Shown: one piece after another, positions 1 to 64,000 of the stretch
Numbering within the stretch: position 1 is the first letter of the stretch
How the letters are laid out: each line of letters starts with the position of its first letter
DNA from: Setoptus koraiensis
Taxonomy: Eukaryota; Animalia; Arthropoda
Length of the DNA stretch: 64,000 bases
Direction of reading: 5' to 3'
Assembly (NCBI GenBank): GCA_048013815.1
Contig: CM106585.1
Coordinates: forward strand, 10,602,001-10,666,000
Made by a program: the position numbers and the translations under genes
The notes under the pieces: model-generated
Told to the model about the DNA's origin: nothing
Databases searched by the model: none
Seen by the model: the letters and a program-made list of their open reading frames with translations, nothing else

Positions 1-2288
1 TTGCTCCAAACAACGCAACTGTCGTCGAATATTTTGCCATATATCAACGGATAGGGAATGGACACAAACAACGAATGCCAGAAGCTGGTCATGGCCACCG
101 CCAGAGCCTTTTGTTCCTGAGTGACAGAGCGCAAAAAGGTGACTATGTTGCCTGCGGGTCGTTCATCGTGTTGTTTTGTGCGTGTCATTTGCATAATCGC
201 ACAATTATAACGACAACAGTGTGTTAATTATAATGACAGAAGCGATAGATAATTAGTTGATTGAGTGGCTGCAAGTGTGAAAGCTGAGATTTCAAATGGT
301 CATAACGAAGTCATTGTTGTCGTTGTTATTGCACCACCGCGAGTCGCTTACCTGGCCGGCCCGAGCCTGAGATCATGCCTCCGAGGGCTATTATTGTGGC
401 ATACGTAATTAGGTTGTTTGTGTCGGGCGGACACTTGTCTGTGGTGCGGATATTTGGCGTTCGCTCGCCCAGGGCGCTGAACAGGCAAGAGCATTCGCCG
501 AATGCCGTTATGTTTGTGATTGGGTTCACAAACGATTGCTTGCATCCCGCGTGACAGGGCGAAAAGAAGGCCGTTCCCTGGGTTGAGTCGCAAACGGGCT
601 GATAGTTTTTCACGCCGCAATTACACTCGCGGTTGCAGTCGTTGGTCAGCTCGAGCCTGGGATAATCAATGGAAAGTTGCGGTGATCACCATAGATCATT
701 CGCAGTATTTGAGATTTCGGAATAGTTGCAATGGATTAGTTTATATTGAATTGGAACGGGAATTTGTGTTGAAATTTGAGTTTGTGAATGCTAAGCCGCT
801 AGACGGCGAACAGCGATTTATCACTCACATTCCGTTGTACACGTTGCTCGTGGTGCCCGGCATGTAGGGCGTGGGCCCCTTAATGGTGGACGCAAACAAG
901 AGCGTAAACACCGAGGTGGCCTCAACGAGAAATATGCAAGTGGTGAGAACGCGCGGCCCCGGCTTCAGCAAAGTGATCAACAGGCCGCCCAGTTGAACGC
1001 CTATTATCTTGGACAGTATGCCCGTGGTGCCGCTTATGAGGCTCGCCTTCGAGGCCGACTGCCTGAACTGGGCCTCGTAGTATTTGGTCTGAAAGACAAA
1101 GTGTCCTATTATTCCTATGCCCCTGAACAGACTTCCGGCTAGCGCGCACGCCACTATGGGATTGGTGGCTATTTGATACATTTCGCCAGGTAATTCTTTC
1201 AGGCTGAGCTCGGTTTTTTTCTGTGGCTGTTTCTTTTTGCTTTTTTTTTGTAGGTCGGCCTCGCCATCGGCCAATGGGGCGTGCTTGTTACTGCGACCCA
1301 TTAGGGTGTCGTGGGCACTGGAGGCGGGCACTGTGCCCGTTACCGTGTCCAACTGTTTCAAATGGGGCATCTGGTTGTCGTCCAGGGCGTCGTTCGAGTC
1401 CTCGTTGGCCTCATCCAGGCCGCTGGGCTTCTTCTTGAATTCGCGCGGAAACAACGACAACGGAAAGGCCAACATCAGCAGCGCCATGCCCGATATCAGA
1501 AAGCCTATCCACCAGGCCCCAATCCAGCGCGGGTCCTTCTCTGTGATGCCCTCGGGCACCACCAATGGATTTTCGTAATATTTCATACTGATCGAGGTCA
1601 AATAAAAGCCCAGCGGTGCGCCAAATATTCGCATAGAGAATATAAAGCCAAAAAAGGCCGGCATCTTGCTGCGACTGACATTGTCGTCTAAATACGGCGT
1701 GCCATAGGTGAAATAGAGGCTCGTACCGAAGCCCCGAAAGAAGTTGCTGGCGCCAAATATGAGCACGGCCACCATGGTCATGGTTGAGGCCGATTGAAAG
1801 CTCTGACCGCTACAGTTCTCCACTTCCGGCTTCAAGTGGCACAATTCGTCCACTGTGCGACTCTTTGACAGTGTTATGTTTTTTGCCCGCTCTAAATCGT
1901 CCATTTGAGCTGGCCCATAAATAAAATAAGGCAACGCTGTCAGCATAACACTCAATCCTGTCACTATGCAACCAATGGCCATCCATCTGGGCCTATGCGC
2001 AGTTTTTCCATAATAGCCTATAAATAAATTTGTCAACACAACGGCCACATTGTCCGTTATCATAATTAGTCCGCCTGTCGAGCTAGAGAATTGATAGCGT
2101 TTCTCTAGGGTGCTGAGGCTACCATTGAAACACGAATGATACGACACACTGAATATGCCAAACAGGCAAAATATGGCCGTGTAAGAGTATATGCTGAAAA
2201 AGGCGCGACGGCATAATGATTCTTGTTTTGGGGGCGCCCCAATACTGTCTGAGCTTGATGAGCTCGCGCTTGCGTTCATTTTGCCCAT
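1..2288 (-). CDS. Organic anion transporting polypeptide (OATP/SLCO family), 3' end runs off the window; exons ~2288-829, 657-352, 151-<1
   Basis: The 487-aa ORF has OATP motifs (STLEKRYQFSSSTGGLI, HRPRWMAIG, PRWIGAWWIGFL). The Kazal-like exon reads CNRECNCGVKNYQPVCDSTQGTAFFSPCHAGC. GT-AG introns at 828-658 and 351-152 join in frame to SGRPGNIVTFLRSV...PYPLIYGKIFDDSCVVW. Confidence 0.93.
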
Positions 2289-2874
2289 GCTGGCTGAGTG
2301 GCGGCTGAGGTACGATAATCAATCAATTCTTTGATAATTCTTTTGTTATCTTTCTTGTTTGTTTGTTTCTGGAGGAAATTTTTCTCGATGTTCTAGTTGT
2401 CAATTTTAGTTTTATTCTTCAATGCAAGTTAATGTTTACTGTTTGTTGTGTGTCTGCTGTCACATCGCCCGAACGTTGCCTCTCTGCTGCAACGGCCCCA
2501 GAAATTGTCCGGCCGGCCAACGGAAATAGTGTTCAGACCCAATTCACCTGTTGATCAGGTGATCAGAGAGGCGTTATTAGAGGAGACACACTAGTTGCAG
2601 CCATTGTTTTATAGTTGTGTCGCAGTTGTTGTTATTGTGGCCCGATATTAATATTATTATTCAATGTGACAGGCGCGCCAAGACGTTTGTGCCAAGACGT
2701 CTTGCCGATGATGCAGCTGATAGTTATATTACATGATGACGGTATAACGTTAACTAACTAATGTAACTGTAATCGCGCTAGCCAATCTAATCTGTGTTTG
2801 TTGGTCGCGTTTTTTCTGTCCACAAGAGCCTATTTATTTTCGCCAGATATCGCTATTATTATTGCTTATATCAC

Positions 2875-2905
2875 TATTGCTATTGCTATTGCTATTGCTA
2901 TTGCT
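2875..2905. repeat. (TATTGC)n microsatellite
   Basis: Direct tandem copies visible in the sequence. Confidence 0.9.
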
Positions 2906-4421
2906 ATTATTGTTGCTATTATTATGTAATGTGTAGTAAGCTGTCGTGGGTGGCACAAGTCAAGTTTATATCATTGGTTATATGACTATCTATTCACGAT
3001 ACGACCATAATGTAATGTGTGTGCGATATGTTCATGTTGTGAGCACTACTCAAGACGCACTGTGAGGACAGTATCTGGCCCACATATCTTTGTGTTGTTG
3101 CTGCTCCAATTTTTCCGCCGCCGCTGCTGCTGCTGTTACTTTTGCACTATTACGCCACTGCTCAATTAAATAACTGATTGCACTGGCAAGCTAGCTGGTT
3201 GCATTTTATTACATAACTGACATATCATATTGAGCGTGGAGCACACAGGCGGTCGACGATGATGATTTGAGTACATTTGATTGGACGACTATCATCAGTT
3301 AGTCGTTTGGGCGACTATTGGTTAGGCTCCAAGATGTTTGTGCGAGATAAAAGGCGCTGATATTGTCAATATTTGTTGCCGTTGGCGCTGGGCGCTCGGT
3401 GTTGCAAATGTCACCGCAAATCGTGCAAAAATTGTGATCACAATGTACATATGTACAAGACAGTGCTCACAGTATCTTGACACCATCTAGCGCCGATATT
3501 GTATTTCAAGGAGCAAGGCGATTCTTGCAGATATTCAAGTCAACACAATTGACGCTGGCTCTCATATCTCTCGGGCTTATCTGTTATTCGGTGATTGGCA
3601 AGTGCGACATAATAGAGCAAAAAAGTACCACTGTGGTGCGCGATTGTATCTGGTGGTTGTTGGTCAATTCATTTATTAGCTGCAGGCAACGTCGCAACGC
3701 TTTTTCTTGGATGTAACACCGCAACAACAACGCCAACATCAACGCCAACATAATTAGCAATTGCAAATGAATGCGACTAAACACATGAATGCAATTAGAC
3801 AAATTAGATGACAGCACACAATTTAGGTTAATAATAACAATCACTGTTGTTGGAGCGCTTGTATTCATTTGGAATGGATAGCTCTCTCTCACAAACGCTA
3901 TTGTTGTCGCCTGAATCACTTGTTGCCAGCACCAGCCAGCCTGAATGGATGACGACAAAGGCACTATTCCCATTTCCATTTCCATTGATGATTTGGAACA
4001 TTGATACGACGGGCTTGTCATTGTCATCATTGTTCGCCAAGTCACTCGTTTGTTAGTCTGTTTATTTGTTTGTTGTCGGCCTGTTGCTGTTGTTGTTTCG
4101 TGCTCACCACAACCAGTGACTAAGAGCGATAAATAAAACTTGGTTCACTTTACTATCACTATTATCATTTTTATTATTACTATTATTATTATTGCTATTA
4201 TTATTAGCGAAAAAATCAATTTTCTCTCTCTCTCTCTCTGTCTCGCTCTTCATGTCGCCCGCCGTTCTTTGTGTCATGATGATGTGCGTGATAAACAAAC
4301 ATTAGCAATAGCAACACTATTCAAATTTGCGACACCTGTCGCCCATTTGACTCTGTCACCTGTCATTCGCTAGTTGTCGCTAAGCCGGGCCGGTGGTTGT
4401 GATTTATTTGCTTATCATTAA

Positions 4422-5906
4422 TTATCTGTGCTTCTTCAGTGCCTTTTCAAGGCCCTTGCCAAAATCTTCGTGCACTTGGCTGAAATGTTTCACCATTTGT
4501 TCTTGGGTTGTTTTTTGGGCCCAGCGCAAATGGTCGGCAATGTTGCCAATCAATCTGTTTTGTTGATCTTTCGACGATGCCACCTTCGACCAAAACTCTC
4601 TCGCCTGACTGTAATTGTCGTCGTCGCTTAGGTCGTGTCTGCCCACCGAGCCAATGAATTTTGCGGACATTGTGGTGTCATTGTGATCTTTGTCCTTGTC
4701 GTTGTTGTTTATGGCCTGCTTGCTGTTTGGCACATAATTCAACGAGCCGGCATCTATTTTCGCGTGACTCAGCTTGCCGTCTCTGTACGTGGGCGTCATA
4801 ACTGGACATTGGGGCTTATTGACGGCCAGCTGATAATAGTTGCCGCCCAGACGATAACGCTGAGCGTCCTGGTACGAAAACATGCGGCCCAGCAGCATCT
4901 TGTCGGGCGTCGGTGCCACGCCGGGCACCATGTTGGCCGGACAAAAGGCTATTTGTTCAACTTCGCCAAAATAATCCTGCGGCAGCCTGTCCAATGTCAA
5001 TTTTCCCACCTCTATCAGCGGATATTGTTTATGAGGCCACACTTTGGTACAGTCAAACGGGTTGAATTTAACCTGGTCAACTTGGTCCGAGTCCATTGTT
5101 TGCACACACAATTTCCACGCCGGATAATCCTTCTTTTTGATTGCCGTCTGCAAATCCCTCAGCGCGTAATCGGGATCTTTGCCCGCCAGTTTGACTGCCT
5201 CGCTCTGTTCGAGATTCTTTATTTTTTGCTGGCAAATCCAATGAAATTTCGCATAGTGAACTTTACCCTGCTCGTTGATCAACTTGAACGTGTTCACGCC
5301 AAACCCGTGCATGTGCCGGAATCCGTCCGGAATGCCCCGGTCGCCGAATAGTATACACACCTGGTGAATACTTTCCGGGTTGAGCGCGATAAAATCCCAG
5401 AAGGCATTGGCGTCTTTCATGTGCGTCTTGGGGTGGCGCTTCTGCGAATGGATAAATGATGCGAATTTTATCGGGTCGCGAATGAAGAACACAGGCGAAT
5501 TGTTGCCAACAATGTCCAAATTGCCCTCTTCGGTGTAGAGACGAACGGCAAAACCGCGTACGTCCCTCACTGTGTCCGCGGCGCCCGTTTCGCCCGTCAC
5601 CACGGAAAATCTCACTACTGCATCGGTTTTTTTGCCCTTTGTTTCAAACACTTTCGCCTTGCAATATTTCGCCATGCTGGACTCGGTCACCTTGAAATGG
5701 CCATAGGCGCCCATGCCCCTGGCGTGAACAACCCGCTCGGGTATGCGCTCCCGATTGAAGACGGCCGTCTCCTCCACATAGGCCACATCATGCAGCACCA
5801 TGGGTCCCTTAGGGCCGACCGTGAGCGAGTTGAATTTGTCAACGGGCGCGCCCGAGGCCAGAGTCAGTCGATCGGACTTGGCCTTTGACGTCGATGAGCC
5901 AGACAT
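4422..5906 (-). CDS. CAT: Monofunctional heme catalase (clade 3 type), intronless
   Basis: Active-site FNRERIPERVVHARG (distal His), VGNNSPVFFIRD (Asn) and proximal heme signature RMFSYQDAQ (Tyr). First ATG is at 5906; the ORF track starts at a TTG. Confidence 0.97.
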   Translation of the reverse strand: MSGSSTSKAKSDRLTLASGAPVDKFNSLTVGPKGPMVLHDVAYVEETAVFNRERIPERVVHARGMGAYGHFKVTESSMAKYCKAKVFETKGKKTDAVVRFSVVTGETGAADTVRDVRGFAVRLYTEEGNLDIVGNNSPVFFIRDPIKFASFIHSQKRHPKTHMKDANAFWDFIALNPESIHQVCILFGDRGIPDGFRHMHGFGVNTFKLINEQGKVHYAKFHWICQQKIKNLEQSEAVKLAGKDPDYALRDLQTAIKKKDYPAWKLCVQTMDSDQVDQVKFNPFDCTKVWPHKQYPLIEVGKLTLDRLPQDYFGEVEQIAFCPANMVPGVAPTPDKMLLGRMFSYQDAQRYRLGGNYYQLAVNKPQCPVMTPTYRDGKLSHAKIDAGSLNYVPNSKQAINNNDKDKDHNDTTMSAKFIGSVGRHDLSDDDNYSQAREFWSKVASSKDQQNRLIGNIADHLRWAQKTTQEQMVKHFSQVHEDFGKGLEKALKKHR

Positions 5907-6222
5907 GATATTTTCTGGCAATAATATCTTCCTCGAATAATTGATTAATCGGAGCCCCTGTCAAAGCCAACATTAGCCACCTGAGTCAATGGAGTTTTAA
6001 TCGCGCGAGAATGAATCGTCAAATGATCAAATATACGCAATGTGTAGCGGCATGAAAAACATACGCCACAAGTATCAAATTGCAACAATTAGCCGCGGCA
6101 GCCAACTAACGAAAAGTGAGATTTGCCCAGATAATTGTGGTGAGCGATTGAGCGATTGGATGTGTGTTTATTGCTTTCATTGATCATGAACAGATCTGAT
6201 GTTTTTTGCCGAAGTAGGCAAG

Positions 6223-8065
6223 CTATTCGCTTCGTTTTCCACGTTCACCGCCAATTGTAATGTATTTGTAAATGAGTATGGCCACCAGACACTTGGTAGC
6301 CACCAGAACAGCGGTGAGATATTGATTCAGAAACCAGATGTCCGAGATGGGATCCAAGTCGAGCTTACAGCGGGCCGCCTTCAGGTGGCCTTGCCGTGTG
6401 CCGAAAAATTCACGTAAATGCATTGATGCATTGCATTGACTGCATTGTATAAAATCAGATAGTTGGTCTAGATAATCGAGCAGCCATTTAGAGCGACAGC
6501 AGTCGATTTGTTCAATTATAATCTTGTGTTCCTTGCTTCCACTGAAATATTTTACAAACAATTCATGAGCCAACTCTAGCAAGCTTGTGTTTCTCAGGTC
6601 GAGGCTAACCCCGAGCCGCTCGTCTTCTATGTGATCAAATGAACCTGGTTTTATATTGAGCTTTGGATTGTTACTCAGGTCTATAATTGTGTCAGCAGCA
6701 TCTTTATTATCGCCTGACTGTTGGCGTTTATCTACAGTCAATATGAATGCTCTGTTTGAAATTGTACCCAATCTGTTGTGCGAAAGATCTATCCGCTTGA
6801 AAAAACCTCGAAACGCATAACTTTTCACCTGAGATAGCCTATTGTAACTAAGATCTACAACAGTTGGCAACAATGAGCTCTTGACGGTTGACGTTTCGTT
6901 TGTATCTTCTTTTTCGGCCACAATTTCCAATGTCCACTGTTTCTCACCTTGTTTTTCGTCTCGCTGATTAAGTCGAAAGGAACTCGATATAGATCTGGGC
7001 TGTCGCCAGTCTCCAGGCTGACGGTTACACCATTATTATAGCCAGATCCTGTTGATGTCAATGAATACGATCCAATCAGAACATCATCAAGCTCGTTGGT
7101 ATGCGTTTCATCTATTTGTTCATTGCCAACTGTGTCATCAGAGTCGTCATAAAAACCCAACAAACCACAGCTATCCTTAGTTATCAGAGATCCGTTGAGC
7201 AATGAGGCCAGATCAAACTTCACACTGTCATCCTCATAACAATAAATGTTGCCTGCCACACCAGCGTACTTGATACTATCAATGAATCCTATATTGCCAA
7301 CTGCATTAGTTGTTGCAGATAAATTTTTGGCCAGACGCTCTATCGCACTATTTGCGCAACATCTGATAGTGTCTATCGTTACGAGATGACCAGAACTTGA
7401 ACTCTCGAGTGATTTGTCCAGACTTGTATCACCAACAACGCTTACATTGGTCAAATTTAACAGTACCGATGGCCTTAGTAAACCGTTGAAGGTACCCCGA
7501 TTGAATTCCAGCACCTCGTTACTGCTGAAATCTGTGACTAAACGGTAATGGTCGTCACTCATATTGACCAATTTATCACCGGAAGAGGATTCATTTTCCG
7601 TATTTGATAACCTCCTGTCAACCTCGAAGGTGTTGTCAAATATGAAACCGAGCCGATTATTGGCTAGGTTGATGTGTCTGATCGATGCCGTCAGTTGCAA
7701 AGCTCTTTGATCAATTGATGATATTGGATTAGTTGCGTAGCATTTTTTGCATTATTGTCATAACGCCAACAATTATTGTTGGTGTCGCTGTTGTTTTCAT
7801 CAATCATACCCGTGCTATTTCCGACTAGTTGATTCTTGCCCGGTTGGATTGGTGAACATTCGATGTGCCGACTTGAGGAATCGTTATCGTCACAATATAA
7901 GGAATCTGGTGTTTGTTTGCAAAGACACTTGTAACTGTTCACAAGATTGCAATTTTGCATATCGGTATTTGATTCAAGAGAACTCGCGTTACCTAGTCTA
8001 CTGATAAGACAGGCCAACATACAGACCATCTTTGCCAACACTGTATGTTGCGATAAGAGCCCCAT
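6223..8065 (-). CDS. Signal peptide + Cys-rich cap + two LRR modules + C-terminal TM protein, split over three overlapping frames (frameshifted gene or pseudogene)
   Basis: ORFs 8065-7691 (signal peptide, CxC cap), 7700-6855 (IRHINLANNRLGFI) and 6930-6223 (VDLSYNRLSQV, IDLSHNRLGTI, IDLSNNPKL, hydrophobic tail). The LRR frame is also open upstream of 7700 (TNPISSIDQRAL). No usable splice acceptor found at the first frame break. Confidence 0.7.
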
Positions 8066-9024
8066 TGTCTCATTCGGTGATGATGTTTTTCTTCCTCGTA
8101 TTCTGTTTATTTATTAGATCTGATTTTATCCCGAAGCATTTGAGCTCCTCACAACATTGTCTGTACGACTTCAAGAGACACAGCCCTTCTGTCATTTGAA
8201 GACCAATTGCTGATCTGATTGAGTTTGAGACTGCTTTCTCGCCGACAATCATTTCCTCTTTCTTTTGTTCACTGTAATACCCTAATTACTCATTTACTGG
8301 CACCTGTTTCTGGGTGCAGTCAATGCTACTCGGGCTTATCTCGCTTGTAAAACTGGAAGAATTCGCATACGATTCGTCTACCATTATTTATTTATTTATT
8401 GATCAACCGATCAAGCAGAGCTTGCTTGCATAGTTGGGTACTATGGTGTCACTCACAATCGTTGATTTTGTTGATTTGGTGACTCGAACTAATCGATTGG
8501 CCATTGCCTTAGCTCGTAAAACTCGCAAAGTCTATCGAAAAACAAAGTCGTCGGTAATTAAAAGTAAAAAAAAATCTATCTACACCCGATATGGCGAACA
8601 AAATGCAACATAAAATTTGCCGTTATCACCACGACATCTCTTTGACGGCGCTCCAATGGCTGCCAAGGAAAAGCAGACATGCAATCAAGATTACTAGTGG
8701 ATCATTCATCTTGAATCACTAGGAAGTAATCTAGTGATAATCTAAAGGTTGTTCACATGAACCGTCCTCGTACCTTGATCAAGATGCCGTCATACCATTA
8801 GTGGTTGTTGGTGCAATGGCTCTCTAATGGTTGTAAGATTTCGCTTAGTTGCATCCATGATGACCGTTACAGACTTGACCACGATGTCGATAATCTTGTA
8901 CAGGGTCTTCTCATCGTGTCCGCTAAAGAAACAAACAAACAGCCGGAAAAGGCCAACATTTGGACATCGATCGATAGAGGAACGTATCAATATTTTCTCA
9001 AAACTCGAGGATATCTAGCTCACC

Positions 9025-9312
9025 ATGTACCTCAAGTTATCTTTTATTATATTTTTGGCCATCGGTTTGTCTGCCTATCAAAATCAGGCATCACCAGCCA
9101 GCTCCAAGTTGTCAACCGGAGATCTCACGTCATCCACCTCGATAATTCATTCTTTGTCAAGATCTACTCTCGATATTATTGGTAGCATTCCAATTGGCAA
9201 GATTCTCATAACTTTTGGAGTATTATTCGGTTTGGTATTAATTTTTATCAGATTAATAGTCGTGCTACTGCCCATTGTGATTTTGGGCATGCTAGCTCGC
9301 GAGGATTCATAG
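9025..9312 (+). CDS. Small protein with signal peptide and a long hydrophobic segment, unknown family
   Basis: MYLKLSFIIFLAIGLSA is signal-like and ILITFGVLFGLVLIFIRLIVVLLPIVILGML is hydrophobic. The true C-terminus is uncertain (GTAAGT at the stop, another frame open to ~9504). Confidence 0.5.
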   Translation: MYLKLSFIIFLAIGLSAYQNQASPASSKLSTGDLTSSTSIIHSLSRSTLDIIGSIPIGKILITFGVLFGLVLIFIRLIVVLLPIVILGMLAREDS

Positions 9313-10204
9313 TAAGTACTTCAATGGAATATATAGAGCCAATTTAGTGAATGATAATCAATTCCTTACCGTTACATTCCTTCTTCTCGCACTCGACCAC
9401 AATTATTCGAAAAAATTATCAAGTCTGATAGACATTCTCAGGACAGTGGTGGAGTCATTTACTGGTACTGCTTCGACACTTGTTAGCTCATTCCAGAGCG
9501 ATTGATATAACCAAGTTAACTGAGAGAATTGCGAACCCGTATTACCTAATCGTAATTTATGTAATCGATGATAACTAATTTATTTGTATTAAATATTTAA
9601 GAAACTTATTCATAATTTTTATAGTGACCTATGAGTTCATAGAATATGCTTCATAAAATTTTTGACTTGCTATAACTTTCAAAATATATAGACAAACTTT
9701 ATGCTACAAGCTCGCAACAAAGTTATTAATACAGTCATTAACATTGATAACTAACTCATTACTGAGAGTGAGGTGGTATCGCTTGTTACTGGCTCAGCTA
9801 GGCGTATCCTACCAAACTAATTAAGTATATGGTGTGGTAAATCTAAGACTCCGTTGCTCAAGCAATACAATTGTTTGGAACCTTATAAGATTGATGCGCG
9901 AATAATTTTAAGATTCTACGTTCTTTTTACCCAATATGAAAATTAATAAATCTCCAGTTCATCTGGATATCTTGAACTCTAGATGAGATAGCAGTTGATT
10001 GAGGTATAGTAGATAACATAATAAACAAGGTTAAGCTATTCAGTTATTCCATATGACTTTATCCAAGTCCTCGCAATGACAATACATGTGAATATATTGG
10101 AATATCGGGAATTTAATTTGAGTAGTGCCAATAGTTAGTTACTTTTCACTTATGAATGTGAATACCATAGAGAATATGATCCATAGATTTTATAGATTGC
10201 TCAA

Positions 10205-11550
10205 TCATGTCTGTGCTCTATTTGATAGGACATTGTTTTGATGGTTAGCAGTTTTGGTATGCCTAATGTAGTTGTCTTTCCATGAGAAATTTTTGCTACA
10301 AAGATGACAAACATATTTAGATCTGTTTTGAGAGTGTATCTGCTGATGTCTCTTTAGGTTCGCTTTTTCTCTAAATGATCTCATGCATACATTGCATTGG
10401 TGATTTCTAGGACGGTTGGCAGCAAGAGATTGAGAGAGAACTTGCGATGATTGCTGTGAGGAATTCTTGCAATCAATTGTGACATGCTGAAAATCCAGAT
10501 GGGAATTTAAATGTGCATTTGCTTGCTGCGAGTTGCTTAATATTATGCCTGAATATTATAAATAGTGATCATTATATGAGCGGGAGAACAAATAGAATGC
10601 TAGTTAGAATATAGATTCGAGGCATTAAGGGTTAGAATCTACGATGCAGTTGTTCCAGTTGAACTTACCTTGATTATGAGCAATATTTCTAGACGATGAC
10701 GGTTGATCGAAAGGGAAATGTGGGCTATCCGAGGTCTACAGAGAAACAAAACAGAAGGAGAGGAGAACTATTAGTAAATGTCGCTTTTTCTAGCACAGAT
10801 ACATCAATTGTGTAGAATCTATCTACAAATTAACAGCAACTATTGATTATGTGAATAGCACAGCAACGAATCATTTCAACTTACATCACCGGTGACCATT
10901 GATTGCTCAAGTAGACGGGCCGGTTCTGCGTCTTGTATTACTTCATCTAGAGAGTAACTAGGATTACGAACCATTAGTTGCTGAGCATCCAAATGTGATG
11001 GATGTCCGTCAATGATATCTACAATGCCTGGTGCGTCTTTTCCTCGACCTTTGTTATTAGCTGCGCCAGTTTGTTTTCTGGCGTTCTTTTTGTAGCGAGT
11101 TATGGGTGTTGCGCCTACACCCAGTAATCCAGGTCTTCTCTGTTGAGCAACCACCGCGGCTGTCGCTGTATCCCCGGCCCAATTGATACCTTGCAGTGGT
11201 CCTGATAGACCTGTGATTTGTAGATTATCAGCACTTCTAATGAGGGATATAAAACGATCTTGTGGTATAGTTATTTCACCTCTATACATAAAGTCAACAA
11301 TCAATTTGAGATCTTCAGCTGGCATATCTTTGAGAACAATGACAGGATAATGAAATGGATTGGCTAGTTTCTCAAAAAGATTTCTAAAATACGGCGAACA
11401 AGCTGATAGTACTAATTTGTGAGCGTGTATTTGTCCATCGCCACAACTAAGTGTAACATCCACCAATCGTTCGCTCTGGTACATCTCTTGAAATACAGCC
11501 GACAGAGCGGGTTCATTGCGTCTGACACAAACAAGCGGACAATTGGCCAT
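10205..11550 (-). CDS. Tramtrack-type BTB/POZ + two C2H2 zinc finger transcription factor; exons 11550-10885, 10735-10669, 10548-10205
   Basis: BTB domain VDVTLSCGDGQIHAHKLVLSACSPYF...DFMYRGE. In-phase GT-AG splicing gives HQCNVCMRSFREKANLKRHQQIH and YVCHLCSKNFSWKDNYIRHTKTANH. The zinc-finger exon is absent from the ORF track. Confidence 0.88.
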
Positions 11551-13793
11551 CTTCAAATAAGCGTCGTCTCTCGTTTGGTGCTTGTTGGTGCTCCAGATAC
11601 TCCTAATGGTGTGATGAGAGTTATTGGTTTGCGATAATAATATTTGTGCTATCTGTTTGTAAATAATGGTATAAGATGGAGATGGTAGAGGTCGCTCAAA
11701 TAATTATTGTTTTGTCCCAATGTGTTAATCAAATGCGTAATCGATTGAACTGTTGGCCAATGACTGGAAAAATTTGCACAAGTTGGTATCATCCGAAATA
11801 GTGAAATCCATATAAATAATATAATAATAATAACCAAGTCGAAGTTGATTTAAACGCGAGCTGTATCAGTTCGGTTTTAAGTCAGTGGAATTCAAGTCGA
11901 ATGGATGACTCGCTCTCTTGTTACGTCAATATTGTTGTTGTTGCTTAATCTGGTCGTTTGTTTATTGCTGTCGGTTGTAACTGTACAATTGCAATTGACT
12001 GTTGTTCGCATGTAATATGCTAATTTGGCGTAAATTGATCTAATTAATAGCAATTATTTGCAAATATCAGGTATTGTTATCGACCCGACTGATATAATGT
12101 ATTCGCGTAATAAAAGTGGATGACGATGATGACGAGAAAATCTAAACCAGCAGTAGTAGCAGTAGAGACAGCCGATGATGATGATGAAGAAGATGATGAT
12201 TATCACTGCCTATTGAGTGATGTTCGTGCGTTTTCATTCTATTGCTACACAGTGCTGTCCTTGGTAATAATAGTTACGATTTTGTCCGTTCATAGTCACT
12301 CTCAATGAAATAATGGTTGAGTGGGTTGTCGAAAATGAAAGCATTTTGGCCGAGCAAAGTAAACTTTTCCAGCAGCGCCCCTGGTGGTCGCACCAAACAG
12401 TAAGCCTGTGTCGGGAGTTGTGGGTGCACAGGGAACAAAAACGACTGTGGAGCAGTGCTGTGAATTTGTGCGTTGTTGTTGTCGGTACACGCATAAACAC
12501 TGATACTGTACTTGAGAATTGAGCAAAGCCAAAGTTACTTATGCACACACTGTGTGTGTGTGATCGCTTTATTACGTTCAAAACGTAGATGTGCGATGAT
12601 TCCGCCAGAGCGCGGCCACACTTTCCTAATGACGTGTGCAAGCGCTCACTGGAACCATCTCTCTTTTCGCGGTGCTGCACTAACGCAATTGATATAGCAA
12701 CAAGCGATACTGTACGCAGATGTGGGCAATCCAAAAATGGTAACACTTTGGCGGAACACCCCAGAGTTGGTCGTGCATTCTGAGGCGTCTCGAGTCTCCC
12801 TAGCGGGTATTTTTCGCATCGATGTCTTGAACAATGGGAGGCATAGCCACAGCACAGTGCTCACAGTGTATTTACTACTGAACCAGCGTATGGCATCAGC
12901 CGATACGAATGCGTGCGCCGTCTTTGTCCAATGTGTTGCTTTATCATTGTTGTTGTTGTTGTTGTTGCTGCAACATCATCATCATTATCATCATCATGTG
13001 TGTCATTCTCATTAAATGCTCTCTCTCTTCCCACTTTGAATGATGGTTGCCTTTTCATGAGGAAGGAAATGATAGTGATCGCGATGATGATGGTGATCAT
13101 GAAACAGTCAATTTATATACGATAATAACGAGACCCTGTACAAGTATATATACAACCATATTAACTACCATTGCTTGGTACTATTGATATTAGCCTGAGA
13201 GTGAGTGTATGTGTGGGAGTGATATTGAGCCACCAACAACAACTTGCGTATTCCATTTTATCTTGTATTTATATACGGATCAAACTATCATCATCAGCAT
13301 CAACATCAATCAGCAACATGAATGGCACGCTAAAAATGTGATGAGCATGTTTTTGTTGTAGCCAAAAACAACACCGGCTAGCACTATTGTACCCTACTGA
13401 TGGCCAACATGAAGATGGTCATGAATGATGGTGGCGATAATAGCGAAAATGGTGGTCATAAGTGCGGCTGGTAACCATCTCGAGCATCCTAATGATCTGT
13501 TACATATAATGCAAAAGTATTTGTTGATTACAATAGCCATCTACACCAGCTTGAATGATGTTGCTCGCGCCGTTGCCGATGGGCTGCAATTGGCCGGCTG
13601 ACACTGTTGACTGACTATATAGTATAGCAAACATCTGGCGATAGAGTCTGGCTGGATTGAGCAACGATATCCCATCGTTTGTTTAACACCCAGTGTTCTC
13701 ACTAACACTATAGACGCCGAGTGAGCATCGTTGTCAAGCACATCATATTACGGGTCATCTTTTATCCAACTGACGTAGACCAATGCAGTATTA

Positions 13794-13795
<2 letters not shown>

Positions 13796-13832
<37 letters not shown>
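13796..13832. repeat. (CT)n microsatellite
   Basis: About 18 CT units. Confidence 0.95.
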
Positions 13833-13837
<5 letters not shown>

Positions 13838-15129
13838 CGTCATCTGAATCGAGATGATTGTTTGTCTAAGCTAACGAGTGCTCTGTCTCCAGAGCGGCAG
13901 CCCTAGTTAACGGAATGTAACGCAAGTGAAACGAAAGAGTTATAATGTGGCGAATACTTTGTCCAATCCGATTACACTTTTGTCGCCCACCAATAGTCGC
14001 AACAGAACAGTTTGCTCAACTGCTCTCCCAATCGAACAATGCCCGTTGGTCGGCAATGCACACTCAACGGACACATTCTCACTATAGAGTCTAGACTTTT
14101 TTGAACAGAGTTCATACTCCGGCGCCACAACAATACTTCCAACTTCCCACCGGAAGCAGAAACTTTTTCTAGTCGTGTCCGGTTGGGTCCACTCGACTAT
14201 GCGATCCGGACAATATCTTTGCGAATGGCCAGCTGCTTTGCACGATACAGTGTGCCTGGTGATCATACCTGGCTATGATGACAACGGGTCACCGTATCCA
14301 CGATGCTGTGCGTGCTGAAGCACCTTGAGCGTATTTTGTGTCACACGTTTAAACCAAAATATAATCATCAATAGATATTAATTATTATGAGGGTAATAAT
14401 TAGTTATTATTAAAGAGGATTCAATATTATATGTCAGATTATTGCGTAATTTGACATGCTCACTCATTTGGCCAGCAACAAAGAAAAGGAGTGTAAAGAG
14501 CATGAGGAGAAAAACTGACTGGTCGCCATATGATAAGTCCGCTGAACAAACGCCGGGAACCGCGCGCGAGTGTGGGTGGGTATGCTCGTTCATTGGCCGC
14601 TATTCTGTGTGTGAGTTGTGTGTGTTGATGGCGAGTGAAGCGTGCTCATGGCAGCGACACGTGAAAATTATTTCTCTTCAATTGCCAGTAAAAATCATCA
14701 TTGTATCATTATTGAAATGGACTCAAAATTGCTAGGGCAATTCCATTATTTACACAAGGAACTCTGGACTTTTTATTATTATCAAATCAAATTATTGAAC
14801 ATCATCTATAATATCCATCAATTATCCATTTGAAATTATACTAACACAAAGAAACAAACAACAGAAAAGAAAACCGCGACCTGCAGTTTGTCCCCTGACA
14901 GTCTGGTTAGCATATCGTAGCGTTATTGTAGCCATTGTCATATCCCTTGAACCGCCAAACACACTGACACTCAGTGGCTAGTGTACTACAAACGCTGCAA
15001 ATGTTAAAAATTTCAAGATACACAATTTTGTATCACAATTTTTAATAGTTACATTTATTAATCTGAGTTAGTGATACTAGGCAGCTTTAATCAATCAATC
15101 AATTAGGACATTATCACATATTGTAGGGG

Positions 15130-17022
15130 ATGGCCAATCCACTGGTGCAAACTATCAAACAATTGTACGATGACAATCTCTACGACTACATCATAGATTG
15201 GGGCGAAATTCTCCTAGAGCCCACAAATCAGATCGGATTCCCAAAAGATCACATACAGGATTTGACCGCTCAACAGCGCTTCCAATTGCTCACCTATTTT
15301 GGTGAGGCACTCATGTATTGTAAATATTTTCGGCGTGCGATCAGAATATTTAAAGAGTGTCTGACTTTATTGGATACGTCACCTAGGCGGACCAGTAAAA
15401 GAAAATCCGCCAATGTGGAAAAAGATCAAGCATTCTTGTTGAATGAGAATGATATTAAACATAAATTATACTATTGTCACATAGGATTGAATGATCCAAC
15501 CGCCGCCATAGTGGCCCTCGAATCAATACCAAAACCTGAAAGATCCGTTGAGATACTCAGAGATTTAGCTAGATTGTATTCACAAGAAAATTTTATCGAC
15601 AAGGCGAAAGCAACCTATCGTGAAATACTAATCAGGCGACCGGAGTCATTAGGAGCTATCATTGAATTATGTAAACTATCAGTTGGCGACTGTAGTTATG
15701 ATGTAATGGAACGTCTCTTGCCACAACAATTTCTGTCATCATTCAATTGGCTTCCTACATGGATTAAAGCCCAATGCACCCTTTATTCTAACAATCAAAA
15801 AATAGCTATTAAATGGTTGGACAGTTTGTCTACCAAATTCAACTTATACAGCCCATCAATATTGTCTACTGTGGCCCAGGCACACTATCACGAAGGAAAC
15901 TTCAAAGAATCAAATAGACTTTTTAAAGTAGCTTTCAACAATGATGATTTAGCTATTAAACGTATAGATTGTTACGCTGCCTCACTACATAAAGATAATC
16001 AGATACGTGAGCTTGAGGACCTCACAGCGAGAATTTGTGAGGTTTGCCCACAAGAGGGTCAACACTTCTACGAGCATTGGCTCGTTATGGCACGATACAA
16101 CTCATGTCTAGATCAGAATGAAGGATCCAGAAGAAGAAAAGAGGAAGACAAAAAAAATTCTTCCTCTCAACCTAAAGCTTTATTGTTTGCCAAGAAGGCT
16201 ATCAAGATCAACAAGGATGCTGTAGAAAGTTTGATCCTTTTAGGAGAATTGTATTTCGAAAGAAAAGAATACGGTAGATCATTGAGTTACATGAATCACG
16301 CTCATGTGCAAGCTCCATATCGATTTGAAGTTCAAAAGCTTCTATGTCATGCTTTCTTGGAAGATAACAAGAAGCCGATGGCAATGAAATTTGCACTAGC
16401 AGCTATAAAAGCTCTTGGCGAGTCCGCTAGATCCTATCATTTATACGCGGATATTATTCTACGCAGTGGTAATACTCGAAAAAAGAATGATGCGAGAAAT
16501 TGTTTAGAAAAAGCAGTCCGTTATGATCCGTCATATTTACCCGCTGTACTAACATTAAGTGATTTGTACATAGAGGAGAAACATAGTAGTTTCGATAAAG
16601 CTATCGGTGTTCTCACCGCCGCTCTAACAAAACATCACACCAACAAGGAGATCCACAAAAAGTTGTATGTATGTTACACAGGAATAGAAGATCACCCTAA
16701 GGCTTTATATCACGAGGCTCGTGCTTCGGAGTAAGTATTTATTATATATTCATGTAGTCCTGTTATGATATCGAGCATGATCATTAGAGTCATTTTATTG
16801 ATTGATCTACTCTCTTTCTATATATTTTATTCAACTGACATACTTAAATGGAAATGAAGTGATGTCAACTATCGTCCTACAACCGAAACTTCTCAAAGAA
16901 TTGAGCAAAATAACTCGCATGACGAAGGAGACACACTTGGTCTGGAGGGTGAAGAGATGGTGGAAAGAGAAGACAGCGACACAGATGTTCTATCGGAGGA
17001 GATAGGTGATATGGGTCCATGA
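15130..17022 (+). CDS. ANAPC7: Anaphase-promoting complex subunit 7 (TPR protein); exon 1 15130-16730, probable acidic-tail exon ~16860-17022
   Basis: N-terminal pattern (QRFQLLTYFGEAL; NDIKHKLYYC; LESIPKPERSVEI; YREILIRRPESLGAIIEL) matches APC7, followed by TPRs. GTAAGT donor at 16731. The downstream frame encodes an acidic tail (EGEEMVEREDSDTD). The exon-2 acceptor is atypical. Confidence 0.82.
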
Positions 17023-17153
17023 AGCAAGTTGTTTTCATCAATTGATGGCATGCATATCTGTGAAGTATAATTACTATGCAAAATCACATAGTAGTCTGAT
17101 TTCTTACAGTGAGAACTCGAATAAATCATCAATGTTTTGGATATCAAAATCGT

Positions 17154-18300
17154 TTAGAGCCTTGTGAAGATATTTATGAATGGCAGAACTATGGATTCAA
17201 CAGGTTTTCCCGTGAATTTAGAATCCTTGGTTTTGATAAGCTTATTATCCTTTAATTCCCAACCACCGCTAGGCACTTTAACTTTGTTGCACTTTTCTCC
17301 ATTGAAATCGTAATTTGGGCAGGCAAGATCGAGCACCTCACTAGAGTATCCCTTGATCATCTTTGTGCCTATGTATTCCTCGGCTGTCGAGTCAAAACTG
17401 TGACAAGTGTGTTTCACTAAACGATTTGAATACTCTTGAAATCTAGCGAATGCACAACAAGACATTGGTATTTTGTCGTCCGTGTTCTTTTCATTACTTA
17501 TGAGGGTTAGGGAATTCTATTTGCAAATTGCGGGATTTGAAGACAATTCGATTTAACCATTATTATTGACTAAAGAAAACAACATTTTCGACTGCTTAAG
17601 TGCTTGATTCTTACCGTAAGTTGTTCCATGGTGTCATGTAAACTGTTGATTACAGTTTTCAGGCATCTGTAATGAGTCAAATACTCTTTAGTTCCATTTG
17701 TGCTACATCGTTTTCTCATCACTTGTCCGGCGCCTTCAAGGGGAACAAGATCCGACGTATAGATTAGCGACGATTAACGACTGCGAAAAACAAATCAATC
17801 CATTCAATAGATGATAATTACCTAAAATTAGCAATCCTGTAACTTGACGTTCGAAAGGACTCAGGCATCTCCTGGCAAAATTTTTAATACAATCCTCGGC
17901 ATCGAATTCTTCCCTTTAGATTATGTATATTTAAGAATTAAAGCCAGTTGTTAACAAGCGGACTCTAGCAATATCTTTATCGTGACTTAATTTTTCCAAC
18001 TTACTGACAATGTGGGACCATCTCTGCCTGATTAACTGGTAAATAGACAGATCTTTTGCCAAAAACCATAACTGTGGATCCACATTTATCTAACACATCT
18101 CTATCACAAGTTTTGTTAGCAACTCCCGCCAAATTGGGTATGACCCTTTGGCCCTGATAGGATGCCATTTGCGTTGAGCCTAGAAATGATCAAAGTGTGA
18201 GGGAGTTGTTAAATGTAAAATTTCACTGGTCAAGTTCTTTTGGCGCTGTATTGAGGTACTTACAAATGGCTAAGACAAAGATTATTGATTTAGGGAACAT
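17154..18300 (-). CDS. Five-exon secreted cysteine-rich protein, arthropod lineage-specific type
   Basis: ATG at 18300 and signal peptide MFPKSIIFVLAI. Four GTAAG/GTAAT-AG introns join in phase: CDRDVLDKC...PHC...EDCIKNFARRC...RKRCS...HYRC...MSCCAFARFQEY...LDLAC...EKC. Confidence 0.75.
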
Positions 18301-19426
18301 GGTTGTTTCGGGTTTATTTCTTCTCAGCTGTCGTTCGTTTCAACAGTTTCACGATCTTTAGATATGGCTTTTTTTGATAACTGATTGGTTGATAATGTTT
18401 CGTGAGCCTCTAGCAACTGAATGTACACGGTATCCGATTCAGAACAGATTTATATGTTCCAAGTTGGGATCAGAATGGCAAAAGGATAGAGAAGATTCTC
18501 TGTCTATCATATAGTGTTTACAGCTAAACTTTACTATGAGTACCAAAGATGGTTAATCAAAAAAGAATGGAATCTAAGAGAAACCATGCTAGAAGAGGTA
18601 GAGTTATTTCTGACTCAAGTTTTGCATAATTCGTATAAGTTGAATTTTGGACAAAGATTCAAGCTTTGAACATTGATTCGACTAGTATAGAATCTCTATT
18701 CGTCTTGCATGAAATTAGGAGAGCGGGTAACTTCAGTGATTGTAATGCATAAAAAGGAAACGTTGATGGAAACAAAGAGAATAAAGATTTGACAATTTAT
18801 TTTTCCGAGTTTTTCCTGATATCTAAACGTTCAACAACTTTTACTCACAGTATAACAGTTATTCCATCTATGTCCGTTGGAGTAGATGGTTCTTGTTGAA
18901 TAGTTTTCAAATCTTGTTCGTATGCGATGATTAATTGTTGTTTCTCAACTGAAATGATAAATCAAGTAGTGTTTTCTCTCATCTTTCTTTTTCAATTACA
19001 ATGTAAAGTTATTCTATTCCATGTGACTTAAAATCACCTGAGATGGTTCACGTTAATTTATAGCTAGAGGAATTTTACAGTAGACTTGACCATAAACTCC
19101 TTTATCCATTCGTGTTTTCACTCGCAAGCTTTCATCAATTCTTCTCTAAGATTATTCTGTACTATTCATGCGTAGCTCTGTATTTAGATAGTGCTAAAAA
19201 ACTTCACTGAATACAAGTTTGCCGCTCGAAACGGTAAATTATTCAATAGATTTATTAATAGAAACGATGCAGTTTAACGCTGCCTCAAACTTAACAATGA
19301 CTTAAGGCTAAAAGGTACCAGAGCCAGATTCATCTGTATAGGTAGAAAACTAATAGAAGAGCTCGAGCTCGGTACCTGGCTATTTATCAAGAATTGAGTA
19401 AGAATTGTACAAGTTATTTTGCAGTT

Positions 19427-20583
19427 TTAAAGATCGTTATTCTTGATAAAGCGATTGCCCTCACTATTCTTGCCAGTGTATCGATAGGCCAATCGAGAGA
19501 AGATTCCTAATGAAATAGCAGATATTAGATAAAAGATGCATTAGGTCTGCTAGTGTGTATCAAATACTTGCAATGCGACTTCTGTTGTGGCAGTTAGGTA
19601 CAAACCTTTTGGTTGGAGGTCGTCAAACTGTGATGACACTCTGGTCGTTATAATGGGTAAGTTGGTTGCCGGGGCGAATCTTAAATTGTATGTATTCTGA
19701 ATGTACAACAACAACAAAACATGAACATTCTCAAAATCCATTGTGATCAAAAATTTTCTGTTACCGGAAAATTTCGACTAAACTTACCGCTTCCGGCTTG
19801 ACAAGTAAGTAGTGACCCTTTTTGATGGCTTCTTCTCTTTCGTTGTTAGAGATCTTAGTGGAATCTAAAAATTTTAGGTTGGGCAGATTGTATATAACAT
19901 AAAATCTAGGGACCAAACGATAAAAAAGTATAAAAGATACGTTAGAATGTAAATGACCAATCTGCCAAGACTGCTTGATGATTTTGTGTTTCTTTTTTCA
20001 ATTGACAATGCTTACCTGTATCTTTGGTAGTCATACTCATCCTCATTGACTAGCTCCCCTGAATCACAGGTCTTAGTCATTTGGCTTGGACACAAAGAGT
20101 TGCCTATAAGAGATAGGAATTCAAGATTTGGGCAACAAGTTCTGATATTTTCTATAAGACGACTCAGATCCTTGAGCTACATGAAGAGGCGATATAAGGC
20201 GGCAAGAGTTATAGATAGATGACTTATGGCTTATAGCAATCTGAGAGATGAGGTTGTTAGAGTTGTACAACAACAACAGATACCTTATTTTTGTTTATGG
20301 ATAGCGTTTTGAGGCATAGGTTCGGTTTAAGTAGGACATTGTCATCATCTAGTAGGTTATTGTCTAAAATCAACTCGTTCAACTTTACAAATGAATCAAT
20401 ATATTTGAAACTAGTCAGAGTATTGTAACTCAAGTCCAATTTTTGCGCCAAATGGCCAAATTTTGTAGCCAGTATCGCCGGTATCTCGCATCGATTTTGA
20501 GCTATATATGTCAATTGATTATTTTTCCATAGTATACATTGTTCCCCATTCTCAGTGATTAGATGCAGATTGTCTGAGGACAT
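19427..20583 (-). CDS. LRMDA: Leucine-rich melanocyte differentiation-associated protein-like (C10orf11), 5 exons
   Basis: LTYIAQNRCEIP, LDLSYNTL, LEFLSLIGNSLCP, DYQRYRFYVIYNLPNLKFLDS and terminal YRYTGKNSEGNRFIKNNDL* match the LRMDA family. Splice sites are in phase. Confidence 0.9.
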
Positions 20584-21221
20584 GATTCTCTCTCTTGTAT
20601 GCAATAAAAACGACCCAAATGAAACAGTCTCTAGAGGATTTATTCTATTCTCGCTCCGGGAACCAAGATCTGTTGATGGTTTCTGATGTGATATATCCCA
20701 AAAAATTCAATTTCATCCAGTTAGAAACCAAAAACAAGTTCTGGTCATTTTAGTGCGCCGCTCGCTGCATAATCTTGATTTACTCAAGCGCGAAACATAA
20801 CTAATCAAATAAACTTTCAAGAAAAATCTGTCAGAGGCGCTGGCATAGCTCAAATAATAGACATTAAATCAGGGCCTGTTTCATTTCTTTTCCTTCAAAT
20901 TGTTTTCTTCAGTGTGCATTGAAGCAGATTAGCTCGGTGCTCTATCGGCATCAGAGGTGCGTTGCGTGCTGCCCTCTTTCTGATCTTGCACATAACTACT
21001 CCTGATCACCAACTGCCGCTCGATTATGTGCAGCTGAACTGCACAGAATAGCGAAAAAGTGCACACAATCACCGTAAACATTTTCATAACAAGATTCAAT
21101 TTTACCGCTGAAGAAATAAGAAAAACATGAAAAACGTGATGATTTCTTGTGATTGTATCATTTGATTGATATCCCATTCAATTATTATTTTATATATTTC
21201 GTCAACAATACAATAATCAAA

Positions 21222-21986
21222 ATGTCGCATCAAAATGTATTTCTGCCGGAGAGTCAACCACAGATAATTCAGCAGCCACAGTTGATTCAGGAACCTCAGC
21301 TAATTCAAGAGCCACAGACGATTCAGCCGCCACAGATGATCCAACAACCGCAGATAATCCAGCAGCCGCAGATGATTCAGCAACCGCAGGTTATTCAACA
21401 GCCACAGCTACTTCAGGAGCCACAGCTAATTCAAGAGCCACAGCTAATTGCTCCACCTCAGCTAACTCAGCAACCACAGCTCACCCAACAACCACAGCTA
21501 ACGCAACAACCTCTGCTAACACAGCAGCCGCAGCTAATTCAACAACCTATGCAATTTCAAGCTACACCACCACCGCCACCACCACCGATGCAACAACAGG
21601 CTCAGGAACCCCAGCAGTCACAACAGTCACAACCGTCGAACCAGCCAAGTCAAAGCAAAAATGTGGATTTACTGCTAAACAAACAGAGGCTGCAAGAGTT
21701 GGTGAATGAGATAGATCCAAATGAGCAATTAGATGAGGATGTCGAGGACGTGCTACTCGAAATGGCGGACGAATTCATCGAAAATGTTGTTTCGTCTGCT
21801 TGTATGATAGCCAAACATAGAAAATCTTCTACTTTGGAGGTGGAAGACGTACAGTTGTATCTTGAGAGGAAATACAAAATGTGGATACCAGGTTTCAATA
21901 CAGTGGATACTCATTCCAATAGGTTCATCAGCGAAGCCCACAAACAACGCCTGGCTTTGATAAAAAGAACCCTTAAGAAGCCATAA
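21222..21986 (+). CDS. TAF12: TFIID subunit 12 with long Q/P-rich N-terminal repeat
   Basis: Histone fold LQELVNEIDPNEQLDEDVEDVLLEMADEFIENVV...AKHRKSSTLEVEDVQLYLERKYKMWIPGF. First ATG is at 21222. Confidence 0.95.
   Translation: MSHQNVFLPESQPQIIQQPQLIQEPQLIQEPQTIQPPQMIQQPQIIQQPQMIQQPQVIQQPQLLQEPQLIQEPQLIAPPQLTQQPQLTQQPQLTQQPLLTQQPQLIQQPMQFQATPPPPPPPMQQQAQEPQQSQQSQPSNQPSQSKNVDLLLNKQRLQELVNEIDPNEQLDEDVEDVLLEMADEFIENVVSSACMIAKHRKSSTLEVEDVQLYLERKYKMWIPGFNTVDTHSNRFISEAHKQRLALIKRTLKKP
21255..21560 (+). repeat. Coding 18-bp tandem repeat, about 17 units of [QEP]PQ[LMIV][IT]Q
   Basis: Unit count read from the translation. Confidence 0.9.
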
Positions 21987-22039
21987 TGATGAAGAAACAT
22001 CATTTCTATGTAAATCAATATATATAGTTTATTTGGAAA

Positions 22040-23166
22040 TCATCCATATCTGATGCTCAGTCCCATCATTTGCCTTCGCTCGCTTTCGCGGCTTTTTCCT
22101 TTTCCTTCTCGCGTTTGACTGCCTCTATTCTGGCTGCCTCCTCGGCTTCGAATTTTGTTATCAACTTCTCTACTTGATTGCTTGGAAGGTTCTTGATCTC
22201 TGTCTTGCCATCAACTCTAGATAAAGTAGCAATCTCGACTGATAGATCATGAAGTAGAGGAAAGAATTAGTCATACATATTTTGTTGATTACGATGCAAT
22301 CCACAAGAATTGTCAAACACCTACCTTTGTCCGCTGTCATCTTAGTCATATCCAGCGTCTTGCTAAGAACTTTTACAGCTAAATCGAGAGCTTTATTCAA
22401 TGTCATGTCATCCTTGTAGTCTTGTTTCAATATGGAGACAGCCGCTGCGCTATTGTTTCCTATACATGTAGCTTTCCATCCTCCATAATTACCGCTCGGA
22501 TCTGATTGATATAGCTGATAACCGTGCCTATCGTCCCAACCCATATATAGAATTGATACACCGAATGGTCTTCTACCACCGTATTGAGTATAACCTTGCT
22601 TGATATCACACAACCAGCTGACCAGCCTCTCACATGGAATACTTTTACCGTTCATGAGTAGATACCGCTGGGCCATTAATCTGAGCTCATTTGTAAGGAC
22701 ATTAGCATCAGAAGTAATTCCAGCAACACTACAAGCCATGTCACTGTGAATGAAAATGGTTCAAGAGAAAATGGAGAAAAAAGGGTGTTAATGTCGGTCT
22801 AACTGGCCATCTCTGAGCGTAAATTATATAAGAATCAAGGCCAGTGCTTACTCATGGAGTTTGTAGATTTTCTCGTTCGAAATGACCTCATCCAACAATT
22901 TATTTGTATTGCGACGTTCGGCGGCCAAAACTATGCCATCGGTGGACAGAATTCCCAAGCAGGTACCGGCATGACCAATGGCTTCCATTGCGTACTCTAC
23001 CTGGTACAGTCGACCTGATACAGAAACGCAATTGACATTGTTGAGAAATTGTTTATCATTCAAGATTTTCGATGATGTTCGAATAGTTTCACTTTTGACG
23101 ATTGTTTTGGGCACACTTACCCTCTGGCGAAAATATGGTGGTCCTCGAATCGTATCGTCGTGCCAT
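22040..23166 (-). CDS. PSMA4: Proteasome subunit alpha type-4 (alpha3), 4 exons
   Basis: [16 protein letters not shown]|[16 protein letters not shown]...|[14 protein letters not shown]...[15 protein letters not shown]...|VEIATL. All three introns are GT-AG. Confidence 0.97.
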
Positions 23167-24258
23167 GTTGATCAAATTTCACTAATTGGCGAAATCAACA
23201 ACTATTAATATAATAAAATTCAGTTTAGTTTTGATTTAATGATTGTCACGACACTATGACAAATGGATTAATCTTGTCGATTATCTACAGATTGGATGAC
23301 TGATATCAAAGGATCAGGTGTTATTTCTGACCATGTTTTTTAGCAGAAATGATTAAAATGCCGACTGCTCCATCTATGAGAGCAGTCCTACGAGAGTTCG
23401 GAACGTTCTATTTGTAGTAGCGCGCTCTTTGAACACGATTCTCGTCGAAGACGAGAATCTTCATGAGATTCTCTCATATAAAGTTTGATCGAAATTTAAC
23501 ATAGTTGTTGTGACTGCCGGTAGATTATGATAGATCCTCTCGCACTAGTAGGTACTACTCGTTCTCAAAACAAGCGTACTTTCGAACTGAGTGTATAACA
23601 CTTCCGGAGTGGGAGCTCTATTCGCAATGTATGGCCTGTGAAGGGTCCCATAGGCCTTAGACAAAATCAGAAAATCTCACAAATCTCATTGAGATATTAT
23701 CAGAAGTCAACATTGGAATATCATATAATCGCCATCGATGATAATGAATAGAAGAGGTTGCAGTAGCAAAGCAGTCAATGACAATGGTAAAATAAAATGA
23801 GCGCCCTCAATAATCTCTAGTTGAGCCCACACAGGGCGATTGCAAAAGCACTTCCTAGTAACCTGCACTCGGCCTAGAACTGACTTGATAACTATGGTTA
23901 CTAAGGCGGTCTCCGTTCTAATATTTCAACAATACATGACAACAAAAAGACACATATTGAACTACCTCCGTAACCACTATCTATAGCGAGTTTGTGAAAT
24001 ATACCCCAGAGTCGCTGCTAGGTTCACTACTCATTGAAACAATAGTTGATGTGACTTGAGAGCTTTAGAACTTGTTCATCGAGATGTCGAACCTATCAAT
24101 ATAGTCGCACGCTTGTCCAAAACATCTCTAACTCTATTCTTTTCATTTTCTTCTGCTGTTAATAGATAATCAAAATGTACATAATGCACAAGTGTTTATT
24201 ATTGAAATTACTCTAATTTATTGAGCTCTTATCTCTGTTGAAAAACAAGTAGAACAAG

Positions 24259-26144
24259 ATGCTACCTATTAGTGATGAACGGCCAAGCCGGAAGCATAGA
24301 AATACAAACAGCAAAATTGAGGAGTCTCTTAGCAATGCCCGACAAACACAATCATCTAAATATGTTTCATTGTTGAATGGATATGCATGGTATAGATTGA
24401 TACAAATAATTTTCAATATCGATTTATTTTACTTGATAGACACAGACGATGCTAAGCAATATCTAGCAAGTAAGAGAATTAGTTTGTCTAGGAGGGAAGC
24501 TCCTCCGAAATTGCTGCCTAAAATTTCGTTACCACCCACCAAAAATGAGGCTGGAATTTATCCAATGGTCCCACTAAAAAAAATCACTCACCGGCCTGTT
24601 AATGCACAAGTTCGTGATGATAATACCATTATAGAATTTGCGCCAGACCAACCCCGTCAGCAACATCATGGTGCAGTGTCACCATCGGCGCTAGGTCAAC
24701 ACTCAAATTTAAACAATTCAGAGAGTCTCAACATCTTAGATCGCCTATATTTTATGTTGCCATTTAGAGAATATTATGAAAGATCACCACACTTGCAATT
24801 GGGGCTCAGATTTACTAGGACAATATGGACGCTTCTTTTGGTGATAATATTTTTCTATAAGATTTTTGCGGGTATTGTATCTTGTTTCTTTTTGAAGGAT
24901 GAAAGCTTTTATAGCTTTGAACTGCTCGTTCGCTTATCCTTCATGATCAATGCTGCCTCTTCTTGCAAAACTCTCATCACAAAGGGACATAAATTCTGGA
25001 ATTGTCTATCGCAAAAGTTATTTCTTGTTAGTTCTCAGACACAATGCAAGATTGCATCAGCACTGATTCTGCTTAATTTTGTCGACTTTATAGCAGTTCG
25101 TATGGTGCTTAGCCGTAAAGCTCTTGATTGGGCCTGCGTAACGAAAGAATATAATCCGAAATACATTTGGTCGACCCATTCATTCATCAACTTTGATAAC
25201 AATTTTATGGATGGTTTAAATCTCTATGTTCAGATTGGTAAAATCATTATTAGTTGTAGCTCTATTACCACCATAAGTTACATAATGTTATGCATCAAGG
25301 AACATGTTTATTCTACAAGGCACCTTCTGATTTTATCCAACAGTATCAAGAAGCATCCGATCTTGAGGAGGAGGAGGCTCAGAAAGAATCAGCGAGAGTC
25401 ACATATTAACAATATAAGATCAATTGCATCTAATCAACAGACAAATGAAGTTGTACCTAAAGATATTACCACTGCAACAGCTCTCCCGATAGATTCGAAT
25501 AATTTAGGCAGCGAGGCTTTCATGGGCAAGTTCCAAGATATCGAACAAAATCTGAATGAACTATACCTGTTTGTATCGCAACTAAATGAAATTAGTAGTG
25601 AACAAAATCTACTCGGTTTCGTCATCGTGCAAATTATGCTGACAACAATGTCGTTGATCGGTAAACAGAACGCTGAAATGGGAATATACTCTTGGGTTAT
25701 CAGAATGATGATACTAACTACGGGATTGGCGCCATACATCTGCGGACATCTACTTAATTCACAATTAAATCTTCTTTCAGAGCAGCTAGATCGTGTAATC
25801 ATCCAGCAACACTTGAATCACAATACTGGTGATCGTATCATAAGATTGAAGGAGCTCGTGAACGATATCAAAATTGATTGTGGTGGACTGTTTTCGTTCA
25901 ATATTCAATCAGGCATTAAATTCATAGTGGTCGCTGCTTCGGCTGGATTTTTTATCACACAAGAACGTAAGTCCCTCACTGATTACCTAGAGATCGTTCT
26001 ATCTGACGATTTTTCATCAATAAAATATTTGACAAAATCTAATGCACGATAATAATGATTTGATTCTTTCATCCCTCTCCTATCTACCAGAATGGAAATC
26101 AAGTGGTCATAGACATACACACGTGTAGTTCCAGTACCATCAAC
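24259..26144 (+). CDS. Gustatory-receptor-like multi-pass membrane protein; start uncertain, short last exon after the donor at ~25968
   Basis: Several hydrophobic helices and a C-terminal IDCGGLFSFNIQSGIKFIVVAASAGFFITQ resembling the GR TM7 signature. Long N-terminal extension with a possible retained ~50-bp intron at ~24390-24440. Confidence 0.6.
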
Positions 26145-26221
26145 CTGGACAGCTATCAAAATTTACATTCTAATATTATACAGAATCTAAAATCTTGTAA
26201 AGTTTATTAATTGTTACGTTC

Positions 26222-28246
26222 TCAACCACTAAATATTTCTTTTAGCTTGTCTAATATTTGATTCTTGGAATTTATGTTTGTTCTAATCAAGTTTGTTTCA
26301 CTGAGATCAGGGTCAATGTCGCAATCCAACTCCTTGGCTGCCTGTTGAAAGGCTTTTCCAAAAAAGTTTTTCTTCGATGCTTGAGCCAGTGGTGGTAAGC
26401 CAACAATGATTGTTTGTTCTTCATTGTTGTAATCTGGTGCAAACAAAACAAGTGGCATTTTAGTGGCTCGTCGAGCAGTTCGAGTATTCTTCGAAGCCAC
26501 ATAGGCAGTGAGTAAAAATCTGGCAAATGCCATCAGAGAGTTCCCAAGAGCAAAATCCTTTGATATATTTGATTGCTCTTGGAGATCGACGTGAAGGAAA
26601 ATACCTACATCAATCACTTTCATAGTTACTATAAGTGCTTTCACTTGTTCAAATATCGACTTCATTTGGTGGCGAGCAGCATCAAACCCTTGTTCCAGCA
26701 GAGCGAAATCATCACAAGATAAACTCTGAATGGCACGAACAAATCGCTCATTAGTAGTAGTGTTTGATTCATGTGATTCTAATAATGCACGTACTGCTAG
26801 AACAACATCGTTGGCACTGAAAGTATTCTTGAATCCACAAGTGACAACGAAGGCCTTAGTAATAAGGTCTTGGAGATTATATTTGTCTTGGAAATCGCCT
26901 CGACAGACTTCTTCAACATCACTTATTAGATTCTTTTTGTAGTCTAAATCCATGGCAACATAATTTTGTTTGCACTGTATCAATTTGAGGCCGCATTCGA
27001 CTAGAAATTCAAGTAGGTTACGTTGACCTTTGTCATTCCATAATTTGAACCTACAAGCGGTCAATTGTGTGTTCCACAGACTATCATAAAGTGTCCATTT
27101 ACGGTATAGATCTACTTGCAAATCTTTTTGCCACTTTATCTCCCAACTTTTAGAATCCCTTTTATTCACGCTATGAGCATTCGATGGTCCAGCCCTTCTT
27201 CGGTGCGGATCAATTGGTCTTCGATAGGGATCAGCAATTCTCGATCGTTGTGACACAACGCTAGCGCTGTCTGAAAAAAGAGAATCATTATCATCATCAA
27301 TACCAAATAAATCCTTCATTTGATTGCGTTGATTGCTTCTATCAACGGGAGAACGATCCCTCCTGGGATTAGTGTCGCCTCTTCTACTTGTTGCGTTATC
27401 TGAGGAACTATGATTGGACGAGGCTGCATGTCTGAGCTTGAGTCTGGCGATGTGACGCTCTAGCTTTTTTGCTTCTTCTTCGAAAAGTTTAAGGTCTATT
27501 TTCTCGGATGACATCTGATAGGTTAGTCCAACTACACCAAGCCACAATAGATAGTTGTTGTCTTTAGACAGAGACCAAGCCAGCTCATATATGATAACAG
27601 AGACTGGCCTGGTGTAATAGTTGAATTCTTCATATTCAAACATGAGCTTTTGTTTCTTGAGAAGCCACTGCCTTATCTCCTGTCTCTTGCTCAGCTGTTC
27701 GGTTGTTAGATCCCTGGGATTTGCATTTAACAAATCTATATCAGCCTCCTCCTCTTCGTCCTCGGCATCGTCGTCACGTTGTGCAGTAGTGGTAGGATGA
27801 TCAGAGGCTGATGTCTTGGTGGCAACAGGTCGTTTCTTTCTCATAAATATTTTATTTTTGTCTGGTATATGAAGGTCTGGCTCATTTTTTGTAATGAGCA
27901 ATTTGACATTTGGATTCTTATAATAATTGAATACATTGACGGGCCTGTGTGAGTCAATGACAAAGAATGTGAGATTTTTTGGTGGCTTCAATATGCTAGG
28001 TATGTCAATGGAGTTGCCAAAATTCAACAAGATGATATAATCGACTGAGTTTGAGTATTCTTCAAATGATCTGCCTAAGTTGTCGAATGTGGCCACTGGC
28101 ACAACACTATATTGTAGATTGTAAGATTCTAATAATGATTGCAATATTTTACAAGCGCAAATGGCGTCCACATCTAGGGCGCACATGATAAGTATGCGAC
28201 CGCTTAGTTTTTCAAAGAATTCCTTCCTAATATCGGTGATTATCAT
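26222..28246 (-). CDS. CDC45: DNA replication initiation factor CDC45, intronless
   Basis: LDVDAICACKILQSLL, FFVIDSHRP, acidic loop, LYRKWTLYDSL, MGL-like ECGLKLIQCKQNY, KKNFFGKAF. Confidence 0.96.
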   Translation of the reverse strand: MIITDIRKEFFEKLSGRILIMCALDVDAICACKILQSLLESYNLQYSVVPVATFDNLGRSFEEYSNSVDYIILLNFGNSIDIPSILKPPKNLTFFVIDSHRPVNVFNYYKNPNVKLLITKNEPDLHIPDKNKIFMRKKRPVATKTSASDHPTTTAQRDDDAEDEEEEADIDLLNANPRDLTTEQLSKRQEIRQWLLKKQKLMFEYEEFNYYTRPVSVIIYELAWSLSKDNNYLLWLGVVGLTYQMSSEKIDLKLFEEEAKKLERHIARLKLRHAASSNHSSSDNATSRRGDTNPRRDRSPVDRSNQRNQMKDLFGIDDDNDSLFSDSASVVSQRSRIADPYRRPIDPHRRRAGPSNAHSVNKRDSKSWEIKWQKDLQVDLYRKWTLYDSLWNTQLTACRFKLWNDKGQRNLLEFLVECGLKLIQCKQNYVAMDLDYKKNLISDVEEVCRGDFQDKYNLQDLITKAFVVTCGFKNTFSANDVVLAVRALLESHESNTTTNERFVRAIQSLSCDDFALLEQGFDAARHQMKSIFEQVKALIVTMKVIDVGIFLHVDLQEQSNISKDFALGNSLMAFARFLLTAYVASKNTRTARRATKMPLVLFAPDYNNEEQTIIVGLPPLAQASKKNFFGKAFQQAAKELDCDIDPDLSETNLIRTNINSKNQILDKLKEIFSG

Positions 28247-29070
28247 CCTTATAGCCTATTAGAAAATTTTGTATTTTTACAATTTAAATAATAAAATAAT
28301 ATGTTACAGAGATAATGATGATGGTGGCGATAAGAATAGTAATAGATAATAGTAATATTATAGTACATAGATAACATAGATACAATTAATAATATTAAAA
28401 CAAGAATGATAATTGCATCTCATCGTTGTTGGTTGTTGTTGTTCATGTTGTGGTTATGCTACAGTGGCGCCGGTTGTTGTATTTGTTTGATTTAATTTAC
28501 CGCGATTTGTCCTCGTTTTTCGCGCCTCTTTGCTGGCTTCTCTCAGTGCTTGGGAATGGAGAACAATCGTCGATCAAGATCAGTGTCGATGAAAGTGCCT
28601 GCCGTCACGGAAAACATGCGTACGGATCGACGATGTCATTGTGTCGAGGAACGCGTCACATCGACCGGCGATGTGTGCATAGAAATCCTCAGGGAGGATT
28701 CCACTGCATTTTTGGAGCGGACTTGTTGCTGCCATTTTCGGGTATATAGTGTGTAGTTATGCCCTCGTGTAATGTATTGCAGTATATATTTATCAGACAT
28801 CATGTGCTATATCAATCATATGATATTCCCAACTGATAGGCCAATTCAATTATCTAATGCTTGTCATCTCTTGTTACATGGTGAAAACAGTAATCACTAT
28901 CACTGATGAGATACTGAACGTGTAAATTAGTCAGTTCACGCCAGGTGATACGAACGCCAGCAATTCTTTTATCATTATCTCAAACATTCACAAACATAAC
29001 CAGACCAAACATAACAGCACAGAACATTTCACCGGAATTTTAAATTTGAAACAAACTCTCACCAACTATA

Positions 29071-30536
29071 ATGGACACTGCAAAAGAAACCATCAATTGT
29101 ATCGAAACGCACCAATGCGACTATAGCCAAGTGCCCAGCTCGCTGGAGTCGATCAGGTTCGACAGGGAAATAAAAAAATTAAAAGTCCTCGACCAGACGG
29201 CTCTTCCTTGCGTGTAAGTGACTAAAACTTGACCTTAACTTTTGATCAGAATAATTTAACATGTAACACAATTCTCACAATAACCCGAAATTCAGTACGC
29301 GATATATTGATATTAAAGACAGTGTCGATGGACACAAGGCAATCACCAATATGGTCGTAAGAGGGGCACCGTGCATTGCTGCTGTTGGATGTCTCTCCAT
29401 TGTGGCCGAAATGAACCTTCCAGATATGATACATGACCTGGAATTGAGCAAAGACAGCCTATTGGAGTCCATCAAAGTGCGATCCTATTACTTGACCACA
29501 TCCAGGCCCACAGCTGTTAATCTGAGAAAATCTCTAGACATGCTAGTCAATTATGCTGAATCTGTTAAGGACCGAGCCAGTAATATATTTGAGCTCATAG
29601 ACGATATTACTAATTTTTGTGTCAGAGCTCTGGAAAATGGTATACAACTAAATAGAACGTTGGGAAATTTTGGTGCAGAAGCACTCCTTGAGGGAAAAGA
29701 TAAAAATCAAGGAATAACAATATTAACACATTGTAACACTGGAGCGCTTGCCACTGTTGGTTATGGCACTGCCTTAGGAGTCATTAGGAGTCTAAGAAAT
29801 AAAGGCGTCCTCAAACATGTATATTGTACTGAGACACGACCCTATAATCAGGTACGTCGATCATTTCACATAGATCCAAGATGATTCATATCAAAACTAT
29901 AGCGGCTGAAGGTTGATATTAATCTAGTCTTTTCCTTTATTTCTCATTAGGGCTCGAGATTGACCGGTAAGTGTTTTTCTATCAATTGCTAGATACTTTC
30001 TATCTATTCTTGAAATCAAATCTAATCAACCGGTCACATGCTCTTACTCTTCAGCCTATGAATTGGTTCACGAAAAAATGCCGGCAACTCTTATATGCGA
30101 CAGTATGGTTGCATCACTGATGTCCAACAAAAAAGCTATTATTGATGCGGTTGTTGTAGGAGCAGATTGTGTAGCCAAAAATGGTGATACCGCCAACAAA
30201 ATTGGAACACTACAGATTGCCATAATATCCAAGCATTTTGGAGTTCCCTTCTATGTAGCAGCTCCTACGCAATCGATAGACTTCACGATTGAGAACCAGG
30301 ACGGCATCCACGTTGAACAGAGACCCAGTGAGGAAATGAAAAGGATAGGATGCATAAAATTAGCACCCGATGAAATTGATGTTTGGAATCCGTGTTTTGA
30401 TCTGACGCCTGCGAAATATATCACTGGCATCATCACAGAGTACGGATTGTTTAGACCGGAAAATCTCCATGATCTTGCCAAACTGATGGAGGAGTCGATT
30501 GGCAACAGCGAAGATCTGGCACGGGCCAATTTCTGA
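29071..30536 (+). CDS. MRI1: Methylthioribose-1-phosphate isomerase, 4 exons
   Basis: LKVLDQTALP, MVVRGAPCIA, SRPTAVNL, ILTHCNTGALAT, ETRPYNQ|GSRLT|AYEL, VGADCVAKNGDTANKIGT, NPCFDLTP. Confidence 0.96.
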
Positions 30537-31639
30537 TGCCCCATTTATCGATACATAACCATCGGGTTTGATTGCTAAGAAAAACCTTAATATTTATGAC
30601 GGGTTGAAATTGAAACGGTCTCTAGTGACCTTGATGCCCGTGCGAATCGCGCATCACTAATGAGGAAATGTTGAATTGATTTACAAAGTAATACCCAAGT
30701 CTGCACCCGAATTTGGGTCTGTGATACACAGACCTGCTAAGCTCTGTGCCCTGAACAAGAGAAGGCCTCTTCACTAAATTTGTGATCAGGCTATAATCTA
30801 GGTAATTCTTGGACTCAAAGGACCTTACTTTCATTTCGAGAAACTTAAATTTATGCATGATCGTTGATTCTCATTTAGTGAGTAAGAGTAGAGCCTGTTT
30901 ACATGTTCGCGAGGTTGTGACGAAAAAGCGGCCAGTAAATCCTCTCTGTGTGTCACCATCTTGAACTCGATGCATGTCATATCCACTTTCCATTTGAGAG
31001 CGGCAATAGTAAAGTGTAATCACAAGTGTGTGAGTCATTATCAGTTGAGCAAGTGTCAGTTGAGCAACCGATAGTTCGAGCAAACGATCATCGAACAATT
31101 GATACGGAACCCCTCTGCCTCGACAGATGATTACCACTATTTTTCCATTAGCGATCTGAAGCTCGAGTAAAATTCTTTTGGAAATTAGTCCGCCGTTAGA
31201 TGCACCACTACTTACTAATAAATTTACTGAATGGCGGAAAAGCGAGCATACCGCTGGGAGGCATCACGCTCTAGTCTCAATCGAACTGACTGATGAGAGG
31301 AATCAACCGGGGTCAAGTTGCGATAAATCGAATATCATAGGCGCACTTTGACGTCGAATCTCAGACTCAGTCATGGTTTCTATTTCATCCTCTTGCCAAG
31401 CCGCACGTGCCCAATAACTTTTTTCGCATATTGTCTATTTGATAAAATAAAACCAAAGACTAATACAAACTCTGATTTCAGATTCAGAATATTATTTGTT
31501 AAGAGGAGAGATGAATGAAAGATTACCGAAAAAACGTTCAAAAATATTTAATGATGAACAGTATATAATTCCAAATACATCGAAACATTCCTACAAGAGA
31601 GTTTAGAAAGTTAATGACAAAGGTACTCACACTGTCGGT

Positions 31640-32077
31640 ACTGTCGGTGTGTCCTGCAATGTATGTAGACCCTAAAAAGATACGACGCAGGTTGGGTGGA
31701 CTGGAATATGGTGCTGGACATGGAAGGAGGCCCAAATTGGGTTGGCAACTACGGTATGTCATGGCGAGCAGTTGTCGTTTCTACACCTGGACTATCTTAA
31801 CTGATCAATCAATAGTTATTAACGCAATAATTTATAAATTGATGTGCTTGTTTTTCTCTCCCCCTCAGTTGATGCGCCGATTTTGTTCGATGAGGACAAG
31901 CAAGTTTATTACAAGAATCCCATGTATTATGTGTTGGCGCATTTTTCACGATTCTTTGAACCAGATGCACGAATCTTGGACAGTGAATTATTCAATTCAA
32001 CTAGCTGCAAGCCAGACAACTCTTCGGTTGAAGTCATAGCAGCTAAGAGGCCAGATAGATCACATTATTCCGTTGTT
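31640..32077 (+). pseudogene. GBA: Glucocerebrosidase 3' fragment (end of intron 2, exon 3, intron 3, part of exon 4)
   Basis: Near-identical to the reverse complement of 46035-46690. Encodes AGWVDWNMVLDMEGGPNWVGNY|VDAPILFDEDK and stops at HYSVV. Confidence 0.88.
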
Positions 32078-32126
32078 CTGAAATTAGCATCAAGTAAATA
32101 TGAAATAATACAAACATTCTCTCTAC

Positions 32127-33420
32127 CGTAAATATTCACGGCTTCATCTATACTCCTAATTTTCTCCATGACAATCATAACTCGGGAAAGTTGTTGAGTT
32201 AGCGTTTGTTCGCTGAAAGAGATCAATTGGAAACACTTATGCAGGGGGATGTGGTCTTCCACTGTAGCCACTTGTCTAGAGACTGGCAACCAATAAACCA
32301 GCCGTCCCCCAATGACAATGTGATTGGCCGCAAATGTCAACAAGTCTGTTAAGATATCTCTCATTTTATAATCTATCTTGGATGGAAAATGTTGAGCATA
32401 AGCATCAAATGGCAAGAGTTTGGCTTTTTGCGTTCCAACTTTTTCTGTAGATTCACGAATACCATAGGGTGGATCTGTAATGATTGCATCTATCGTTAAA
32501 GATGACCTGAATGGACTGCGCGCGGCATCTGATACTAAGACATCTAAATATTTATCATCAAGGTTGTATTGGGCCAGGTTGCACCTGACACTTTCGTCTG
32601 GCTGTCTCGTTTTCAGACCTTGCCTAGATGGTTTGGAGCGTCCATGTAGAAGTAGAAAATTTATATCAGAACCAAACACGTAGGCACCTTGATATGCTGC
32701 GCCAATGAGAAGGCTACCTGAACCAACGAATGGATCATATACTAGGGAGTTTTTCTTTATATTGGCCACGTTTGCCATTATTAGGCTAAGAGTAGGGTCC
32801 ATGGACGTATTTGCAATGAATTTTCTCGTTTTTAGACTAAAGTGTTTAATAATAGATCTATTGCCATCTGTTAGCCATCGTGTGAAGAATAATCGCTTGG
32901 GTTTGCTGTCGGACGTGATGATATTTGGATCTTCGCCGTAATATTCAAACAAAAAATAGACCTGTTCGGGATTTTTCAGATTGATTTTGCCTTTGAAACC
33001 GGACAAGAAGTGCATTTTTTCTATCGTTTGAATTTTGTACTCTTGAGATGCTTTGGAGCCATAGCTTTCCACGTTGATTCTGAATGATTGTTTCGTAAAA
33101 CTACTCTCTCCCGTGATATTCACTCTGACACTTTCATAAAGATCATCGTGAGATTCTGACGAGTGAGCCAAGATCTCCGATAGACTCTTGGCGAGAACAC
33201 TGTTTGCCACACATTGTTTCAATGAGCTGATATCACCAGTTTCCACAACAATATAAGGATCATGTGGGGAGCACGGGATATCCGTTGTGAGATTGAATTC
33301 GCATTGATACTTCGTTGCCAATGCTCTAAATTCGGGCCAACGGAATGTCAAATGCTCCTTAACGAAATGTATAAGATAAAGTTTTTTAGTTGAATTCATC
33401 TGTCCGGTGAAATTGGGCAT
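32127..33420 (-). CDS. TRMT11: tRNA (guanine-10-N2)-methyltransferase; main exon intact, last exon not identifiable
   Basis: HLTFRWPEF, NTSMDPTLSLIMAN, VYDPFVGSGSLL, DAIITDPPYGIRE. A 49-bp intron at 32126-32078 ends at the GBA fragment. Confidence 0.93.
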
Positions 33421-33578
33421 TTGAAGTTGAAGAACAGAAAAGAATGGTCCTTACTCCCCATGATATAAACACATAAAAGTTTTATGTGTTTTATGATAAA
33501 ACACATGCAGCAGGATAAATAGAAGTGCTCACATTTTTGAAAAAACACATGGTGAAACTATCGATCACCCTATGCTGA

Positions 33579-34333
<755 letters not shown>

Positions 34334-34786
34334 TGTTTTGGTTTGCTTATTCACTGGTGATCCGGCGACGTGTGGGTCGGGCGCGATCACGTTTCAAGAC
34401 GCACGGGACTGGATAATAGTGCCCGGTGGGTCGCCTGACGGGCTAAATGGGTCTGTTCTGGCGATGAATGTTGAGCTGGTGGGGATCGAGAAACGTCGAG
34501 CGTGTAGCGATGATAGGAAGAGAGCAACAAGACGGCCGTGAACATAGTGGTTGTCAAGTTTTATCTTTCAGTCAACCATTGTTGATCATTATTTATTTTC
34601 TTTCATTGATTTGTAACTAGTATTTGTGCATTGGTACTCATGTTATTATAATACCAATTGTCCAATAATTGATCTGGATACCAGACTGGTTTGATTGATT
34701 CTTAAAATTGTAATCGTTAAAGTAGTAAGAGTATTGTATATTCAATCATGACTCAGATATCACATGTAAGAACTTTCTATGTTATC

Positions 34787-36211
34787 TCAGACTTGGCATG
34801 AGTAATTGTGAGTGTCAAGAAAGCCACCAATGGATCTGGAAAATGGTGAGAACCAAGTTCGAAAGTCTTTTCCAAACACAACCATAAAGCTGTGCATGCT
34901 ACCACGTTTTGGCCTATTTAATTCTTTTTTAAGGTGTTCAATACCTGTCTCATCATTCCAGATTGCCTTCAGCTGGAATACAAACATTATGATTGTAAAG
35001 ATCGCAAAGAGCATGGCTTCGAAGACTAGGAAAATCAATACAATTAAATTATAAGTAGAGGGGTGACCAGATATTGAGGTTCCGGTGCACTCTTGAAAAT
35101 CCGAATCGAAGCAAATATAGAAATGTGTCAGAGATAATATCAGCGCATGGATAGATATTAAAGCTATATACATCTGTTCGATTGGTAGTGTGATGAGAGA
35201 AGAGTTTGTCGAAAAAAAGAGGGCTTAGTTTAGTTTCATCGATTGTTCTATCTATTGTAGAGAACCATGTTAGCTCGATATAAACTTACCGTAAAAAGAA
35301 CAAAAAATTTCTGATTGTTCTCCCCAACACAGTTATTGACCCTAGCGTAATGACGAAAAAGGGAAGAATCATTAATAAACAGAGATAGTCTCGCGATTTG
35401 GACACAGTTGAAAACTCTTCGTTCAACACATACCATGGACAATGGTGATCCATTTTTCTTATGCATCGCTGACAAACTGAACAGTGATGGGCTCGTTCCG
35501 GCTTAACCTGTGTGTGTGTACAATTCGAAGAGGTTATTAGTCCACATTTCGTGATAATTCATAGTAGAAAAAATCTTTCAGACAAGGACTTATCCGCGTA
35601 AATTATTGAACTTACAGAGCAACATTTTTGGCATTTATAGAGGACCTGTCCCTCGGCCATACCCAGCTCTTGAATAGCATGGCGAGTTGCTGTGCCTGAT
35701 ATAGCCAGATTGCGTGAGAGAGGTGAAAGCAAATGTTGAAATAGATGAGAATTTAAATAACCATGCTACTGTCGCCTAGACTGTGGAAACTCTATCGGGA
35801 TTCTGTTCAGAATATCCCGACGGCTACGGGATAATGGTCAAGCACGAGCCTCGATCATTGATTTCTTACCTCTTGGGACGGCGCCCTGTGTAGGTGAACA
35901 TTTGAATGATACATGCGGGGAGACATGAGTAGAGAGCTCGGGTTAATTCAGTGGCAGTCGCAATTTATGGGAGCACATGACTTATATATAAGCTTGTTTG
36001 TATTTACCGGATTTGTAAACATCGTCCGTAAATGCGAAGCAATAGCCAAGAATGAGAATAGTTCAAATATGATCAAATTGACGGTTTTATATAAAGTACT
36101 ATTGCCTGGTAATAATATCACAAATACGACCACATATTGCGAGAAGGCCATCAGCAACCAGGTGGTTATTGCGCAAACCATGCCACAAATATCCTTAACA
36201 AACCAAACCAT
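34787..36211 (-). CDS. ZDHHC3: DHHC palmitoyltransferase ZDHHC3/7-like, 6 exons
   Basis: [14 protein letters not shown]...HLRTMFTNP|GAVPRG|...KCQKCCS|[25 protein letters not shown]|[17 protein letters not shown]|MYIALIS...DETGIE. Confidence 0.93.
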
Positions 36212-37960
36212 TTTTACACGTCTAGTAAAGATGTGCGAGTCTGAGGGAAAATTCTTGGAAAAAAGAGTAAATGTAATCATATAGCCTGCTGGTGATGTAT
36301 AATGATTCAAATGGCGACGGGCACACACAGGTTAAGTAGCTTGGTGAGCGTGATGAGCTGGTTTTCCTGGTCGGATTGTGATACTTGTCATGAGTGAGCT
36401 GGGGATGATTATGCGATATGTTTATGTATCACATTGGCGTTGTGCTAGTGGATAGCTCGTTCTTGGCTACGTGCGTTTGAATGGTCGTCATCGTGATGAT
36501 TTTAAAAGCGGTTTAGAAGCGATTCGAGACGAGGCTTCGAAGAAGTTTCATTCAAAATATTATACGTATTATCGGTTATTATACAGCGCTCACAGCAATT
36601 CTATCCAATCACAGGCTAATAACAATACACTACCAGTCGCTTTGGCCCAAGGATCGTCCTGCCTCAACTTGACATATCACACAATGCCGATACTGTCGAA
36701 TATGTGACCAATTGTTTGTGTGTAGGTTGAAAATAAATGAATAATGCTACAGATGTGTGATAAAATACGTTGTTGTGAAATTTTTGGAGAATAATAAAAA
36801 CAAATGATAATGCTGCCTAAAACACGACGGCTCATCCTTGTTGTTGTTGTGGTAGTTGTAGTTGGCAATTTGCAACTTGTAAATGGCAAAGATAGGGCGG
36901 CAATTTCAATCTACAGACAAGGTGATGCTGCCATTGCTAGTGGCTGACTGACGACTGTACGGTATTTGCGCTGCATTTGTTGTCAGTTACAAACAAGTCG
37001 TTGTGAGCAATAAAAAAGCTTGTCAACTTGTTAGCTAGCAGCACAGGTGAGACTGCCCACAAATATCCTATCACTAATGCTAATGCTGCCGCTGCTGCTG
37101 CAGCAGTGGAGCTTGCCCATCTGGCCATACCCCGAAGATTTGAGGACGGCCCGTCCGCGTAGGCGGTTCCGGACCCGTCCCGCAGCGCCGCTTCAGAGCG
37201 GCCTCTTGTCGGTGACATAATTAGAGTTGTTGAGTTGACCCTGTTGATCATCTTATTGGCCTGATTCAATCCGGATCCTTGCCTATCTGGTTAAAACATC
37301 CGGCGGTGGCTTAACAGTTCGGCCTGACCAGAATCACCGCAGCAGTGCTAGAGAGCGGGCGGCAAATAGAGGAACCCGAGCTGGCGATTCGGGGAGCTCT
37401 TAGTTTGTGTGTCGAAGCAGTGACCTAATTGTCTTGCAAAGTATGTAGAAGTCAACATGATCGTTCGACCTCATTCATGGTTTCCGGTAACGAGAGTTGG
37501 CGGCCAGTGGCGCCCGAGAACAGTGTTCGATCAGTTACGCTTTAGAGGAAGGCGCGTTCGAGTATTGCATTATTAGTGCGCGTTAGATCATTCAACCTTA
37601 TAATGTTTGTATGCGCGTTATAATGAAAGCAAAGACAGTTAACATTCCATTGTAGTACCCTGGAATTACCAACAATTTATTATTGGGTGTCCGTGTGCGC
37701 GGAATCCGCACAACACAATTACCTCAGTTATTTTACGATGTGTTCTGTCTTCTGTCGTTTGCCCGATCCTGTTTGTATCGGTCTACCATTGGACGTTCAA
37801 TGTTAGTGCAACAAAATCTAACTGTGTGAACTGTATGAGACAGACCGAAACAGCAGTTTTATTAGCAATTATATTATTGATTGTTTATGTCAAAAAGTGT
37901 CACTATTGGATGAATTTTTACATATTGTTACTTCATATCACCTAACGCAGCATGTCTCAC

Positions 37961-38371
37961 ATGATGGATCTACAACAGTACCACCTGCCAGAGCAACAAT
38001 CAATCGATTATATGAATGGATTCATTCAATTGGACCAATCACCCAGCATCTTAGCCGTAAGTATTGCTTAGAAATTCCTCGAGATGTTCACAGTTCCTCT
38101 TACTAACAAACACAGCGTGTTATTGTATCAAAATATCTGTCTCTATCAGTTTCAAGTACCCGGCAGCTGCGCTCCTTTGACAAGCAATCAGGCTGGACCA
38201 GGCCTGACGGGCAAATACGTACATTTATTGAACGTGATTGAGGAGCTGGGAAAAGATATTAGGCCCACCTATGCTGGCTCCAAGACATCCATCGAGCGAC
38301 TCAAAAGGAACATAATACAAGCTAGGTTTGAAATAAGACAATGTTTGATAGAACTCGAAAGAACTAATTAG
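37961..38371 (+). CDS. CDK2AP1: CDK2-associated protein 1 (DOC-1); exons 37961-38058, 38150-38371
   Basis: [38 protein letters not shown] is the family core. A GTAAGT..TCAG intron joins in phase. Confidence 0.9.
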
Positions 38372-38700
38372 CTACTTGTACTAAATTTGTATCAACTTCA
38401 ATCAAATATACGACATGAAAAAAATTACGTGAGTTAGATATCGGAATCACAATCGCCATCCTCGTCCCGGTCAATCTTTCGCTGCCATGATTTTTTTTTT
38501 GTGCAGACTATACTTTTAGCCTTCAAATCTCGATAAACTCCATCGGATCGAGGATCTTTTCAAGATCAAGATTCGGCCCGAGTCGCTCGTATCATCCATC
38601 ACAGATAAATTTTCATGAGTGCTCTTACATTTTAAACTCCTCGTTCGAAAAAATATCCACCAGAGGCGCTGGCATCGTTCAGAAAATGCGCAGCCAAACG
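38352..38700 (-). pseudogene. Decayed partial tandem copy of the SRP68 3' half and 3' flank
   Basis: 38352-38480 aligns with 39357-39490, including the GRGW codons, with an in-frame TGA replacing a Trp codon. Further matches: gaggagtt[t/g]aaa, ct[c/t]atgaaaat, ggccgaatct. Confidence 0.7.
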
Positions 38701-38920
38701 CAGAATGTTTCATAAAATATTTTCTTTTTCTGATTGCTTGCTTTAGCATGCCCGTCAGCCGGCAGATCTGCGCAAGGGATCGTTTTGCTTATCTAATAAA
38801 CTACTCCTCATGATCGACTGGTGCTAGCTTCCACTGCTTATAAATATCATCGTCAAATGACATTATCACACACGCGGAGCCTAATCAATTCATAAGCTTC
38901 AGAACATACACCGCTTCAAA

Positions 38921-39349
38921 ATGGCCGACAAAAACCCGTCATCAACGAGAAAGGACACAACAACAACAAACACCACAACATCCACAACAACAACTACAAC
39001 AACACCCGAAACAACTTATGTAACCACGAAAACAACTGCAACCACCGCTAGCAATCAATGGATTCCACCAAACATCGGAAATCCAGATCTAGATCCTCTG
39101 TGTCAGCGGCCTCCTATCGGTCCATTCACTCCAAGCGGGATGCTCTTCGATCCACGCGACTTACTTCGTCGGGACCAACAGGGCCTCGATTCTCGACTCC
39201 CTCCTGGAGCTCGCTTTGATCCTTTTGGGCCTCCAGATCCTAGTGAAGTTGGTCCAGGTCGTGGACCCAAACAACCCAGGGACTTGAGGCCGAATCCTGA
39301 CCATTTTCCACCACCAGGACCAAAAGGACCGGGTGGAGGAATCTTTTAG
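38921..39349 (+). CDS. PSMF1: PI31/proteasome inhibitor, proline-rich C-terminal part only, with Thr-rich N-terminus
   Basis: IGNPDLDPL, GMLFDP, LPPGARFDPFGP and PNPDHFPPPG are the conserved PI31 tail motifs. Confidence 0.82.
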   Translation: MADKNPSSTRKDTTTTNTTTSTTTTTTTPETTYVTTKTTATTASNQWIPPNIGNPDLDPLCQRPPIGPFTPSGMLFDPRDLLRRDQQGLDSRLPPGARFDPFGPPDPSEVGPGRGPKQPRDLRPNPDHFPPPGPKGPGGGIF

Positions 39350-39453
39350 GACATGAAACTCAAAAGAACTAAGCTACTTGTGCTAAGTTTTTATCAATTT
39401 TAATCAATTATAAGATATGAAAAAAATACACAAGTTGGCTATCAGAATTACGC

Positions 39454-40383
39454 TCACCATCCTCGCCCCAGCCAACCTTTCACTAGACCGGTGACACCTC
39501 CCACCCTGGAAGACGACTGTTGTTGCTGGTCTTGCGAGTCTCCTTGAATTTGCATAGGGTCCTCTTGCGTTTCCTGGAATTCATCATCATCGTCTTCGTC
39601 GTCATCATCATTATAATCAGCTTCATCGTCTTCCGCGTCTCTATCAGATTCGGCCATATCCTTGATATGTACATGAGCGAGGTCGTGAAATTGAAGCTTG
39701 GATGGAATGTTAACATTTTCATAAGAGGCCTGAGTTCCCAGGCTATAGGCACAATAACGAAGCGATGCTTTCAACTCCTCTATTCTTTGTCTATAATGAT
39801 TTGCAACCTCGTCCTGTTTGATAGACAAGCAAAGCTTGAAATAAATAACTTGAGCCTTTTGATATGATTCTTTGGCCTCTTCCCAGTTGCCAACTTCAGA
39901 GTGGTACAGCCCAGTCATGTGGGCACTGTAGGCTTGAGCCTCTAGTTTAGTTCGCTCGTCGCAGACACTCGGCTGATCATTGCACAACTCTTCAAAACGT
40001 CGAGCGTGCCTAACGGCTCGAGCAAGGCGCCGCCTGAGATGGAACCTCTTTCTAGGTTGAGTTTCAAACTCTTGTTTGAGCTGCATTGCATAAGCCCAAG
40101 CCCTTTCAGCTAATACTAGAGGTATAAGAAGCATGCTCTCGCCTAATTTAATATTTTTGGCATGCAACTCGGCCACCATTTGATTTGTGATCAAATACAA
40201 TTTTCTACCACGCAAGTGTCTCGCCTTGGCCGAACTAGGGATTCCTTGATAGACATTGAGGGATCTCCTCATCCTATGGAGCCTCTTAGAACAATAGGTA
40301 CGATATCTCTGGTAGTTGTCATATTTCAGACCGTGCTGCGATTGTATCTCCTTAATGGATTCTAGTAGGGGATAGTGAACCAT
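39454..40383 (-). CDS. SRP68: Signal recognition particle subunit SRP68, short (309 aa)
   Basis: LLESIKEIQSQHGLKYDNYQRYRTYCSKRLHRMR, LAERAWAYAMQLK, RKRFHLRRRLARA, TKLEAQAY, LRYCAY; tail QFHDLA...GVTGLVKGWLG. Confidence 0.92.
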   Translation of the reverse strand: MVHYPLLESIKEIQSQHGLKYDNYQRYRTYCSKRLHRMRRSLNVYQGIPSSAKARHLRGRKLYLITNQMVAELHAKNIKLGESMLLIPLVLAERAWAYAMQLKQEFETQPRKRFHLRRRLARAVRHARRFEELCNDQPSVCDERTKLEAQAYSAHMTGLYHSEVGNWEEAKESYQKAQVIYFKLCLSIKQDEVANHYRQRIEELKASLRYCAYSLGTQASYENVNIPSKLQFHDLAHVHIKDMAESDRDAEDDEADYNDDDDEDDDDEFQETQEDPMQIQGDSQDQQQQSSSRVGGVTGLVKGWLGRGW

Positions 40384-40982
40384 GTCTCAACCTTATCTTA
40401 TGGTTCGATATTTTGAAGGAAAATAATCAATAATAAGCAATTTCTATATGAAAAAATGAGGCTTCCTGCCAATAAATGATGCAGACTTGGAAAATGTAGG
40501 TTACAGCTGTCTAGGTGTACAGCTTTTTATGTAATGGATCATAATGAACGCGCACAGTGGCACCCTTTATTTATCTTCTTTTGAGCGCGCCTTTCAAACA
40601 CGCTTCACTCTGAAAATCTGGCTGGAAATCTTTCAACTTCCATAAGAGTTTTCAGAATTTCATGGCCTAGCCAGTACGATCGGATGTAACGAGTATAGTA
40701 AATTGTTGTAGGGGTCATATTTTCAGTCATTTTTACACTCTGAAAACACCGCATAGGCCTTCAGAGTGCTGCTGAACTATACAAATATTTAATTGATGAG
40801 TTATTAAAGGCAAAATTAGTTTGAAAATATTTAGTCGACGAGTTATTCTTGAGTGACCCCTCTTAGAGTATTTGATTCTCTTTGGTCACTCTCAATGAGG
40901 ATGCAGTATTTAGTTGGTTATGTTAAGTTTCCGCAGCTTCACCACTGAAAGACTGACTACCGCAAACAGGTTGCGTTATCTT

Positions 40983-41292
40983 TCAGGTGGGCCAAACAAT
41001 GAAATCTTTTGCGTAAATCCATGAAAAGTATAGAATGGCGTTGACAGAACCAAGGACTATCGTATCTAATGATGTTTGATATTGATCGAGAATATAATGA
41101 ACAGGTCAGTGAATGGGTTATATCACAAATTTTCCTTTCTTTCTTTTTTTTTTTTTGTCCTGATTTCGCCGAATGAAGATACTTACTGAGAATTACTTTT
41201 TCCCATGGCTCAAGTAGATTAATAGACAACCTAGTCTCATATACAAAATACCATTCGCGAACAGTTTCAATCAAGGTTTTCTCTCTAGGCAT
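40983..41292 (-). CDS. SPTSS: Serine palmitoyltransferase small subunit (62 aa); exons 41292-41187, 41065-40983
   Basis: EWYFVYETRLSINLLEPWEKVIL|NTIVLGSV matches the LEPWE..(F/I)N motif. The spliced length is 189 nt, in frame. Confidence 0.8.
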
Positions 41293-42217
41293 AGAAACAG
41301 ATGGACGAACTGGAGGTTGCCATTTGAGAGGTTTCCTTCTGAAGATGGGCCAAGGTGGTACACACAATACACACGCCACAACAAATCCAGCTACATGTAA
41401 AAAGAAAGCTAGAGAGAATTGTTGCGAAACGAAGGCCCATACAGCACCAACAACCTGTTTGATAGTGTAGGAATGAGATATGGGATCTTCATCAGTATTG
41501 TTTCATTATTGCCAAAAGACTGTTTAGTGAACTGTGTTTACTTACGGTGCAGGATAAGATAATCAATTGAGACCACAATTCTGCGCGTCCCTGTCCCTCG
41601 TAATCCATGAGTGTGTTAGATGGTTCAGGTGACACGGCCAAAATGAAAGATAAAACTAGAAAAACTTTAGATTCCGACCTTTCGAAAAGATCGTAATTGC
41701 ATCAATGCTGAAAAGATTGTCAACTTATGCAAGAGTTCAGCTGTTTCACAAGAGTTAACTTGCTTCAGTGTTTCTGTTCGCCCGCGCTATTTGAACCCAT
41801 TTTTTCAATTTTTGTTTTAATGACACTGGCCAATCATTATGGAGTGACGCTGATAATCTTCTCGATAGTATGTTATTTTATCGATTTTGGTTGCTGGAGA
41901 TAGATCTTTCCTCTCGAATCTAATCTATCATTCGCGAATTCCTTCTATCTCTCATCCGAGGACCTGCTGAAACCTCAGTGAGAGTGGTGCTAGTGAGCAT
42001 AACCAACCATTAGTGAGTGAGTTCACGGATGTCAGCACAAAGCGCTTGCGAACAAGGATTGACCTTGACTCGTTTACTTCCATGTCAAATGTTTTTATTT
42101 ATTATTTATTATTATCTGATATCATCAGCACTAACTGTGCTTCATTCAATGATTCTTGACAAATCACAACTAATTTAAATAAATTAACCAATCGTGAGCA
42201 ATATTGACTCTACAAAA

Positions 42218-43078
42218 ATGCAGCATTCACTTACAATGGCTTCTAGGCTGCAATTGTTCCACACCATCGCCAGGATGAGTAGCTCAGCGGCCACTAAAAC
42301 AGCGGATAAATTATCTGAACGCACTTCGTTGATGAAGAAATTCAACATCTATCGTTGGGATCCAGATAAGCCCCATATAAAGCCGCATCTGCAGACTTAT
42401 GAGGTTGATCTGAACTCATGTGGACCCATGGTTTTGGATGCCTTGATAAAGATCAAAAATGAATTGGATCCCACGTTAACGTTTAGACGCTCGTGTCGTG
42501 AGGGAATTTGTGGATCTTGTGCAATGAATATAAATGGTACGAATAATCTTGCTTGTATATCTAAAATAGACAAGGACACCGCAAAAGCTATCAACATTTA
42601 TCCTCTTCCCCACATGTACGTTATCAAGGATTTAGTTCCAGATATGAACAATTTCTATGAACAGTACAAATCAATAGAACCTTGGCTTCAGCGCTCAGAT
42701 GAAGACGTCAAAAATCGAAAGCAAAATTTGCAAAGTGTCGAAGACCGAAAGAAGCTCGACGGACTATATGAATGCATCCTATGCGCCTGCTGCTCTACAT
42801 CTTGTCCTAGTTATTGGTGGAATGGCGATAGATATCTCGGCCCAGCCACACTGATGCAAGCCTATAGATGGGTCATTGACTCCCGTGATCAAGCCACAAA
42901 CAAAAGACTGGACAACCTAAGAGATCCCTTCTCTATCTACCGATGTCATACAATTATGAATTGCACACGTACATGCCCAAAAAGTTTGAATCCCGGAAGA
43001 GCAATCGGCGAGCTCAAGAAGCTCTTGTCTGGTTGGGCCACCAAGCAGACCCCTGAGCTCCAAGGACAAGCTCAGTGA
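42218..43078 (+). CDS. SDHB: Succinate dehydrogenase iron-sulfur subunit, intronless
   Basis: [49 protein letters not shown]. Confidence 0.98.
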
Positions 43079-44017
43079 AAGTCAGATTGATCGATGAGTT
43101 TTCGCAAATTCGACAATACTACAGCCTAATCATAGTGACAGTGGCAACTGTCACTGTCTATCATGAAATCCAACGAATGACATCATCCGACTATCATATC
43201 AACTCCCTGACATCGACCACATGCATGACACTCGACACTGAAATTGGTTGAAACATTGAACTCGCTTATCGGCCTTAGATATTGAACGTTCTAAATAAAA
43301 CTCTACACTGATACTCTTTCAAATTTGAATTAATGATTCCTGTTGTCCAAAAATTATATCCCTGTTAATCTATATCTATTTAACTGACTATCCAACAACT
43401 TCTTCTCGAACACCAAAAATGAAATAAATTCAGTTGCACTCCAATGACAGTCCACTTAATCTTTTGCTGACATGATTTCAGGCATCGATTTCCTCGGAGA
43501 TCCAGCACTAATGGACGTGATGGATCAGTAAGAATCAGCTATCCTAGTCGATAACCCGAGACTAAAACATATTCAACATCTATTGCTGGCAGTAATCTTA
43601 CCGACAGTTTCGTGGGTCTGAAGGTGAAGCAAGCAATCAAAACTATGCGTTTTGTCGATCGATATCAATTCATTTTAGACCGGAGCACCGAGAAAGGAAT
43701 CGGCGAGGGAAGGAGAAATGGAGTTGAGGGAACTAAAATAGCAACAAGGAGGGAGCGATCTACAAATAGTGTGCATAGAAAAAGATGAAAAGTTGGAGAA
43801 CAGATACAATAGATGTGAATGTTTGACTGATCAGGAATTTCAAGCAGAAAATAAACTATATAGTATGAATAGAGCCTTCACTGTCAGCAGTGGTGAAGTC
43901 ATCCTTGAAATGGGTAGCTCAGTAATAAGCAATGAGCGGTGAGGCTGCCGAATCTTGAGTCACTCTTTTATAGTTTGATTGAAAGAGAATTGAAAATCTA
44001 TCTAGAATAAAACAACA

Positions 44018-45433
44018 ATGAGAGGCTCAAAATTGATGATATGCGTGATCTTAGTTGGTGGATTTTTATCCACCAGCGAAGTTCTCAGTGAAATTGTGAG
44101 AAAGGCACTGAACAAAAAACAGTGTGTCAAAATTATTGCAAAGATGGACACAGTCGACGAATTTCTGAACGTCGCGGCTCAACTCACTCCAGAAAATGAA
44201 GATATCGAGGTGTCACAAAATACACTAATTAATTCTTGCTTGCGTAGTGTGGAAGGACAAGAAGATATCGAGAGCCTGCGAAAAATTGTTCGAAAAGCAT
44301 CCGCAATTCACTCAGTATGTGAACCACAGTTCGCCGATCAATTGTTGCAGTACGATCGACAAATCAAAAACAATGCTGGTCGTGGCAAATATCTGCATCG
44401 CAAGAAGAAACACAGATTATCGCAATTCTTTAGGTTGTTCGCCGGACAAGTGGTGCTGACTTGCAAGAGATCGTTGGGACAGAAACTGCATTTGGCTGAG
44501 AAAAATTCAGAATTAGTGGGTGCAGTAGATAAAATCGTCGGATTGGCAGCAAAAAATGATGTTCGTTTCGATGATGCAAACACAAAAAATCTTTCACCTG
44601 TAATGCGAAAATTGCTTAGTATAACTAAGAAGTATGTCCCGAACCTATTGACAAAGATAGAAAATATCGTTTTGTTCGATTCGTTGAAACCTGAACCCGA
44701 TAAAGTATTTTCAACTAAGATTACAATGAATTCGGTTGGTATGCTAGAAGATTTCATGAAGATTAAGGGCGCCTGTGAGTTGATTGATGGTTACGCTCGA
44801 AGTTCAATCTACACCATTGCCAGATTAGCATGGCGAGGTTACTTGGCTCGAGACGAGCGGGGCAATCTAGATCAGAGCATCACAAATGATGAAAGAATAC
44901 AAAAATGGATCCGCGCAGTTCAATATTGTCAAGGTATCCTAATTGTGGATTTCAACGTCGATTTAGAGCAAGAGAGTCTTCTTGAATTCAGTGAAGAAGC
45001 TTCGAACGAGCAAGCAATTATCGTTGACGTAACAAATGATGAGCGACGAATTGGACAAGACTCTCCAGCGCATAGATATACTGAGATTACAGACAATGTT
45101 ACCACGTTTGATTCTGACCTTGAATGTTACACTTATTCGCGGGGCCTTAGAGGGTGGCTATTGAAACGAATAGGTAAGACTGAACGTCGCATAGCCAAAT
45201 TCATAAGGTTTTCCGCATTCGACGAATCATTCAGACAATCAATTATGAGTGATATAGAAGATTCCGAAGGCGAGGTACAGTTTGGTGGCACTCATCATCA
45301 TCACCATCCCCGACTTTATACCTCGTGTCTCGACAGATCTCCGGGTATTGAGATTGATATTGGCATTGTGATAGCAGTCTCAACCCTCCTTGCAGTTACA
45401 CTTTTTGAGTTTATTACGGCCTGCATGAGTTAA
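44018..45433 (+). CDS. Orphan 471-aa protein with signal peptide and C-terminal hydrophobic anchor
   Basis: Long intronless ORF with signal-like MRGSKLMICVILVGGFLSTS, scattered Cys, a His run and a terminal IGIVIAVSTLLAVTLFEFITAC. No family recognised. Confidence 0.75.
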   Translation: MRGSKLMICVILVGGFLSTSEVLSEIVRKALNKKQCVKIIAKMDTVDEFLNVAAQLTPENEDIEVSQNTLINSCLRSVEGQEDIESLRKIVRKASAIHSVCEPQFADQLLQYDRQIKNNAGRGKYLHRKKKHRLSQFFRLFAGQVVLTCKRSLGQKLHLAEKNSELVGAVDKIVGLAAKNDVRFDDANTKNLSPVMRKLLSITKKYVPNLLTKIENIVLFDSLKPEPDKVFSTKITMNSVGMLEDFMKIKGACELIDGYARSSIYTIARLAWRGYLARDERGNLDQSITNDERIQKWIRAVQYCQGILIVDFNVDLEQESLLEFSEEASNEQAIIVDVTNDERRIGQDSPAHRYTEITDNVTTFDSDLECYTYSRGLRGWLLKRIGKTERRIAKFIRFSAFDESFRQSIMSDIEDSEGEVQFGGTHHHHHPRLYTSCLDRSPGIEIDIGIVIAVSTLLAVTLFEFITACMS

Positions 45434-45901
45434 CCATTAATACTGATCATACATCATGTATGGCTTGGTGGGACCTACTATTGACAGATTTGAGAAATTT
45501 TCCGAACGACGATTCGGAAAATGAATAATCAAGAATGAAAAAAAATCGAATCTTTTTATTGACCACCGCGTTTATCAAGGGTGAGCGCAATCTTTAACTG
45601 TAGCAAAATCTCACGTGCAGCTTGTCAATTTTTCCGAGTTTTCATTTTTCTTTTGCACACAGCAATGTATTTAATTCGCCTGACAGGTGAATGTGAACAG
45701 ATAAATAAACAGTTATATCTACATTAACTGTTAGAGAATAGTCAATACTATCACATCTTGTGTATCACGTGACTTCGTACTGCTGTCGTTTCATATTGTG
45801 AAATTCATACACGTCGAGTCAGTGTACTGTCGAGATTTTGTACATCACGATTCAGACCCAGACCCAGCGACAATCGACAAGCGTTTCTGAGCGACATTGT
45901 C

Positions 45902-48250
45902 CTATGATTCTGTCCCTCTCGGTATGGCCAGCGTTGTGATACTGTTTGCTTTGACTGTGATTCGCCCCACTAACATTGTATCATTTGAAAATACATTCAC
46001 CAATTTATCTTCCGGGGCCTTGTTCAATATAACAACGGAATAATGTGATCTATCTGGCCTCTCAGCTGCTATGACTTTAACCGAAGAGTTGTCTGGCTTG
46101 CAGCTAGTTGAATTGAATAATTCACTGTCCAAGATTCGTGCATCTGGTTCGAAGAATCGTGAAAAATGCGCCAACACATAATACATGGGATTCTTGTAAT
46201 AAACTTGCTTGTCCTCATCGAACAAAATCGGCGCATCAACTGAGCGGGGAGAGAAAAACAAGCACATCAATTTATAAATTATTGTGCAAATGATTATTGA
46301 TTCATTTAGTTTTGGATGAAATGTGTATTTCGATGAGCCAGTTTGGCGAATTTGGCGAATATGAAGAATTCGGTGGATCCGGTTGATTTTGTTAGATTTG
46401 GTGTGCCAAATATCAAATCCACCGAGATTCACCAAATTGGCACATTTGATCGAATGTGCTCGCCCCCGCCCCCCCTTCCGAATTTTGGGCACCAAAATAC
46501 ACATTTAGTCCATCACTAGACTGATTAATTCAGCTAGTCTAAGTGCAACAAAGACTACTGCTCGCCATGACATACCATAGTTGCCAACCCAATTTGGGCC
46601 TCCTTCCATGTCCAGCACCATATTCCAGTCCACCCAACCTGCGTCGTATCTTTTTAGGGTCTACATACATTGCAGGACACACCGACAGTAGAATAATAAT
46701 AAATAGATAAATAATAATCATTAGCAATCAGGCAGTAAGACGAACGAGTGAGTTATTGTTCAGGCACTATGCTTACCTCGATTATGTCGTCGGCGTACTC
46801 CACGCCACTCTGCCATCGCCCAGGTTTAGGTGCGCCTGTATTGCATGCCTCGGTGGATAAAATTATGGCTGAATCTGGTAGTAGCTTTTTAATTTTTTCT
46901 AACGGTTCATAACCTCCACCTGGAAATTTACGCGTATACCAGTGAAGCGCAACACCGGACACGTATTGCATGGCCTCAGTGTCGTCTGTCATTGATTTCA
47001 CGTACTCTTCAATAAAATTCGAGCTGTCATCATGAACCAACAAATGAAGTTTGTCTTTTCCGAAGCCATTCTCGGCCAACCTCGGCCCCAAATTGTCTCT
47101 GACATAGTCGCGCAATTCATTTGCTTCGAACAACACTGCATTCCAGTAGATCAAATCCTCATAAGCAGCTCTTGGTTCATTTTGAGTGGTGATGCCCCAA
47201 AAGTCAACTCCGTGCGATTGGTATTCCTTCAAAAACCTAACGTGATATCTAGCGTAAGCATCGTAGTAGTCTTGTGAGCTATTTCCCTTCAGTTTACCCT
47301 TGAGCAAACTATCGTTTTCTTTCATCCAACCCGGCGAAGACCAAGCTGAACCAAACAAATTCAGTTTCTGCCCGCATTGAGCACAGTTCATCACAATATC
47401 CTGCGCCTGTTTAATAATCGGTATCTTCAATTCAATGTCCTCAGGTTGAAGCTTGAATCTAGTAAAATCTAAATCCTCTTTCACACCATCGTTGGTATCG
47501 TTAAGGTCTAAGTAGGAATAGTTACGCGATGAAAAGTCACTACCGCCAATTGGCACTCGACCTATGGTGTATCTTAAACCATTACTACCAAAATAATCCT
47601 CCAATGCGAATTTTCTCATCTCTGCAGTCATATGCTGCAGCTGAAGTGTGGCGGCATCAGTGAACGCACCTCCGAAACCAATAATCTTTTGCCTGGTTCT
47701 CTCAGGGTACAGACGAATCGTTAGTTCTTCCAAAGAATCGGCAGATTCACTATTTGATGTTGTGGGAGAGTCATCAGTGTCATTTATTCCGATAAGTTTC
47801 ATGACAAAACGTGCCCCACTCTTGTCCGTCTCAACAGCCAGTATTTCATTTTCGCTTGGCCAATTGAATTCAATTTTATCGCAATAGGTCTGATTGCAAA
47901 CGCATACGATATCAAATTCATCTGATTCGAAAGTATGCTTGGCACATCCTTGTGATTTAACTTCACCCACGTGGACTGTGACAAAATATTCGTTTGTTGT
48001 GATGTATGTTACACCATAAATGACGATGCGTAGGGGTACCGAGAAAGAGAATGAGCTTGTAAATAAGTACAAATCAAGCGATGTAATCATGATAGCTGAT
48101 AGGTTTCGGAATATGAGGGACACTTGTGAAACACTCACGAAATAGAAGTAAATACAAAGATATCAACACTTTAATTCCTGTGGCTAAATTTTCTTGACGA
48201 CCAACGGCTGTTGTTTTGCACTTTTTGGTTTGTTCAAAACTTCCTGCCAT
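45902..48250 (-). CDS. GBA: Lysosomal acid glucosylceramidase (GH30), full-length, 4 exons
   Basis: CVCNQTYCD, QKIIGFGGAFTDAA, GRVPIGGSDFS, SAWSSPGWMK, acid/base TQNEP, nucleophile STEAC, GWVDWNMVLD..GGPNW. Exon 1 has ATG at 48250 and a GTGAGT donor. Confidence 0.95.
46310..46515. mobile_element. Fold-back / MITE-like insertion in GBA intron 3
   Basis: Imperfect terminal inverted repeats (aaatgtgtattt ... aaatacacattt) and nested internal inverted repeats around atttgg-tgtg-ccaaat. Absent from the equivalent intron at 31755-31865. Confidence 0.6.
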
Positions 48251-48696
48251 TTCTATCGAAAGGTAGTCTTCGGAAAACAAGAAATCGGTATCTAGTTTTA
48301 GCTGTTCTTATCTGCCCGTCGTTGTTGCTGTATCATACTTCATAATTGTGTGTTCAGTGATTATTCTGTGTTTTATTTCACTTGTTGGAAGACGGCTCAC
48401 ACTATGCAGTCCATAGTATTTATATACTTTCCCTCTATGAGATATACTATGATTGACTTATTTCGAAACATGAAAGTTTCTTTCGAAATGGGATTAAAAA
48501 CGACAACAAGCAATAAACAATGGCATAGATCAATCAATGATTTAGTATTCATTGCTTTGGCATGCTTTGAACGAGCACTCGGCTTTTTCGGATAATCACT
48601 GAATGTGACAAAAAATATCGAGGCAAATAGATTAGATCACCTTTAGATGAATGGTCCGTTTCATTCGCTTTTTCACACAATATGTGATGCTCAGAT

Positions 48697-49196
48697 NNNN
48701 NNNNNNNNNNNNNNNNNNNNNNNNNNNNNNNNNNNNNNNNNNNNNNNNNNNNNNNNNNNNNNNNNNNNNNNNNNNNNNNNNNNNNNNNNNNNNNNNNNNN
48801 NNNNNNNNNNNNNNNNNNNNNNNNNNNNNNNNNNNNNNNNNNNNNNNNNNNNNNNNNNNNNNNNNNNNNNNNNNNNNNNNNNNNNNNNNNNNNNNNNNNN
48901 NNNNNNNNNNNNNNNNNNNNNNNNNNNNNNNNNNNNNNNNNNNNNNNNNNNNNNNNNNNNNNNNNNNNNNNNNNNNNNNNNNNNNNNNNNNNNNNNNNNN
49001 NNNNNNNNNNNNNNNNNNNNNNNNNNNNNNNNNNNNNNNNNNNNNNNNNNNNNNNNNNNNNNNNNNNNNNNNNNNNNNNNNNNNNNNNNNNNNNNNNNNN
49101 NNNNNNNNNNNNNNNNNNNNNNNNNNNNNNNNNNNNNNNNNNNNNNNNNNNNNNNNNNNNNNNNNNNNNNNNNNNNNNNNNNNNNNNNNNNNNNNN
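48697..49196. other. Assembly gap (500 N)
   Basis: Run of n characters. Confidence 1.
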
Positions 49197-49550
49197 CAGT
49201 CTCTTTTTAAAGTTATGTATTATCTCAGATATACCATTCTCCTCAAGGGATTTATCTCGCTTGGTCCATGCATATATGAGAAAACCAGAGAAAATACATG
49301 TTACAACGTATGGAACGAAGGTGCGCTGTTTTGCCACAAATCCGACAACATAGCCCTTTTTCATCTGTCCTAAAATGGTGACTGGCTTCTTGTCTCCAAC
49401 ACCACCATGTCTCGATTCATTTTTGTTATAAATATGAATACACTTAACCGGTTTAGTTGCTAATGAGGCCCCCTTTCTAAAGGCACTGATGTCGACAACC
49501 CTCAATCTGGTCAATTTAAATATCTGTGACCTCGCTTGTGTAATAAACAT
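49197..49550 (-). CDS. MRPL14: Mitochondrial ribosomal protein uL14m-like, incomplete or divergent next to the gap
   Basis: KLTRLRVVDIS...KCIHIYNK...GVGDK...GQMKKGYVVG matches mRpL14. The expected FDSNNVVLI segment is not seen, and similarity is lost after ~aa 80. Confidence 0.7.
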
Positions 49551-50174
49551 CCTCTCTTGGTTGATCCACAGTTGTATATATTATTCTTACATACCAACAA
49601 CCAATACTATTTTTAAAAGGACCATTTCATCAGATTAAATAATGTAAATACGGACCAAATATAGATGAGATAAGGCAATCAAAAATATCTTTAGTAGCTA
49701 TTGTTTTCGTTGCATTTATTTTAGTTTCAAGTTTATTCACATGTGCGCTCGATATGCGAGTAGCGCACAAAACATACGTTCATTGAGCATTCTTTGTGGT
49801 GCAAATCGCATGACACGTGGTTACCATCTTCAGCGAGTGGAATTTACGAATGTCGTAGTGTTGTTCCATTTATGAGGAGTCGTAGCTTGAGCCATCGCTC
49901 ACTGATCCCTGAACCTCACTGAAATGACCATCGAGATCAGGCACCCGTACATTTTGGACTTCAGATGTTTGTAGACTAGTTTGCGTGGCGACATCATTGT
50001 TATCGTCAATTAGCTGCGTCGACATCTTCGACGCGCACCATCTACTAACTTGATAGATTGAGGTCGGCCTGTAACCTCTGTCCATTCGAGTAGCGACTTT
50101 TTTATCACTGTCTGGTACAATGAATGGGCGGCCATTGGACTGTCGTCCTTGACATCTTCTACGTTGATACATGT

Positions 50175-50585
50175 TTGTCTTGGTTGGTTGGCTGTGTTGG
50201 TTGTTTTGGCCGGTTGGTTAACTTGGTTGGTTTGGTTGGTTGGCCGTGTTGGTTGTTTTGGCCGGTTGGTTAACTTGGTTGGTTTGGTTGGTTGGCCGTG
50301 TTGGCTGTGTTGGCTGTGTTGGCTGGTTTGGCAGGTTGGTTAACTTGGTTGGTTTTGCTGGTTGGCCGTGTTGGCTGTGTTGGCTGGTTTGGCTGTGTTG
50401 GCTGGTTTGGCAGGTTGGTTAAATTGGTTGGCTGTGTTGGTTGTTTTGGCGGGTTGGTTAACTTGGTTGGTTTTTTTGTGCTTTCATCGACTTGGTTGGT
50501 TAGGTTGGTTTGATTTGGTTTCGTTTGGCTGTTTGGTCAACTCGTTCAACTTGGTTGGCTTGGTTTGGCTTGACTTGCTCGGCTA
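50175..50585. repeat. Strand-asymmetric G/T-rich compound minisatellite (left arm)
   Basis: Units such as ttggttaacttggttggtttggttggttggccgtgttggttgttttggccgg (~52 bp) mixed with 9-18 bp subunits. Confidence 0.9.
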
Positions 50586-51116
50586 ACAAAGAAAAATAAC
50601 GATTAAAACATCTTTTTCATTGTTGTGTGTAACAACAAAATGGACTCCATTGTGATGACCAAACGGCGCCATAAGTTGCAAGTTGCCGAGTCCCGGTACG
50701 CCCCCCCTCCCCCAATCGGCATTTAGATCCCGGATTCACCCGCGATACCCGGATAAAGCGACACATATTTCAGTGTTAATGCACTCACAAGTCAGCCCGA
50801 AGTAGTTGCGCTCTGCTATCCGATACCGTGCTATTGTTTTGCTACTTGTGTTATTGCGAACATTTCACGGTTTATTCTCTTTGCACACACATGAATGCAC
50901 GATTGTTTCAGCATATTGCAGAAATTAATGCGTTTCGAGAGGCAATACTATTGATATCATAGGTGTCGTGCAATAAGAAAACCTTGCCTTTACTAATGTT
51001 GACACTGCGCCATCTTCGTTTGTAATTATCCTTTCTTGTTTATTTTGTAATAATGGGACAACGCAACAATTAGATAAGAAACAAGTTATAGCGATTCGAT
51101 CTGGTATCTAGGTATT

Positions 51117-52622
51117 ATGAAAAAATTCCTCCATCTTACTAAACGGCAACCGTCACTAGATCAGAGTGCAATCAATCGTAACGGTTGGCCAGGCGCAGAT
51201 AGATCAAATGGTAAATCTTTGCGTAGAGTATCAACAACAAACTTGACTACAAAAAACATACACATCGTTCGAGGAGCTTATAATATTGACCTCAATAAAG
51301 TTGATAACAGTTTCAACAAACTCCACAGGGCTTGCCTATTAAACGATGATATAAGAGCCAGGAAGTATATTCGTAAAATTGATTGCAATGACCAGGACAA
51401 TTCCAAACGATCGCCTCTGCACTTGGCCACAGTTAATGGGAATTTTTCATTGGTGAAATTGTTGATCGATAACAAGGCCAATGTTAATATAAAAGACAGC
51501 GATGGCAGAACGCCCTTGATAAAATCTATCGAATGTGGTCACGATCAGCTCGTTGAATACCTTATCCGACATGGTGCGAATCCAAACACAGCAGATTCCG
51601 ATGGTAACACGGCCCTTCATTGGGTTCTCATGACAGAATCTATAGTTGCCTTAAGCTATTTGATCGATTCAAATAAGTGTGACGGCAGTATTAAAAATAC
51701 ACGGGGAGAAACATGTCTACACTTAGCTGTTAAATGTCCACTGTTCAATTCACAAATCTATGAAGCTCTGATCAAAACAGGAGCTGACTTACATGCCAAA
51801 AATAACTTGGGCCTCACTCCTATCGAAATAGCCCAGCGTTCAAACAACACTGCCGCAGTTAATTCCTTAAACAAGCCTCCGAGCAAAAAACTAAAGAAGT
51901 CACCCTCTGATAACCATGGTAATCTAGTCAGGAAGATGTCTATGTCAGCTGAGGACGTCTCTCAAGTGAAACACGAGAGACGAAAATACTTCATCACGCG
52001 AAACAAGGATCAAGAAAGTACTGCCATAGAAGATTCAGATGATGAGCCAATCAGGGCTAGCAAGAGTTTCGAGGGATTCGATCCATCATTGAAGGACATA
52101 GAAAATTACGAGAACACAAATTTCCGCATCGGAGAAGATTTCACTCAAGTCACAAAATCTAGCAATGACGCCTACCTTAATAGTTACAATCAAAAGACGT
52201 TGATTGAAACTCAAAAAATATGCGATGAGTTCAGGAAAAAATTCAACCAAAAGAATAAAGATAATCTGGAATTGGAGAAAAAGGTGATCCATTTAGAGTC
52301 GGAATCGAATCATCTTAAGCTAGATATCACCTCAATTGTAGAGCAAAATAGGATTCTGGAAAATGAGCTAGAAAAAGTCCGTATGCTTCAAGCAACAGAT
52401 AGGCAGGAGTTGCAATCGTTAAAAACCGAACTTGAGAAATTGCTGGAAATCAACAGCGCCTTAATTCAAGAAAAACAGCAGTTGGAATCCGATTTGAAGA
52501 ATCTCCGTATGTCTGTTGGATCAGAGATCCCTTGTGAAGAAGACAGAGATTTCCACTCTACCAAGAATAAGTTACAAGAACAGATCAATGAGTTGAAATT
52601 TGAGCTCAAGTCTGAACCTTAG
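51117..52622 (+). CDS. Ankyrin-repeat + coiled-coil protein, ANKRD26/POTE-family-like (left arm)
   Basis: N-terminal KLHRAC, then RSPLHLA, GRTPLIKSIECG, GNTALHW, GETCLHLA, GLTPIEIA and a heptad-rich C-terminus. Confidence 0.8.
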   Translation: MKKFLHLTKRQPSLDQSAINRNGWPGADRSNGKSLRRVSTTNLTTKNIHIVRGAYNIDLNKVDNSFNKLHRACLLNDDIRARKYIRKIDCNDQDNSKRSPLHLATVNGNFSLVKLLIDNKANVNIKDSDGRTPLIKSIECGHDQLVEYLIRHGANPNTADSDGNTALHWVLMTESIVALSYLIDSNKCDGSIKNTRGETCLHLAVKCPLFNSQIYEALIKTGADLHAKNNLGLTPIEIAQRSNNTAAVNSLNKPPSKKLKKSPSDNHGNLVRKMSMSAEDVSQVKHERRKYFITRNKDQESTAIEDSDDEPIRASKSFEGFDPSLKDIENYENTNFRIGEDFTQVTKSSNDAYLNSYNQKTLIETQKICDEFRKKFNQKNKDNLELEKKVIHLESESNHLKLDITSIVEQNRILENELEKVRMLQATDRQELQSLKTELEKLLEINSALIQEKQQLESDLKNLRMSVGSEIPCEEDRDFHSTKNKLQEQINELKFELKSEP

Positions 52623-53646
52623 GATAAACATATCCATGACACACAGTTTTTGGATTTCAATTGACAAAGAAAAGCCACAAGGAATCAAGCATTTTCCTAC
52701 AAGAATTTCTGATTTATAGAGAACGCTTGAATTTCTATCTTCTTTCGTTCGTGCACTGTTTACTCATGAGGAGATTTTCTAACTAATTGAGAATCTAAAC
52801 CACCTGACTCAGGCGTTCCTTTTAGGGAGTTGTATTTCTCACTATTACGATTCGGAACTGAATTGAATATCTTCTTTTTGTTCAATTATGTAAAACCTTC
52901 AACGCCGTACGAGTGGTCATTGTTTGCAATCATTCTAAGTTGTAATCTTCAACGGTTGATTGAGATTAAGGGACTGCATTTCGGCGAGAGCTGACAAGAA
53001 CAACATCCCGCCATTCTCAATCCAAACATCTTGATCTGCGTATGTCAAAAGATGAGAATCAGTGTTGAGTAATGACCGCAGTCCAAGCTAATAATAAGAG
53101 GTTCCCTTTCGTTGGATGAGAGGAGCGGAAGCCCTATCCCAGATAGCGATAAAGGATGAATGCCTTTTTTGGTCACCCCAGATTCATCGATTCGATGAAT
53201 ATTTTTTTGAAAATTCCGCTGAATGATGACTGCGGACAGCACAATCTTTCCGTTATTACGAATGGTCGTATACCACAGTTGTCATTCGCGGACCTTTTTT
53301 CGTGTGCACCATCTTTTGCTGCACACAAGGATCAGTAAATTCATTCATCATGCGATTCCAAGCACAGAAAGTAATCTGTGAATAATGAGCACGTCTCTTG
53401 TAGCAATATCTTATGGGAAAATTGTTCCATGCGCTTGCGCTTCTAACTCTTAAGTCAGGTTCTGTGCGTAAATGCCGTTTTAGCACAAGATGCTGCTTAC
53501 CTGATGTCTTTATTTACGAATTCAAGTTGCGCGAATTTTTCACACTTGTTAGCGATTCGTAACATGGGACTGACCAGCTAGTGCCGTTACATCAGAATTA
53601 TTGTATAGCAATGTTTATGGTTTCTTAACATTTACATAATAACAAC

Positions 53647-54688
53647 ATGTTGAGCCAATCAAGGATTTCGTCAATTCTGAGGAGGGAGCGAAGGTCATCC
53701 GCCACTCGCGTTAGTTTTCGATAATAAGTTAACTCTACGAGAGTTACATGATGATGGGACATGTGAGATCACAAATTTGCTCTTAAAACAAGGCGACAAT
53801 ATTGATATGGACCTAACATTATTAGAGGTATGCGACCCAGAGAGCAGCATCTCATCTGATATGGAAATTTCATCAAGCACTATGGTCGATGCCTCGATGC
53901 ATGACAGAACTATGATGATGGAACAAACTCTCATGAATGAGTCGGTTTATAGTGAAATGACTAGTTTCAATTTGCCGAGTAATCTACAACAATCAATGGA
54001 AAATTCAATCTTGAGGGAATTCACAAACGACACTATCATGGCTGTTGATATCACAATGGACCGGAGTATACAAGATTCGTTAAAAGCAGACGCCTCTGTT
54101 TTCAACAAAGTTTTAGATGGTTTAAGAAGCCATGAGACGTCTTTATATTTCATCAACAAAAATGTACGAGTTCTCATATCTACTGATTACAATGACACGG
54201 TAACTGATTTAAGCTGTGAATTGATAAGTTCCACAATAGCCTCAGATAATTTTTACTCACAACTACACGCACTCAAAAATGATCTCATGAATGAAAAGTC
54301 CTCGAAAGTCGAGGTAATCAGATTGTTGAAACAACTGGAGATTCAAGCAAGAACTCTGGGTGCAGAAATCGACGCATTACAGTCATTCCATCGTTTTAAG
54401 AGAGTTGTAAGAGAGGGTGGCCCCTCTGATTTGGCCATCAAAATAAGAGGTCTAAGGTACCCCTTATGGCTCCTATTGACATATGACCCTGCCACATACC
54501 CTTATGAAGAAATTCACGTCAGATTCGCTGTAAATAAGATTGATCGTAGTTTATATCCTTTCACAACTTTCGCTAGTATTATCAAAAATACAACCAAGAG
54601 TGGACAACTATTTTATATCACTAGTTTGGTAGCAAGTGCCAAAAAGTTTATAAGATTCTACAAGAAATCACTCAAACACTACACATAA
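53647..54688 (+). CDS. KNL1: KNL1/Spc105-like protein (left arm; 1-bp T insertion near 53715 shifts the frame)
   Basis: Same sequence as 59196-60236 except ttagttttcg versus ttagtttcg. Confidence 0.6.
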
Positions 54689-55059
54689 CTGTACTTACAG
54701 CAGATTGATTATATAATACATACTAAACACAACCACAAAATGCTCAAAAGTTAGTTCTAAATAGACCCAATCTTACATAGCTCGGCATTTTTTTCCATGT
54801 ATAGTTTAGTGAGCTGATGGTTCCTCAGCGTTGATGGTTCTCATCAACCATTTATTCAAATAACTTTTACAGACAACAAAGATCTTACAATGTAAGCAAT
54901 GAAACTTTTTTCAATTTTTGTGTTATTTGACATCATTCTCGAACTCTTGTTGTTTGGATGATTCCATCGATTCTGTGTAACTGAACTTTAATTCTAGAAT
55001 AGAATTTTCAAAGTTTTGTTTTTGTTATACAAATAAAGCTTTATTTGGTTTATAATGGT

Positions 55060-56950
55060 CTAGGCGCGTGAAGACATAAGTTATTGAGTCGAATGCGGGT
55101 ATATGGTTCACACCGGAGTGCCCAATCGTGAAGACACTATCATAAGATACACGATGAGTCAACGTATGGGTATGAAGATCCTCACTTCTTCCAATTGAGT
55201 TAAAACTATGATTATTTGACGATGAAGAGGTGGAATGCAATCTGTTGTTCTAAGCTCACTCGAGAAGATATATATTCATACTCTTCGAGCAGTCGCAAAT
55301 CATCTGAACACACTATCAGGTATCTATTTTCTATAACTACAGCATCTGACAACTTAGTCAGGTAGTATGCTGTAACGCCATCACGGGCTCATGTCTTGAC
55401 CTTGAGTATCGTAAGCTTAGCGATCGCGTCTGCAGATGAATTGATTCGGAGTATAGTTTTACAAGAGTTTCTTGGAACTGTGTAGAGCTAGTAAAAATTT
55501 CGGATAATCGGGAGGATAGATGATACTTTTTGTGTGCCAATGATTAAAAGCTGTACAAATTATTACATATTCTCCAGGTTCTAAAATGACGCAACATCCA
55601 ACAAAGTTTCTGACAAGCCTTTGACTATTGTTGATCAGTTGCCCTATATCTGTCGAGTCCGGATCTTTTAAACTGGTGGATGCGCGAAATATCAAAATAC
55701 ATAAATCTAGTTGCTGAGATTGCGGACGCACTGATTGATTCAAATTGTTCTGGCAGTCCCTTCGACTAGATTGGAATAGGCTCAAGTCAATTTCTGTAGT
55801 TTCGTTCAATGTTATGATTATGTAAGGTAGATGGTCGCTATCACAGCTCTTTGTTGGAAATGTTCCTTCCAATCTTATCTCATTCCAATCTGGTCTGACT
55901 TTACAAATATCAATACAATCAAAATATTCGATGACATCTGTGAAACACATCCAAAATATGCCACCATCTGATCCATGGGGCATCAGCATAGACCTCAACT
56001 CTGGGGTCCATAAACAAGAGTCATCTGACCAATCTCCAGTCCAAGAGAAGTGGCCCCAAGGATTTCTTAGTTTTATAAGACGTAAATTATTTCCTTCATC
56101 TCTAACATCCATAACAGAATAAGCGTGCCGAGGTCTAAGACCCATTCGAGAGTATTTTTCCTCGTCGATCTCCATATTGCCACCGCCACAAGATGCTCCC
56201 ATAAGAAAACCAGCATCGCGCGAACTCAGTAACTGAGCCCAGATTAGGTCTTGATCTATTTCTTGATTTGCATGATTATGATCCTTAGTCTCAACGAGAT
56301 TGGTTGTTGTATCACCACTTTCCATTAAACGAGATGACGATGAAGCGGCAGGGGGCTGCAAGGTGATAGTCTCGCATGGAGCACCTGTCAGCGTGGCAAG
56401 GCCCTCAATGGAACGACCGGATGCTAATGACTCATAACATCCATGGATCTTGGCTAGAGCTTTTTCTATCAAAGGAACCCAGAGTTGTTTATGCTTTGCC
56501 TGGGAATACAGTAGATTGCGAAATTTATCACAAGGTAAAAGATCATCGATGAGTATTGTCTGCCATCTTCCGTCTTTGCACAGCCTGACTTGATATGCAC
56601 CTTGTGGGCATAGATCTCTAGTGATCATGACTCTTCTGACTAGCTCAGGTCTCTCGGCCAAGACAGCAAGGGCTGATAAGAACCAACAATTTCCGAGTAT
56701 GCCTTGTCGGATATCATTGGGAGTTGGAGTTCTAAATATTGTCCAGTTTAAATCGATGTCAAGTTGGTTGGTTCGTATTTGTTTGGGTCTCAACCACAAA
56801 CAATCTTTTACAATATCTATGATCTTTTGTTCTTCCAGCTCAACATTTCTTACAGGGTCCAGTCTGTTATCTATATTGTCATATTCCTGAGAACTTTGAC
56901 TGGTCACGTCAGCTATAGTTGTGTATCCTAATATGTATAATCTTTTATTC
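55060..56950 (-). CDS. CAPN15: Calpain-D/SOL (calpain-15)-like, left arm: catalytic domain intact, C-terminal ~400 bp riddled with deletions
   Basis: DIRQGILGNCWFLSALAVLAE (Cys), PRHAYSV (His), KLRNPWG (Asn). The frame stays open up to the palindrome centre. Confidence 0.88.
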
Positions 56951-56964
56951 TCCTGTTGATGTAG

Positions 56965-58831
56965 AGAGAGATATGTATAATATGTGAGGATTACACATTA
57001 CGCTGAGATGGCACGTCAAAGTTCTCAGGACTATGACATATAGATACAGACTGGACTGTAAGAAATGTGAGTGGAGAACAAAAGATCATAGATATGTAAA
57101 GATTGTTTGTGGTTGGACCAAACAACTCGAACACAACTAGACGATTAAACTGGACAATATAGAACTACACTCATGATATCGACAAGGCATACGGAAATTG
57201 TGGTTTTATCAGCTTGCTGTCTTGGCCGAGCTGAGATAGTCAGAAGAGTCATGATCACTAGAGATCTATGCCACAAGGTGATATCAGTCAGGTGCAAAGC
57301 GGAAGATGGAGAAATATCATCGAGATTTTACTTGTGATAAATTTCGCAATTACTGTATTCAGGCAAATGCTAAACACTCTGGGTTCTTTGATAGAAAAGC
57401 TTAGCAAGTCATGGATGTTATGAGTCATTAGCATCCGGTCGTTCCATTGAGGGCCTTGCCACGCTGACAGGTGCTCCATGCGAGACTATCACCTTGCAGC
57501 CCCCTGCCGCTTCATCGTCATCTCGTTTAATGGAAAGTGGTGATACAACAACCAATCTCGTTGAGACTAAGGATCATAATCATGCAAATCAAGAAATAGA
57601 TCAAGACCTAATCTGGGCTCAGTTACTGAGTTCGCGCGATGCTGGTTTTCTTATGGGAGCATCTTGTGGCGGTGGCAATATGGAGATCGACGAGGAAAAA
57701 TACTCTCGAATGGGTCTTAGACCTCGGCACGCTTATTCTGTTATGGATGTTAGAGATGAAGGAAATAATTTACGTCTTATAAAACTAAGAAATCCTTGGG
57801 GCCACTTCTCTTGGACTGGAGATTGGTCAGATGACTCTTGTTTATGGACCCCAGAGTTGAGGTCTATGCTGATGCCCCATGGATCAGATGGTGGCATATT
57901 TTGGATGTGTTTCACAGATGTCATCGAATATTTTGATTGTATTGATATTTGTAAAGTCAGACCAGATTGGAATGAGATAAGATTGGAAGGAACATTTCCA
58001 ACAAAGAGCTGTGATAGCGACCATCTACCTTACATAATCATAACATTGAACGAAACTACAGAAATTGACTTGAGCCTATTCCAATCTAGTCGAAGGGACT
58101 GCCAGAACAATTTGAATCAATCAGTGCGTCCGCAATCTCAGCAACTAGATTTATGTATTTTGATATTTCGCGCATCCACCAGTTTAAAAGATCCGGACTC
58201 GACAGATATAGGGCAACTGATCAACAATAGTCAAAGGCTTGTCAGAAACTTTGTTGGATGTTGCGTCATTTTAGAACCTGGAGAATATGTAATAATTTGT
58301 ACAGCTTTTAATCATTGGCACACAAAAAGTATCATCTATCCTCCCGATTATCCGAAATTTTTACTAGCTCTACACAGTTCCAAGAAACTCTTGGTAGAAA
58401 CTATAGCTCCGAATCAATTCATCTTGGCAGACGCGATCGCTAAGCTTACGATACTCAAGGGTCAGAGACATGAGGCCCGTGATGGCGTTACAGCATACTA
58501 CCTGACTAAGGGTTGGTCAGGATTGGCTGTAGTTATAGAAAATAGATTACCTGATAGGTGTGTTCAGATGATTTGCGACTGCTCGAAGAGTATGAATATA
58601 GTATCTTCTCGAGGTGAGCTTAGAACAACAGATTGCATTCCACCTCTTCATCGTCAAATAATCATAGTTTTAACTCAATTGGAAGGAAGTGAGGGATTCT
58701 TCATAGCCCATACGTTGACTCATCGTGTATCTTATGATAGTGGTCTTCACGATTGGGGCACTCCGGGTGTGAACCATATACCCGCATTCGACTCAATAAC
58801 TTATGGTCTTCACGCGCCTAGACCATTATAA
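56965..58831 (+). CDS. CAPN15: Calpain-D/SOL (calpain-15)-like, right arm: first ~450 bp deletion-degraded, SOH C-terminus intact
   Basis: The ORF ends GVTAYYLTKGWSGL...CDCSKSMNIVSSRGELRTTDCIPPLHRQIIIVLTQLE...GLHAPRPL*, typical of SOL. Confidence 0.88.
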
Positions 58832-59195
58832 ACCAAATAAAGCTTTATTTTGTATAACAAAAACAAAACTTTGAAAATTCTATTCTAGAATTAAAGTTCA
58901 GTTACACAGGAATCGATGGAATCATCCAAACAACAAGAGTTCGAGAATGATGGTCAAATAACACAAAAATTGAAAAAAGTTTCATTGCTTACATTGTAAG
59001 ATCTTTGTTGTCTGTAAAAGTTATTTGAATAAATGGTTGATGAGAACCATCAACGCTGAGGAACCATCAGCTCACTAAACTATACATGGAAAAAAATGCC
59101 GAGCTATGTAAGATTGGGTCTATTTAGAACTAACTTTTGAGCATTTTGTGGTTGTGTTTAGTATGTATTATATAATCAATCTGCTGTAAGTACAG

Positions 59196-60236
59196 TTATG
59201 TGTAGTGTTTGAGTGATTTCTTGTAGAATCTTATAAACTTTTTGGCACTTGCTACCAAACTAGTGATATAAAATAGTTGTCCACTCTTGGTTGTATTTTT
59301 GATAATACTAGCGAAAGTTGTGAAAGGATATAAACTACGATCAATCTTATTTACAGCGAATCTGACGTGAATTTCTTCATAAGGGTATGTGGCAGGGTCA
59401 TATGTCAATAGGAGCCATAAGGGGTACCTTAGACCTCTTATTTTGATGGCCAAATCAGAGGGGCCACCCTCTCTTACAACTCTCTTAAAACGATGGAATG
59501 ACTGTAATGCGTCGATTTCTGCACCCAGAGTTCTTGCTTGAATCTCCAGTTGTTTCAACAATCTGATTACCTCGACTTTCGAGGACTTTTCATTCATGAG
59601 ATCATTTTTGAGTGCGTGTAGTTGTGAGTAAAAATTATCTGAGGCTATTGTGGAACTTATCAATTCACAGCTTAAATCAGTTACCGTGTCATTGTAATCA
59701 GTAGATATGAGAACTCGTACATTTTTGTTGATGAAATATAAAGACGTCTCATGGCTTCTTAAACCATCTAAAACTTTGTTGAAAACAGAGGCGTCTGCTT
59801 TTAACGAATCTTGTATACTCCGGTCCATTGTGATATCAACAGCCATGATAGTGTCGTTTGTGAATTCCCTCAAGATTGAATTTTCCATTGATTGTTGTAG
59901 ATTACTCGGCAAATTGAAACTAGTCATTTCACTATAAACCGACTCATTCATGAGAGTTTGTTCCATCATCATAGTTCTGTCATGCATCGAGGCATCGACC
60001 ATAGTGCTTGATGAAATTTCCATATCAGATGAGATGCTGCTCTCTGGGTCGCATACCTCTAATAATGTTAGGTCCATATCAATATTGTCGCCTTGTTTTA
60101 AGAGCAAATTTGTGATCTCACATGTCCCATCATCATGTAACTCTCGTAGAGTTAACTTATTATCGAAACTAACGCGAGTGGCGGATGACCTTCGCTCCCT
60201 CCTCAGAATTGACGAAATCCTTGATTGGCTCAACAT
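59196..60236 (-). CDS. KNL1: KNL1/Spc105-like kinetochore scaffold, 346 aa (right arm, intact)
   Basis: SSILRR (SILK-type) and RVSF at the N-terminus; MDLT, MEIS and MEQT MELT-like motifs; a coiled coil; then an RWD-like end (LWLLLTYDPATYPYEEIHVRF). Confidence 0.72.
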   Translation of the reverse strand: MLSQSRISSILRRERRSSATRVSFDNKLTLRELHDDGTCEITNLLLKQGDNIDMDLTLLEVCDPESSISSDMEISSSTMVDASMHDRTMMMEQTLMNESVYSEMTSFNLPSNLQQSMENSILREFTNDTIMAVDITMDRSIQDSLKADASVFNKVLDGLRSHETSLYFINKNVRVLISTDYNDTVTDLSCELISSTIASDNFYSQLHALKNDLMNEKSSKVEVIRLLKQLEIQARTLGAEIDALQSFHRFKRVVREGGPSDLAIKIRGLRYPLWLLLTYDPATYPYEEIHVRFAVNKIDRSLYPFTTFASIIKNTTKSGQLFYITSLVASAKKFIRFYKKSLKHYT

Positions 60237-61260
60237 GTTGTTATTATGTAAATGTTAAGAAACCATAAACATTGCTATACAATAATTCTGATGTAACGGC
60301 ACTAGCTGGTCAGTCCCATGTTACGAATCGCTAACAAGTGTGAAAAATTCGCGCAACTTGAATTCGTAAATAAAGACATCAGGTAAGCAGCATCTTGTGC
60401 TAAAACGGCATTTACGCACAGAACCTGACTTAAGAGTTAGAAGCGCAAGCGCATGGAACAATTTTCCCATAAGATATTGCTACAAGAGACGTGCTCATTA
60501 TTCACAGATTACTTTCTGTGCTTGGAATCGCATGATGAATGAATTTACTGATCCTTGTGTGCAGCAAAAGATGGTGCACACGAAAAAAGGTCCGCGAATG
60601 ACAACTGTGGTATACGACCATTCGTAATAACGGAAAGATTGTGCTGTCCGCAGTCATCATTCAGCGGAATTTTCAAAAAAATATTCATCGAATCGATGAA
60701 TCTGGGGTGACCAAAAAAGGCATTCATCCTTTATCGCTATCTGGGATAGGGCTTCCGCTCCTCTCATCCAACGAAAGGGAACCTCTTATTATTAGCTTGG
60801 ACTGCGGTCATTACTCAACACTGATTCTCATCTTTTGACATACGCAGATCAAGATGTTTGGATTGAGAATGGCGGGATGTTGTTCTTGTCAGCTCTCGCC
60901 GAAATGCAGTCCCTTAATCTCAATCAACCGTTGAAGATTACAACTTAGAATGATTGCAAACAATGACCACTCGTACGGCGTTGAAGGTTTTACATAATTG
61001 AACAAAAAGAAGATATTCAATTCAGTTCCGAATCGTAATAGTGAGAAATACAACTCCCTAAAAGGAACGCCTGAGTCAGGTGGTTTAGATTCTCAATTAG
61101 TTAGAAAATCTCCTCATGAGTAAACAGTGCACGAACGAAAGAAGATAGAAATTCAAGCGTTCTCTATAAATCAGAAATTCTTGTAGGAAAATGCTTGATT
61201 CCTTGTGGCTTTTCTTTGTCAATTGAAATCCAAAAACTGTGTGTCATGGATATGTTTATC

Positions 61261-62766
61261 CTAAGGTTCAGACTTGAGCTCAAATTTCAACTCATTGATC
61301 TGTTCTTGTAACTTATTCTTGGTAGAGTGGAAATCTCTGTCTTCTTCACAAGGGATCTCTGATCCAACAGACATACGGAGATTCTTCAAATCGGATTCCA
61401 ACTGCTGTTTTTCTTGAATTAAGGCGCTGTTGATTTCCAGCAATTTCTCAAGTTCGGTTTTTAACGATTGCAACTCCTGCCTATCTGTTGCTTGAAGCAT
61501 ACGGACTTTTTCTAGCTCATTTTCCAGAATCCTATTTTGCTCTACAATTGAGGTGATATCTAGCTTAAGATGATTCGATTCCGACTCTAAATGGATCACC
61601 TTTTTCTCCAATTCCAGATTATCTTTATTCTTTTGGTTGAATTTTTTCCTGAACTCATCGCATATTTTTTGAGTTTCAATCAACGTCTTTTGATTGTAAC
61701 TATTAAGGTAGGCGTCATTGCTAGATTTTGTGACTTGAGTGAAATCTTCTCCGATGCGGAAATTTGTGTTCTCGTAATTTTCTATGTCCTTCAATGATGG
61801 ATCGAATCCCTCGAAACTCTTGCTAGCCCTGATTGGCTCATCATCTGAATCTTCTATGGCAGTACTTTCTTGATCCTTGTTTCGCGTGATGAAGTATTTT
61901 CGTCTCTCGTGTTTCACTTGAGAGACGTCCTCAGCTGACATAGACATCTTCCTGACTAGATTACCATGGTTATCAGAGGGTGACTTCTTTAGTTTTTTGC
62001 TCGGAGGCTTGTTTAAGGAATTAACTGCGGCAGTGTTGTTTGAACGCTGGGCTATTTCGATAGGAGTGAGGCCCAAGTTATTTTTGGCATGTAAGTCAGC
62101 TCCTGTTTTGATCAGAGCTTCATAGATTTGTGAATTGAACAGTGGACATTTAACAGCTAAGTGTAGACATGTTTCTCCCCGTGTATTTTTAATACTGCCG
62201 TCACACTTATTTGAATCGATCAAATAGCTTAAGGCAACTATAGATTCTGTCATGAGAACCCAATGAAGGGCCGTGTTACCATCGGAATCTGCTGTGTTTG
62301 GATTCGCACCATGTCGGATAAGGTATTCAACGAGCTGATCGTGACCACATTCGATAGATTTTATCAAGGGCGTTCTGCCATCGCTGTCTTTTATATTAAC
62401 ATTGGCCTTGTTATCGATCAACAATTTCACCAATGAAAAATTCCCATTAACTGTGGCCAAGTGCAGAGGCGATCGTTTGGAATTGTCCTGGTCATTGCAA
62501 TCAATTTTACGAATATACTTCCTGGCTCTTATATCATCGTTTAATAGGCAAGCCCTGTGGAGTTTGTTGAAACTGTTATCAACTTTATTGAGGTCAATAT
62601 TATAAGCTCCTCGAACGATGTGTATGTTTTTTGTAGTCAAGTTTGTTGTTGATACTCTACGCAAAGATTTACCATTTGATCTATCTGCGCCTGGCCAACC
62701 GTTACGATTGATTGCACTCTGATCTAGTGACGGTTGCCGTTTAGTAAGATGGAGGAATTTTTTCAT
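61261..62766 (-). CDS. Ankyrin-repeat + coiled-coil protein, ANKRD26/POTE-family-like (right arm)
   Basis: Translation identical to 51117-52622. Confidence 0.8.
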   Translation of the reverse strand: MKKFLHLTKRQPSLDQSAINRNGWPGADRSNGKSLRRVSTTNLTTKNIHIVRGAYNIDLNKVDNSFNKLHRACLLNDDIRARKYIRKIDCNDQDNSKRSPLHLATVNGNFSLVKLLIDNKANVNIKDSDGRTPLIKSIECGHDQLVEYLIRHGANPNTADSDGNTALHWVLMTESIVALSYLIDSNKCDGSIKNTRGETCLHLAVKCPLFNSQIYEALIKTGADLHAKNNLGLTPIEIAQRSNNTAAVNSLNKPPSKKLKKSPSDNHGNLVRKMSMSAEDVSQVKHERRKYFITRNKDQESTAIEDSDDEPIRASKSFEGFDPSLKDIENYENTNFRIGEDFTQVTKSSNDAYLNSYNQKTLIETQKICDEFRKKFNQKNKDNLELEKKVIHLESESNHLKLDITSIVEQNRILENELEKVRMLQATDRQELQSLKTELEKLLEINSALIQEKQQLESDLKNLRMSVGSEIPCEEDRDFHSTKNKLQEQINELKFELKSEP

Positions 62767-63296
62767 AATACCTAGATACCAGATCGAATCGCTATAACTT
62801 GTTTCTTATCTAATTGTTGCGTTGTCCCATTATTACAAAATAAACAAGAAAGGATAATTACAAACGAAGATGGCGCAGTGTCAACATTAGTAAAGGCAAG
62901 GTTTTCTTATTGCACGACACCTATGATATCAATAGTATTGCCTCTCGAAACGCATTAATTTCTGCAATATGCTGAAACAATCGTGCATTCATGTGTGTGC
63001 AAAGAGAATAAACCGTGAAATGTTCGCAATAACACAAGTAGCAAAACAATAGCACGGTATCGGATAGCAGAGCGCAACTACTTCGGGCTGACTTGTGAGT
63101 GCATTAACACTGAAATATGTGTCGCTTTATCCGGGTATCGCGGGTGAATCCGGGATCTAAATGCCGATTGGGGGAGGGGGGGCGTACCGGGACTCGGCAA
63201 CTTGCAACTTATGGCGCCGTTTGGTCATCACAATGGAGTCCATTTTGTTGTTACACACAACAATGAAAAAGATGTTTTAATCGTTATTTTTCTTTG

Positions 63297-63645
63297 TTAG
63301 CCGAGCAAGTCAAGCCAAACCAAGCCAACCAAGTTGAACGAGTTGACCAAACAGCCAAACGAAACCAAATCAAACCAACCTAACCAACCAAGTCGATGAA
63401 AGCACAAAAAAACCAACCAAGTTAACCAACCCGCCAAAACAACCAACACAGCCAACCAATTTAACCAACCTGCCAAACCAGCCAACACAGCCAAACCAGC
63501 CAACACAGCCAACACGGCCAACCAGCAAAACCAACCAAGTTAACCAACCGGCCAAAACAACCAACACGGCCAACCAACCAAACCAACCAAGTTAACCAAC
63601 CGGCCAAAACAACCAACACAGCCAACCAACCAAGACAAACATGTA
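63297..63645. repeat. A/C-rich compound minisatellite (right arm), about 70 bp shorter than the left copy
   Basis: Reverse complement of 50175-50585 with fewer units; the mirror-coordinate sum shifts from 113883 to 113813. Confidence 0.9.
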
Positions 63646-64000
63646 TCAACGTAGAAGATGTCAAGGACGACAGTCCAATGGCCGCCCATTCATTGTACCA
63701 GACAGTGATAAAAAAGTCGCTACTCGAATGGACAGAGGTTACAGGCCGACCTCAATCTATCAAGTTAGTAGATGGTGCGCGTCGAAGATGTCGACGCAGC
63801 TAATTGACGATAACAATGATGTCGCCACGCAAACTAGTCTACAAACATCTGAAGTCCAAAATGTACGGGTGCCTGATCTCGATGGTCATTTCAGTGAGGT
63901 TCAGGGATCAGTGAGCGATGGCTCAAGCTACGACTCCTCATAAATGGAACAACACTACGACATTCGTAAATTCCACTCGCTGAAGATGGTAACCACGTGT

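Follow-up and report, generated by a model that had tools for sequence, protein, structure and literature searches.

A single-exon gene of 346 codons from an intron-poor mite is, with a probability that we put at roughly 0.85, an ortholog of the kinetochore protein KNL1/Spc105, carrying PP1 motifs, a few MELT-like motifs and a C-terminal RWD domain. A very small KNL1 had been proposed at this locus in a preliminary description of the DNA, and the proposal is borne out by motifs conserved across a protein family, by an RWD fold that has human KNL1 among its best matches and by sequence homology established in two steps. We refer to the gene and its product as mini-KNL1, and to the whole stretch of 64,000 nucleotides that was analysed as the window. 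The source organism is probably an eriophyoid mite. The window is gene-dense and intron-poor, with animal-type proteins, and belongs to an assembly of 48.8 Mb in two contigs; these features fit the eriophyoid genome described in PMC7738191, which is streamlined and intron-poor and comes from a group whose chromosomes are purportedly holocentric.

The preliminary description had reported a 346-aa ORF in one exon, naming no strand. This ORF is present and intact on the minus strand, and the motifs that had been read in it all lie at the residues given for them. A second copy is found in the other arm of an inverted duplication:

59196..60236, minus strand: mini-KNL1 ORF, copy 1, intact from ATG to stop, 346 aa, single exon (ORF and constraint evidence)
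53647..54688, plus strand: mini-KNL1 copy 2, in the other duplication arm, identical to copy 1 except for one extra T, frame broken after codon 24

The open frame around the ORF of copy 1 amounts to only 352 codons, so that an in-frame stop must lie about 5 codons upstream of the ATG. The closest ortholog (P0001, encoded at locus L001 of a public sequencing run) is 342 aa long and 90% identical in protein sequence. DNA identity to this ortholog is about 84% within the ORF, where all three indels are multiples of three, and similarity is lost just before the ATG and after the stop. The dN/dS ratio relative to the same close ortholog (Nei-Gojobori) is 0.048 overall and 0.016 at aa 1-60; residues 61-160 are presumably disordered, yet their ratio is 0.04. 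The ORF is thus a genuine protein-coding gene under strong purifying selection, and the single-exon model is consistent with the data, with no sign of missing exons. The particularly low value at aa 1-60 would be consistent with the N-terminal motifs forming the functional core. Rfam gave no match within the 64-kb window.

A profile of the family described below has two matches in the 48.8-Mb assembly, namely the two copies in the window, and a six-frame genome search with the Pfam models Spc7 and Knl1_RWD_C, which is not very sensitive, returned no match. The longer or second KNL1 that, according to the preliminary description, would have spoken against its proposal was therefore found in the genome neither with the family profile nor with these two models. 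The copies sit in the arms (49197-56939 and 56976-64616) of an inverted duplication of about 7.7 kb, separated by a spacer of about 36 bp, the second arm running 616 bases past the window end. Besides mini-KNL1, the duplication contains an ankyrin/coiled-coil gene and the 3' part of a calpain gene:

51117-52622, plus strand, and 61261-62766, minus strand: two 501-aa ORFs, one per arm, with ankyrin repeats followed by a long coiled-coil tail
55022-56920, minus strand, and 56993-58860, plus strand: calpain gene, frameshifted in both arms by single-base gaps

Across the KNL1 and ankyrin genes the two arms hardly differ. Near the centre they show many single-base gaps, almost all of them C's missing from the plus strand and falling into two patches (about 54930-55460 and 57000-57410). 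The extra T of copy 2 is located in a T-run right after the RVSF codons. The inverted duplication looks like an assembly artefact, arising from a noisy long-read consensus at a fold-back join or from low coverage, rather than like a real palindrome. The contig of the P0001 ortholog is free of it. A calpain neighbour is common to this close ortholog only and is absent beside the gene in two more distant relatives. The window calpain lacks the first ~140 codons in both arms, the relative's calpain being a 773-aa protein with Peptidase_C2 and CalpD_C domains; a DNA search of the assembly with the relative's flank, which comprises the calpain 5' end, a U3_assoc_6 gene and another gene of 143 aa, remained without a match and is uninformative.

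Relatives of mini-KNL1 were collected by an exhaustive search of 1.8 billion representative proteins, which yielded 22 sequences ranging from 141 to 896 aa; for 14 the E-value was 1e-10 or better. A word-index search (protein, then alignment) returned the 90% ortholog, one relative already known and a single new one. The relatives come from streamlined, mite-like genomes, and the sole named one is a 458-aa RefSeq model of the spider mite Panonychus citri, XP_053208835.1, called "uncharacterized protein". With this otherwise unnamed mite family mini-KNL1 has an N-terminal cassette and a second RWD domain (RWD-C) in common, at 22-41% identity. In the alignment, the N-terminal part comprises a basic patch, RSSIL[KR], some ten residues, R(T)VSF and a hydrophobic pair, then a block EL..DGT..T that often ends in CDIT or CEIT, and three MELT-like motifs at conserved positions (MDLT, [VI]DMS and [MI][DE][LM]T). 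The C-terminal domain, of about 110 aa, is well conserved, contains a P.TYP motif and is preceded by a variable linker.

Two subgroups can be recognized. The short one (300-500 aa, on compact intron-poor contigs) has a serine-rich linker in the place of the first RWD domain (RWD-N), while members of the long one, up to 896 aa, have a clear beta-rich RWD-N ahead of the helices and match human KNL1 directly. The longer relatives display the full KNL1 layout: SILK/RVSF, many motifs of the DVTM/MDIT type and a tandem RWD. The RWD-C of mini-KNL1 resembles that of the short subgroup, and its helices align with those of the long subgroup without insertion. One 181-aa relative (P0021) consists of an LSM domain fused to a KNL1 RWD-C fragment; an LSM gene (L007 5115-5492) adjoins the KNL1 gene in another relative's contig, and the fusion is probably a gene-calling or assembly chimera.

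None of the KNL1-related Pfam models recognizes this family. On mini-KNL1 itself, Spc7, Knl1_RWD_C and MELT all stay below threshold, and no KNL1 model exceeds it on any relative, one of which grazes Knl1_RWD_C (E 0.0079). The expectation in the preliminary description that standard annotation would miss such a gene has thus come true, both in Pfam and in the uninformative name of the Panonychus citri homolog.

The link to KNL1 at the sequence level was obtained with profiles. When PDB sequences were searched with a profile of the whole family, the best match was human KNL1 (8q5h_K, E 0.0017), and 4nf9 and 4nfa followed at about 0.01. With a C-terminal profile built from eight longer members, human KNL1 occupied the top four rows (5e-6, 6e-6, 3.6e-4 and 0.012), the alignments spanning the first RWD-N strands and the connecting helices. 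The same longer-member profile matches mini-KNL1 at 5e-32 over residues 181-341; profile-profile comparison with the longer members gives a probability of 99.2% from residue 196 on, and direct comparisons of mini-KNL1 with longer relatives give E-values of 1e-11 to 1e-4. A C-terminal profile of all members (A4) performed weakly against PDB (Spc24 0.026, KNL1 0.14): its signal is diluted by the short members devoid of RWD-N, and the long-member profile alone succeeded. At the level of sequence, homology to human KNL1 is hence reached in two steps, each of them solid, with the Pfam models remaining below threshold. A single-sequence PDB search had also matched aa 162-265 to a helical toxin of the NheA/Hbl type (4k1p_A, E 1.1e-4); this match was absent from three profile searches and from both fold searches, and was for that reason treated as chance helical similarity and rejected.

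The C-terminal part of the protein was modelled with AlphaFold2. A single-sequence model was unusable (mean pLDDT 35); with a 24-sequence alignment, aa 220-346 were modelled at pLDDT 83-94 as a long helix, four strands and three helices. The module is made up as follows:

59496..59651, minus strand: two long helices, aa 196-247, homologous to the RWD-N helix and linker helix of KNL1 according to the profiles and the model
59199..59495, minus strand: RWD-C domain, aa 248-346, four strands then helices, with the P.TYP motif, pLDDT 83-94 (model and fold searches)

The motif reads ATYPYEE at aa 282-288. In a structural search independent of Foldseek, human KNL1 from the KMN complex (8ppr_K) came first with Z 9.4, residues 193-344 of the model superposing on 2182-2342 of the chain, followed by the RWD domain of GCN2 (Z 9.3), human KNL1 4nf9_A (Z 9.3) and further RWD domains (Z 8.5-9.0). 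In Foldseek, the RNF25 RWD domain took rank 1 and KNL1 accounted for ranks 2, 4, 5 and 6 (E-values around 0.01-0.05). As judged from the model, the C-terminal fold is an RWD, equivalent to the second RWD of KNL1. Since generic RWD domains score on a par with KNL1, the fold by itself does not point to KNL1 specifically, and the assignment to KNL1 is based on the combination of fold, sequence profiles and N-terminal motif order. Indeed, the generic RWD domains of GCN2, RWDD1 and RNF25 have the same fold (Z 8.6-9.3) and a YP-type motif in the loop after strand 3, but these proteins show no sequence-level match and have no N-terminal part with SILK, RVSF and MELT motifs.

The RWD-like C-terminus announced in the preliminary description is accordingly present, in the model and in both fold searches; lack of the fold had been named there as grounds for rejection. 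Of the two RWD domains of KNL1, the second one (RWD-C) can be demonstrated, but the beta-sheet of RWD-N was not detected. The helices that the preliminary description had called a coiled coil, at about 200-247, pair in the alignments with the helices of the KNL1 RWD module and not with the coiled coil in front of it.

One further segment precedes the helices:

59652..59753, minus strand: possible remnant of the RWD-N beta-sheet, aa 162-195 (beta-prone sequence, placement by MAFFT)

Residues 162-195 are beta-prone, and in the MAFFT alignment they face the strands with which RWD-N begins in the longer relatives. AlphaFold2 models them as coil with pLDDT 30-40, and both profile and profile-profile alignments to relatives bearing RWD-N begin only at aa 181-196, i.e. 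in its helix. A reduced RWD-N sheet in this segment is possible from the sequence. Helices are also predicted at aa 111-130 and 139-161, with pLDDT below 55, and any counterpart of a Zwint-type coiled coil would correspond to these low-confidence helices at 111-161. With both the RWD-N sheet and a long Zwint-type coiled coil undetectable, RWD-C may provide most of the anchoring. RWD-N of human KNL1, as seen in the KMN structure, binds the C-terminal tail of NSL1, an interaction that dominates the affinity, while RWD-C docks on the MIS12C stalk via R2248 and W2249; both RWD domains are required for KNL1 recruitment in human cells (10.1101/2023.08.07.552234). F247 of mini-KNL1, an aromatic residue conserved in the family, lies opposite human W2249 in the profile alignments, which are weak, and would fit a kept contact with the MIS12C stalk.

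The N-terminal half of the protein carries the predicted signalling motifs:

60198..60215, minus strand: SSILRR, aa 8-13, predicted SILK-type PP1-docking motif within the basic patch RRERR; RSSIL[KR] in most relatives
60165..60176, minus strand: RVSF, aa 21-24, predicted RVxF-type PP1-docking motif; R(T)VSF in 15 relatives
60111..60143, minus strand: ELHDDGTCEIT, aa 32-42, block after RVSF that ends in the MELT-like CEIT; family consensus EL..DGT...T
60066..60077, minus strand: MDLT, aa 54-57 (DMDLT 53-57), MELT-like motif 1, the best conserved in the alignment of relatives
60012..60023, minus strand: MEIS, aa 72-75 (DMEIS 71-75), MELT-like motif 2; family form [VI]DMS
59955..59966, minus strand: MEQT, aa 91-94, aligned with the third MELT-like motif of the family; family form [MI][DE][LM]T-L
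59829..59840, minus strand: VDIT, aa 133-136, fourth MELT-like motif, otherwise present only in the 90% ortholog; no clear conservation in more distant relatives

The hydrophobic pair ahead of the ELHDDGTCEIT block may represent the phi-phi contact with PP1. Tetrapeptides fitting the MELT-like pattern [MILVFC][DE][MILV][ST] number four in mini-KNL1, against 0.8 expected (P ~0.008, 5000 shuffles); the fact that the MELT-like motifs keep their position across about 15 relatives carries more weight than this count. The motifs are short and form no repeat array, and two of them, MEIS and MEQT, are off consensus. A second SILR occurs in mini-KNL1 at aa 120-123 and is not followed by RVSF. In long relatives a SILK/RVSF-like cassette occurs a second time, internally, after the MELT-like region and before the RWD domains (RRSIL...SRMSF at aa ~315-330 of P0022; RRLTL...SRVSF at aa ~243-258 of P0023).

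Two candidate kinetochore partners were recovered in the genome, on different contigs:

G000:C1:17295450-17295791 (L005 1471-2652): Nuf2 ortholog, single 393-aa ORF (Pfam Nuf2, E 1e-13)
G000:C2:6646425-6646790 (L008 880-1941), minus strand: small gene of the Mad3/BUB1 type, open frame of about 353-364 aa, TPR domain (Mad3_BUB1_I, E 5e-29)

The shortened outer kinetochore envisaged in the preliminary description is not supported, a Nuf2 ORF of 393 aa being not strikingly short. Six-frame Pfam searches of the genome gave no match for Mis12, Nnf1, the CH domain of Ndc80 (Ndc80_HEC), Spc25 or the Bub3-binding GLEBS family (Mad3_BUB1_II). Given how divergent KNL1 itself is, these negatives are weak, and since Nuf2 and Mad3_BUB1_I were found, they are more likely to reflect divergence or a loose pre-filter than absence; the partners that escaped the search may be as divergent as KNL1.

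By analogy with studied KNL1 proteins, mini-KNL1 would work as follows. The RWD-C and the helices preceding it (module aa 196-346) would dock the protein on the Mis12 complex. The basic patch at aa 1-45, with its SILK-type and RVxF-type motifs, would dock PP1, and perhaps bind microtubules. Between these two ends, the predicted disordered stretch at aa 39-136 would present MELT-like motifs, three of them conserved in the family and one or two additional, whose Thr or Ser residues, once phosphorylated by a checkpoint kinase, would recruit Bub3 together with proteins of the BUB1/BUBR1 type. PP1 recruited by the SILK/RVSF cassette would then remove the phosphates and silence the signal upon microtubule attachment. 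We infer each of these activities (PP1 binding, phosphorylation, Bub3 recruitment, Mis12 docking and localisation at the kinetochore) from the known family. A broader proposal, which we hold only tentatively and at well below even odds, is that eriophyoid mites, and to a lesser extent other acariform mites, segregate their chromosomes with a natural minimal KNL1 that combines a single PP1 cassette with three or four motifs for Bub recruitment and just one functional RWD, having given up the link between the NSL1 tail and RWD-N and the Zwint coiled coil, both of which human cells require. If true, this would mean a different mode of anchoring, possibly tied to holocentric chromosomes and to extreme genome streamlining.

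Three other explanations deserve to be weighed. The ORF might be a fragment, either a single exon out of a longer gene or a duplicate cut short by local rearrangement, as its location within a 7.7-kb inverted duplication next to a frameshifted twin could suggest. This is very improbable: an independent relative, whose contig shows no duplication, has the same start and stop, an in-frame stop immediately precedes the ATG, the SILK motif lies, as it does in the relatives, among the first 25 residues, and relatives in other compact genomes measure 300-500 aa, the RefSeq model from Panonychus having 458. Nor do we give much credit to the view that the protein is a lineage-specific RWD protein other than KNL1, e.g. 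an adaptor with a PP1-docking N-terminus arisen by chance and acting away from the kinetochore, which appears quite improbable to us. That the fold search gives generic RWD domains scores equal to those of KNL1, that no Pfam KNL1 model matches and that RWD-N goes undetected would all be accounted for in this way. By contrast, it leaves unexplained why the best PDB sequence match of both family profiles is human KNL1, with nothing else of substance, why the longer relatives carry the full KNL1 layout, why the motifs are in the order found in KNL1, and why the genome searches turned up no other KNL1 candidate.

The remaining explanation concerns function rather than descent. Mini-KNL1 could be a KNL1 by origin that now retains only the PP1 and anchoring modules, its MELT-like motifs being non-functional leftovers of a checkpoint since reduced or rewired. 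Holocentric Cuscuta, in which KNL1 truncation accompanies checkpoint decay, provides a precedent (PMC10214151), and the presence of just three or four short motifs, two of them off consensus, together with the absence of the GLEBS family from the six-frame search results, points in the same direction. We consider this unlikely, although it deserves to be kept in mind, since the region bearing the motifs is under very strong purifying selection (dN/dS 0.016-0.04), three of the motifs hold their position in relatives that are about 30% identical, and the genome has a Mad3/BUB1 TPR gene.

An ortholog of KNL1 that has kept its signalling motifs is the reading we retain. Microtubule attachment, the spindle checkpoint and the silencing of that checkpoint are all coupled through KNL1, which acts as a hub. 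The KNL1 proteins studied so far are difficult to dissect, being large, repetitive and for the most part disordered. With its 346 aa and conserved motifs under strong selection, this natural KNL1 offers a view of what evolution holds indispensable. It is also a natural counterpart to the mini-KNL1 constructs that have been engineered for human cells, and its small size is suited to biochemistry and structural work; such a natural minimal scaffold, whose function is predicted, should be of use to kinetochore specialists. Should the loss of RWD-N be real, the two-point attachment to the Mis12 complex would not be universal. Furthermore, the family being unannotated in mite genomes, kinetochore inventories that call KNL1 absent from mites would be wrong. 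Our literature search found no paper on a mite KNL1. What is new is the extent of the reduction with all the signalling motifs kept, in a family that annotation has left unnamed, and, apparently, the loss of RWD-N.

Compared with human KNL1/CASC5, Drosophila Spc105R, Spc105/Spc7 of yeasts and C. elegans KNL-1, mini-KNL1 has the same architecture: SILK and RVSF motifs in a basic N-terminal region, a disordered stretch with MELT-like motifs, helices and a C-terminal RWD. It differs from them in its length of 346 aa, in having three or four MELT-like motifs with no repeat array and no KI motifs that we could see, in its undetectable RWD-N beta-sheet, in a long coiled coil that is not confidently predicted and in Pfam scores below threshold. 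Known KNL1 proteins measure about 900-1400 aa in yeast and worm and about 2000-2300 aa in fly and human, so that mini-KNL1 is about a third or less of the size of those studied. Both the length of KNL1 and its number of MELT motifs, from 0 to about 35 repeats, vary widely (PMC4558858), and mini-KNL1 is therefore a variant within a known family and not a new system. It also conforms to the way in which Tromer et al. 2015 (PMC4558858) delimited orthologs: SILK and RVSF motifs occur at the N-terminus (SSILRR and RVSF, both conserved in the family as judged from sequence), MELT-like motifs populate the middle region, predicted to be disordered, three of them at conserved positions in the relatives, and an RWD-C was found at the C-terminus by AlphaFold2, structural search and Foldseek. 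The genome searches described above recovered a single family member apart from the frameshifted copy. A parallel for the reduction is Cuscuta, a holocentric plant lineage with a truncated KNL1 that has lost its kinetochore localisation and with a decayed checkpoint (PMC10214151). The two cases are alike in that a shortened KNL1 occurs in a lineage reported to be holocentric, eriophyoid mites being purportedly so (PMC7738191); they differ in that the signalling motifs of mini-KNL1 have been kept, under strong purifying selection.
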